Below the pieces are notes generated by a model. It was not told the DNA's origin. It saw only the letters and a list, made by a program, of their open reading frames with translations, and searched no databases. From positions 66,342,001-66,406,000 of the forward strand of contig CM059432.1 of NCBI GenBank assembly GCA_030390025.1: a DNA stretch of 64,000 bases, given 5' to 3'. The position numbers and the translations under genes were made by a program. This document shows positions 1-64,000 of the stretch, one piece after another. This DNA comes from Squalus acanthias. Its lineage: Eukaryota. Each line of letters opens with the position of its first letter. Position 1 is the first letter of the stretch.

Positions 1-704
1 CTTTGGCAAGTTGCAGTCACAGCAACCTCCAGTCTGGTTCATTGTAGAACGCGATGCTTCGCAAAAGAATAAAAGATACAGGCACTTACAAAAAAAAAGT
101 TTTAAAAATAACTTACTGTGTGCATGCAGGAGTTGTTCTGGGTGTGGTTTGTTTTGCGGAAGAAGTTACAGAGTTTGTTCTGTTCAACTTTTTTTTGTTG
201 AGTGACTTCAGGGAAAACTTCACAACAAACTTTGTGGATCATGTGACTGAACTCAGTTGTCTGTAAACTCAGCCCCAACGGCTTTCTTTGCATTCTGTAT
301 ATTGTGCTTTTTTTCCCAAACAGCTTTATTTTCAAGACACTTGTCATATCTTAATCATGTGAAATAGATCTATATGTTGTGTATTTATTTTTGTACAGTT
401 TTAAAGTTTCAAACTGACACACATATCCTGCAGGAAACCACATATAGATTTTCTAAAACTTTTTTTCAGCCAAGCGGTTTAAGCGTGCACTTCAGACACA
501 TCGAAGATATCGGCTGCTTTTAGGAGTGAAATTTAGGACGACAAAAAAATCAGAAAGAGTGAGACAAGTTGCAAACCTATTACAACTCCCTCGCCCCCAC
601 CCCCCCCCCCCCACCCCGCCACAATCAAGCATTTTCTTAAACTAAGGTAAGTCCAGAATTTAACTCCAAATATAAGTAAAATCTCACAGGCCTGCCTTAT
701 GTTG

Positions 705-948
705 GGCATAGATTTAAAGTAATTGGTAGAAGGGGAGTTGAGGAGAAATTTTCTCACCCAGAGGGTGGTGGGGGTCTGGAACTCATTGCCTGAAAGTATT
801 TGGATTTGCACTTGAAGTGCTGTAACCTACAAGGCTACGGACTAAGAGCTAGAAAGTGGGATTAGGCTGCAAAACTCTTCTTTGGCTGGCACAGACACGA
901 TGGGCTGAATGGCCTCCTTCTGTGCTGTAAATTTCTATGATTCTATGA
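705..948 (+). mobile_element. CR1 LINE 3' fragment
   Basis: C-terminal CR1 ORF2 remnant (..FLTQRVVGVWNSLP), 3'UTR GGGCTGAATGGCCTCCTTCTGTGCTG and (TTCTATGA)n tail. Confidence 0.85.
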
Positions 949-1426
949 GTCTAGATCACATAAAGTTTGATCATTGTAAAAGTTTTCTATAGTTTTCTTC
1001 TCAGGTATGGAATCCCTGTATTGTTTTGACTGAAACACCCCAACAATAAATATTGCAGCAGACTGCGATGCCAGTTCACTGTTCGTGTTTGAATACCCGT
1101 GGTGACAAACACCGGCATTTTCTGCTTCATTCGGAATTTGCAACGGAAGGAAACTTTCCGACAAGGAAAAGTCAAATCAGAATAAAAATGGCATCATGAT
1201 CATATTTGCATAGCATTATTTGCATAATACCAAGGCAGTTTCTATACTTTACTTGGCAATTTAACATTGGGGTCAAGTACAGAGTGGTGCCGGTGGGAGG
1301 ACTATCTTATATAAGGATACAAATTACTGATGCATACTTCAAGTGAGATGTGTGACTGTTTGGGCTTATTGCGTTCATGGCCAATTCACATTGAATTAGT
1401 GAAAAAGGGAGCATGACCACTTTGTC

Positions 1427-1608
1427 ACAGAGAGTGGTTGAGGCAGAGACCGCAGCTTCTTTCAAGGGAAAATTGTAAAATATTTGAAGCAGAGAAAGAT
1501 AGAGGGCTACAGGGAGAGAGTGGGGTGGTGGGAATAGTTTTGGATCGCTCTAGCACAGATACGATGGGCCGAATGGCACCCTGCACTGCCAACCTCCATG
1601 GTCTTATG
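1427..1608 (+). mobile_element. Degenerate CR1 3' fragment
   Basis: GTGGTTGAGGCAGAG..GATGGGCCGAATGGC 3' end, similar to other CR1 ends in the window. Confidence 0.65.
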
Positions 1609-1649
1609 GGTAATTTTGTGACTTGCCAGCAGGACGCCTCGCACACTAA

Positions 1650-3093
1650 GGGCTGGCTTTTCCCTGAGGAGGCGGGATGGTGGCGGGAGAGCTGGTTGGC
1701 GGGTTCCGGTCCCGCTCCCGTCTGCAGCCGCTCTCTGAAATAGCATTTCTATAGATTGACCTTGTTAAGCCCGCCCTGCGGGGTTCCTGGCCAATTAACA
1801 GGAAGCACGTCTGATGACGTTATTTGATGACGCGTCATCAGCAGGTTTCCTTAAAGGGGCCACGGCCACATTGATTTTGACAGTTTGTGCTGTCAGTGTT
1901 CTGCAGCATTGAGGTGCTGCAAACACTGACAAGCACTGCACAAAGGTGCATGTCTGCACCCAGGCTCACGCATGACTCTCTCCATATGCCATTAGCCACC
2001 CCTCACACTCACCCTCATCCTACTGCAAGTATGCCAACTAACAACACACAAGGGTAGGCACTTGAGAGGTTTAGCCAATGTTCATGTGAAGTTTATGTTA
2101 ATGTGTTGTCATACATTGAAATCTATATTTTCAACACTTCACCTTATTGGACAGATCTGTGCGCACCTTGAGAAGTGTCTTAATGAGTTCCAGTGAATGT
2201 TGAGACATAACTCCCCCCCACCCCCAATTGTGATAAGTGTGAAAGGAATGGCTTGGACATTATAGGGATGCTTTATGGTGCTGGTGTGGGATGGTGTCAG
2301 CCTGGCACACCATGTGGCAGCCAGGGTTTACAGAGTCAAGTGAAGTAAATCTGGCCATGGTGATGCCATCGCTGGCCTCCTGGGCAGTAATGTTGTCAGG
2401 TGCTGATGCTCTGTGTCCTGTGCAGCATCAGGTGATGGCGGGGAGGTTGGTGATGTTGGTGTGCCTGGTGATGCTGGTGTGCCTGGTGATGTTGGTGTGC
2501 CTGGTGATGTTGGTGTTGGGGCTGTTCGTGGAGGGATTCAGAGGAGCAAGGTGTGATTTTTTCAAGGGCACCGATGTTGCTGGAATAGATGGCAGCTGCA
2601 GTAGAGATGACAGAAGCGATCTGTCAATGGTGAGAGAGGTTGTTCCAATGAGGAGCCACTTGGATTTAAACACTTGCAAGCCAAATAAATCTCTGTATGT
2701 CTTACAAATGCAGTAAGCAACAGTTTCTGAGCTCTGAAACTGAACAGCTGCAACATGGTATCCTTTATACCACTTTTGCAGCTGTCAGGATATCAGATAA
2801 ATCAAAGCAGACTCAACTCACACCAGGGTGAGCTGGCATGTTCCCCGAGCAGTGGGTAACCCATGGGGGAGCACGTGAAATTACAAGGTAGGCTCAAAAT
2901 AGCATTAAATTGGCTGTTAACAAGCCATTTAATGATCTAAATTGTCTCCCCCGCCGCTTGGTGTCGGGTCAGTTCTGGGAGACTAGTGTGGAGGCGGGTT
3001 GACAACAGGTTTCCTACCCACTGTCAATCATTGCTATTTTGACAGTGGACCCGCCTCTAAACCCACCCGCTGAGCGCCGGCAAAATCCAGCCC
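1650..3093 (+). mobile_element. Non-autonomous PIF/Harbinger derivative, family A copy 1
   Basis: TIRs GGGCTGGCTTTT / AAAATCCAGCCC with flanks TAA/GAA. Inverted homolog of 4224-5944 and 7307-9442. Start of the Myb exon on +, fused transposase N/C-terminal remnant on -. Confidence 0.8.
2448..2516. repeat. 18-bp tandem repeat (TGGTGATGYTGGTGTGCC) x~4
   Basis: Read directly. Encodes HQHHQA repeats on the minus strand, in the transposase N-terminal remnant. Confidence 0.9.
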
Positions 3094-3426
3094 GAAGCGG
3101 GCACATCGGAAATTCAGGCCTGCACAATTTCTGATAATTGTGGACAAGGCATGACAATGCATGGTCAAATTTCTGACATGCGCTCTCAGTGGGAGGTTTC
3201 CCATCAGGATCACAAATTGGAAAATTACCACTGAATGATCTAATCGGAGCTAGGTCCCCCCATCCCCTGCACTGCCTGAGGGAGTATTCACCCATGGAGC
3301 CCAGCAGACAAGCTTAAAAGGGATCCAGTAGTCATTTAAAGGGCTGTATTCTCTTTTGCAAGACAATGGTTTGTGTTCCCACTTTCCTGGAAAATGGAAG
3401 AATCTTGCCCATGCATGTGCCCATGC

Positions 3427-3600
3427 AGATTCACAGATGCTGTGTTTGAGGTCATGTTGCGTGAAGTGAGGGAAAGGAAGGCTGTTCTCTTTGGCATTGA
3501 AGAGCACCCTCCCCAGAAAAGAATGGTCCAACAAGCCTGGTAGCAGATACCGGACAGGGTGAGTCTTGTCAGCAACACCCAGCATACCTGGTTGCAAAAG
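3427..3600 (+). pseudogene. Ancient Harbinger Myb/SANT-like domain relic
   Basis: By-eye translation RFTDAVFEVMLREVRERKAVLFG..QQAW*QIPDRVS..TWLQ matches the Myb exon-1 pattern of the intact elements. Confidence 0.65.
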
Positions 3601-4223
3601 AGCAGGAATACGGCAGACATCAGGAGCGCTGCTGTGATAAGACCATTCAACAGTTTCCTAAACCAAGGAGCATCTGTGCAGGAAGGTTTGCCTGCACTAT
3701 AATCTGGCATGGAGTGCATGTCACCCTCAGAGTCATCTTCAGTAGAGCCCCCAGTGACAGATCCTAAGTTCAGGCAGAGTACCTCTTGTGAATGTTTAGA
3801 TTGCTGCTATAGAGGAGTTGGCCTCCAATATCAAAGAGGCTCTCTTATTCACCTTCAACATACTTGAGGATCAAATGGAGAAAGCCAAATTGTAAAACAG
3901 GCAGGATCAGCTAGCCACAGCAGTAGTGGATGTGGCTTTATCAGTTGTAGGATTATCTCAGCAACTAGCACAAGGAGTTACACATTCACCAGAATCTCAA
4001 GCAGCTTCCACTGAAACCCGACTACCAGCCAGCACACAAATCTCTTCCACTGGGGAGTCACCGGGTTAGGAACGAGGAGTCACACGCAATACGGCAGCAC
4101 TAAATGAAAGCATTATAGGAAAACACAATGGCCCAAAAATTGCGGTCGGTGGCATAGCTATGGAGTATGCCACCAACCTCCGAAAATAGTTCACACTTAC
4201 CTTGTGCAAAGCCCCAACACGTA

Positions 4224-5944
4224 GGGCTGGATTTTGCGGGGGTCAGCGGGCACAATCGGTGGCAAGTTGGGTGGGAAAGTGTTTTTTTTCCCAGCAGATC
4301 GGGACCCCGCTGCGAACATGCTGCCATGCGCCTTTACCAAATGTCGAGTCAGTCAGGGCTGAACAGACCCGACACGCAGCGGCGGGGGAGGCAATTAAAA
4401 TCATTAGTGGCTTGTTTACAGCCACTTATCAATGGTCTTTTCCCAGCTTTTTGGATTTGACAGGTCGCCCACCAGTTTGCCGCTGTGCCTAGACCTCGTC
4501 TGTGAAGCTGAGGCGGGAGAACACTTGCCATTGAATCAGCTGATGAGTTGACAGCTTCAAATGTCAAATCAAAGCTCCCAGCTGATTGAGAAATGTTCCC
4601 TTAACCATTAGCTTCACTAAGCCACATTTCCACTACAGATTCAGGATACTGCAAGTGCTTACACAAGTCTCCATCTAGTCTGACCTCATTGCCTCTCCCA
4701 CCATTGACAGATCACTTTTGTCATCTCTACTTCACCTGCCATCTATTCCATCAGCATGGGTGCCCTTGAAACTCTCTCACCTTGGTCCTCAGAAGCCCCA
4801 ATACCGGCATCACCAGGCACACCAGCAGCACCAGGGACCAGCAACACCAACAACAACATCAACTTTCTCCACAATCAATTGATGCTGCACAAGACACAGG
4901 GCATCAGCACCCGGCCACATTGCTGCCCAGGACGCCAGGGATGGCCTCAACATGGCCAGATTTACTTCCCTTGATGCTGTACACACTGGCTGCCACATGA
5001 TGCACCAGGTTGGCACCACCCCACACCAACACCATAAAGCATCCTTACAGTGCCCAAGCCATTCCTTTCACACTCATCACCACTTCCAAAGGTGCACACA
5101 AATGTGTCAAGAATGCAAAGTGTTGAAAATAAAGGTTTCAATGTTTGACAACACATTAACAGAAACTTCACATGAACATTGCATAAAACACCCAAGTGCC
5201 TACCCTTGTGTGTTGTTAGTTGGTATGATTGCACTCGGATGAGGGTGAGTGTAAAGGGTGGCTAGTGAGATGGGGATGTGATAATATAGATAGAGAGGGA
5301 TGGGTGGAGGTGCAAGGTAAGTTGGTGTGAGTAAGGTTGTGCAGGAGTAGGGTAGGGAAGGCAGAGTTATGGGGATGTGAAGAGAGGCACAGCAGGATGA
5401 GGTTGAGTGTGGCTTTGTACTAACGTTTCATGATCTACTGAGATCATTGAAATGTTTGCAGCACTGCACCCAGGTCCTCCTGACCACATCCCTGCTTATG
5501 CCCTCCTCTGCAATGTGCAACCAGGCTATGTTGATCTCCAAGGGAGGTCTGTTCCACCCATGGGAAGGGAAGAAGACCTCCCTGCATGCTGTGACTCCCT
5601 CCATAAGCATATGGAGGGAGTCCTGGGAGAGCCTGGGTGCAGCCGTGCACCTCTGTGCAGTGCTTGTCAATGTTTGCAACACCTCAATGCTGTAGAACTC
5701 TGACAGCACAAATGTCAAAGTAAATTTGGCCAAGGTCCCTTTAAGGAAACCGGCTGATGACGCGTCATCAAATGACCTCACCAGACCCGCTTCCTCTAGT
5801 TGGCTGGCAAACGCGCTGCGCGGGCTTAACAAGCCCAGTCTTGGGAAATTCATTTCAGAGGCCTGGATGGAGCCAGCAGCGGGGTTGGGACCCGCCACCA
5901 ACGTAGCCCACCACGGACCCGCCGAGGTTCGTAAAATCCAGCCC
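4224..5944 (-). mobile_element. Non-autonomous PIF/Harbinger derivative, family A copy 2
   Basis: Perfect 12-bp TIR GGGCTGGATTTT and perfect TSD GTA (4221-4223 / 5945-5947). Myb exon 1 on - (APRLSQDSLHMLMEGV..RTWVQCCKHFNDLSRS), transposase N+C remnant on +. Confidence 0.9.
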
Positions 5945-6149
5945 GTAGACTTGCTGTTCAGAACTGCAGAGTTGTGCGCAGCATATTGCATCACTGAGCC
6001 CAGGAGCGCAGCGTACAGCCTATACGTAAGGGAAGACACAAAAGCCCACAAAATCTCTCAAAATAAAGCCATGCCCAGCCCACAGAAACTTCTTTCAGTC
6101 TGTAGCATTGAAATTACCTGTGTTAGTTAAATGTAATTGCATTTTAATG

Positions 6150-6392
6150 TTTATAAAAACTTTTAAAACCTTTTAAAAACTTTTAAAGACTATTAAAAAC
6201 TTTTAAAGATGTTTATTTTAAACACTTTTAGAAACGTTTAAAGACTTGTAAAGACTATTAAAGACTTTTAAAGAGTTTTAAAATAATTTTAAAACTTTTA
6301 GAGACTTTTAAAGACTTTTAAAGACTATTAAAGACTTTTAAAGACTATTAAAGACTTATGAAAACTTTTAAATAATTTTAAAAACTTTTAAT
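6150..6392. repeat. AT-rich ~10-bp tandem repeat (AAGACTTTTA / AAGACTATTA / AAAACTTTTA)n
   Basis: Read directly, more than 20 degenerate units. Confidence 0.9.
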
Positions 6393-7306
6393 TAAACGGC
6401 AAATTGTTCCTTAATATTAAATTTAGATGTAAGTGTTTTAGAGAACATTCACTTACATATTTCTTTGTGACACAGTTACTGAACGCATTCAATGAAAATA
6501 GATAGAGAAGATAGAATTGTTTGCAAAATATGTAGAACTGCACAGCTACCAGAACTGGTACTTGGACTTATTTCATATATCAACATTTTGTTAAAATTAT
6601 GTAACAAAATACCAACATTATGTTGATTTTTGAAATGCAGTATCTGTGTAGAAACCCTTTGTTCTTTATTGAGTTTTGTACACAATCGTGTTTCACAGAC
6701 TATCAACATCTTTACCTTTAAATTTTCTTTATCTGCATTTCCCTGACTTAAATCTTAAAAGTTCCTATATTTTTATTTGAAAAATGAATTCTCAAATTCT
6801 TTTAAACGGAGCATGTATGTAACTTGCACCGCGAGAGTTAGTGAAAACATGTGAATGTACATCATTAATAATGTAAGATTTATCATTAGTGCAAACATTT
6901 TCGCCAACTTTCAAAGTGCACCCGCTGTCAGGAACCACAGCAGAAAATGCCTGCAGGTCTTCCGGGTTCCTTTCACAGTGAAACAGGCTCCTGCGCCTGC
7001 TTTTACTAAACATATCATTTTCATTGGTAATTGCTGGGCAGTTGGTGGGCAATTAGCCCAACTCTGCACCAGCAATTAGTATTTCCCCATCGTTGCAGAT
7101 CATCTGTCAAGGTATACCTTGACAGATCGCAAGTTCGGGATTTAACGCATGCGCAAGCGAAAATCCCGAACTTGCGGTCAATTTCAAAGCGGTATGATGA
7201 CGTACTCTCAGAGTGCATCATCATACCCACCACAAAATCTGCCCCACTAACATCATCAACACATTACACAAAGTAGGTGAATAAATTGGTTGCAATGTTT
7301 GAACTT

Positions 7307-9442
7307 GGGGAGAATTTTTTGGGAGCTCAGCGGGTGCATTCGGTGGCGGGTTGGGTGGGAAAATTTATTTTTCTGACAGTGAGTCGGGAACCCACTGTCA
7401 TCTCACTGCCACACTACTTTCCCAGATGTCGGGTCTGTCAGGGCTGAACAGACCCGATATTCAGTGGCGGGGAAGGCAATTTAGGTCATTATGACCTTGT
7501 TAACAGCCCATTAAACTGTATTTTGAGCTCACCGTACCATTTTATGAGGTCGCCCACGGGGTCCATGCTCCCGGGGATCATGTCAGGTAAGCAGGTCGGG
7601 AGTTGTGTTACCATGAAATGATCTCTTTACTTGACAGCTGCAAATGTGCTATATAAGCTCCCATCTCACAGCTGTTCACTTTCCAAGCTCAGAAGCTGTT
7701 GCTTACTGCATTTGGAAGACAGATTGAGCTTTATGCAGGTTTCAAGTGTTTGAAGCAAACTCTCTATCCAGTGTCATCTCATTGAAACAACCTCTCTCAC
7801 CATTGACAGATGGCTTCTGTCATCGCAACTTCACCTGCCATCTATTACATTAGCATCGGTGTCCTTGAAACTCTCTCAACTTGGGCCTCAGAATCCCACC
7901 ACGATCAGCCCCAACACCAGCAGCACCAGGCACACCAGCAGCACCAACAACAACACCAAACTTCTCCGCAATTAACTGATGCTGCACAGGACACAGGGCA
8001 TCAGCACCCGACCACATTGCTGCCCGGGACGCCAGGGATGGCCTCACCATGGCCAGATTTACTTCACTTGACGTTGTACACCTTGGCTGCCACATGATGT
8101 GCCAGGTTAGCACCACCCCACACCAACACCATAAAGCATCCCTACAATGCCCAAGCCATTCCTTTCATACTCATAACCATTGCGGTGGTTACTGTTATGT
8201 CTCACCATTCACTGCATTCACTAAGCCACTTTCAAAGGTGCACACGAATCTGTCCAAGAACACAAAAGACTGGATTTTGATACTGGGGCGGGTTGGGGTC
8301 GTGTTATCCACTTTTCGTGTTATCCACCCAACTGCAATTGGATGTGGGAGATTGATGCAATTTTGACCTAATTGGGCAATTGAGTTCCAGCATGTTGGAA
8401 CCCATGAACCAATAAGTGTTTTCAGTCTGAAAGTCGCCTCTGATGATGTCATCATTGCTGCTGCATTGAAGGTCTTCAGAGACTGCCTGGCCTTTGCTGT
8501 GAGAGGACCTGGATGCAAAATGAGCAGCAGCAGCCCTAAGTCTGCTCCCAGATATTTTTACACCAGAGAGAGAGAGAGAGACCGCCTTCTCCACGGGTCA
8601 ATGAAAATCCAGCCCAAAGTGTTCAAAATAAATGTTTCAATGTTTGATACCACATTAACAGAAACTTCACATGAACATTGGCTAAAACACACAAGTGCCT
8701 ACCCTTGTGTGTTGTTAGTTGGTATGATTGGACAAGGATGAGGGTGAGTGTGAGGGGTGGCTAGTGAGATGGGGAAATGATAATGTAGATAGAGAGCGAT
8801 GGTGGAGGTGCAAGGTAAGTTGGTGTGTGTAAGGATGTGCAGGAGTAGGGTAGGGAAGGCAGAGTGATGGGGTTGTGATGAGTGGCACAACATGATGAGG
8901 TTGAGTGTGGCTTTGCAGTAACATTTCGTGATCTACTGAGATCATTGAAAGGTTTGCGCCACTGCAGCCTGGTCCTCCTGACGACATCCCTGCTTGTGTC
9001 CTCCTGTGCAATGTGCAACCAGGCTGCGTTGATCTCTTGGGGAGGTCTCTTCCACCCATTGGAAGGGACGAACACCTCCCTGCATGCTGTGACTCCCTCC
9101 ATAAGCATATGGAGGGAGTCATGGGAGAGCCTGGGTGCAGCCCTGCACATCTGTGCAGTGTTTGTCAGTGTTTGCAGCACCTCAATGCTGTAGAACACTG
9201 ACAGCACTACTGTCTAAATTAATTTTTGCATGGTCCCTTTAAGGATATCGGCTGATGACGCGCCATCAAGTGATGTCATCAGACCCGCTTCCATCAATTG
9301 GTTGGCAAATGTGCTGGGCGGGCTTAACCAGCCCAATCAACGTAAAATCCTTCTACACAGCGGGCTGGAGCCAGCAGTGAGGTCGGGACCCGCCACCGAC
9401 CCCGGCCGCACTGGACCCGCCGAGGTAGGGGAAATCACGGCC
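7307..9442 (-). mobile_element. Non-autonomous PIF/Harbinger derivative, family A copy 3
   Basis: Colinear with 4224-5944, with degenerate TIRs. Myb exon 1 in ORF 8761..9207 (APRLSHDSLHML..RKPFNDLSRS). Interrupted by MITE 8267-8615. Confidence 0.85.
8267..8615. mobile_element. Harbinger MITE (family B, short form)
   Basis: TIR AGACTGGATTTT / AAAATCCAGCCC, TSD AAA. The empty site is visible in copy 2 at ~5113-5125. Internally deleted, inverted version of 50257-50969. Confidence 0.9.
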
Positions 9443-10850
9443 TTTATTTCTGTTCATGGAAAATAAGGTAGCAGCACAGAAAAGGATGCTGAGGTCACTT
9501 TTGTTTAAAGTGCTGGGAGCCAATTTCTTTGTGGCCATGGACAGTAGAATTCCTTATAGGGGTAGCTCAGATACCTAGCAGAATCTCTCTTGGATAAAAG
9601 CCTGATGCCACTGGCATGCTTTTCCTATTGTGGAAGTTGTCTGCAGATTGCAATGGCACACATCCACTGTCTTTCTTTTGAAACAAAGCCTGCAAACTAG
9701 TTCTCCTCTGTCACTGTCAGGTAGCTGTGCTTGAGCCTGTAGGCACAGTTGGCAGCATAATGGCAGATGCAACCAGTCCACCTCTGGTGTATCTGACAGC
9801 CCTAAACTGGTCTTCATCCTCTCCCAACCCCAGTTGTATAACTAGCAGCCACACAGGCATGATCGGCCAAATGGGCTTCTTCTGAGCTGTAATTTCTATA
9901 ATTCTGTGGTACCTCTATTAAATCCAGTGCGAGGCAGCACTGAAAACAACCTGCCTAGCTTCCAATTGAATAACAATAAAAAATAAATGAACAATGCAGT
10001 TTTATGGTAAACTCTCGGACTGTGACTAGGTAAAGAATTTCGCATGAGGTGCAGAGAGGGTGATTTTCCCATTCCAGCTCATATAGTTACTGTAGGAATT
10101 TCCAGGATATAAAATTCTTTCGATAAATATATGAAACTTGTAATGTAATCTATTGAGACAATGTATTAAAATCCTTACAAACACATGTCAACTTCTTCCA
10201 TTATAAACATAGGCTGATTCCTTGATCGGAGGAATTAATTTTATTGGATGGAACGTGGGCCCATGATTACCCAACCTTGTCAGGAGCACCAGATCAGTGA
10301 ATCAGTCCTTTAAAAATGATACAAGCATTATAATGTGTTTTGAACATTGAGGAAATCTTCCACTTTGGCACACCTGGTAAAATTCTCCTCCATTGTTCTT
10401 ATTTCGAAAGTTACAAACTCCTCCATATGCACATAATGGCTCTCATCTGAAACACTGTGTTTATGAATGAGTATTTTTGAGTCATTTAATGCTGAAACTG
10501 AAAAAGTTAGGATTTTTTTTTAAGTTTAAAACTTTATTGTATTTATAATTAAGGCTTGCAATTTAATCAATCTGTTTTCAAAGCCCTGAGGAACAATAAT
10601 ACAGCTTTTGTAAACTTACACATCTAATTTGACTGATGCAAAAGAGCTCAAACGTACATCAGCAAATATTTGCAAATATCTGATAACACCAGCTGTGACC
10701 GCCTTCAGTTTCTCTTATTTTTAAATTTCCATCTCTTCAAATATTTATTTGTTCAGTTTCGATTTAGGTCATTGGCTTTCTTGAAGTATTGTTCTCATAG
10801 ACTTTGTTCTGTCTGAAAACAGACTGGGAACTGCAGGTAGTTGTTCAGTT

Positions 10851-11196
10851 TTCTGAGAACGTTCTGCAGCTTTACATTATTTTATTCTACTGCTGTCCTA
10901 TGAGTCAGTAAAAAAGGAAGCAGCAGACCTCTTTGAGAGGAAGTGGTGAAAGGGGGGGTGATAACACTGTTGGGTTAATTGGAAAACCTCATTGCCTGCA
11001 GCAGGTACAACAGCCTATAAAGTTTGCTCTAGCTTGACAAAGCAACTTAGTTTAAGATTTGTAGAACGTGATTATTGTTTTTTTAAAAAGTGATCATAAA
11101 CTTAATAATTCAAACATATAAATTAACTTGACCCCGGAAAGGGGAAGACATTTCTCTGTTTCTAATTGTTCCAGGGTTTGAAACAGAAATGAAACT
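10851..11196 (+). promoter_or_regulatory. Candidate inducible enhancer/promoter motif cluster
   Basis: GAS TTCTGAGAA 10851, AP-1 TGAGTCA 10901, ETS AGGAAG 10915 and GAGGAAGT 10937, GATA TGATAA 10959, NFAT TGGAAAA 10980, TATAAA 11016, IRF-like GAAACAGAAATGAAACT 11180. Motif matches only. Confidence 0.35.
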
Positions 11197-11435
11197 TTGC
11201 CAAAGTTAAATTTTTTTCAACTTCCTTTTTCGCTCAATAACTTCAACAGTAATTTCTGAAAGTGCAGCAAAATTTTGACCTAGTTTCATAATCACCAACC
11301 TTTATTGTTATGCATTTATTAATTGGACATTTGTGATCAAGGTGGCTCCAATATCCTTTGCATTGATATTAAGGGTGAGATTTTCCTGGGTCTACACTAA
11401 GGCATACTGGCTCATATGGCCCTAGCAAATACCAG

Positions 11436-13598
11436 GGGCTAGAAATTCATCTGATGAGCCCCACTCCGTAGCACCATGAAATGGCGATAAAATGACAGCG
11501 GCCACTCTTTTGCCAACTGCCCGCGGCGGCTGCCATATTCACGTCCCCCTTTGCCCTCCCAGTAACTAGTAGCACTCTGAAAAAAAAAATGGCAGCGTGG
11601 TGATGTCAATCGGCGTGCAACACCAACTTACCATCACTACGCCGAACTTTAACCCTAGCTGGGTGCTAAGCATACCAGGTTAACCTGGCGTGCAAGTAGG
11701 CTGACAGTGGCGCTGTCTGCACCTCTTAAAGGGACACATCTTTCTGGTAATATTTGATTTACGGTTTTGGACTGGATTTTTTTTGATTTTATTGAACTCG
11801 TGGCTTGCTACAATAGATGTGAAAAGCTTTTTAAGTGTGTAGAGAGTGCTGTTGGATGCTTGCAAGGGCTCGGATGGTAAATGAAGGCCTTTGAGAAGAC
11901 AGAACATGCTGCAAATGCTCAGCAGGTCATGCAATTTCCATGGCAAGAAAAATAGAGTTCACGTCTCAGGCCAAGATGCTGCCTGACCAGCTGAGTATTT
12001 CCAGCATTTTATGCTGTCATTTCACATTTGCAGCATCTGCTTGCAGAGGGTAGAGGAGGGCACAGAAGTGGAGGAAGCAGAAGAGGCTGAAGCAGAAGAG
12101 GAGGAAGCAGAAAGAAGGGTGCATCCCAAATAGCCCCTTTGTGGCCGGGATATCCGAGATGTAATCATCTGCCTGTGGTCCCAGGGACAACAACCCCAAT
12201 TCCCCTTTCAATATTTGACCCACACCTGCCTTCCATCTGTTGCTGACCATCACAACATCCTCTTGGCGTTAATGCTGAAATAAAAGCCACCACAAAGCAA
12301 ACTTTCCAATCCACCTATATACGTCTAGCCATCCAACGTGACATCAAGAAATCAACTCATCACCCTATGCATTCTCTTAGTGACTGTCCTCTGTGTGCCT
12401 TTGCCTACCCTTCTGACGTCACAAAGTGCTACCCCAGGGGCTGCAGCATGGCTGGTGGAAGGCTGCTGACTTTCAGTGGTGGACACTGCAAACGGCCTTG
12501 CTGGTTGACCTTGAGGAGCTGGTGGCTGGGAGTGTCAAATCAATCTTCTTCTGTTCTTGTTCTTCTTCACTCTCCTCCCCCTCTTCTTGGTCACCCATTG
12601 GCTGGGCAGGCTGCATTTCATGGGTGTGTGAAATGAGGAAGGCATGAGGTACATGCCAGAAGGATGATAATGTATGAGGATACCAGCATCTTGTATCCTT
12701 TCAGCCCCGCTGCTGGCCAAGGGCTCAGCCATGCCCCTGCCAAGAATGGCCTGCACTGTCTCCTCCAAGGGAGTGAGGTGAGGCTTGGAATGGGACGTGT
12801 GCCTTGTGATTGGTGCAGATTGTTGGTAGTTGAGTGTTTGGGGGGTCGTGCATTGAGCAGTGTGTGACACTGGTGGTGCAGTTGGTAGGAGACGACTTTG
12901 AAGATCTATTCACTGACCTTGACCAGTGGTCTGAGGTCATGAAGCTTCTTTGGGCACTGGAGCCAGATGGTGGGGGCATCACTGCTGGCAGTGACGGCCT
13001 CGGTGATGTACTCTCACATCCTCCTTTCTGGAGGGCCTCCTGGCCCATGTGGGTAGAGGACCTGTCTTACAGTGTTGACCCCCTGCACAAAGCTGGAGCG
13101 CTGTGTGCGAGACCCTGGGTGTCCCTTCCCTGGCTTGCTGAGCCATTTGTGTTAGTGCTGAGGCAGTTTTCCCATGTTTTGAAGTTAGGAAGGTAATTCA
13201 GCTTTAAGAGCTGAATATTCACAATTGGAACTTTTTAATGTTAAATATTTTTTTAAAAGGCAGAAAGGGCTGAAACTGCATTGTTTCACTTCAATTTAAT
13301 TTGTAGTGCTTCAGAGTGCATGGCCCCTTTATTTCACAGAATTCTTCATTACCCACAATTCCTTGCGAGCTCCACAGCCTCACTTCCAGAGGCTGTGCGA
13401 AGCTCCAACATTGCTCCTGCACAGGAACTTTGTCTCGGATGCCTCCAGCAACGCCACCAGGACGCGTTGCATGGCAGGTATGCATTGCGCCAACAATCTT
13501 CATCCCCCCCAGACCAATTTTTCTCCGTTAGCGTTGCGGCTATTTTCAGCGGCCCTTAACTCACCGGCAACTTTGCTGGCTAACTGGAATTTCACCCC
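11436..13598 (-). mobile_element. Old deleted PIF/Harbinger element
   Basis: TIR-like ends GGGCTAGAAATT / AATTTCACCCC. Degenerate Myb exon on - (..QCPKKLHDLRPLVK|GTCAGT) and an acidic transposase-tail-like remnant on + at ~12050-12120. Confidence 0.6.
11897..12040. mobile_element. Degenerate inverted Penelope-type pseudo-LTR fragment
   Basis: Two inverted arms similar to 42390-42537 and 48500-48548 (GCTGCCTGACC..CTGAGTATTTCCAGCATTTT). Confidence 0.55.
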
Positions 13599-13599
13599 C

Positions 13600-13952
13600 A
13601 TAAGATTCTGAGGGGAATTGACAGGATAAATGCTGAGCGATTGTTTTCCCTGGCTGGAGAGTCTAGAACTAGGGGTCATAGTCTTAGGATAAGGGGTCAG
13701 CCATTTAAGACTGAGGTGAGGAGCAATTTCTTCACTCAGAGGGTTGTGAATCTTTGGAATTCTCTACCCCAAAGTTGATTATATTCAAGGCTGAGATAGA
13801 TAGATTTTTGGACTCTAGAGGAATCAGGGGATATGGACTAGAACAGGAAAGTGAATTTGAGGTCGAAGCTCAGCCATGATCTTATTGAATGGCGGAGCAG
13901 GCTCGAGGGTCCATGTGGCCTATTCCTGCTCCTAATTCTTATGTGCTTATGT
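13600..13952 (+). mobile_element. CR1 3' fragment
   Basis: ORF2 C-terminus (ESRTRGHSLRIRG..FFTQRVVNLWNSLP), 3'UTR and CTTATGT tail. Confidence 0.85.
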
Positions 13953-15265
13953 CTCTCTGTTCATCGGCACTTTTCAAAATTGTGCCATTTATAGTATACT
14001 GTCTTTCCATATCAGTCCTCCCAAAGTGCATCAACTAACACTTGTCCGCATCGAACTCCATCTGCCATGCTTCTGCCCATTTCACCATCCTGTCTATGTC
14101 ACCTTGAAGCCTATAACTAGCCTCATCACTATCTACTATTTTGCCAAGTTTTGTGTCATCTGCAAACTTTATAATGATACTCCCTACAACCGAGTCTAGG
14201 TCGGTTATAAAAGTTGAAAAGAGTAATGGACCCAAAACTGACCCTTGAGGAACACCACTGCAAACCATCTCCCAGTCTGAAAAACATCCATCCACCACCA
14301 CCCTTTGCTTCCCATCACTGAGCCAATTTTGTATCCACACCACCACTTTCCCCTTAATTCCATGGGCTTCCATCTTCTTTATAAACCTCCTGTATGGCGC
14401 TTTGTCGAACGCCTTCTGAAAGTTCATATATACAACATCTACTGCATTACCTTGATCAACCTTCTCTATTACACATCAAAGTGTCACCCATGGCTCAATT
14501 GGTAGCACTCTCACCTCTGAGTTAGAAGGTTCAGGGTTCACAATCCTACTTCAGAGACTTGAGCACAAAAATCTAGGCTGAGGGAGTGCTGCACTGTCGG
14601 AGGTGCCGTCTTTCGGATGAGACGTTAAACCGAGCCCCGTCTGCTCTCTCAGGTGGACGTAAAAGATCCCTGGTGCTATTTTTCGAAGAAGAGCAGGGGA
14701 GTTATCCCCAGTATTCTGGCCAATATTTACCCTCAATCAACATCACAAATACAGATTATCTGGTCATTATCACATTGCTGTTTGTGGGAGCTTGCTGTGC
14801 ACAAATTGGCTGCCGCGTTTCCTACATTACAACAGTGACTACACTTCAAAAGTACTTTATTGGCTGTAAAGCACTTTGGGACATCCTGAGGTTGTGAAAG
14901 GCGCTATATAAATGCAAGTCTTCCTTTTTTTAAAAGAATTTAATCAGGTTAGTCAGACACGATTTACCTTTAACAAATCCATGCTGGCTCTCCTTGATTA
15001 ACCCATGCCTTTCCAAATGAAAGTTTATTTTGTCTCTGATAATTGTTTCAAAATAACTTCCCCACCAGGACTGGCCTGCAGTTTCCTGGTTTATCCCTCT
15101 CCCCTTTCTTGGATAGTGGTATAATATTAGCAACCCTCCAGTCCTCCAGCAATACTCCTGTATCCAATAAGGGTAGAAATTGTGACTAATGCCTCTGCTA
15201 TTTCTACCTTTGCTTCTTTCAGCAACCTAGGAGGCATTCCACCTGGACCAGGTGACTCATCAACT
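13953..15265 (-). mobile_element. CR1 RT fragment split by a SINE
   Basis: ORF 14035..14427 ([18 protein letters not shown]) and ORF 14930..15133 (SQHGFVKGKSCLTNL). Confidence 0.9.
14481..14924 (+). mobile_element. tRNA-derived DeuSINE (SacSINE1-like)
   Basis: A box TGGCTCAATTGG at 14491, B-box-like GGTTCACAATCC at 14535, Deu-domain-like core GGAGGTGCCGTCTTTCGGATGAGACGTTAAACCGAG, L2-like tail GGCGCTATATAAATGCAAGT. Family recalled, not searched. Confidence 0.8.
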
Positions 15266-15299
15266 TTCAAATTGTGCCGTACAAAATTTTCCACTTCAA

Positions 15300-15515
15300 G
15301 AAGGCTGACAGTTCAATATGGATGATGAGGAGTCAGTGTCACCCAAGAAAAAAGCAGTGCAGGCCACAGCAGAACAGGAGGATGACCATTTGGAAAAGCC
15401 ATCCGAAGTCGGATACTACAGGAGGTGTTTCCGCAGAGATCGGCTACAACAGCATACTGCACCCTCGCCTCCTTCTATGCCAGTTGCCAAGAAAGTGATC
15501 TTCCTTGAAGCCACT
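15300..15515 (+). pseudogene. Possible degenerate Harbinger transposase N-terminal relic
   Basis: ORF 15318..15533 contains YRRCFR..LQQHTA..SMPVAKKV, resembling YPPRVFR..LQP..SLSVAVKV of the intact transposases. Confidence 0.35.
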
Positions 15516-15749
15516 ATCAACCTTAGCACATGACTGCTGAGCAGCTCTCATTGCCCCAACAGGACTTTACCAATATTCAGCACCTGAGTATTGAAATCCA
15601 CACCAAATGAATGGTCTTTTTCCTCAATTTTTTAGAAATTTGTTTATTGAATGTGGGCGTCGCTGGCAAGGCCAGCATTTATTGTCCATCCCTAATTGCC
15701 CTTGAGAAGGTGGTGGTGAGCCTCATTCTTGAACCGCTGCAGTTCCTGG

Positions 15750-16682
15750 ATATTGGAATACAGACTAGAATTTCTAAATTTGCCGATGACCCCAAACTTG
15801 GGGGTGTGGCAAATAGTGATGATGATACCAATCAACTGCAACAGGACATAGAAAGGCTAGCAGAATGGACAGACAAGTGGCAGATGGAATTTAATACAGA
15901 GAAGTGTGGGGTTTTGCATTTTGGCAGAAGGAACAGGGAGAGGCAATATACACTTAATGGCACAGTTTTACAGACTGTGCAGGGACAGAGGGACCTGGGA
16001 GCTAATGTGCATAGGTCTCTGAAGGTGGCAGGACATATTGAGAGAATGGTTAACAAAGCACATGGGATCTTGGGCTTCATAACTAGAGGTATTGAGTACA
16101 AAAGTAGAGAAGATATGGTGAACCTTTATAAAGCACTGGTTAGGCCACAACTGGAGTATTGCGTCCAGTTCTCGTCACCACATTTTAGGAAGGATGTGAA
16201 GGCCCTTGAGAGGGTGCAGAGGAGCTTTACCAGAATGGTTCCGGGGATGGGGGATCTTAGCTACAAGAACAGGTTGGAGAAGCTGGATTTGTTTTCATTA
16301 GAGCAAAGGAGGTTGAGGAGTGATTTGATAGAGGTGTACAAGATTATGACGGGTTTGGATAGGCTAGACAGGGAAAGGCTGTTCCCACTAGTTGATGGTA
16401 CAAGGACTAGGGGACACAAATTTAAGGTTTTGGGCAAGAGATACGGGGGGATGTGAGGAAAAACCTTTGTACGCAGCGAGTGGTGATAATCTGGAATTTG
16501 CTGCCGTCGGAAGTGGTGGAAGCGGAGACACTCAATGCTTTCAAGGGGAGACTGGAAAGGCACTTGAGGGAAATAAATTTGCAGGGCTACGGGGATAGAG
16601 TGGGGGAATGGGACTGACTGGATTGCTCGACAAAGAGCCGGCACGGACTTGATGAACCGAATGGCCTCCTTTATGACTCTAT
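15750..16682 (+). mobile_element. 5'-truncated CR1
   Basis: ORF 15611..16456 from ISKFADD onward. Tail (TATGACTC)n is interrupted by two Harbinger insertions. Confidence 0.9.
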
Positions 16683-19600
16683 GGGCTCGATTTTGCCAGG
16701 CCCGAGGAGGTGGGATTGGAGGCGTGTGAAGTGATAAAAACGCAAAAACTGACGGGCAGCTCCGATCCCACCTCCATCCCGCCTCCGAGCAATTTTTCCA
16801 GAATCGGGGTTTCAGACCCCATTTCCATCCCGCCTCCAAGAGGCGGGATAGGCCCTTAAGGCCCTTAACAACCAGTTAAGCCTCCATAATCCCATTTTGA
16901 GAGGCCTTTCTGATTTTAACACATTTACCCCATCCTACACGCCTCCTCTGGAACATGCCGATTAAACCTGTCGGCCTCACAAGTGGATTGCTTACTAACA
17001 GCTGCAGCTCCACCATTAAAAAGGAGTTTTCACCAATGATCATTTGCAGGTGGCAGAACTTTGTTGTCTCAGGTCTGGGGGAACTTTTAGCAGGCATACT
17101 CATTGTTGTGGAAGTTTGGAGCCTGACACCCATCTCCAGTGTGACCTCCTGGGAAAGCCCTCTCCCCACCTTGACTGAGCGCGTCCTCAACTGAGGCATG
17201 TACCAGAAGCATGGAACCATTTATTTCCTTTCCTCCTGGACATCAGATTTGGATGAAGACCAGCCGCGGCAAAAGCAGAACCATGAACAACAGCAGCACC
17301 AACAGCAGCACCAACAACAGGAGCGCCAAGCTGCTGCTCACCCACCTGAAGCTACACAGGCCAGAAGGCGCCAGCGCACGACCACATTGCTGCCCGGGAT
17401 GCAAGGGACGCACTCATGTTGGCCAGATTTGCTTAGCCTGCACAATCAAACACTTTTGCCTCGCACCTTCTTACCAGAGCATCGACAATGGACAAGAACC
17501 TACGGATTCCTATCACTCTGACCACCATACTGACAATTGCAAGTCGCCCTAAGCCCTCAATGTAGAAGCCCCATTTGCGAGATGACACAGGCCAGAATTT
17601 CAACAGTTTGCCATCAAATCTGTTTATCATATTACAAGGATGGCTTGTCAAAAAACAATACAACATAACACCCAAGTGACTACCCTTGTGACTACTTGTG
17701 CTTTAACTTCCTCTTACACGTGCTCCTACGTGGTGCTTCCCCTGTGCTTCAGCAGATGTGGAGGCCCCTTGCTCACTTTCTTGCTGCTCCTGTCTCGACA
17801 CCTTTGGCGGGCGTCCTCTGGGGTTGCGAGCCTGTAATGGCTCGGCAACAGTCTGCTGCTCCTACGGCTGTGCAGGGGCTGAGACGCCCATCTCAATTGG
17901 GTGGGGACTCTGGTGGGGCTCTGACCGAGGGCTTTGCAGTGGTATGGTCGTGTGAGCGCTTGGAGAGGAACCCCCACTTCCTTGTTGTCTGCCACCAACA
18001 TCCCTCTCATGGGTCAGCCCCACTTCAGAGCTAGCAAGTGGCTTGACAGCACCTTGCAGCACTTCGGGGGGCCATGAGGAACCGTTTCTGCACTGGAAGT
18101 CCTACTCTAGAGGACTTCCATGAAGGTCTGGTTTCTGTGCTCAATAGCTGACCATCGCTCCTCAAGAGATGTCAGTCTATTCTTAACAATGACCATGTTT
18201 TCAACACTCTGGCGACTTAGCTCCTCCATGGCCGTAGCTATCGTCTCCTCTACCGTACCATCCTTTCCACGGAGGTTGCCATCCTTTCCATGGTGATGCG
18301 TTCATGCGCCAATGCCTCCACAAAGGCTCTGCTCATGTTCGCGATGGACTCCTCCATTCACTCCACACTCGCAGTGACCCTGGAGACAAAACCTGCCAGA
18401 GACTCCTGCACCTGTTCCTGGAGTTCCAGCACCGCTCTCCTTCTGGATGGACCTGGAGGCACAGGGTCAACATGCAGCTGAGCCGAGCTGGCAGAGTCCT
18501 GCGCCCTCCAATGAGGACTCTCCACTGCTGTCCCTGTCTCCACCGTCTGCTGATGCTCACTTGTGAGCTGTGATACACCAGGTGACAACACTACTCTATC
18601 TCGCGAAGGTCCCACCGAGGTTTGAGTGTCTGTGCTGGTGCTGTGTGCGCTGAATTCTGCTGATGCTGCGCCCTCAGAGGTTGCAGCTTCCTCTGAGGAG
18701 TTTTGAAGCTCAGGTTCTTCCTCCTGGACAGTGGGGACGGGGGCTGCCGATGGTCCTGTGGGGGAGTAAAGGAAAGAGTTAGAGATGTGAGGTAAAGGTT
18801 GCATGCACATTGAATTGTGCAGATGATCATAAGTCAATCTGTTAGAGCATCAGAATCATTATCAGTCACTCATGCAATGTCAATGAGAGAGATGCCATAC
18901 TATTCTGTCACCAGCTTGCTGTGATGCGCCCGTCTGTCCATCCCCCACTTGCGAATCGTCCTCAACACCGGCGATTTCCATGGCCGCCTACTCCGAGGTA
19001 GTGAGCTGGGCTACTGAGGGTGGCCCTCCTCCTGTCCTTGCTCTTTCCCTCTTATTGTGGACTCACTTTTCCTGCAATGAGGGACACAAGTGGAGTTTGA
19101 GTGAGAATGAAGGAGTGAGTGTAGAGAATCCATAGCATAGATGCTTAGAAGGAGACAAAGGGCCCTCCCTGTGTGTTGTAAGTTGTTGTCATTGCATCAC
19201 AGTGATAGGGAGTATGAGGGTTGCATGGTCGAATAGTTAAGTGAATGTGACCATAGTGAGAGAGGGAATGGGTAAGGGTGCAGGGATGTAATTGTCAAGT
19301 GGGATGTGGAGGAAAAGGTTGGCAAAGCAGAGTGCTGGTGTGGAAAGGCGATGGGGATCAGATTGAGGGCGATGGGAAAGTCATAATCACTTTTCCTGTG
19401 CAGAGAAGGTCATGAAACCTCTTCCTGCATTGCAGCCAGGTTCGGTGGCACATAGAGATTGAGTTGTCCTCCTGGACCACTTGCAGCCACACAGCTTTAG
19501 TCTGCTGGGGAGGCTTTTTCCTCCCTGAGGAAGGGAAGAGCACCTCCTTATTTGATCTTGCTCCCTCCACCAGAGCTTGGAGGGAGGCCTCATCGAACCT

Positions 19601-19910
19601 TGGAACACATTTTGGCCTACTAGTGGACATAGTTGCTAAATGAAGCGATCACAACAATGGGCATAAAGTTTAACGGCTCCAGAAGAAGCAAGGCTGCTTG
19701 CAGGCCTTAAATCCAGCAGCATTGATGACGTCATCAGAGGCGACTTTCTGTATGAAAAGGCTCATTGGGCCAGGGGTTTCCACACGCTGGAAATCAAGTG
19801 CCCAATCAGGGCAAACTCGCACTTTTTTCCCACTTCACATCGGAGTCGGGGTCCTGACACGAAAACCACCTGACACGCCCCAGCCCACCCGCAATGGCAA
19901 AATCGAGCCC
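16683..19910 (-). mobile_element. Myb-only non-autonomous PIF/Harbinger element (family B, long form)
   Basis: Perfect 15-bp TIR GGGCTCGATTTTGCC, TSD TAT. Complete 3-exon Myb gene on -. The transposase is reduced to a Q-rich N-terminus fused to C-terminal ..HIAARDARDALMLARFA* on +. Confidence 0.9.
17692..19630 (-). pseudogene. Harbinger Myb/SANT-like DNA-binding protein gene, 3 exons (19630-19391, 19071-18912, 18755-~17692), disabled
   Basis: Exon 1 MSTSRPKCVPRFDEASLQALV..RTWLQCRKRFHDLLCTGK. Exon 2 EK*VHNKRERARTGGGPP. GT-AG sites with phases 0 and 1. Several stops and frameshifts. Confidence 0.8.
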
Positions 19911-19921
19911 TATGACTCTAT

Positions 19922-20764
19922 GGTCTGGATTTTCTCAATGGGGAGTTTTTGGAGGCGGGAGTCCCAGTTGTCAGGTTTTAGTCCCACCTCCATCGACTTG
20001 TGGCCAACCCACACTATTTTCCCTTGATTGACCTTGTTAAGCCCGCCCAGTGGGCTTAGCAGGCTAATTAAGGGAAAGCCGGTTACAGGTGACATCAGCA
20101 AGTGACGTTTCATCTGTCAAGAGCATTTGACAGATGAAATGTCAGCGTTTGACGGCTCTGTGAAGCTGTCAAACACTGACAATCTGTCCTCTAACTTGAG
20201 CCCTTCCACTCAGGCTCAGTTAGAGAGCGTTCCTGGGCAGAAAGCAGAAGGCTGCAGCTTTTGATAGTTCAGCGGCCATTCTGCTTTCTGTGCGGTGAGA
20301 TGAGGGCTTCCCAAGACCTGAAGGGTTGAAGCCTGCAGGAAGAAGTAAAGGTAAGTAAAACTTGTTAAAACACTTTAGTATCACCTCACACACTTACCAC
20401 TGCACACATGTACCCATCACTCACCTGCATACCGGACATCTCGGCCCCTCCGACCCCCACAGACCAACGGCCCGCCTCGCTGACCCTGGTGAGGTTCGGA
20501 GCCATCGGGTAGCCCACACTTCAGGGCTGAAAATAGGGATTATCCAAAAAACTGCATGTTAACTACCTGTTAAGAGGCAGTTAATTGGCACTAATCACCT
20601 TCCCGCCTCGAGGAGACGGGACCCGGCGCGGGTCGGGTACCCGCTTCCTGGGAAGATGGCACGGAGGCGGGTTGGGGGCGGGATGGGTATCCGCTCCCAG
20701 ATTCTACCATTTTCCCAGCAGTCCCGCCTCCTTTCCCTCCTCTCCAGGGCTGGCAAAATCGCCC
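19922..20764. mobile_element. Harbinger MITE (family C)
   Basis: TIR GGTCTGGATTTT / AAAATCGCCC, TSD TAT, subterminal GGAGGCGGG repeats. Inverted homolog of 24648-25400. Confidence 0.85.
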
Positions 20765-22989
20765 TATGACTGGTGAAGGTACCCCCACAGTGCTGTTAGG
20801 TAGGGAGTTCCAGGATTTTGACCCAGTGACGATGAAGGATCGGCGATATACTTCTAAGTCAGGATGGTGTGTGCCTTGGAGGGGAACTTGGAGGTGGTGG
20901 TGTTCCCATGTGCCTGCTGTCCTTGTCCTTCTAAGTGGAAGAGGTCGCGGGTTTGGGAGGTGCTGCCAAAGAAGCCTTGGCGAGTTGCTGCAGTGCATCT
21001 TGTAGATGGTACACACTGCAGCCACGGTACGCTGGTGGTGGAGGGAGTGAATGTTTAAGGTGGTGGATGGGGTGGCAATCAAGTGGGCTGCTTTGTCCTG
21101 GATGGTGTTGAGCTTCTTGAGTGTTGTTGGAGCTGCACTCATCCAGGCAAGTGGAGAGTATTCCATCACACTCCTTACTTGTGCCTTGTAGATGGTGGAA
21201 AAGCTTTGGGGAGTCAGGAGATGAGAAACTCGCCGCAGAATACCTAGCCTCTGACCAGCTCTTGTTGCCACAGTATTTATGTGGCTGGTCCAGTTAAGTT
21301 TCTCGTCAATGGTGACCCCCAGGATGTTGATGGTGGGCGATTCAGCGATGGTAATGCCGTTGAATGTCAAGGAGCGGTGGTTAGACTCTCGCTTGTTGGA
21401 GATAGTCATTGCCTGGCACTTGTGTGGCGCGAATGTTACCTGCCACTTATCAGCCCAAGCCTGAATGTTGTCCAGGTCTTGTTGCATGCGGGCATGGACT
21501 GCTTCATTATCTGACAGTTGTGAATGGCACTGAACACTGTGCAGTCGTCAGAGAACATCCCCAATTCTGACCTTATGTTGGAGGGAAGGTCATTGATGAA
21601 GCAGCTGAAGATGGTTGGGCCTAGGACACTGCCCTGAGGAACTCCTGCAGTGATGTCCTGGGGCTGTGATGGTTGACCTTGAACAACCACAACCATCTTC
21701 CTTTGTGCTAGGTATGAATCCAGCCAGTGGAGAGTTTCCCCCCTCAATTCCCATTGACTTTAGTTTTACTAGGACTCCTTGATGCCACACTCGGTCAAAT
21801 ACTGCCTTGATGTCAAGGCAGTCACTCTCACCTCACCTCTGGAATTCAGCTCCTTTGTCCATGTAATGAGGTCAGAAGCCGAGTGGTCCTGGTGGAACCC
21901 AAACTGGGCATCAGTGAGCAGGTTATTGGTAAGTGCCGCTTGATAGCACTGTCGATGACACCTTCCATCACTTTGCTGATGATTGAGAGTAGACTGGTGG
22001 GGCGGTAATTGGCTGGATTGGATTTGTCCTGCTTTTTGTGGACAGGACATACCTGGGCAGTTTTCCACATTGTCGGATAGATGCCAGTGTTGTAGTTGTA
22101 CTGGAACAGCTTGGCTAGAGGCACGGCTAGTTCTGGAGCACAAGTCTTCAGCATGGCAGCCGGGATGTTGTTGGGGCCCATAACCTTTGCTGTATCCAGT
22201 GCGCTCAGCCATTTCTTGATGTCCATGAATAACAAATCAGGGCAGAATCAATATGCTGGCTTTACGGCCAGGTATTGTGTCTGCTCTCCTCCACCAGAAC
22301 TTTTACATCTTGTATCAGTGGGAAGGATAGGCTCAGATCCACTTCCTCCTCTTTGTCTGTGTCCTCTTCTATTGGAGATTCATGTGGCTGTGTTTGTTTT
22401 ATAGGAAAGGATGGCAGATAGTGAGAAGGGGTGAACGTGGTCCAATTGGGATGAAGGAGAGATGAAGAAGGGGATGAAGGTTATGTGTGTGTGGTTGTGC
22501 TTAAAGTTGCCAGGTAGGTGCTGAGTTAATCACCTGACATCGTCATCAAATTCCACCAACCTCAGCATCAGATTCAACTATGGCGACATGCCCAAGAGCT
22601 CCCTGGCCTTCCCCTTGTGGGGGGGGGGTGAAATTTGCAGGTGGCTTTGCCCCCACCTGTCATTATGCAGCAACTTCTCCTGCAATGAGATAAGTAAATG
22701 AGGTTAGGCTGACTGTTAAGGAGTATGTGGAACGAGTAATGGTGGAGGCAAAGTGAGAGAGATGTGGGTGTAAGGATATTAGAGTGGAGGAAGGTGTTTT
22801 GAGCTTGTGCAAAGCATTTCCTGTGTTTTAAAGGGATGTGTGTAGCCATAGTATGGGATAGGGAGTTGCAAGTGCCTTAAGCAGAGTAGAATGTGAAGAG
22901 TTAGTAGTGTCAATATTACCTTAAGAGGGCGAAGAGTGTGGTGTTGCCCAGGTTGGGCAAGGAAGGAAAGGGCAGGGTGCTGTGGGCCT

Positions 22990-23220
22990 TACAATGCCTG
23001 TCAAGTCATTGAATGTCTTGCAGCACAGTTTAGCTGTACTTGGTGTGAGGGAGTTGGCCAAGAGTGCCAATACCACCTCCCTTCAAGTAACATTCCTGGC
23101 TGGCTTGCTGGCTCGCAAATCCAGATGTCTGACCCTCCTGTCTTACACCTCTTCCAGGAGGGCTTGCAGGTCTTCTTCTGAAAAACTTGTTGCCCTTTTT
23201 GGCGATGGTGCCCTGTCATG
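22990..23220 (-). pseudogene. Ancient Harbinger Myb/SANT relic
   Basis: By-eye translation KRATSFSEEDLQALLEEV*DRR..KLCCKTFNDLTG. Confidence 0.65.
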
Positions 23221-23590
23221 GTGTTCAGTGGGCAGAGCTGGCATCCTATTGCTCATGATGCTGCCAAAGTGAACTAAAGGTGAGAGTCTGAGTGATGCCC
23301 TGAAGAGATTTGATCCAAAGGGGCCAAGTGAACAATTGTTGCAGCCATCCTTTGCTGTACTTAAATGTTCTGCTCAAGACTGCAGTCTGTAGAGAGGTTA
23401 CAAAAGGCAGCACCACTTCTGCAGACAAGTTTCATGGGGGCTAAGCTGCTCACTCCGCTTATACACGTGACTTGCACCAGAGCTTGCACCAGGTGATATG
23501 CAAATGAGCATACCCATCAAACTTGCATGTAACCAATGTTCTCCCTGAGGTGCACGGTCGCGAACCAATCGCGAGGTCCCGTAAAATCTG

Positions 23591-25990
23591 TAATAGGAAC
23601 AGGAATAGGCCCTTCAGCCCCTCAAGGCTCTTCCACCATTCAATAAGACCATGGCTGGTCTGAATCTTAACTCCATCTACCCGCCTTGGTTCCGTAACCT
23701 TTAATGCCCTTGCCTAACAAAAATCTAGCAATCTCAGTTTTGACATTTTCAATTGACCAAGCCTCAACAGCTTTTTGGGGGAGAGAGCTCCAGATTTCCA
23801 CTACCCTTTTTGCAAAGAAATGCTTTCTGACATCACCCCTGAATGACCTAGCTCTAATTTTAAGGTTTTGCCCCCTTGTTCTGCACTCTCCCAGCAGAGG
23901 AAATAGTTTGTCTGTGTCTACCCTATCAAATCCCTTAATCCTCTTAAAAATCTCAATTAGATCACCCCTTAATCTTTTATATTCAAGGGAATACAAGTCT
24001 AATCTATGCAACCTGTCCTCATCATTTAACCCTTTTAGCCCCAGTAACATTCTGGTTAATCTGCACTGCTCCAAGGCCAATATATCCTTCCTGGAATGCG
24101 GTGCCCAGAACTGAACACAATACTCCAGATGGGATCTAACCAGAGCTCTGTACAGCTGTAACATAACTTCCACCCCTTTGTATTCCAGCCCTCAAGATAA
24201 ATGCCAACATTCCATTAGCCTTTGTAATTATGTTTCGTACCTGTCCACTAACCTTTAGTGATTTCTGTACTTGGACCCCTAAATCTCTGCTCATCCACAG
24301 TTCCTAACTTCTCGCCATTTTGAAAATACTCTGATCTATCTCTTTTGGGTGTAAAGTGGATGACCTCACACCTTCCCATATTGAACTTAATCTGTCAGAG
24401 GTTTGTCCACTCACTTAATCTATCAATGTCCCTTTGCAACTTTCTGCTCCCATCTACACTATTTACTGTGCCATCTAACTTAGTGTCATCAGCAAACTTG
24501 GATATATGGCTCTCTGTTCCTTCATCCAAGTCATTTATAAAGTCATTATAAATATAGTGAAAAGGTGTGATCCGAGTACAGATCCCTGAAGTACACCACT
24601 AGTCACATTCTGTCAATTTGAGTGCATATCTATTATCCCTACTCTCTGGGCTGGATTTTCCAAGCTCCGAGGAGGCGGGCATGGAGGCGGGACAGCTGGT
24701 AAATTCGGAGAAAATGGGGGCGGATGGCAAAGCCGCCCCCATCCCGCCTCCGTGCCCTTTTGCAAAGGAGGTGGGAAGATGTGCAGGTAGTTAACAGGCA
24801 GAAAAAAGGATTAGTGCCATTTTACCTTCACAGGTGAAGGCTTCCCGAACTCGGAGAACCCCGTCGGGTTGGAAGAGACGTGGAGGAGGTCTGCGGCGGT
24901 CGGAGGCACTTAGAAGTAAGATGTAGAGGTGAGTGATGGGTGCAAGTGTGGAGTGGTAAGTATGTAAAGTGAGTGATAAGTTTTAAAAAGTGTTCACTTA
25001 CCTTGTTTTCTTCCCACAGCCTTCAGCCGCGGTGGATCGGGAGAGCTGACATCCTCCTTGTCAATTTCAAAGACTGGCTGTTGGAACCTCCGATCCAACA
25101 GCCATGTGAAATTTACAAATTTGAAAGGTTTGATGAGTCCTGAACATAAGGTCTCATCAAACTAAAGAGAATGTCAGTGTTTGACAGCTTCACAGAGCTC
25201 TTGACAGATAGCACTTCTGATGTTGACGTGCTCTGTCAGTGACTTCCTCCCTAATTGGCCTGCTGAGCCCGCAGGGCGGGCTTAACAAGGTAAATCAGGG
25301 GAAAATCCCTCTGATTGGTCAGGCGAGGATGGAGGCAGGACATTGACACAACAAGCAGCAGTCCCGCCTCCAACTCGCCTCCATTCACAAAATCCAGCCC
25401 TCTGTCTCCTACCTCCTAACCAATTTTCGATCCAAGCCACTAGGTTCCCTCCAATTCCATGTGCTTTCATTTTTGTTAACAGTCTCTTATGTGGAAAATT
25501 GTTGAATGCCTTCTGGAAGTCCATATAAATAATATCCATAGACATTCCCTTATCTACCACGTTAGTTACCTCCTCAAAAAATTCAACAACATTTGTTAGA
25601 AATAACTTAGCCTTTACAAATCCATGCTAGCTCTCTCTGATCAGCTCATATTTGTTCAAATGCTCAGCCACTCTGCCCCTAATGACAGATTCGAGTAACT
25701 TCCCCAAAACTGATGTTAGACTAATAGGCCTATATTTTCCTAGATTGTCTCTCTTACACTTCTTAAATAGTGGAGTGACATTGGCAACTTTCCAATCCAA
25801 GTGGACATTTCCTGAATTGAGAGAGTTTTGGAAAATCATGAGAAACGCATCAACAATTTCCTCACCAACTTCTTTTAATACCCTGGGATGAAAACCATCA
25901 GGTCCAGGATATTGTCTATCTTTAATCTCATTAGTTTCTCCATCACCAATTTTTTACTTATATTGAATCTAGTTAGTTCCTCACCTTGAT
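23591..25990 (-). mobile_element. CR1 fragment split by a MITE
   Basis: ORFs 25627..25839, 25282..25560 and 23667..24173 are CR1 ORF2 pieces. 3'UTR near 23600-23660. Confidence 0.9.
24648..25400. mobile_element. Harbinger MITE (family C)
   Basis: Perfect TIR GGGCTGGATTTT, TSD TCT. The empty CR1 site is seen at 63921-63941 (reverse complement). Confidence 0.92.
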
Positions 25991-26427
25991 TTATTTTTAG
26001 TTTTCACTAAAACAAATTTAATTTTAACATAAAGAAGAAAATGTGGAATTTAATAATTTTACTGCTACTTGTTGCAATTTCTTTCCTCTACCTCCACCAT
26101 AGCACTTTCAGATTTTTAACTATTTGGCCTGAAAGGGATTTTGGTTCAATTAATATTATGATGTTGCTATGAATTTAAATTCAGTTCTCAAAGAGTTCAT
26201 TCCTAGAGACAACAGGTTATACAACATTTTGATCAGGAGTTAGCTGAATAAACCAGTCAAAGCAGTTATTAAGAATTGTATATTCTTGTATCAGCAATGT
26301 TAACTTGTAAAATCAATTAAGCCCATATCAAAGGGAAAAATTGCATCATTTATTATTTTAGTGTTATGATGACCATTAAGAAACTGATTGAATCTCAGTG
26401 GAAAATTATATTCTGTTCATTCATATA

Positions 26428-27678
26428 TTTTTTGAGGATGTAACTGGTAAAATAGATAAGGGAGAACCAGTGGATGTGGTGTATTTGGACTTCCAAAAGG
26501 CTTTTGATAAGGTCCTGCATAAGAGATTAGCATGTAAAGTTAAGGCACATGGGATTGGGGGCAAGGTATTGACTTGGATAGAGAACTGGTTGGCAGACAG
26601 AAAGCAAAGAGTTGGAATAAATGGGTCTTTTTCCAAGTGGCAGGCAGTGACTAGTGGGGTACCGCAGGGATCGGTCCTTGGACCCCAGCTATTCACTATA
26701 TATATTAATGATCTAGACAAGGGAACTAGATGTAATATCTCCAAGTTTGCAGACGACACAAAACTGGGTGGGCGTGTGTGCTGCGAGGAGGATGCCGAGA
26801 AACTCCAGGATGATTTGGACAGGTTGGGTGATTGGGCAGAAGCGTGGCAGATGCAATATAACATGGATAAATGCGAGGTTATCCACTTTGGTGTCAAAAA
26901 CAGAAAGGCAGATTATTATCTGAATGGCAATAGATTGGGAGAAGCTGAAGTGCAACGAGACCTGGGTGTCCTTGTGCACCAGTCACTGAAGGTAAGCATG
27001 CAGGTGCAGCAGGCGGTTAAGAAGGCAAATGGTATGTTGGCCTTCATAGCGAGAGGGTTTGAGTACAGGAACAAGGATGTCTTGCTGCAGTTGTACAGGG
27101 CCTTGGTGAGACCACACCTTGAGTACTGTGTGCAGTTTTGGTCGCCTTATCTGAGGAAGGATGTTCTTGCCATGGAAGGAGTTCAGTGAAGATTCACAAG
27201 GCTGATACCTGGGATGGCAGGAATGACGTATGAAGAGAGATTGGGTCGATTGGGCTTATACTCGCTGGAGTTTAGAAGAATGAGAGGGGATCTCATTGAA
27301 ACTTATAAAATTCTGACAGGACAGGACAAACTAGATGCAGGAAGGATGTTCCCGATGGTCGGGGAGTCCAGAACCAGGGGTCACAGTCTAAGGATAATGG
27401 GTAAGCCATTTAGGACAGAAATGAGGAGGAATTTATTCACCCAGAGAGTGGTGAGCCTGTGAAATTCTCTGCCACAGAAGGCAGTAGAGGCCAATTCATT
27501 AAATAGATTCAAGAAGGAGTTGGATATATTTCTTAAGGCTAAAGGGATCAAGGGATATGGGGAGAAAGCAGGAACAGGGTACTGAATTTGGATGATCAGC
27601 CATGATCGCATTGAATGGCGGAGAAGGCTAGAGGGGCCAAATGGCCTACTCCTGCTCCTATCTTCTATGATTCTATGA
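26428..27678 (+). mobile_element. Young 5'-truncated CR1
   Basis: ORF 26398..27189 (RT motifs [15 protein letters not shown]) and ORF 27214..27462, separated by one TGA. (TTCTATGA)n tail. Confidence 0.95.
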
Positions 27679-27744
27679 TTAACGTAAAAAGATGGCAGTT
27701 GGCTTACAATTAGCCTCATCTCACTAAATCTGTTTTAAGGTGTA

Positions 27745-28853
27745 ATCATAGAATCCTAGAATGGTTACAGCACAGAAAAGGCCATTCGGCCCGTCCAGCC
27801 TGTGCCGTCTCTCTGCAAGAGCACTTCAGCTAGTCCCACTCCCCCGCCCTTTCCCCGTAGGCCTGCAATTTTCTTTCCTTCAGGTACTTACCCAATTCCC
27901 TTCTGAAAGCCATGATTGAATCTGCCTCCACCACCCTTTCAGGCAGTGCATTCCAGATCCTAACCACTCGCTGCGTAAAAAAGTTTTTCCTCATGTTGCC
28001 TTTGGTTCTTCTGCTAATCACCTTAAATCTGTGTCCTCTGGTTCTCAACCCTTCCGCCAATGGGAACAGTTTCTCTCTAGCTACTCTGTCTAGACCCATC
28101 ATAATTTTGAACACCTCCATCATATCTCCTCTCAACCTTCTCTGCTCCAAGGAGAACAACCCCTGCTTCTCTAGTCTATCCACATCACTGAAGTTCCTCA
28201 TCCCTGGAACAATTCTCATAAAACTTTTCTACACCCTCTCTGAGGCCTTCATATCCTTCCTAAAGTGCAGTACCCAGAATTGGACACAATACTCCAGTTG
28301 AGGCCGAACCAGTGTTTTATATAGTTTCATCATAACTTCCTTGCTTGCCTCTATTTATGAAGCCCAGAATCCCGTATGCTTTTTTAACTGCTTTCTCAAC
28401 CTGCCCTGCCACCTTCAATGATTTGTGCACATATACCCCCAGGTCTCTCTGTTCATGCACCTCCTTTAGGACAGTAGTTTATATTGCCTCTCCTTATTCT
28501 TCCTACCAAAATGTATCACTTCGCACTTTTCTGCGTTAAATTTCATCTGCCATGTGTCTGCCCATTCCACCAGCCTGTCTATGTCTTCCTGAAGCCTATC
28601 AGTATCTTCCTCACTGTTCACTATACTTCCAAGCTTTGTGTCATCTGCAAATTTTTAAATTGTGCCCTGTACACCCAAGTCCAAGTCATTGATATATATC
28701 AAGAAAAGCAGTGGTCCTAGTACCGACCCCTGGGGAACACCACTGTGTACCTTCCTCCAGTCCGAAAAACAACCATTCACCACTACTCTCTGTTTCCTGT
28801 CACTTAGCCAATTTCGTAACCATGCTGCCACTGTCCCTTTTATTCAATGAGCT
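27745..28853 (-). mobile_element. 5'-truncated CR1
   Basis: ORF 27830..28219 is the CR1 C-terminus. Same subfamily as 61575-63172. Confidence 0.9.
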
Positions 28854-29730
28854 TATTTTAATCATACTTTGGATTTGACAATATTTACTTAAAGCTATAT
28901 TTAGGGACTGTAATGGTGCAGTGGGTTACAACTTCCAAAGCTCATATGCCTGCAATTTCCATGAGGGCTCTCCCAATCATCCACCATAACTTCCATGGAA
29001 GATCATGGAAAACCCGGAGAAACAGGGTAAACTGTGATTGGGAGAAGCTCTGCGGAAATTCTATTCCATATTGTACTGGACTCTTAAAGACCGTCAAACT
29101 GAGAAGATATTCATTCAATCTTTCTGGAATGGATTCACATTCTGGCCTGAAAAGAGAAAGGGCAATGTTCTAATGCAATTTGCCTCAGAGTGCCACTTCC
29201 CTACTTCCAATGCTAAATCCTTTAAAGTATTTTGAATTTTACTGGACCAAAAGAGTGGAGGAGAGATTTCCCTGGATCTGCACCGAGATGCACTGGATTA
29301 CCTGGGTGAAGTGAATATCAGAAAATTGGGCATCTCCTTTATAGGTGAGCACTCTGATCCACCCAAAGTTTTTTGGGGAAAAATTCGGTATTGTCCATTT
29401 TGGGGCGCGAATATTGGCCGGGTGCAAATTTTAGCGCCCGGCGCAAATTATCGCCATCGACCGCGAAATTCGTCTTCAGCGCCCCTGGAGGTGATTGGAG
29501 CCCTAAATCAAGCGCTACACACTTCTCTTAGGGCGCTAATGTCGGGGAACAAGGCGCTACCTCAGAGCGCTACTCAAGCTCAGGCGATGTCAATTATCTT
29601 GTACTCAGACAGACTGGCGTTTTCCAGTTTTTAAAGGGGAGGGTCCATCATGCTGCACAGCAACACCCTGATCATTGCAGCATTTGACCTCGGCCTGCAA
29701 GCAGGTAAAAATCTTCAGCAAAGATTCATA

Positions 29731-31597
29731 ATGGCTACTCAGAGGCCCAGTGAGAGAGCTCGCCGGTTTAGCGACCAGGCATTGGTGGCTCTGTTTGGCG
29801 CTGTGGAATGCCGACGGGCAGTGCTGTTTCCAGAGATTGTCAGGAGGCCATTGCCCTGGGAGTTTACAAGGGTGTCGAGGGAGGTTGCCCAGCACGTTTC
29901 ATCCAGGAGCCTGGTCAAAAGGACTCATACGCAGTGCCGCAAGAAGTTCAATGACCTCACTCGGGTGGTCAGGGTGAGCACATGCTTGGAAAACCTCTAC
30001 ATCCCACCATCTCAACAGAGTGTAAATTCCCAAATCCCCAACACTCACCCAACAAATATGCCCATCTAATAAAAGTCACACACCTTGCACACATTAACGG
30101 CTATTCAACTATGGTAGGCACATGTGCCAAACACATGACTGCATACTCACTCACACGCTGTCCTTTTTCTTGCAGGCCAAGCTTTCACATAACCAGAGGG
30201 AGCAACAACGCACAGGAGGAGGACAGATGGAGCTGCACCCCCTCACACAACTGGAGGAGCGAGTCCACAGACTCATCGCCACTCATGTCATCGGTGCTGT
30301 GGCCATTGCAGAGGTCGACCCCCTTGGGGACGTTCATCAGCTTTATCTCTCTCATACCACTTCCCCCTCACAACACCAGCCTTTTACACTTTCCATCTAA
30401 CTATACTGTCTCCATACCTTGCTCCCTTCCTGACCCCCTGCCCTCGCGTTAAAGCCACCCTTGTACCTTCCTGCTTTCAGATAGTGAGCCACCATCTGAC
30501 CAGCCTGTCCCTCAGCCTCCAAGTGGCAGCGACGCGGCAGAGGAGGAGGAAGACGAAGCCAGCGCCTCACCGCCTGCGTCTCCCGAGGGCGAGACATCTG
30601 ACACTGGGGCCACGCGTTCACTGGAGGGGAGCAGGGGGTTTGCATCTGATCTGGGTGAAGCTCTGGGACCCAGCGGGCTGCAGCAACGCCATGGGGGAAG
30701 GAAAGCTTGGGGGCCATCTCCCCAGAGGGTGAGTGTGCGCACGAGTTCTGCTGCACTGGACTCGGATGAGGACCTCGATATAGCGGCGATGAATTCTCAG
30801 GCAATGAACATGCATACGGAGCTCATGGGTGCAATGACAAGGGTGCCCGACAGCATGGATGCACTGGCTAGGAGCGTGGAGGAGTCCGCCGCCAGCACAG
30901 CTGTCATCTGTGCGCAAACCCTTGAACCCAGCCTTGCCTCGTTGCAGAGGATGGTTGAATTGCAGGGAGACCGTGGGGACCCAGAGCCCATGCTGCGTGT
31001 AATGGGTGAGGTGGCAGGATCCATTGCAGCACAGGCTGATGCAACGCAATGGCTTAGTGCTGCAATCGAGTCATTGGCTGGTGCCATCCAGTCTCAGACT
31101 GCTCTCATGCAGTCTCAGATTGATGTCACGCAAGCGCTGACTGCTGCCATCGTCGCTGGGTCGCCCACAGTCCACCGGGGATCTCACGGTGCTGCAACAG
31201 ACCAGCAATCTGTGCTCGAGCAGATTGCTCCGGATGCTGAGGTTCTGCCCCGTGGGAGTGCCAGTGTGTCGGTCGAGCAGGAAGGTGCTGTCCTCTCTCA
31301 GGATAACAACATTCCTGCTCCCACCACTGCCACTCACCATTGCACTTGCCACAGCCTGTAACCCAGCCAGCCCAGACTGCTGCCGCCCATGCAGAGTTGG
31401 TGCAGTCTGCAGCCGGGCCCTCCAGGCCCAGAGCTGGTCGAGGGCGTCCTTCAAGGCCATCTGCAGTTTCTGGATCCAACATTCAGCAGCCTTCCACCAG
31501 CCTTGCTGCAGCCACTGGGGCCACATTATGGAGGAGCAGTAGGGTGAGAAGGGGGGAAGTGCGAAGAGAAGGGAGATCATCCTCGAATGGCGAATAA
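29731..31597 (+). pseudogene. H1 Myb/SANT-like gene, 3 exons (29731-29973, 30176-~30331, 30481-31597), frameshifted, exon-2 donor deleted
   Basis: MATQRPSERARRFSDQALVAL..RTHTQCRKKFNDLTRVVR|GTGAGC, then TTGCAG|AKLSHNQREQQRTGGG, then TTTCAG| acidic region, Ala/Gln heptad region and RGRP motif. Confidence 0.85.
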
Positions 31598-31905
31598 CTA
31601 AAAATTCTCAAACAAATGGGGGGAATATTTATCCCAAAGTTGGATGTTTATGTTAATATATTGTTCACGCTGTTAACGCTTATCTCGGTGTGGTAAGAAC
31701 CAGTTTTCTTAGTTAATGAATTGTTGTGTTTGTTTGTTATTGATTGTTCTTAATAAGACACAGCTTGTCAGAAAAATATTTTTTTAAATTTAAACTTGAC
31801 AACTTTGCTCATTTTATTCATTGGAGCTTTGCCCGGTAATAGGGGCTTCGGGATGGTTGTAAAGATGTGTTTGTTCATCCCAAAAGCCATCTTCTCTGTC
31901 ATTCA

Positions 31906-33072
31906 TCAGAAGCGGTGACTTATCAGGCATTCATGAATGGCCCTTGCAGACGCAACATTGAGCGCCTCCCTCCCACGTTGGTGCTGCTGATCCTCCTCTT
32001 CATCCTCTTCCTCCTCCTCTTCTCCCTCTTCCTCATCCTGAGGTGGTGCACCAATCCCTGGTGGCAATGGCTGGGTCCTCAGAATGGCGAGGTTGTGAAG
32101 CATGCGGCACACAACAATGAAAAGTGAGACTCGCTCGGGAGAGTACTGCAGAGCTCCTCCAGAGTGGTCAAGACACCGTAACCATTGCTCCAGCACGCCG
32201 ATCGTCTGCTCAATGAGGTTCCTGGTGGCGCTATGGCTCTCATTGTATGCAAGCTCAGCAGGAGTGTTGCGGTTATGGAGCGGTGTCATCAGCCAGGTGC
32301 AGAGTGGATAACCCTTGTCCCTGAGGAACCAGCCACGAGGGTGATACGGTGGTTGGAACAGGTTTGGGACACCAGTCTGGCACAGGATGAATGATTCGTG
32401 GCTGCTGCCAGGATAGCGGGCATTGACGGCGAGGATGCGCTGTCTGTGGTCACAAACCAACTGGACGTTCAGAGAGTGGAAGCCCTTGCAGTTACGGAAA
32501 ACCTCTGTGTTTTCATGAGGTGCCCACAATGCCACATGCGAGCAGTCAATGGCGCCCTGAACCATGGGGAAGCCCGCTATCCTAGCGAAGCCACATGCAC
32601 GTTCACGCTGTTTGTCTCGGGTCATGGGGAAAGAAATGTACTCCCTTCTCCTTTGTTATAGAGCATTTCTGACCTCCTGGATGCAACAATGGACGTCGAA
32701 CTGGGAGATATTCGCAATATCCCCAGTTGAAGCCTGGAAGGAGCCGCTGGCGTAGAAACTGAGAGCCACCGTCACCTTCACTGCCACCGACAGAGATGTC
32801 CTGGTCCTGAGCTGAGGCTGGAGCTTTGGTTGCAGGAGGTGGCAGAGCTCAGTGACCACCTCCTTGCTGAAGCGCAGCCTTTTAGAACACTGTTCCTCGG
32901 ACAAATGAATTAAGGAGAATTGCTCCCGGAATACCCTGGGAGGGTAAGGTCTCCTGTGCAGAGGCCTGTTGGCCCTCCTCCCTCTGGCCACATTTGCCAC
33001 TCTCTCTCTGCGCCACTGCTGCCTTTGAAGGTGAAGCTGGAGGACGACGCCCTGAGTTAGTGCAGCCCCCAT
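31906..33072 (-). pseudogene. H1 Harbinger DDE transposase (HARBI1-like), one in-frame TAA at 32656-32658
   Basis: ORFs 32656..33072 and 31906..32625 are in the same frame. Motifs GAIDCSHV, GSSHE (HD in H2), RDKGYP, RNLIEQTIG and an acidic tail. Confidence 0.92.
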
Positions 33073-33589
33073 TTAATCTTCTAAATATGGTAGTGATAAA
33101 GCTGAGAGAAATGGGAACCTGAAAAGTGTTGGTGAGGACTAAAACGCCTTGTAGGACAGCATTAACTGTCTCCAGACGCCTCTCTCCCTCTCTCAACCTG
33201 CGTATGCAGAATATTTTGCCGACAGGAAAAAGCAGAAAGCGCACGCCTTTAAATAGCACTTCCCCAGCTCCAGCTGACTGCAAAACGTCCCCCTCTACCT
33301 TTCATTCCGAGTAGCAGGTGCTAAGGCAGGGGGCGAGAATTAATTTCCGGTCCGGGGCGCTACCGGGGCGTTGCGTGCTTCGATGACGTCACAATCTCCG
33401 GGCGCAGGAGATCGTGGCGGTAGTGTTTAGCGCTACCGCAAAGCGCCAAGTCAATTTCACGGGTGCCGCTAAAATCGCCACGCTCGGGCGGTAAGTCGTT
33501 AGCGCCCCCTGAACATGCTAATGGGAGGCGCTAACCAACCGAATTTTCCCCCCTTGGACTCCAAATCGTGTCCATATACACAAATCCTT

Positions 33590-34250
33590 AAACATGACAC
33601 GACAAGTTGATAAGGTGGTTAAAAAAGCATATGGGTTACTTGGGTTTATAAATAGAGGAATCGAATATAAAAGCAAAGACATCCTGCTAGTGCTTTATAA
33701 ATCATTGGTCAGGCCTCAGCTGAAGTATTGTGGACAATTCTGGGCACCACACTTCAGGAAAGATGTAAAGGCCTTAGAATGGGTACAGCGGAGGTTTACC
33801 AGGATGTTACCAGGGATGAGGGACTTCAGTTATGAGGAGAGGTTGGAAAAGTTAGGACTGTTCTCCTTGGAAGGTTAAGAGGTGACCTAATAAAGGTTTT
33901 CAAGATGACGAGAGGTTTTGATAGGGTAGATAGAGAAAAACTATTCCTTCTGATGAGTGCATCAATAACCAAAGGTCATAGATTCAAAATCAGTGGCAAA
34001 TGATCTAGAGGAGAGATGAGGCAAATATTTTTTCACTCAGAGAGTTGTCGGGATCTGAAACGCTCTACCTGAAAAGGTTGTGGAAGCTGATTCCATAAAT
34101 AATTTTAAAAGGGAGTTGGACAGGCACTTGAGAATGAGGAACTTACAGGATTACGGACAAAAAGCGGGGATGTGGGACTAAGCACGACTGCTCTTTCAAA
34201 GTGGCATGATGGGCTGAATGGCCTCCTTCTGTGCTGTAAGATTCTATATA
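33590..34250 (+). mobile_element. CR1 3' fragment. Its tail continues at 38286-38305 after H2
   Basis: ORF 33594..33878. Tail ATTCTAT | TATGATTCTATGATTCTATG. Confidence 0.9.
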
Positions 34251-34612
34251 GGGGGAGAAATTCAGTATTGCCCCGTTTGGGGCGCGATTATCAGGCCGGG
34301 TGCAAAGTTTAGCGCCTAGCGCTAATTATCGCCTCCGACTGCAAACTTGGCTTTTATCGCCCCTGGAGGTGATTGGAACACTAAACCAGGCGCTGCACAC
34401 CTGTCTTAAGGCACAAAGGCAGAGGAGCGAGGCGCTAACTCAGAGCGCGGGCGCAGCAGCAGGTGATGTCAGTTAGCGATGGAACACAGACACACTGGCG
34501 CCGACAGTTCTTAAAGGGGAGGGTCGATCTTGCTCTCCAGCCACACCCTGCTCATTGGAGCCTTGAATCTCGGCCTGGAGAGACCTGTGACTACATTTTC
34601 CAGCCAAGGACT

Positions 34613-36377
34613 ATGGAGAGAGTGAGAGAATGAGCTCAGCGCTTCAGCGAGCAGCCTTGGATGCTCTGGTTGGTGCGGTGGAGCGCAGAAGGTCTATACT
34701 CTACCCTGAGAGTGGCAGGAGGCCTTTGCCGCACGAGTACAGAAGAGTGTGGAGGGAGGTGGCTCAGCACATCTCCTCCAGGAGCATGGTGCCCAGGACT
34801 CATACTCAATGTCGCAAAAGGTTCAACGACCTGTCTCGGGTCATCAGGGTGAGTGTTTTTTTTTCAATATCTCTCCATCCCTCCATCTCAACCTCACTCT
34901 ATGGCCAGAGGGTCTTAAAACCCAATGCCCAACACTCATCCAACACCTTTGGCCCTCTCATGAAACACACATGCGCATTCCACACTTTGCATACAGTAAG
35001 GGCTATTCAACTATGGGAGGCACATCAGGCAAGACCATGGCTGCATACATGAAGGGCTAGTCAATTATGGGAGGCACATCAGGCAAGACCATGGCTGTAT
35101 ATTTACTCAGATGCTGTCCTTTCTCTTGCAGGCCAAGCTATCTCATAATAGGAGACAGCAGCCTCAGCTGCAACCCCTCAGCAATCTTGAGGCGCACATC
35201 CACAGGATTGTGGCAAGCCAGGGTGATCGGTCTCGTCACCCCTGGAGAGGCCGACCCCGTTCTGGACAGCAATGGTAAGGTCATCAGCTTTCTCTCCTCT
35301 CTCATTCCACTTGTCTCTCACAACACCAGCCTTTGACACTTTCAATCCAACTTACTAAATCGCTGCACTCCTTCCTCCCTTACTGCCCCCCTGTCCTCAC
35401 GCTAAAGCCACTCTTGTACCTCCCTGCTTTCAGATGGTGATTCACCAGCTGAGGAGACGGGCCCTCAAGCTGCCAGTGGGAGTGAAGCTGCAGGCGAGGA
35501 GGAAGAAGAAGCCGGAGCATCAGTGCCACCCTCTCCCGAGGAAGCCCATGCTCACACTGGGAACACGTCTTCCCTGAAGGGGAGCAGGGGGGAAGGTTCT
35601 GATGAGGGTGAAGCTCCAGGACCCAGCGGGCTCCAGCAGCGCGATGGGGGTAGGGAAGCTCGGGGGCCTTCTCACCGGAGGAAGAGTATGCCAGCGAGTC
35701 CTGCTGCACTGGACGCAGAGGAGGAGCGGCTCATCGCTGAAATGAACACCCAGGCGGTGGACATGCACACTCAGCTCATGGGTGCAGTGGGAAGGGTGCC
35801 CGAATGCATTGATGCACTGGCAAGGAGTGTGGAGCACTTCGCTGTAGCACAGGCGGATGCCACGCAAATGTTTAGTGCTGCAATTCAGTCACTGGCTGCC
35901 GTGACCCCATCTCTGACTGCTCTCATGCAGACTCAGATTGAGGCCACGCAAGCACTGACTGCTGCCATCCTCGCTGGTTCGGACACATTTCCCCGGGGCT
36001 CTCACCAGCGCCGCAGCAGGCCAGCAATCTGTGCTCCAGCAGATTGCTTTGGATGCTGATGTGCTGCCCCGTGGGAGTGCCAGTGTGTCGGTCGAGCAGG
36101 GAGTTGCTGTCCTCTCACTTCCCCATTGCACTTGCCACCGCCTGTAGCCCAGACTGCTGCCGCCCATGCAGAGTTGGTGCAGTCTGCAGCCGGGCCCTCC
36201 AGGCCCAGAGCTGGTCGAGGCTGTCCTTCAAGGGCATCTGCAGTCTCAGGTTCTGACAATCAGCAGCCTTCCACCTGCCTTGCTGCAGCCACTGGGGCCC
36301 CATTATGGAGGAGCAGTAGGGTGGGAAGGGGGGAAGTGCGCAAGGGAAGGAGATCACTCTCGAAGGGCAAAAAGTAG
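34613..36377 (+). pseudogene. H2 Myb/SANT-like gene, 3 exons (34613-34848, 35132-35274, 35434-36377), disabled
   Basis: MERVRE*AQRFSE, frameshift, ALDALVGAVERRR..QCRKRFNDLSRVIR|GTGAGT. AATG|GTAAGG donor and TTTCAG| acceptor. Internal deletions relative to H1. Confidence 0.85.
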
Positions 36378-36615
36378 GAGGTGTGACGAAATGTTGGTCA
36401 ATTTTTTATTAAAGGCCGAAGTTCGTGTTCAAACTTTTGTTTAGTGTTTTGGACATTATTTCCAGGTTGTGAGAAGCAGTTATGTTAATGAATGATTGTT
36501 TGTGTTTGTTTCTATTAGTTTGTCATGAAGAAATGACACACACAGAGTTTGTAAAATAAAAAAGTTTTTGTATTCAAAATGTACAGGTTTGGCCTTTGGA
36601 CTCCTCAGTAGGGGT

Positions 36616-37766
36616 CTAGGAGCGGCTTGTTATCAGCCGTTGACGGACGGCCCTTGCAGTTTCAACATTGTGGGCCTCGCTCCCACCTTGGTGCTGCTGC
36701 TGATCATCCTCCTCCTCTTCCTCCTCCTCCTCTGGTGGTGCTCCAAGGCCTGGTGGCATTGGCTGGGTCCTGAAGATTGCCAGGTTATGCAACATGCAGC
36801 ACACAACTATGAAGAGGGAGACTCGCTCAGGCGAGTACTGCAGGGCTCCTCCTGAGTGATCCAGACAGTGGAACCATTGCTTGAGCACGCCGATCGTCTG
36901 CTCAACGATGTTCCTGGTGGTGAGATGGCTCTCGTTGTACCGCAGCTCAGCAGGGGTGTTGGGGTTACGGAGCGGTGTCATCAGCCAGGTGCACAGTGGA
37001 TAACCCTTGTCCCTGAGGAGCCAACCACTTGGCTGATGCGGTGCCTGGAAAAGTTCTGGCACAGCAGTCTGGCACAGGATGAAAGCATCGTGGCTGCTGC
37101 CAGGATAGCGGGCATTGACAGCGAGTATCAGCTGTCTGTGGTCACAGACGAACTGGAAGTTTAAGGAGTGGAACCCCTTGCGGTTTCGGAAAACCTCTGC
37201 ATTCTCATGCGGTGCCCGCAATGCCACATGCGTGCAGTCAATGGCGCCCTGCACCATGGGGAAGCCCGCTATCCTCGCAAAGCCCAATGTGCGTTCATGC
37301 TGTTTGGCCCGGGTCATCGGGAAACAGATGTACTGCCGTCTCTTTTTATAGAGGGCATTTGTGACCTGACGGATACAGCAATGGACCGCAAACTGGGAGA
37401 TATTGGCGATGTCCCCAGTAGCTGCTTGAAAAGAGCCGGTGGCATAAAAGTTCAGAGCCACTGTGACCTTCACTGCCACCGATAGAGACGTCCTGGTCCT
37501 CAGTAGAGGCTGCAGATCTGGCTGCAGCAGGTGGCAGAGCTCAGTGACTACCTCCCTGCTGAAGCGCAGCCTTCGCAAACACTGCTCCTCAGACAAATTA
37601 ATGTGGGAGAATTGTTGCCGATATACCCTGGGAGGGTAAGGTCTCCTGTACAGAGGCCTGTTGGCCCTCCTCTGTCTGGCCATGATTGGCACTCTCTCTC
37701 TCTGCGTCTCTATTGCCTCCAATTCTGCAGGCGCAGGACGACGCCCCGAATCAGTGCAGCCCCCAT
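36616..37766 (-). CDS. H2 Harbinger DDE transposase (HARBI1-like). Native ATG 37766 is disrupted, but the frame is open from ATG 37683 (355 aa)
   Basis: GAIDCTHV, FRNRKGFHSLN, GSSHDAF, RDKGYP, YNESHLTTRNIVEQTIGVLK and CCMLHNLA all lie in one uninterrupted frame. Confidence 0.85.
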
Positions 37767-38305
37767 AGTCTCTTGGTAATCGAAGGTCAAATCCAAAAGT
37801 ACCTGCAAAGTGATGCTCAGTAGCCAAAACTACTTCACACAGCGTTGACTCTATGCAGAAGTCTTTCCTTCTCTCTCTCAGAATCTCTCTCTCTGTCAGA
37901 ATGAGTGGTGCAAAAATGGCTACCACTGAAAAAGCCAGGAAGAGGCCGCCTTTAAATAGCGCCCCCCGCCCCCCCCCCCCCCCCGCCCCTCACCGACTGG
38001 GAAACGTTCCAGTCTACCTGTCGTTGCTTGCACCAGGCGGAAAGGAGGGGGGCACCACTCAATATCCGGTCCAGGGGCACCACAAGGGCGTTGCACGCTC
38101 GACTGACGTCACGATCTGCGGGCGCAGGAGATCGGGGCGGTAATGTTTAGCATTGGCGCAAAATGTCTGGTCAATTTTGCGAGCAGGCGCAGACATCGCC
38201 GTGTCCGGGTGTTAGTTGCTTTGCACCCCATTAGTGCCTTCTTAAGGCGCTAATGGGGGGCGCAAACCAACCGAATTTTTCCCCCTATGATTCTATGATT
38301 CTATG

Positions 38306-39180
38306 CCAGCAGAATCCTTGCTACCCTTTGGAGCGTGTACTGTAGGATTCCACCAGAACTCTCTGGGCAGTGAAATCTGCTCTTCAAGACCTCGATGGAC
38401 CCCTCCAACACAAGCCTTATTGTTGAATGGGCCTGGTTGTCTCTGCCTGGTTTCTCAGTTGTTGCACTGGAGTCATAAGTCACATCAGTAGGGTGTATGC
38501 CTTGTCTCTCAGCATCCATCCATTCACATGGTTGTCCTCATGGAAGAGGGCAGGGATTTCCGAGAGTTGAGGAATAAATGCATTGTGGCAGCTGCCTGCA
38601 TGCTGGGTATTGACATGCGGCCTCAGACAGTCTGTACATTGAGTGAATGGAATCCCTTCCTGTTCACATCAGTCAAAGGCTAATCTGCAGTGCCACATGC
38701 ATGCCATTTATCACACGCTGGGGAAACCAGCTAGTTGATACAACCCCCTGGCTCTCTCCCTGTTTTGCATGGGTGTGATGCTGAAGTTGATTAACACTGT
38801 TGCTCTGTTGAACAGCACATCCATGACCTGCCAAATGGCTGCCCTGACTGTTCCCTGGCTGATGTTGCACAGATTGTCTGTGGTAACTTAGAATGGCCTG
38901 GAGCCAAAACGTTCATAGCCACAGTCAGAGCAGTTCTGATAGTGGAAGGCTGCAGATCTTCACATAGAAGGTTGTGCAATGGCAGAATTATACAATCTCA
39001 CGCTTCTAACACTCCTCCAAGAGGTCCTTGTATGGCCTATAAAGAGACTGGATAATACTACCTTGTGAGCTGGTGTCTTCTGCTGTGTTGCCTTATTTTC
39101 CTTGGCTCCACGTGGTGTTGTTCCTCCTCCTCTATAAAGATGGCATAGAGATGTATGGCCATGGGGGATGCAATACCATC
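38306..39180 (-). pseudogene. Older degenerate Harbinger transposase
   Basis: Fragments NQAHSTIRLVLEGSIEVLKSRFHC..SGGILQY and LCEDLQPSTIRTALTVAM, with many frameshifts. Confidence 0.75.
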
Positions 39181-39844
39181 TCCAGAGTCGTTCTGAGTGT
39201 GGGGGGTCATCAGAGGGGTTGGGGGTACAAAACGGTAGGGTGGGGTGGGACTGTAGCACTGTGCGAGGATAGGGGGGGAGTGCAAGTCTCAGTGAGCACA
39301 AAAATGGGTTGAGAAAAGGTTCTGTAGAGTCAGAAATCCACTAATACAGTTTGATGACTCTTTAAAGCTCTCAAACTTCTCACTTGCACTTGAAACTGGG
39401 GGAGCAACAGCACCTGTTTTACATGGGTGTAAGTTACCCAGAATGCAGTAGTAACATAAAAGCAGAAAATTCTTATCCACAGTGCCACAGGTGATGGGCA
39501 CATTTATGCCAATGAGCCCCACAGGACTTTGGTGTGTGGATAGTGAAAGCTGCTAAAAAGAATGAGGACATTCGTGTTTAGCAGTTAAATGGCACAAAAG
39601 AGGCAGATTTCGCTAAAATGCAAATTTCCACAAACATTTCGGTGCAATACGACCTAAGTGCTGAAGATAGCAAGGAAACTCAGAGCCAATTTCTCTAGCC
39701 TTTTACCAGTGTCAGTCCCTCATGAAGTATCATGTACAACATCGATGGCACCTGTATCACAGGTACATTACAGGTTTATAGGTTCAATCAGTGGTTTCCA
39801 CCTATGATTATATTCAGGGTGCATTATGGACTGGCAGCTGAATC

Positions 39845-40128
39845 ATAGCATCATAGAATCATAGAAATTTATGGCACAGAAGGAGGCCATTTGGCCCATT
39901 CTGTCTGTGCCGGCCGAAAAAGAGCTATCCAGCCTAATCCCAATTTCCAACTCTTGGTCCATAGCTTTGTAGGGTATGGCACTTCAAGTGCATATCCAAG
40001 TACTTTTTAAATGTGATGAGGGTTTCTGCCTCTACCATCCTTTCAGGCATTGAGTTCCAGACCCCCACCACCCTCTGGATGAAAAAAATTCTCCTCAACT
40101 CCCCTCTAATCCTGCTACCAATTACTTA
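39845..40128 (-). mobile_element. CR1 3' fragment
   Basis: Reverse-complement homolog of 705-948 with (TCATAGAA)n tail. Confidence 0.85.
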
Positions 40129-40146
40129 GATACTAGATTTAGGTAA

Positions 40147-40317
40147 AAATGAGAAGTCGCACAACACCAGGTTATAGTCCAACAGTTTTATTTAAAATTA
40201 CGAGCTTTCGGAGCACTGCTCCTTCTTCAGGTACAAGTACCTGAATAAAACTGTTGGACTATAACCTGGTGTTGTGTGACTTCTCAAGTCCAACACCGGC
40301 ATCTCCGCATCATGACC
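40147..40317. mobile_element. Penelope-type inverted pseudo-LTR mini-insertion
   Basis: 12-bp TSD AGATTTAGGTAA (40135-40146 / 40318-40329), inverted arms, same family as 52167-52373. Confidence 0.8.
40199..40233 (-). ncRNA. Minimal type I hammerhead ribozyme motif
   Basis: Minus strand TAC-CTGAAGA-A-GGAGC(AGT)GCTCC-GAAA-GCTC-GTA: intact CUGANGA and GAAA core, 5-bp stem II, palindromic AGCU stem III, CUC site. Confidence 0.75.
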
Positions 40318-42389
40318 AGATTTAGGTAAGGCTGACCTCAATGCGATGAGACAGAGACTGTCCATAGTTAAATGGGCAAATCTGTTAATGGGTAAAATGA
40401 CAGAAGATCAGTGGGACATGTTCAAAAAAGAATTTAATGTGATATAGAACCGTTTATAAAACCCGTAGGAGCAAGAGCTCCACTTGCCAAAAAAAACAGC
40501 CATGGACAACTAAAGAGGCAAGATACAACATAAAACTAAAAGAAAAAGTGCACAAAAATGCAAAAAATAGCACAGATCCTGGCGAATGGGAAAATACAAA
40601 GAACAGCAAAGGGTGACAAAACAGATATTAAGAGCTATAAAAAGGGAGTATGAAGGGATATCAAAATAAACACAATTTTTTTTTTACAATTATATTAAGA
40701 AAAAGAGGGTGGTCAGGAGCAATGTTGGCCCCCTGAAAACTGATATCGGTGATATTGTCAATGATAATAAGGAAATGGCAGACATGTTGAATAATTACTT
40801 TGTGTCAGTATTTATAGTAGGTAGGTCATGCCTGACAAACCTGATAGAATTTTTTGAAGAGGTGACTAAAGTAGTGGATAGGGGAATGTCTATGCATGTT
40901 ATTTATATGGACTTCCAGAAGGCATTTGATAAAGTCCCTCATAAGAGATTGTTAACGAAGGTAGAAGCCCATGGAATTGAAGGCAAATTATTGACCTGGT
41001 TAGGAAATTGGCTGAGCGGCAGGAGACAGTGAGTAGGGATAATGAGCAGGTACTCTGACTGGCAGGATGTGACTCATGGTGTCCCGCAGGGATCTGTGTT
41101 GGGGCCTCAACTATTACTGTATTTATTAACAACTTAGATGACTGGATAGAAAGACACATATCCAAATTTGCCGATGACAAAAAGATAGGCGGCATTGTAG
41201 GTGGTGTAGATGAAAGCATAAAATTACAAATTTAAGTGAATGGGCGAAACTGTGGCAAATGGATTTCAATGTAGGCAAATGTGAAGCCATCCACTTTGGA
41301 TCTAAAAAGGATAGAACAGGGTACTTTCTAAATGATGAGAAGCTAAAAATAGTGGAGGTCCAAAGAGACTTGGGGGTCCAGGTACATAGATCATTAAAAT
41401 GTCATGAAAAGGTACAGAAAATGATCAAAAGGCTAATGGATTGCTGGCCTTTATATCTAGAGGACTAGGATACAAGGGGGTAGAAGTTATGCTGCAGCTA
41501 TACAAAGCCCTGGTTAGACCACACCTGGAGTACTGTGAGCAGTGCTGGGCACCACACCTTAGGAAGGATATATTAGTTTTGGAGGGAGTGCAGCGTAGGT
41601 TTACCAGAATGATATCCGGATTCCAGGGGTTAAATTACGAAGAGAGATTACACAAACTAGGGTTGTATTCCCTAGAATTTAGAAGGTTAAGGGGTGATTT
41701 GATTGAAGTTTTCAAGATATTATGGGGAACAGATAGGGTAGATGGAGAGAAACTATTTCCGCTGGTTGGGGAGTCTAGGACCAGGGGGCATTCTCTAAAG
41801 ATTAAAGCCAGACCTTTCAGGAATGAAATTAGGAAACACTTCTACAAAGGATGGTAGAAGTTTGGAACTCTCTTCCGCAAATGGCATTTGATGCTAGATC
41901 AATTGTTAATTTTAAATCTGAGATTGATATATTTTTGTTAACCAAAGGTATGAAGGGATTGGGGCAAAGTGGGGTATATGGAGTTAGGTCGCAGATCAGC
42001 CATGATCTAATTGAATGGCGGAACAGGCTTGAGGGTCTAAATGGCCTACTCCTTGTTCCTATGCTCCTAAGTTTAAATCTATACCCCCTGGTTATTGACC
42101 TCTCTGCAAAGGGAAATAGGTCCTTGCTATCCACTCTATCTAGGCCCCTCATAATTTTATACACCTCAAATAAATCTCCCCTCAGCCTCCTCTATTCCAA
42201 AGAAAACAACCCCAGCCTATCCAATCTTTCCCCATAGCTAAAATTCTTCGGTCCTGGCAGCATCCGTGTAAATCTCCTCTTTACCCTCTCTAGTGCAGTC
42301 ACATCTTTCCTGTAATGTGGTGACCAGAACTGTACACAGGACTCTAGCTGTGACCTAACTAATGTTTTATACAGTTCTAGCATAACCTC

Positions 42390-42537
42390 ATACAAAAGCA
42401 AAATACTGCGGATGCTGGAAATCTGAAATAAAAACAGAAAATTCTAGAAATACTCAGCAGGTCAGGCAGCATCTGTGGAGAGAGAAATAGAGATAACGGT
42501 TCAGGTCCATGACCTTTCGTCAGAACTGGGAACTAAT
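42390..42537 (-). mobile_element. Penelope-type pseudo-LTR fragment (second family) with a mutated hammerhead
   Basis: TSD ATAACCTC (42382-42389 / 42538-42545). Minus strand AGTT-CTGACGA-A-AGGTC(ATG)GACCT-GAAC-CGTT at 42491-42527. Confidence 0.7.
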
Positions 42538-42889
42538 ATAACCTCCCTGCTCTTATATTCTATGCCTTGGAAAATAAAGGGAAGTATCCCGTATGCCTTC
42601 TCAACTGCCTTTTCTGCCCACCTGACCAGTCCATTGATATCTTCCTGCAGTCTACAGCTTTCTTCCTCACTATCAACCACACGGCCAATTTTCATGTCAT
42701 CTGCAAACTTCTTGATCATGCCCCCCACATTGAAGTCTAAATCATTGATATATGCCATGAAAAGCAAGAGACCCAGTACTGAGCTCTGCGGAACACCACT
42801 GGAAACAGCCTTCCAGTTACAAAAACACTCGTCGACTATTACTCTTTGCTTCCTGCCACTGAGCAAATTTTGGATCCAACGTGCCACTT

Positions 42890-45800
42890 TACAACAACAA
42901 CAACTTGTATTTATATAGCGCCTTTAATGTAGTAAAACGTCCCAAGGCAGTATTTTAAGACAAAAAATTTGACACCGAGCCACATAAGGATAAATTAGGG
43001 CAGGTGACCAAAAGCTTGGTCAAAGAGATGGGTTTTAAGGAGCGTCTTAAAGGAGGAAAGAGAGGTAGTGAGGCGGAGAGGTTTAGGCAGGGAATTCCAG
43101 AGCTTAGGGCCTAGGCAGCTGAAGGCACGGCATCCAAAGGTTTAGCGATTATAATCAGGGATGCTCAAGAGGGCAGAATTAGAGGAGTGCAGATATCTCG
43201 GGGGTTGTGGGGCTAAAGGAGATTACAGAGGTAGGAAGGGGCGAGGTTATGGAGGGATTTGAGAACATGGATGAGAATTTTGAAATCGAGGCGCTGCTTA
43301 ACCGGGGGCCAATGTAGGTCAGCGAGCACAGGGGTGATGGGCGAACGTGACTTGGTGTGAGTTAGGACACGGGCAGCCGAGTTTTGAATGACCTCAAGTT
43401 TACGTAGGAGTGCGTTGGATTAGTCAAGTCTAGAGGTAACAAAGGCATGGATGAGGGTTTCAGCAGCGGATGAGCTGAAGCAAGGGCGGAGACGGGCGAT
43501 GTTACGGAGGTGGAAGTAGGTGGTCTTTGTTATGCTGCGGATATGTGGTCGGAAGCTCATTTCAGGCTCAAATATGATACCAAGGTTGCGAACAGTGTGG
43601 TTCAGCCTCAGACAGATGTTAGGGAGAGGGATGGAGTCAATGTCTAGGGAACGGAGTTCGTGGCGGGAACCAAAAACAATGGCTTCAGTCTTCCCAATAT
43701 TTAATTGGAGAAAATTTCTACTCAACCAGAACTGTATGTCAGACAAGCAGTCTGACAATTAGACACCGTGGAGGGGTCGAGAGAAGAGGTAGTGAGGTAG
43801 AGCTGGGTGTCGTCGGTGTACATATGGAAACTGACGCTGTGTTTTCGGATGATGTCGCCAAGAGGCAACATGTAGATGAGAAATAGGAGGTAGGCAAGGA
43901 TAGATCCCTGGGGGACACCAGAGGTAACGATGTGGGAATGGGAACAGAAGTCGTTGCAGGTGATTCTCTGGTTACGATTAGATAGATAAGAATGGAACCA
44001 GGTGAGTGCAGTCCCACCCAGCTGGATGACGGTGGAGAGGCGTTGGAGAAGGATGGAGTGGTCAACCATGTCAAAGGCTGCAGACAAGTCAAGAAGGATG
44101 AGGAGGGATAGTTTACCTTTGTCACAGTCACAAAAGATGTCATTTGTGACTTTGATGAGAGCTGTTTCGGTACTGTGGCAAGGGCGGAAACCTGATTGGA
44201 GGGATTCAAACATAGAATTGCGGGAAAGATGGGCATGGATTTGGAAGGCGACAACACGTTGAAGGACTTTGGAGAGGAAAGGGAGGTTGGAGATGGGGAA
44301 TAGTTTGCAAGGACGGAGGCATCAATTGTTGTTTTTTTGAGGAGAGGGGTGATGATGGCAGATTTGAGGGAGACTGGGACAGTACCTGAGGAGAGAGAAC
44401 CATTAACAATATCAGCTAACATGGGAGCCAGAAAAAGAAACATAGAAACATAGAAGATAGGAGCAGGAGTAGGCCATTCGGCCCTTCGAGCCTGCACCGC
44501 CATTCGATGAGATCATGGCTGATCATCCAAACTCAGTACCCTGTCCCTGCCTTCTCCCCATGTCCCTGCTTTCGCCCCATATCCCTTGATACCTTTAGCC
44601 TTAAGAAATATATCTAACTCCTTCTTGAATATATTTAATGAATTGGCCTCAACTGCCTTCTGTGGTAGAGAATTCCACAGGTTCACCACTCTCTGGGTGA
44701 AGAAATTCCTCCTCATCTCTGTCCTAAATGGCTTACCCCTTATCTTTAGACTGTGACCTCTTGTTCTGGACTCAGCCGCCATCGGGAACATCCTTCCTGC
44801 ATCCAGTCTGTCTAGCCCTGTTAGAATTTTATAAGTTTCAATGAGATGTCCTCTCATTCTTCCAAACTCCAGCGACTATAAGCCCAATCAACCCAATCTC
44901 TCCTCGTACATCATTCCTGCCATCCCAGGTATCAGTCTGGTGAATCTTTGCTGCACACCCTCCATGGCAAGAACATCCTTCCTCAGATAAGGCGACCAAA
45001 ACTGCACACAATACTCAAGGTGTGGTCTTATCAAGGCCCTGTACAACTGCAGCAAGACATCCTTGTTCCTGTACTCAAACCCTCTCGCTACGAAGGCCAA
45101 CATACCATTTGCCTTCTTAACCGCCTGCTGTACCTGCATGCTTACCTTCAGCGACTGGTGCACAAGGACACCCAGGTCTCGTTGCACTTCCCCTTCTCCC
45201 AATCTATTGCCGTTCAGATAATAATCTGCCTTTCTGTTTTTGCCACCAAAGTGGATAACCTCGCATTGATCCACATTATACTGCATCTGCCATGCTTCTG
45301 CCCAATCACCCAACCTGTCCAAATCATACTGGAGTTTGTCAGCATCCTCCTCGCAGCACACACACCCGCCCAGCTTTGTGTCATCTGCAAACTTGGAGAT
45401 ATTATATCTAGTTCCCTCGTCTAGATCATTAATATATATAGTGAATAGCTGGGGTCCTAGGACCGATCCCTGCGGAACCCCACTCGTCACTGCCTGCCAC
45501 TCTGAAAAAGACCCGTTTATTCCAACTCTTTGCTTCCTGTCTGCCAACCAGTTCTCTATCCAAGTCAGTACCTTGCCTCCAATCCCATGTGCCTTAACTT
45601 TACACGCTAATCTCTTATGCGGGACCTTATCAAAAGCCTTCTGAAAGTCCAAATACACCACATCCACTGGTTCTCCCTTATCTATTCTATCAGTTACATC
45701 CTCAAAAAATTCCAGTAGATTAGTCAAGCACGATTTATCTTTTGTAAATCCATGTTAACTTTGTGCGATCCTGTCACTGTTTTCCAAGTGCTCTGCTATT

Positions 45801-46420
45801 ACATCTTTTATAATGGACTCTAGCATTTTCCCCACAACCGCTGTCAGGCTTACCGGTCTATAATTCCCCGTTTTTACTTTACCACCTTTTTTGAACAGTG
45901 AGGTAACATTAGCTACCCTCCAATCCATGGGAACTGTTCCAGAGTCTATAGAATTTTGGAAGATGACCAGCAATGCATCTACTATTTCTAGGGCCACTTC
46001 CTTAAGTACCCTAGGATGTAGATTATCAGGCCCTGGGGATTTATCGGCCTTTAATGCCGTCAATTTCCCAAACACCATTTCCCTACAAATACTGATTTCA
46101 TTCAGTTCCTCCTTCTCATTAGACCCTATGTTCCCCGACATCTCTGTGAGGTTATTTGTGTTCTCCTTTGTGAAGACAGAAGTTGGGTGGTCAGCAGTTT
46201 GGTGGGAATCGGGTCGAGGGAGCAGGAAGTGGGTCTCATGGATAAGATGAGTGCAGAAAAGTAATGAGGGGAGATTGGTGAGAAACTGGAGAAAGATATG
46301 AGTTCAGGGCTAGGACAGGGGGCGACCTTAGAGGAAGTTTGGCCCAGTGGGCTAGGGGAAGGAAGGGAAGTGGCAGAGGCAGCTGAATGGATGGTCTCAA
46401 TCTTAGAAACAAAGAAGCCC
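42890..46420 (-). mobile_element. L2 LINE (42890-44433 and 46181-46420) split by CR1
   Basis: ORF 43722..44213 (QSGFRPCHSTETAL, LDLSAAFD, YTDDTQLY) and ORF 43420..43758. 3' end GGCGCTATATAAATACAAG(TTG)n. Confidence 0.9.
44434..46180 (-). mobile_element. Young 5'-truncated CR1
   Basis: ORFs 45755..46141, 44888..45727 and 44513..44857. (TTCTATGT)n tail. Confidence 0.95.
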
Positions 46421-46503
46421 ATTTTCCCTTGGATCCAATGAGCTTTTAATTTTTTGACCAGTCTGCCATGTGAGACCTTGTCAAAAGCCTTGCTAAAATC
46501 CAT

Positions 46504-48247
46504 TTAGACCATTGAAGAACAACAAGGCCTCAGGAGCAGATGGAATCCCTGCCGAGGCACTAAAGCATGGCGGTGAAGCACTATTGGCGTGAATACATGA
46601 ACTCATTTCTCTTATTTGGAAGGAGGAGAGCATGCCAGGGGATCTCAGAGATGCCGTAATCGTGACCATCTTCAAGAAAGGTGACAAATCCGATTGGGAT
46701 AATTACAGAGGAGTTTCCCTGCTGTCTGCCACAGGGAAAGTCATCGCAAGAATCCTCCTCAATCGCCTTCTCCCAGTGGCTGAAGAGCTCCTCCCAGAGT
46801 CGCAATGCGGATTCCGCCCACTAAGGGGCACAATGGACATGATCTTCACCGCGTGTCAAATACAAGAGAAATGCAGGGAACAGCACCAACCACCGTACAT
46901 GGCCTTCTTTGACCTCACAAAGGCCTTTGGCACTGTCAACCGTGAGGGATTATGGAGTGTCCTCCTCAAATTCGGCTGCCCTCAAAAGTTTGTTACCATC
47001 CTCTGCCTGCTTCATGACGACATGCAAGCTCTGATCCTGACCAACGGATCCACCACATACCCAATTCACGTATGGACCGGGGTCAAGCAAGACTGTGTCA
47101 TTGCACCAACGCTCTTCTCGATCTTCCTTGCTTCAATGCTCCATCTCACCCTCAGTAAGCTCCCCGCTGGAGTGGAGCTAATCTACAGAACAAACGGGAG
47201 ACTGTTCAACCTCCGTCGCCTCCAGGCCAGATCCAAGGTCGTCCCATCCTCTGTCATCAAATTACAGTATGCAGACGACGCTTGCCTCTGCGCACACTCG
47301 GAGGTCGAACTCCAAACCATTGTCAACACTTTCACCGAAGCGTACGAGAGCATGGGCCTTACACTAAACATCCGTAAGACAAAGGTCCTCTACCAACCTG
47401 CCCCTGCCACACAGTAATGCCCGCCGATTATCAAAATCCACGACGAGGCCTTGGACAACATGGACCACTTTCCATACCTCGGGAGCTTACTGTCAACAAG
47501 GGCAGACATCGATGACGAAGTCCAACACCGCCTTCAGTGTGCCAGTGCAGCCTTCGGTCGCCTGAGAAAGAGAGTGTTTGAAGACCAGGACCTCAAACCT
47601 GGCACCAAGCTCATGGTCTACAGAGCATTCCTGTATGCTTCAGAGACATGGACCATGTACAGCAGGCACCTCAAAGCACTGGAGAAGTACCAGCAATGCT
47701 GTCTCCACAAGATCCTGCAAATCCATTGGCAGGATAGGCGCATCAACGTCAGTGTTCTCGCTCAGGTCAACATCCCCAGCATCGAAGCTTTGACCACGCT
47801 CGATCAGCTCCGATGGACGGGCCACATTGTCCGCATCCCAAAACAAGTGCTCTACTCGGAGCTCCGACACGGCAGGAAGAGCCCCAGGTGGGCAGAGGAA
47901 ATGCTTCAAGGACACCCTCAAAGCCTCCTTGAAAAAGTGCAACATCCCCTCGGACACCTGAGAATCCCTGGCCCAAGACCGCACAAAGTGGAGGAGAAGC
48001 ATCCGGGAAGGCGCCGAACACCTCGAGTCTCTTCGCCGGGAGCAAGCGGAAGCCAAGCGCTAACAGCGGAAGGAGCGCACGTCAACCCAAGCACCCCACC
48101 CACCCGCCCCTTCAACCACCATCTGTCCCACCTGTGACAGAGACTGTAGGTCCCGCATTGGACTCATCAGTCACCTGAGAACTCATTTTTAGTGTGGAAG
48201 TAAGTCATCCTCGGTTCCGAGGGACTGCCTAAGAGAGAGAGTGAGAG
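46504..48247 (+). mobile_element. RTE-clade LINE, 5'-truncated
   Basis: ORF 46632..47417 (PESQCGFR, GVKQDC, LQYADD) and ORF 47451..48137. C-terminal C2H2-like CPTCDRDCRSRIGLISHLRTH and (AG)n tail. Confidence 0.9.
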
Positions 48248-48248
48248 A

Positions 48249-48548
48249 TTCCCATTTACACCTCCTCTTGACCCATTTTTTGTTTCTTTACTTGCCTCAT
48301 TACCATTCCCTTTCGCCATGCACCATCATCCATTTCGTCATTTAATCTCACCTGCCTTCCACCCTATCACAGACCTTCCCTTTTGTTCTTTCCTCCCCTC
48401 TCCCTTTCCCTGCCTCTGTAATTGCTTGAAACCTGTTAAATCTCGAACTTTTTCCAGTTCTGACAAAAGGTCATCGACCTGAAATGTTAACTCTGTTTCT
48501 CTCTCCACAGGTGCTACCTGACTGGCTGAGTATTTCCAGCATTTTCTG
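48249..48548 (+). mobile_element. Penelope-type pseudo-LTR (second family) with a decayed hammerhead
   Basis: AGTT-CTGACAA-A-AGGTC(ATC)GACCT-GAAA-TGTT-AACT at 48456-48492. Downstream sequence matches 42390-42537 in reverse complement. Confidence 0.7.
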
Positions 48549-49401
48549 GAAGCTTCCCTTTTCTGCCTTATCCTACCCTGTATGCTCCTTGACATCCAGG
48601 GGGCTCTAGATTTGGAAGTCCCAGCCTTTTTCTTTGTGGGAACATATTTGCACTGAAACCTTACGATCTCCTCCATGATTGCCTCCCACTGCTCTGACAC
48701 TGATTTGCCTTCAAGTATTTGTTTCCAGTCCACTTTCACTGAATCACATCTCAGCTTAGTAAAATAGGCCTTTCTCCAATTGAGAATCATAGAATCAGAA
48801 ATTTACCACACAGAAGGAGGCCATTCGGCCCATCGTGTCTGTGTCAAACTTATACTCTGATCTATCTTTGTCCCTTTCCATAACTATGCTAAATCAAACT
48901 GAATTGTGATTACTATCACCAACATGCTCCTCCACTGATAGCCCTCCCACCTGCCCAGCTTTATTCCCTAAAACTAAGCCCAGAACTGCTCCCTCTTGTT
49001 AGGCTTGCTTTGTACTGGCTAAAAAAGTTCTCCTGAATGCAATTTAAGAATTCTGCACCCTCTATACCTTTTACACTGCTTTTATCCAAGTTAATTTTTG
49101 GGAAGTTGAAATCCCCTACTGTTACTGCCTATTGTTTTTGCACTTTGCAGAAATTTGCCTGCATATTTGCTCTTCTATCTCCCTCTGACTGTTTGTGTGT
49201 CGATAGTACACTCCCAGCAGTGTGAGTGCCCTTTTTTTGTTCTTCAGTTCAACCCATATGGCCTCATTTGATGAACCTTCTAGCATATCAACAGCTGTAA
49301 TTGTTTCTTTAACCAGTATTGCGACCCCCCCTCATTTTTTACCCCCATCTCATCTGAAAATCCTGTATCCAGGAATGTTAAGCTGTCATTCCTGCTCTTC
49401 T

Positions 49402-50253
49402 CTAAGAGGGCGCTAATGGGTCGCAAAGCAACTAGCGCCCGTGGGCGGCGATGTTTGTGCCGCTAGCGAAATTGACCAGATATTTAGCAGCGGTGCTAAA
49501 CACTACCGCCACGATCTCCTGCGCCCGCAGATCATGACGTCAGTTGAACATGCAACACCCCGGTAGTGCCCCGGACAAGATATTGAGTGGCGCCCCCTGC
49601 CTTACCGCCTGCCGCTAGCAACGACAGGTTGAGGGGAGCGTTTTGCAGTCGGGAAGGGACTGGGGGAGCGCTATTTAAAGGCGACCGCTTCCTGCCTTTT
49701 TTTGTCGGCGACATTTTTGCACCACGCATTCTGAGTGAGAGAGAAGGACTCCTGGAGATATTCAACGTTGTGTTGAGGAGATTTGGGTACTGAGCAGCAC
49801 TTTGCAGGTTCATTTTGATTTGATCTTCCCTGCAGCGATTTAGAAGAGAATGTGGGGGCTGCACCCTGAGCTCTTTCCCATGGCCTCTCCATTGTTCTTT
49901 CCAGCAGATTTGATGTACAGGTCTCTCCAGGCCGAGATTCAAGGCTGCAATGAGTAGGGTGTGGATGGAGAGTAAGATCGACCCTCCTCTTTAAGAACTG
50001 GCCGGCGCCAATGTGTCTGTGTTCCATTGCTGACTGACATCACATGAGCTTCGCCAGCGCTCTGAGGTAACGCCTCGCTCCTTGGCGTTAGCACCTTAAG
50101 ACAGGTGTGTAGCGCCTGATTTAGCGCTCCAATCACCTCCAGGGGCGATAGAAGCCAAGTTTGCAGTCGGAGGGGATAATTAGCGCCAGGCGCTAAACTT
50201 TGCGCCCAGCTGATAATTGCACCCCAAACGGGTCGATACCGAATTTATCCCCC
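49402..50253. mobile_element. Internally deleted derivative H3 of the H1/H2 Harbinger family (inverted)
   Basis: Reverse-complement matches to both H2 ends. TIR ACCGAATTTATCCCCC ends at 50253, the other TIR is lost. Both genes are deleted after their first codons. Confidence 0.9.
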
Positions 50254-50256
50254 TTT

Positions 50257-50672
50257 GGGCTGGATTTTCATTGACCCATGGAGGCTGGTTTGGAGGCGTG
50301 TGGGGGGTTAAAATTGCGAAAACTGGCGGGTGGGCACAAGTCCACCTCCATCCCGCCTCCACGCAATTTTCATTAAATCGTGTCTGCTGGTCCCGACTCC
50401 GTCCCACCTTTAAGAGGCGGGATAGGCTGTTAAGGCCCTTAACAAGCACTAAATTGGCTCTATAATGCCATTTTGAAAGGCATTTGTGATTTTAACCCTT
50501 GTTCTATGTGAAGCACGCCTGTTCTGAACCACGAATGTGAAACCTGGCGGGAGCACATTTCGAAAGCTGACTATCAGCTGCAGGTCCACTATTACAATGG
50601 AGAAGTAGTAGTAGGAAAAATATCTGGGAGAAGACCTAGGGCTGCTGCTCATTTTGCCTTCACAGCAAAGGC

Positions 50673-50708
<36 letters not shown>

Positions 50709-50969
50709 AGCAGACTTTTGCATCCAGGTCCTCTCACAGCAAAGGCCAGGCAGTCTTTGCAGACCTCCAATGCAGCAGCAATGATGACATCATCAGAGGT
50801 GACTTTCAGACTGAAAACACTAATTGGGTCATGGGTTCCCACATGCTGGAACTCAATTGTCCAATTAGGTGAAAATCGCATCAATCTCCCACATCCAATT
50901 GCAGTCGGGTGGTTAACATGAAAAGTGGATGACACAACCCCAACCCACCCCAGTATCAAAATCCAGCCC
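50257..50969. mobile_element. Harbinger MITE (family B)
   Basis: Perfect TIR GGGCTGGATTTT, TSD TTT, internal (CT)n. Both ends resemble 16683-19910. Confidence 0.92.
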
Positions 50970-51392
50970 TTTGTGTCTAAGTGTCTATTTGTGCCCTCAG
51001 CTTAACTGCCTTAGTCACTTGACACCTTGCATTAAAGTAAATACCATTAAGCACTGCCAAACTCTCTTGTCTATTTTCTAACCTTTGTTTCCTCTGCCTT
51101 CCAAAAATACTTACTAACTTTCTGCCTTCCATTTCCAGCTTAGCTTCTCTCCCTTCTGAGTGTACGCTCAGGTTCCCATTCCCCTGAAAAGCTAGTTTAA
51201 AACCTCTCCAACAGCACCAGCAAACCTCCCCATGACGCTATTGGTCCTGACCCTGTTGAGATGCAATCCATACAGCTTGTTCAGGTCTCATCTCCCCCAA
51301 TACCCCAGGAATCTAAAGCCCTCCCTCCTGTACCATCTCTCCAGCCACGCATTCATCTGCACTATCCTCCTATTTCTGTACTTAATAACATC

Positions 51393-51478
51393 CAACTCTA
51401 GCAGGATTCGAACCAACAACCTTAAAACAACTACTATTGATTAGAAGTCCAATGTGCTAGCCATTGGGCCACAGAACC
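51393..51478 (-). tRNA. tRNA-Arg(TCT) pseudogene with 13-nt intron
   Basis: GGTTCTGTGGCCCAATGGCTAGCACATTGGACT-TCT-A[ATCAATAGTAGTT]GTTTTAAGGTTGTTGGTTCGAATCCTGCTAGAGTTG, 73+13 nt. Mismatches in the D, T and anticodon stems. Confidence 0.8.
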
Positions 51479-51639
51479 CATTTGTTGCCAATTTATAAAA
51501 CTCAGCAAGTCATTCTGCTAATAATTTTTCTGGCTCTGCTGGAGTTGGAATCAGGCAGATGAGCACATTCTCCTTGTTTAGTGTTCCACTCTAAGACTAT
51601 TTCTAAGATATTTTTAAAACTATTTTTAAGTGCTTAACA

Positions 51640-54158
51640 GAAGCATAGAAGATAGGAGCAGGAGTAGGCCATTCGGCCCCTCGAGCCTGCTCCGCCATTT
51701 AATGAGATCATGGCTGATCATCCAAATTCAGTACCCTGTCCCTGCTTTCTCCCCATATCCCTTGATCCCCTTAGCCTTAAGAAATATATCTATCTCCTTC
51801 TTGAATCTATTTAATGAATTGGCCTCAACTGCCTTCTGTGGTAGAGAATTCCACAGGTTCACCAATCTCTGGGTGAAGAAATTCCTCCTCATCTCAGTCC
51901 TAAATGGCTTACCCCTTATCCTTAGACTGTGACCTCTGGTTCTGGACTCCCCCGCCATCGGGAACATCCTTCCTGCATCTAGTCTGTCTAGTCCTGTTAG
52001 AATTTTATAAGTTTCAATGAGATCCCCTCTCATTCTTCTAAACTCTAGCGAATATAAGCCTAATCGACCCAATCTCTCTTCATACGTCATTCCTGCCATC
52101 CCAGGTATCAGTCTGGTAAATCTTCGCTGCACTCCCTCCATGGCAAGAACATCCTTCCTCAGATAATGATGTGGAGATGCCGGTGTTGGACTGGGGTGGA
52201 CAAATGTGAGAAGTCGCACAACACCAGGTTATAGTCCAACAGGTTTATTTGAAATCACAAGCTTTCGGAGCGCTGCTTCTTCGTCAGGTGACGAAGGAGC
52301 AGTGCTCCGAAAGCTTGTGATTTCAAATAAACCTGTTGGACTATAACCTGGTTTTGTGCGACTTCTCACATTTTTCCTCAGATAAAGCGACCAAAACTGC
52401 ACACAATACTCAAGGTGTGGTCTCACCAAGGCCTTGTACAACTGCAGCAAGACATCCTTGCTCCTGTACTCGAATCCTCTCGCTATGAAGGCCAACATAC
52501 CATTTGCCTTTTTAACCACCTTCAGCGACTGGTGCACAAGGACTCCCAGATCTCGTTGCATTTCCCCTTTTCCCAATCTATTGCCATTCAGATAATAATC
52601 TGTCTTCCTGTTTTTGCCACCAAAGTGGATAACCTCGCATTTATTCACATTATACTGCATCTGCCAAGCATCTGCCCAATCACCCAACCTGTCCAAATCA
52701 TACTGGAGTTTCTCTGCATCCTCCTCACAGCACACACGCCCACCCAGCTTTGTGTCGTCTACAAACTTAGAGATATTACATCTAGTTCCCTCGTCTAGGT
52801 CATTAATATATATTGTGAATAGCTGGGGTCCTAGCACCGATCCCTGCGGTACCCCACTAGTCACTGCCTGCCACTCGGAAAAAGACTCGTTTATTCCAAC
52901 TCTTTGCTTCCTGTCTGCCAACCAGTTCTCTATCCAAATCAGTACCTTACCCCCAATCCCATGTGCTTTAACTTTGCACGCTAGTCTTTTATGCGGGACC
53001 TTATCGAAAGCCTTCTGAAAGTCCAAATACACCACATCCACTGGTTCTCCCTTATCTATTCTACCAGTTACATCCTCAAAAAATTCCAGTAGATTAGTCA
53101 GGCATGATTTCCCTTTTGTAAATCCATGTTGACTTTGTCCGATCCTGTCACTGTTTTCCAAGTGCTCTGCTATTACATCTTTTATAATGGACTCTAGCAT
53201 TTTGCCCACTACCGATGTTAGGCTTACCGGTCTATAATTCCCCGTTTTTTCTCTACCACCTTTTTTAAATAGTGGGGTTACATTAGCTACCCTCCAATCC
53301 ATGGGAACTGTTCCAGAGTCTATAGAATTTTGAAAGATGACCAGCAATGCAACTACTATTTCTAGGGCCACTTCCTTAAGTACCCTAGGATGTAGATTAT
53401 CAGGCCCTGGGGATTTATCGGCCTTCAATTCCCTAACACCATTTCCCTACAAATACTGATTTCATTCAATTCCTCCCTCTCATTAGACCCTATGTTCCCC
53501 GACATCTCTGGGAGTTTATTTGTGTCCTCCTTTGTGAAGACAGAACCAAAGTATGTATTTAATTGGTCTGCCATTTCTTTGTTCCCCATTATAAATTCCC
53601 CTGATTCTGACTGCAAGGGACCTACGCTTGACCTCACCAATCTTTTTCTCTTCACATATCTATAGAAGCTTTTACAGTTAGTTTTTATGTTCCCTGAAAG
53701 CTTACTCTCATATTCTATTTCCCCCCCCTCTTAATTAATCCCTTTGTCCTCCTTTGCTGAATCCTAAACTGCTCCCAATCCTCAGGTTTGCTGCTTTTTC
53801 TGGCCAATTTATATGTCCTCTCCTTGGATCTTATGCTAGCCCTAATTTCCCTTGTTAGCCACAGTTGAGTCGCCTTTTTTATTTTATTTTTATGCCAAAC
53901 AGGGATGAACAAATTCTGTAGTTCATCCATGCGATCTTTAAATGTTTGCCATTGTCTATCCACCGTCAACCCTTTAAATAATGCTCCCCAATCCATCCTA
54001 GCCAACTCGCGCCTCATTCCATCGTAGTTTCCTTTATTTAAATTCAGGACCCTAGTCTCTGAGTCAACTACTTCACTCTCCAGCTTAATGAAGAATTCTA
54101 TCATATTATGATCGCTCCTCCCCAAGGGGCCTCGCACAACAAGATTGCTAATTAATCC
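51640..54158 (-). mobile_element. Young CR1 (longest copy) with a Penelope insertion
   Basis: ORFs 53715..54173, 53425..53655, 52229..53428 and 51728..52219. Confidence 0.95.
52167..52373. mobile_element. Palindromic Penelope-type pseudo-LTR insertion with hammerhead cores
   Basis: 12-bp TSD TTCCTCAGATAA (52155-52166 / 52374-52385). 85-bp inverted arms 52202-52286 and 52289-52373. Hammerhead at 52255-52291 on the minus strand. Confidence 0.85.
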
Positions 54159-54399
54159 TGTGCATTTTGCCATTTTTTTTCAAAAACATTGCATGTTGTT
54201 CACACAAGTCATCCAGTTGCCATTTTATTTGTGTGGAGAATGAAGAGAGACAATTATAATCATGATACCACAGCAGGACCCCTATTTTTTTTAATTCATT
54301 TATGGGATGTGGGCGTCGCTGGCACGATTGTTTTCCCTTCAATGTATCTCTCATTCGTTCTCAGCACATAGATCAAACATGGTGGCTTGTAACTGCTGG

Positions 54400-55200
54400 A
54401 TCTTGACCTAGGATCAACGTTTCCTTTAGTAGTCAACATTGCTTGCCCTTCCTCACCTGTTTCATTTTGTGACTCACCCTGTATTTCCACTTTAAACCAC
54501 TATTGTGATAATTCAAAGTTAATGTACGTGAGATGTTGCTTGGTGGTGACGCAGGGTGCTACATTGCAAGATCTTGGTGATTGGGGTCAGTTTCATCATT
54601 GTTGCCTTTCTGCAGAGCTGAAAACATAAAATTTATCATATTTTGAGTAAATAGCCTTATTTGCCCATATTGCAGCAGCACATCCAGAAGATATGACACT
54701 CTGTGGTATCTCAAGATTACTTCAGGTGCCCACATAAATCATCCTTTAATCTTCACAACTGTAAGATATCAGTATAATGTTACAAACTATGACTTTGCAT
54801 GCATACTCTTGCCTTACTGCTATACAGTTCTTCATAAACAATTGAGTGATTGCTTTTTCATAAGGGGTCAACTGTATCCTCCTGATCCTTATACCAGTCT
54901 GCTGCTCGCACCAATTGAATACCATCTTCTCTTGCAATGGCAACAATTTGCGGGGAATTCAAAGTGCAGAGTACATTTACAATGTAAATGTGCTACCTAA
55001 GGTGCTTTTATATTCTGTGAGACCCATACTAGTGCCATCAGGTTTCCCAAGTGCAGGTAACACACAAAGTTAGAAGCTGAATGAAAAAATTCCCAGATTC
55101 ACGAAAATCAATTTGCTTGGAAGGCCCCATTTTAGGAGGTCTTCCAGTCTTAGCCAGTCTTAACAAGTCTTGTCAGTATTTTATTAGTTTCCAGCCAGCT
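54400..55200 (-). pseudogene. Very old Harbinger Myb gene relic (exons 1-3)
   Basis: ..QDLLRLAK near 55160, EKMVFNWCEQQTG..IQLTPYE (exon-2-like) in ORF 54746..54946, acceptor TTTTCAG near 54620. Confidence 0.45.
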
Positions 55201-56036
55201 GTATGAGATCTACTCTTGGGGAACTCAGAAGCATAAGTGCAATATAAAAGCCTTTTTAGTGCCTGTGATATCATCTATGAATCTTATAATGAAGGCTCAT
55301 GGATTGATGGCAAATTAGATAAATAGATTGAAAACTGTTTTAACAATAGAAAGCAGAAGTTCATAATAAATAGAAAAGTATTCGGGGGAAAGACTTATGG
55401 AATTCCACCTGTCAGTTAATTTGATCCTAAAAAGAATCGAGTTTTGGCTGAAAAATTGTGTTGAATTTGCACAAATCTTTAGCATCCAGTCCTGTTGATT
55501 ATTAAAAAGCTCCACCAATTATGCTCATTTTTGGTTGCAGGTCCAATCTAATTTCTATTATATTTTATGTTCACTATGACCATAAATGTAGAGTTTAAAT
55601 CTACTGGAACATGGAGGTAAATGCTTGTCTTTATTACTCCTGGTTCAAAGCTTTGAAAACTGGGAACTCAGGCATGTACTCCCATGTATCTCCATCCATT
55701 GCCAGGAGCACTAAAGACAAATGGTGTAAATATACACCCTTTACAAAGAAGTCTTGGCTTCAGCGTAACTAATACTGGAAATGTGACTGAAAACCCTTCA
55801 TATCATAAACAAGAAAGCGAAACATAAGCTAAACAAGAGGACAATAAAATACTTATTCCCAAAAAGAAGAAAATATAGCAGAATGTTGACTTTTAATTTG
55901 ACATTGATTTGCGGTTACCAGATGGTAATGTCTTCACTGCATGGGTGATAATCTGGCAGAGAGGATCGTCCACCAGTTACAGGCCCTGCCTGATTTTCAT
56001 TCCATTGATACCTTTATGACAGTTGGTATGCACAAT

Positions 56037-56829
56037 GGCCCGGAATTTGCAGTCAGCAGTGAAGCGATAGGCATTCACTGCTGGCCCCAAAGTACGCTTC
56101 GCACAAGGATCTCACAATCCCTTTGTCAAGAACTTCGGGTTTTCTGACCTTCAATTCAATTCAACGGACTGTAGTGGGGATCCCCCTGTGCGAACTGCTG
56201 TGACGTCAGCAGGCTGTCGCAGCAGCCAATCAAAAGGCAGAATTCTCACAGGCAGCGAACAAGGAAGTGAGTAAGCTCTTAAAACTTTTTAAAATAGTTA
56301 GAGAGCAAATTAAATATTGGTGCTCTCACATGGAGAAAAGGTAAACCTGAACTAAAGATGGACAAACCTTCCGAAAAATTTAAAAAAAAACATTTTTGGA
56401 AAGTTTCTTAAAAATTTAAATTTTTATTAAAATGGACAAATTTCACACTGCACAAAATAAATATTAGTTTTCCAGGCCCTTAACATTTCTTTAGCAGTAA
56501 TAACGCTGTCAAAACCCCACTTACACCTAAATCCTTTGGGTCTATCTTTTAGTGGGGAATTTAACAGGGTAATTACTGTGGAAGAGCTGAAGTTTTCGTC
56601 AGTTTCAGTGATTCGGCTGATTACACAGATTGCCGGCTCTGGAGGGGTGGGGTGGGTGGGGGGGCGAGGGTTGCACAGCGCAGCCTGCTTCAGAGCCGTC
56701 AATGACTGACCGCAACTTCGGGATTTCCGCCTGCGCCTGCACCAAATCCCGAAGTTGCGGTCAGTTTCAAAGGCAGAGTAACACCGAACACTGACAGTTC
56801 GCCGTCATCCCGACCGCAAATTCCCGGCC
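56037..56829. mobile_element. Harbinger-like MITE (family D)
   Basis: 18-bp TIR GGCCCGGAATTTGCAGTC / GACCGCAAATTCCCGGCC, TSD AAT, internal hairpin 56703-56770. Confidence 0.88.
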
Positions 56830-57349
56830 AATATTGCAAAACATTTATGTCCTAGTGAACATGATTGAAGCCATGTTGCACAGTGAGCACAAGAATATTT
56901 AGATTCTGACATATGGGATTGGTGTCCTTTCTCTTTCTGCTCTGTTGCCATGGAATGAAGACAAAGGAACAGTGCAGCAAATGAATCCCTCTTACCTGTC
57001 AATGCCTTGTGTAGGATACAGTCATATATGAGATTGCCTTATTTTACACACAAGTATCTGTTTCATGAAAGGATTTTATTTTATATTTTTTCCATGCCTC
57101 AGTTACAACAGGTTTCTTGTGTTAGACAGAGACAACAAAAAGGTGGCCATGGATTTGAGGGTAGTGGAGGAGAGGAAAAGCTGTAGTTATACTTCAAACC
57201 TGCCTAAAGTCTCTTAATGCATGATAGCTAAAACCAGGGGCCAAGAAGAAATTAAAGTGTAGGATGTGGGATATTCACATACAGCAGTCAATATATTGGT
57301 TGGCTATTCCTGACATCTCTATTTATTTGATTTAAATTTCTGCCAACTT

Positions 57350-57633
57350 ATTTAGAAGCGGTTTATTTGGAACTGGTGCCATTCTGTCAGCACAACCAAG
57401 AGGGAGGCCTGGGACGAAATTCTTCAGGGGTTGAATGCAATCTCTAGGAAAAGATTTAATAAATACTGGCAAGGAGAAGATTGTGCTCAACCCAAGAAAG
57501 AAGACCAGGTGGAGGGAACCCACACAGCTGAAGGAGGTGGGACTGGCACAACTCAGGGTTGCAGACCCCTTTAGTTTAGAAAGTATGGAGTGTGCTACAA
57601 TGTTTGATGTGGGACATACCATCACTGAAACTG
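57350..57633 (+). pseudogene. Ancient Harbinger Myb relic
   Basis: TKREAWDEILQGLNAIS and DLINTGKEKIVLN fragments, donor CTG|GTAGGT at 57634. Confidence 0.5.
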
Positions 57634-59099
57634 GTAGGTTCCAGCCCAATGTGCGCTGTTGCCATATACAACATATATGTAATAGGAAATAATTGTTAAA
57701 TCCTACAAATACATATTACATGTCTGAAGTAATATGTTACCTTTTGTCAAAAAGTTTTTATTTGTTGCTGATATAATCAAAGGTGTTGCCATCCATGCCT
57801 AATATATAATTTTCTCTCTTGACTAATGAAGCTGGACAATTTAAAGCAACAGAGCTACAGATCACACAGTATAAATATTACTGCAACAAGCACCAGCACG
57901 AGATTCAGGCACCTGCACCACCCTGTGGAAACTATCCTGGCAGAGAAGACATGGGCACTGTGAGTGCAAGAAAATGAACTGGAGAGATCTCAGGTGCATT
58001 TACAATAGCAGTAGGCATGTTCGGTGTTGGAGGACCAGCACAATATATACAATGCCAATTTTCAGAATGCAAGAGACTTGTGAATGGACACTGTGGAAGG
58101 CCTAATTGCTGTGACAGGTGCTGCTTGGGACAATGGATCAGTTGTGCTTCAATCCATCATACAGATACATACTATGGATGACAGTAGGAGATATTGATGT
58201 GCTGTGTTGATCCCCCTCTTTGTGGTAATGATAAACTATGTGGAGACATATTTGGCACCCTCAACTAATTGATGGATTGTTATTCTTAACAGTGCTCCTA
58301 TCACCGACTGCTCTGTCACACATAGGTAAAAATATGTTGTGGGAAAGTAATAAACTGATTCACAGGTTCAAAGGACATTTTAAACTGTAAGAATGAATGT
58401 TATCTGAACCCACGATGTGCATAGAAACACAGCTCTGTTAGCTTTCTTCTGTATATGTACAAGTACAAATGGTTTTATAAAATTCATCAGCTAACCCTTA
58501 AATGGGTTAACACCGCCGTTAAAATATTGCAAACAGTAATTTGGTACCAAGCTCATTAAGTGCATTTAAATTTTAAAATGTGTGTGTTGGAGCATAAACA
58601 AGCCTAATATGAATATTTAAAATTGTTTTAAATTGAAATGTTGATCAAGTAAATAGGGCATAGGCCATCCATTTGATATGTTAACTTCTGAGTGACCATC
58701 ATGATTGTGCTACGGTCATCTCGCTAAAATGTGAAAAGTATTTCAGCAGTTTTGATACCCTTTATGTGATATGTTATTCTTATTCATTGCAATTTTGTAA
58801 GAGGACATTGCACACTATAGAGGGTATGACCTTTTCACATTGAGTGTAAGCTTGTTGAAGTACATTTTGGTAAACTTTGGGGTAGCAATCTGTTCATGCC
58901 CAAAAACAGGCATGAGGGGGGCTAGGGAATGATTCCTGCATCTGAATAGATAGGCTCGAGGTGTACATTATATTGGGCCTCAGGCCTCAATCATTGAACT
59001 GGCGAGCTGCGGATATCTAATGGGCATCCCCAGGAAACTTTCCGGAGAAGAAGCCTCTTAGATTGCAGATAGCGACCCTCAGGTTAGTCCTTAAAGTGG

Positions 59100-59400
59100 A
59101 CCCGGGGATAGGGGTGACCAGGAGGGGGCGATTGGGAGAGGTGTCGACTGGGAGGGGGACGAATGGAAGAGGGAGTGACCTGGAAGGGGGCGACTGGAAG
59201 GGGATGATCAGGAGGGGGCTTGGTGGCGGCAAATTGGAGGGGTGACAGCAAGGAATGGGGGCAGGGAGGGGGTTGTTGGGGTCATGATCGGGGGGAGTCA
59301 AGGTCGGGATCGAGGGGGGTTGAGGTTGCAATCGGGGGGGGGGGGGGGTAAAAGGTCGCTACCAGAGAGTAGGGGAGGGAAGGGAGAATGGTGGCCGACA
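59100..59400 (+). repeat. G-rich low-complexity tract
   Basis: Many G3-G16 runs on the + strand, probably the interior of a decayed MITE. Confidence 0.6.
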
Positions 59401-59930
59401 GCGGCCCTAGTTTTAATGTGGGGTTGGAAGAAACTTGTTTCTACAATGTCTTTTAACAGTTTAAACTCCTTCCAGTGTAAAAGGTAGCTTAAACTAGTAC
59501 GGAAATAGCATGAAAGTTAATTTGGGGAGCCATGTGTTTCATCTTCCTGATCTAATCACTCTCACAGTAGGAAACCTGTCAACTCTTGAGATCCTGGTTT
59601 TCTGGCTGATGATCACACTGTTTATGCATTGATGTAGATCAAAACACAGACTACATGATATGGGCTATTCTTTGTTTATGTAATCATTATTACCTCCCTA
59701 TTCAACTGATCAAATTGAACAATTACCCTAACTGTATCAGACACATTAATTACTCTAATCTACTCGCTTAATGTATTCCTCACAGCCCATTGAGGACTAA
59801 ATTCATTGCACATTATTTCATATCACTCCTACACACCCAAAACAGCTTCAGAACAAATCATAGCTCTTCACTGCCCAGATTCTAAAAGGTTTTATCATAC
59901 CAAGTATAAAGTGCACATGGAATTTTTCTT

Positions 59931-61350
59931 AAACAACAACTTACATTTATAAAGCACCTTTAATGTAATAAAACATTCTAAGATATTTCACTGAGGAATA
60001 ATTTAAAAAAAAGCAAAAGGAGATATTAGGAGGAGTGAAGGAGTGACCAAAAACATGGTCAAAGAGGTAGGGTTTAAGGGGGATTGAAAAAGGAGAGGGA
60101 GATGGAGAAGCAGGGAGGCCATTTCAGAGCGTGGGCCCAAGGCAGCTGGAGGTGTGGCTACTCATTGTGCAGCGAAGGAAGGGGGGATGCACGACAGGCT
60201 GGAGTCAGAAGAATGGAGAGTTTGGGGAGGGTGGGGGGGGGGCGGGGGTTGTAAGGCTGGTAAAGGTTGTAGAGTTAGGGACGGGTGAGGAATTGGAGGG
60301 ACTTAGACATGGGGAACAAAATTTTACATTGGCGACATTAGAGGACAAGAAACCAATGTAGATCAGCAAAGATAGAGGTGATTTGTTAGCGAGACTTGGT
60401 GTGGAAAAGGATACAGGCATCAGAATTTTGGATGAGCTTAAGTTTACAGAAGATGGAGAATGGGAGGTCTGCCAGGATAGTATAGTAATAGCAACATCTG
60501 GAAGTGAAAAAGGCATGGATGAGGGTTTTAATGGCTGATGGGCTGAGATTGGATGAAGGCAGGTAATGTCACGTAAGTGGATGTAATCTTTGTAGTGGAG
60601 ATGAGATGAGGTCAAAAGCTGGGCTCGGGGCTGAATAGCACACCAAGGTTGAAAACAGTCTGGCTCAGCTTGCCACTGGAAGGGGAATGGAGTACAGAGT
60701 TTGTGGTGGGGATGAAGATTTCCCAATGCTCAGCTGAAAGTATTTGCAGCTAATCCAAGACTGGGACAACTCGGAGGGAGTAAAGGGGCTGAGGAGGTGG
60801 TGGAGAGGTAGAGCTGCGTGGAAACTGACCCCATGTCTGCAGGTGATATCATGAAGAAGAGGAGGGGATTTCAGAAATACTGGTATGGGGGTGGGAAGAG
60901 AAGCCAATGCTAGAGGTGCTCTCACTATGTTCAGACAGATAAGAGTAGAAACAAAGAAGGGCAATGCCATCGAACTGGAAAACCGATGAGAGGGTTGGGA
61001 GGAGAATGACGTAGTTGACTGTGTCAAAGGCTGCAGAGAGGTCAAGGAGGACAAGAAGTCACAGTCACAAAATAGTCATCTGTGACTTTAGTTAGGGATA
61101 TTTCAGTACTGTCATAAGGGTGGAAACCTGATTAGAGGGATTCAAACAGGGTGTTGCATTAGAGATGGGCACAGGTCTGATCAGCGAAACAATGCATTTA
61201 AGGACCTTGTAGAGGAATGCGAGTTTTAAGATGGGGTAGATGTGTGCAAAGACAGAGAGGTCGAGCATGGGATTTTTGAGGAGAGAGGTGATGGCAGTGG
61301 TTTTGGAGAGAAGGGGGAAAGTGCTTGAGGAGAGAAAATCATCTACAATG
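59931..61350 (-). mobile_element. Old degenerate L2 LINE
   Basis: Colinear with 42890-44433 (3' end AACAACAACTTACATTTATAAAGCACCTTTAATG). Frameshifted RT fragments. Confidence 0.8.
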
Positions 61351-61394
61351 GTAGGGAGATAGTGAAGGTTCTACTGGGGGCAAGTGATTGTTAG

Positions 61395-61537
61395 AAAGGA
61401 AGAGCTTTCATTTATACAGTGTCTTTCATGTCCTCAGAATGTCCCAAAGCAGTTCACAGCCAATTAAGTATTTTTAAAGTGTAGTCAGTGTTGTTACATA
61501 GGCAAAGGCGACAGCCAATCTGCGCACAGCAAGGTCC
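61395..61537 (-). mobile_element. 3' fragment of SacSINE1-like SINE
   Basis: Reverse complement of ~14785-14924. Confidence 0.75.
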
Positions 61538-61574
61538 TAGTGGACCTGAGCGGCGGCAGCAGTGGAGGAGGCAG

Positions 61575-63172
61575 TATTTAAACCAAGCAAAGTAGATAAG
61601 TCACCAGGACTGGGTGGGATGCATCCTAGGATGCTGAGCGAAGTAAAGGTTAAAATTGCGGAGGTACTGGCCATAATCTTCCAATCCTCCTTGGGAGTGG
61701 TGCCAGAGGACTGGTGAATTGTAAATGTAACACCCTTGTTCAAAAAAGGGTGTAAGGATAAACCCAGCAACTACAGGCCAGTCAGTTTAACCTCGGTAGT
61801 GGGGAAGCTTTTAGAAACGATAATCCGGTACAAAATGAACAGTCACTTGGACAAGTGTAGATTAATTAAGGAAAGCCAGCATGGATTAGTTAAAGGCAAA
61901 TCGTGTTTAACTAACTTGATCGAGTTTTTTGATGAGGTAACAGAGAGGGTTGATGAGGGCAATGTAGGTTGACGTGGTGCACATGGACTTCCAAAAGGCG
62001 TTTGATAAAGTGCCACATAATAGGCTTGCCAGCAAAGTTGAAGCCCATGGAATAAAAGGGACAGTGGCAGCATGGATACGAAATTGGCTAAGTGACAGGA
62101 AACAGAGCATAGTGGTGAACGGTTGTTTTTCGAACTGGAGGAAGCTACACAGTGGTGTTTCCCAGGGGTCGGTACTAGGACCACTGCTTTTCTTGAAATA
62201 TATTAATGACTCAGACTTGGGTGTAGAAGGCACAATTTCAAAATCTGCAGATGACACAAAGCTTGGAAGTATGGTGAACAGTGAGGAGGATAGTGATAGA
62301 CTTGAAGAAGACATGGACAGGCTGGTGAAATGGGTGTAAACATGACAGATGAAATTTAACGCAGAAAAGTGCAAAGTGATACATTTTGGTAGGAAGAACA
62401 AGGCGAGGCAATATAAACTAAAGGGTACAATCCTAAAGAGGGTGCATGAACAGAGAGACCTGGGGGTATATGTGCACAAATCGTTGAAGGTGGCAGGTCA
62501 GGTTGAGAAAGCGGTTAAAAAAGCATACGGGATCCTGGGCTTCATAAATAGAGGCATAGAGTACAAAAGCAAGGAAGTTATGATGAACCTTTATAAAACA
62601 CTGGTTCAGCCTCAACTGGATTATTGTGTCCAATTCTGGGCACCACACTTTAGGAAGGATGTGAAGGCCTTAGAGAGGGTGCAGAAAAGAGTTACGAGAA
62701 TTGTTCCAGGGATGAGGGACTTCAGTTACGTGGATAGACTAGAGAAGCTGGGATCGTTCTCCTTAGAGCAGAGAAGGTTGAGAGGAGATTTGATCGAGAT
62801 GTTCAAAATCATGAGGGGTCTAGACAGAGTAGATAGAGAAAAACTGTTCCCATTGGCAGAAGGGTCGAGAACCAGAGGACACAGATTTAAGGTGATTGGC
62901 AGAAGAACCAAAGTTGACATCAGGAAAAACCATTTTACACAGCGAGTGGTAAGGATCTGGAATGCACTGCCTGAAAGGGTGGTGGAGGCAGATTCAATCG
63001 TGGCTTTCAAAAGGGAATTGGATAAGTACCTGAAGGAAAAAAATTTGCAGGGAAACGGAGAAAGGGCGGGGGGAGTGGGATTAGCTGAAGTGCTCTTGCA
63101 GAGAGACGGCACGGACTCGACGGGCCAAATGGCCTCCTTCTGTGTTGTACCCATTCTATGATGCTATGATTC
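61575..63172 (+). mobile_element. 5'-truncated CR1
   Basis: ORFs 61736..61972, 61974..62339 and 62349..63161. Tail ATTCTATGATGCTATGATTCTA. Confidence 0.95.
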
Positions 63173-64000
63173 TAAGGAAGAGGGTAGTCAGGAGCAATGT
63201 TGGCCCCTTAAAAACTGAAAGCGGTGATATTGTCAATGATAATAAGGAAATGGCGGACATGTTGAATAATTATTTAGCATCAGTATTTACAGTAGAAGAA
63301 AAGGATAACATGCCGGAAATCCCAAGGAAACTAATATTAAATTGGGGACAGTGACTCAATAAAATTAACGTAAGTAAAATAACAGTATTGAAGAAAATAA
63401 TGGCACTAAAGAGTGACAAATTCCCAGGGCCAGATGGTTTCCATCCCAGGATTTTAAAAGAAGTAGGTGAGCACATTGCAGATGCCCTAACTATAATCTT
63501 CCAAAGTTCTCTAGATTAAGGAACCATCCCTTTAGATTGGAAAATTGCGCCTGTCACTCTGCTATTTAAGAATGGTGAGAGGGAAACCAGGGAATTATAA
63601 ACCAGTTAACTTAACATCTGTTGTCGGGAAATTGCTAGAGTCTATAATTAAGGATAGGGTGACTGAAAATCTCGAAAATTTTCAGTTGATCAGAGAGAGC
63701 CAGCATGGATTTGTGAAAGGCAGGTCATGCCTGACAAACCTGATTGAATTTTTTGAAGAGATGACTAAAGTAGTGGACAGGGGAATGTCTATGGATGTTA
63801 TTTATATGGACTTCTAGAAGGCATTTGATAAAGTCCCACATAAGAGACTGTTAACTAAGGTAAAAGCCCACGGTATTGAGGGCAAATTATTGACCTGGTT
63901 CGGAAATTGGCTGAGTTGCAGGAGACAGAGAGTAGGGATAATGGGTAGGTGCTCAAATTGGCAGGAGGTGACTAGTGGTGTCGCACAGGGATCTGTGTTG
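63173..64000 (+). mobile_element. CR1 fragment running off the window
   Basis: ORFs 63142..63354 and 63545..63817. Confidence 0.9.

Follow-up and report, generated by a model that had tools for sequence, protein, structure and literature searches.

The locus described here raises the question of whether a Harbinger transposon can lose its nuclease and still persist as a mobile lineage by carrying the gene for its DNA-binding protein. The element, which we call E1, lies in a 64,000-nucleotide stretch of Squalus acanthias DNA (GenBank assembly GCA_030390025.1, contig CM059432.1, positions 66,342,001 to 66,406,000 of the forward strand) that was analyzed as a whole and is referred to as the window. 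The features discussed below are collected in Table 1.

Table 1. E1, its family A relatives and two elements used for comparison, in window coordinates.
Feature	Position	Strand	Remarks
E1 (Harbinger element under study)	16683..19910		window coordinates
Left target-site duplication TAT	16680..16682	.	in tandem 3' tail of CR1-type LINE fragment
Left TIR, 16 bp, perfect	16683..16698	+	
Transposase N-terminal remnant (MG-, Q/H-rich, basic end)	17211..17379	+	1-nt frameshift adjoining ATG in E1
Transposase C-terminal helix and stop	17380..17436	+	out of frame with N-terminal part; DDE core absent
Non-coding 23-nt motif directly past Myb stop	17668..17690	+	kept in E1 and 3/3 A copies
Myb gene exon 3	17703..18755	-	3 premature stops; 2 frameshifts, near 18250 and 18065
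Myb gene exon 2	18912..19071	-	2 premature stops, at 19065 and 18990
Myb gene exon 1, Myb/SANT domain, open	19391..19630	-	PF13873 E 9.5e-10
Right TIR, 16 bp, perfect	19895..19910	-	
Right target-site duplication TAT	19911..19913	.	
Family A copy	1650..3093	-	same join; without Myb exons 2-3 and most of exon 1
Family A copy	4224..5944	+	GTA duplication; same join; Myb exon 1 and part of intron 1 only
Family A copy (A7307)	7307..9441	+	worn ends; nested MITE near 8267-8615; same join; Myb exon 1 and part of intron 1 only
Two-gene Harbinger of another family (H2)	29375..33554	.	with DDE core; comparison
Second two-gene H2 Harbinger	34251..38285	.	DDE core (PF13359); comparison

E1 has the ends of a PIF/Harbinger element. 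As an earlier note on this DNA had reported, its terminal inverted repeats (TIRs) are perfect and it is flanked by a target-site duplication; the TIRs are short (16 bp), and TAT stands on both sides, though within a tandem repeat. The duplications that flank relatives of E1 read GTA, TCT, TTT and TAT. E1 also carries the expected Myb/SANT gene: exon 1 scores 38.7 bits against PF13873, above the cut-off of 21.7, and the gene is collinear with P0129, an intact 465-residue Heptranchias protein, over residues 1-80, 75-270 and 345-450. Of the DDE transposase gene that an autonomous element would have, a remnant of 226 nt is left, running from an ATG at 17211 to a TAG at 17436, and a profile search found no DDE core inside E1. 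E1, an adjoining MITE (19922-20764) and the H2 copy that ends at 38285 have a target preference in common: each is inserted at a TAT within the tandem 3' tail of a CR1-type LINE (window positions 16670-19925 and 38286-38305).

The Myb gene had been described as a complete gene of three exons. All of the exons are indeed present, separated by two GT..AG introns of 319 and 156 nt, but the reading frame is broken by five premature stops and two frameshifts, consistent with the earlier view that this copy is disabled. E1 is a real element, a dead copy, and one of an already described kind, the DNA-binding-only Harbinger. When Myb exon 1 was searched against longer proteins with a word index, 43 candidates came up and none of them matched. 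Six Myb-domain proteins from rays, skates and sharks (P0123, P0124, P0128, P0131, P0134 and P0140) form one clade (97/86) and are about 40-50% identical to E1 exon 1; this clade may represent a Harbinger Myb gene that was domesticated in cartilaginous fish. The motif just past the Myb stop matches at four places in the window with at most four mismatches, the others being at 5188, 8687 and 2069. It is 96% identical between E1 and family A, where the background is about 50%, and its edge coincides with the start of loose ends in X15 and X16, two of the public sequencing runs considered below.

What remains of the transposase had been read as about 220 bp in which a Q-rich N-terminus runs directly into the last C-terminal codons. 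This reading holds at the measured length, with the join out of frame. Many shark HARBI1-like transposases, compared by eye, begin with MGA- and end in a helix of the form AR..R..LI..RF, and an N-terminus joined to a C-terminus fits the ends of these proteins. The extra base that restores the frame next to the remnant ATG is carried by other copies, seen as contigs in public runs. The exact breakpoint of the join cannot be fixed without an intact parent. Searches with the remnant itself gave no relatives: the H2 transposase has 428 relatives, and BLASTP of the remnant frames against the best 120 of them produced no match; none of the 108 candidates from a word-index search with an alignment of the helix reached E 10; a 24-letter DNA pattern of the helix had no matches in metagenomes and viral contigs; and a 19-letter pattern had 51 matches, none of which resembles E1 or a transposase. 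Two other readings of the remnant were rejected. The whole Q-rich stretch is not readily taken for a C-terminal tail, given that it is in frame with the MG- start and that, in 4/4 copies, a stop closes the helix frame about 11 codons upstream; nor does splicing offer a way into the helix frame, as the N-terminal remnant contains no GT (17211-17380).

The same join had been noted in three diverged family A copies, near 4910, 8010 and 2390, and ungapped alignment places it in all three, at 4913, 8010 and 2397. The Myb gene has fared differently. Queries with Myb exons 2 and 3 had no match in any of the three copies, so that not every member keeps the full gene, and the distance from exon 1 to the 3' motif is 217-218 nt in the two A copies that keep exon 1 compared with 1701 nt in E1. 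One A copy (4224-5944) still has both TIRs and its GTA duplication. Compared with each other, the A copies are 87-94% identical in the interior and 47-66% in parts of the left arm. More broadly, their terminal arms (47-79%) are far more diverged than the interior that they share (about 80-94%), and the copies look mosaic, whether by arm swapping or by fast evolution of the ends.

Eight elements in the window have the E1 type of TIR, namely E1, the three A copies and four MITEs, and none of the eight has a DDE core. The earlier note had called for a search for copies that combine these TIRs with a full core; among these window elements there is none. With a profile built from 27 shark HARBI1-like proteins, DDE cores were found in the window only at 31909-33072, 36622-37698 and 38307-39000. 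Other repeats in the window include a broken, old Harbinger transposase of a third type (38307-39200) and an AT-rich tandem array with a 10-nt period (6111-6420). A further Harbinger at 11436-13598, with H2-like ends, has a decayed Myb gene and a transposase consisting of an acidic tail and a C-terminal helix near 12050-12170; here core loss with retention of Myb recurs in a separate family.

E1 is not a solitary derivative. Of 24 public sequencing runs listed, 20 contain part of E1 and 12 contain at least half of its words, across eight studies; one of the matching runs may be the source of the window itself. We aligned four runs to E1 (X1, X15, X16 and X22), from whose contigs copy number is not measurable. 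X1 yielded 111,638 contigs on E1, and there is depth over E1 in 30/30 bins in each of X1, X15 and X16; X22 yielded 60 partial reads only. These three runs hold a multi-copy, E1-like family with the core-less architecture of a solo-ORF element. In X16, a 615-nt contig (record 17) has a variant N-terminal part together with the helix and is core-less too. None of the six loose ends listed for X1 (2830 more exist) lies at the transposase join, and a parent may still be present. The proposal that a nuclease-less family kept transposing is therefore borne out, in the form of an amplified, Myb-retaining, core-less Harbinger family that needs its nuclease in trans.

The runs also bear on the state of the Myb gene in the family. 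Where E1 has the stop at 18990, all X15 and X16 depth and 98% of X1 depth have a sense codon. One contig of X15, one of X16 and 0.5% of X1 depth lack the frameshift near 18065. Consensuses of loose ends near 18258 and 18365 suggest that two further lesions are private to E1. Up to four of the seven E1 lesions thus look private; among the 40 of 703 variant rows listed, three of the five stops are not represented. The family may have an open Myb consensus, and this would agree with a role for the protein. Joins in X1 between 17342-17346 and 18402-18405 remove part of Myb exon 3; the derivative carrying them, about 2.2 kb long and seen in at least 15 contigs, loses the helix and the end of that exon. 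Two runs that we guessed to be RNA (no run is recorded as such) also extend over the introns, and of the 15 joints listed for them (187 more exist) none is a Myb-intron splice joint.

If the core had been lost before E1 and family A separated, as the earlier note held, the remnant should have evolved neutrally between them. The helix instead shows conservation of a coding type, in a small sample and in a segment that was chosen because it is conserved. Between E1 and A7307 it is 84% identical, with 4.5 synonymous differences over 12 sites and 3.5 replacement differences over 39 sites (pS 0.37, pN 0.09), compared with identities of 57% for intron 1, 49-53% for the arms and 50% for the 3' spacer; just past the helix stop, identity drops from 0.75 to 0.46. 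The probability of at most four replacement differences in 39 helix sites at the divergence of the intron is 9e-6. Within the helix alone, the Fisher test is not significant for any of the three A copies (p 0.076, 0.17 and 0.41). The other frames of the remnant have dN/dS values of 0.9-5 between E1 and A. Among the A copies, all of the 3-7 differences in the helix are replacements and none is synonymous, and dN/dS for Myb exon 1 is 1.18, such copy-to-copy values including decay after insertion. Between E1 and A, dN/dS for Myb exon 1 is 0.42-0.47, and dS between E1 and A7307 is about 1.2. In the tree of Myb domains, E1 and A form a weak clade (87/81, not starred), and the H2 Myb falls in a separate clade (96/93). 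Judged from the sequences, these patterns suggest that the E1 and A lineages split while the transposase was still coding; a core loss before the split is unsupported, because a long-dead fragment should not keep such conservation.

We consider it fairly probable that the E1 family is non-autonomous, core-less and deletion-derived, that it was moved by a cognate transposase in trans, and that its two parental families diverged with intact transposases. An internal deletion in the transposase gene of a high-copy shark PIF/Harbinger family would have left the Myb gene in place, creating a 'solo-ORF' variant, and E1 would have moved by cut-and-paste using transposase from a cognate autonomous element with identical ends. 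Elements of the E1 clade spread whether they had the whole of Myb, a part of it or none, as seen from the A copies, the MITEs and the X1 joins. Its own Myb would not have been needed, because relatives without Myb exons and MITEs with the same TIR spread too. The idea that core-less elements supply their own end-recognition protein is not supported for family A, which lacks Myb exons 2 and 3. Nor do families such as H2 look like the source of the nuclease, as had been suggested; H2 elements are unlikely partners of E1 because their TIRs differ and their Myb belongs to another clade. Two related autonomous families are the probable ancestors of E1 and family A, and the join that E1 and A share may have arisen twice at the same microhomology or been carried across by template switching. 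Against two origins, the join is in register and the Myb domains of E1 and A group together, so that a single deletion is the simpler count. No core-bearing element with E1 ends was found in the profile search of the window or in the protein and DNA searches, which were weak.

An unlikely alternative, although the best placed of the others, is a division of labor within one family of the kind proposed for Caenorhabditis inopinata, where core-less copies would be the main source of Myb, a few cognate DDE copies would provide the nuclease, and Myb would be under selection in the core-less branch. In three runs the family extends over the whole Myb gene, and the lesions which could be checked look private; both agree with such a division, and there is a precedent (PMC13668399), in which the trans supply is itself termed hypothetical. 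If the copies were passive derivatives of an intact parent, however, their consensus would equally be expected to be open; the variants listed do not include three of the five stops, and derivatives that lack parts of Myb have spread as well.

We are more doubtful that the core was lost once, long ago, and that the nuclease-less lineage then split into E1 and A, using its own end-binding protein and nucleases from families such as H2. The in-register join, the Myb clade of E1 and A, the constraint on Myb exon 1 and the failure of our weak searches to find a parent would all follow. But selection in intact parents explains the dN/dS of exon 1 equally well, the helix remnant is conserved in its own coding frame, Myb exons 2 and 3 are missing from A, and H2 ends are unlike those of E1. 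Moreover, in the parts of the teleost study covered, Harbinger Myb and transposase trees are congruent, which its authors link to co-evolution of both proteins (PMC9179366). We give slightly less credence still to a very old shark core-less lineage, derived from one deletion, persisting across species and diversified (Myb dS about 1.2), in which Myb would be selected, the mini-remnant would be functional, and the ends would be renewed by recombination so as to track the active autonomous family. It is very improbable that the remnant itself was selected after a single deletion, as a short peptide or as a DNA or RNA signal between two convergent 3' ends: its N-terminal frame is open from the ATG in many contigs (25-59% of depth in three runs), the nearby non-coding motif is also conserved between E1 and A, and the N-terminal end of the transposase is bound by Myb (PMC9392472, citing Sinzelle 2008), but conservation tracks the helix frame and not the ATG frame, there is no GT for splicing into the former, and the helix has only replacement differences among the A copies.

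In zebrafish, Harbinger3_DR has two genes, and binding of the ends and import of the transposase are the work of its Myb-like protein (PMC9392472 and PMC9179366, citing Sinzelle 2008); both proteins are required for transposition, with Myb binding the ends and the N-terminus of the transposase (PMC9392472, citing Sinzelle 2008). The two-gene plan is alike, but Harbinger3_DR is autonomous and E1 has no DDE core. Ozma of Aedes, where several non-autonomous families arose from one parent through deletions at 6-8-bp microhomologies, offers a possible route to repeated joins, but it is a Tc1/mariner element and its breakpoints differ from family to family (PMC3814204). In the portions of the teleost study covered, elephant shark yielded no Harbinger and teleosts yielded no element with a single ORF (PMC9179366), and in the literature covered, which does not extend to Repbase or most subscription journals, nothing was found on Harbinger families of cartilaginous fish.

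The earlier note had presented a core-less, adaptor-carrying Harbinger as a novelty, but DNA-binding-only Harbingers have been published (PMC8437027, PMC13668399). Harbinger-Snek of sea kraits has multi-copy solo-ORF variants, with 452 intact DNA-binding-only copies in Laticauda colubrina and six in L. laticaudata, which are ascribed to large deletions and are possibly non-autonomous (PMC8437027). Like the E1 family, these are multi-copy vertebrate Harbingers that encode the DNA-binding protein only. Unlike E1, Harbinger-Snek is a young family whose full parent is present (269 intact copies; PMC8437027); the searches for E1 turned up no parent, E1 itself has decayed, and deeply diverged lineages have one join in common. 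In C. inopinata, the MADF-only elements Harbinger-1M_cIno and Harbinger-2M_cIno have expanded and transposed, with DDE activity inferred to act in trans, and a second MADF-only family has no DDE source (PMC13668399). These elements embody the same concept as the nuclease-less lineage first proposed for E1, but they are from a nematode, are currently active and have one intact cognate DDE gene identified, and no common N/C-terminal remnant is mentioned in the abstract and the covered parts of the Results and Discussion (PMC13668399). The E1 family extends DNA-binding-only Harbingers to cartilaginous fish, and what sets it apart is one join in deeply diverged lineages whose flanks, from sequence comparison, still look protein-constrained. 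If Myb were shown to have been under selection after the loss of the core, the family would offer the first long-term evidence for the maintenance of one half of a two-gene transposon as a mobile unit, a point left hypothetical in the covered parts of the nematode paper (PMC13668399).
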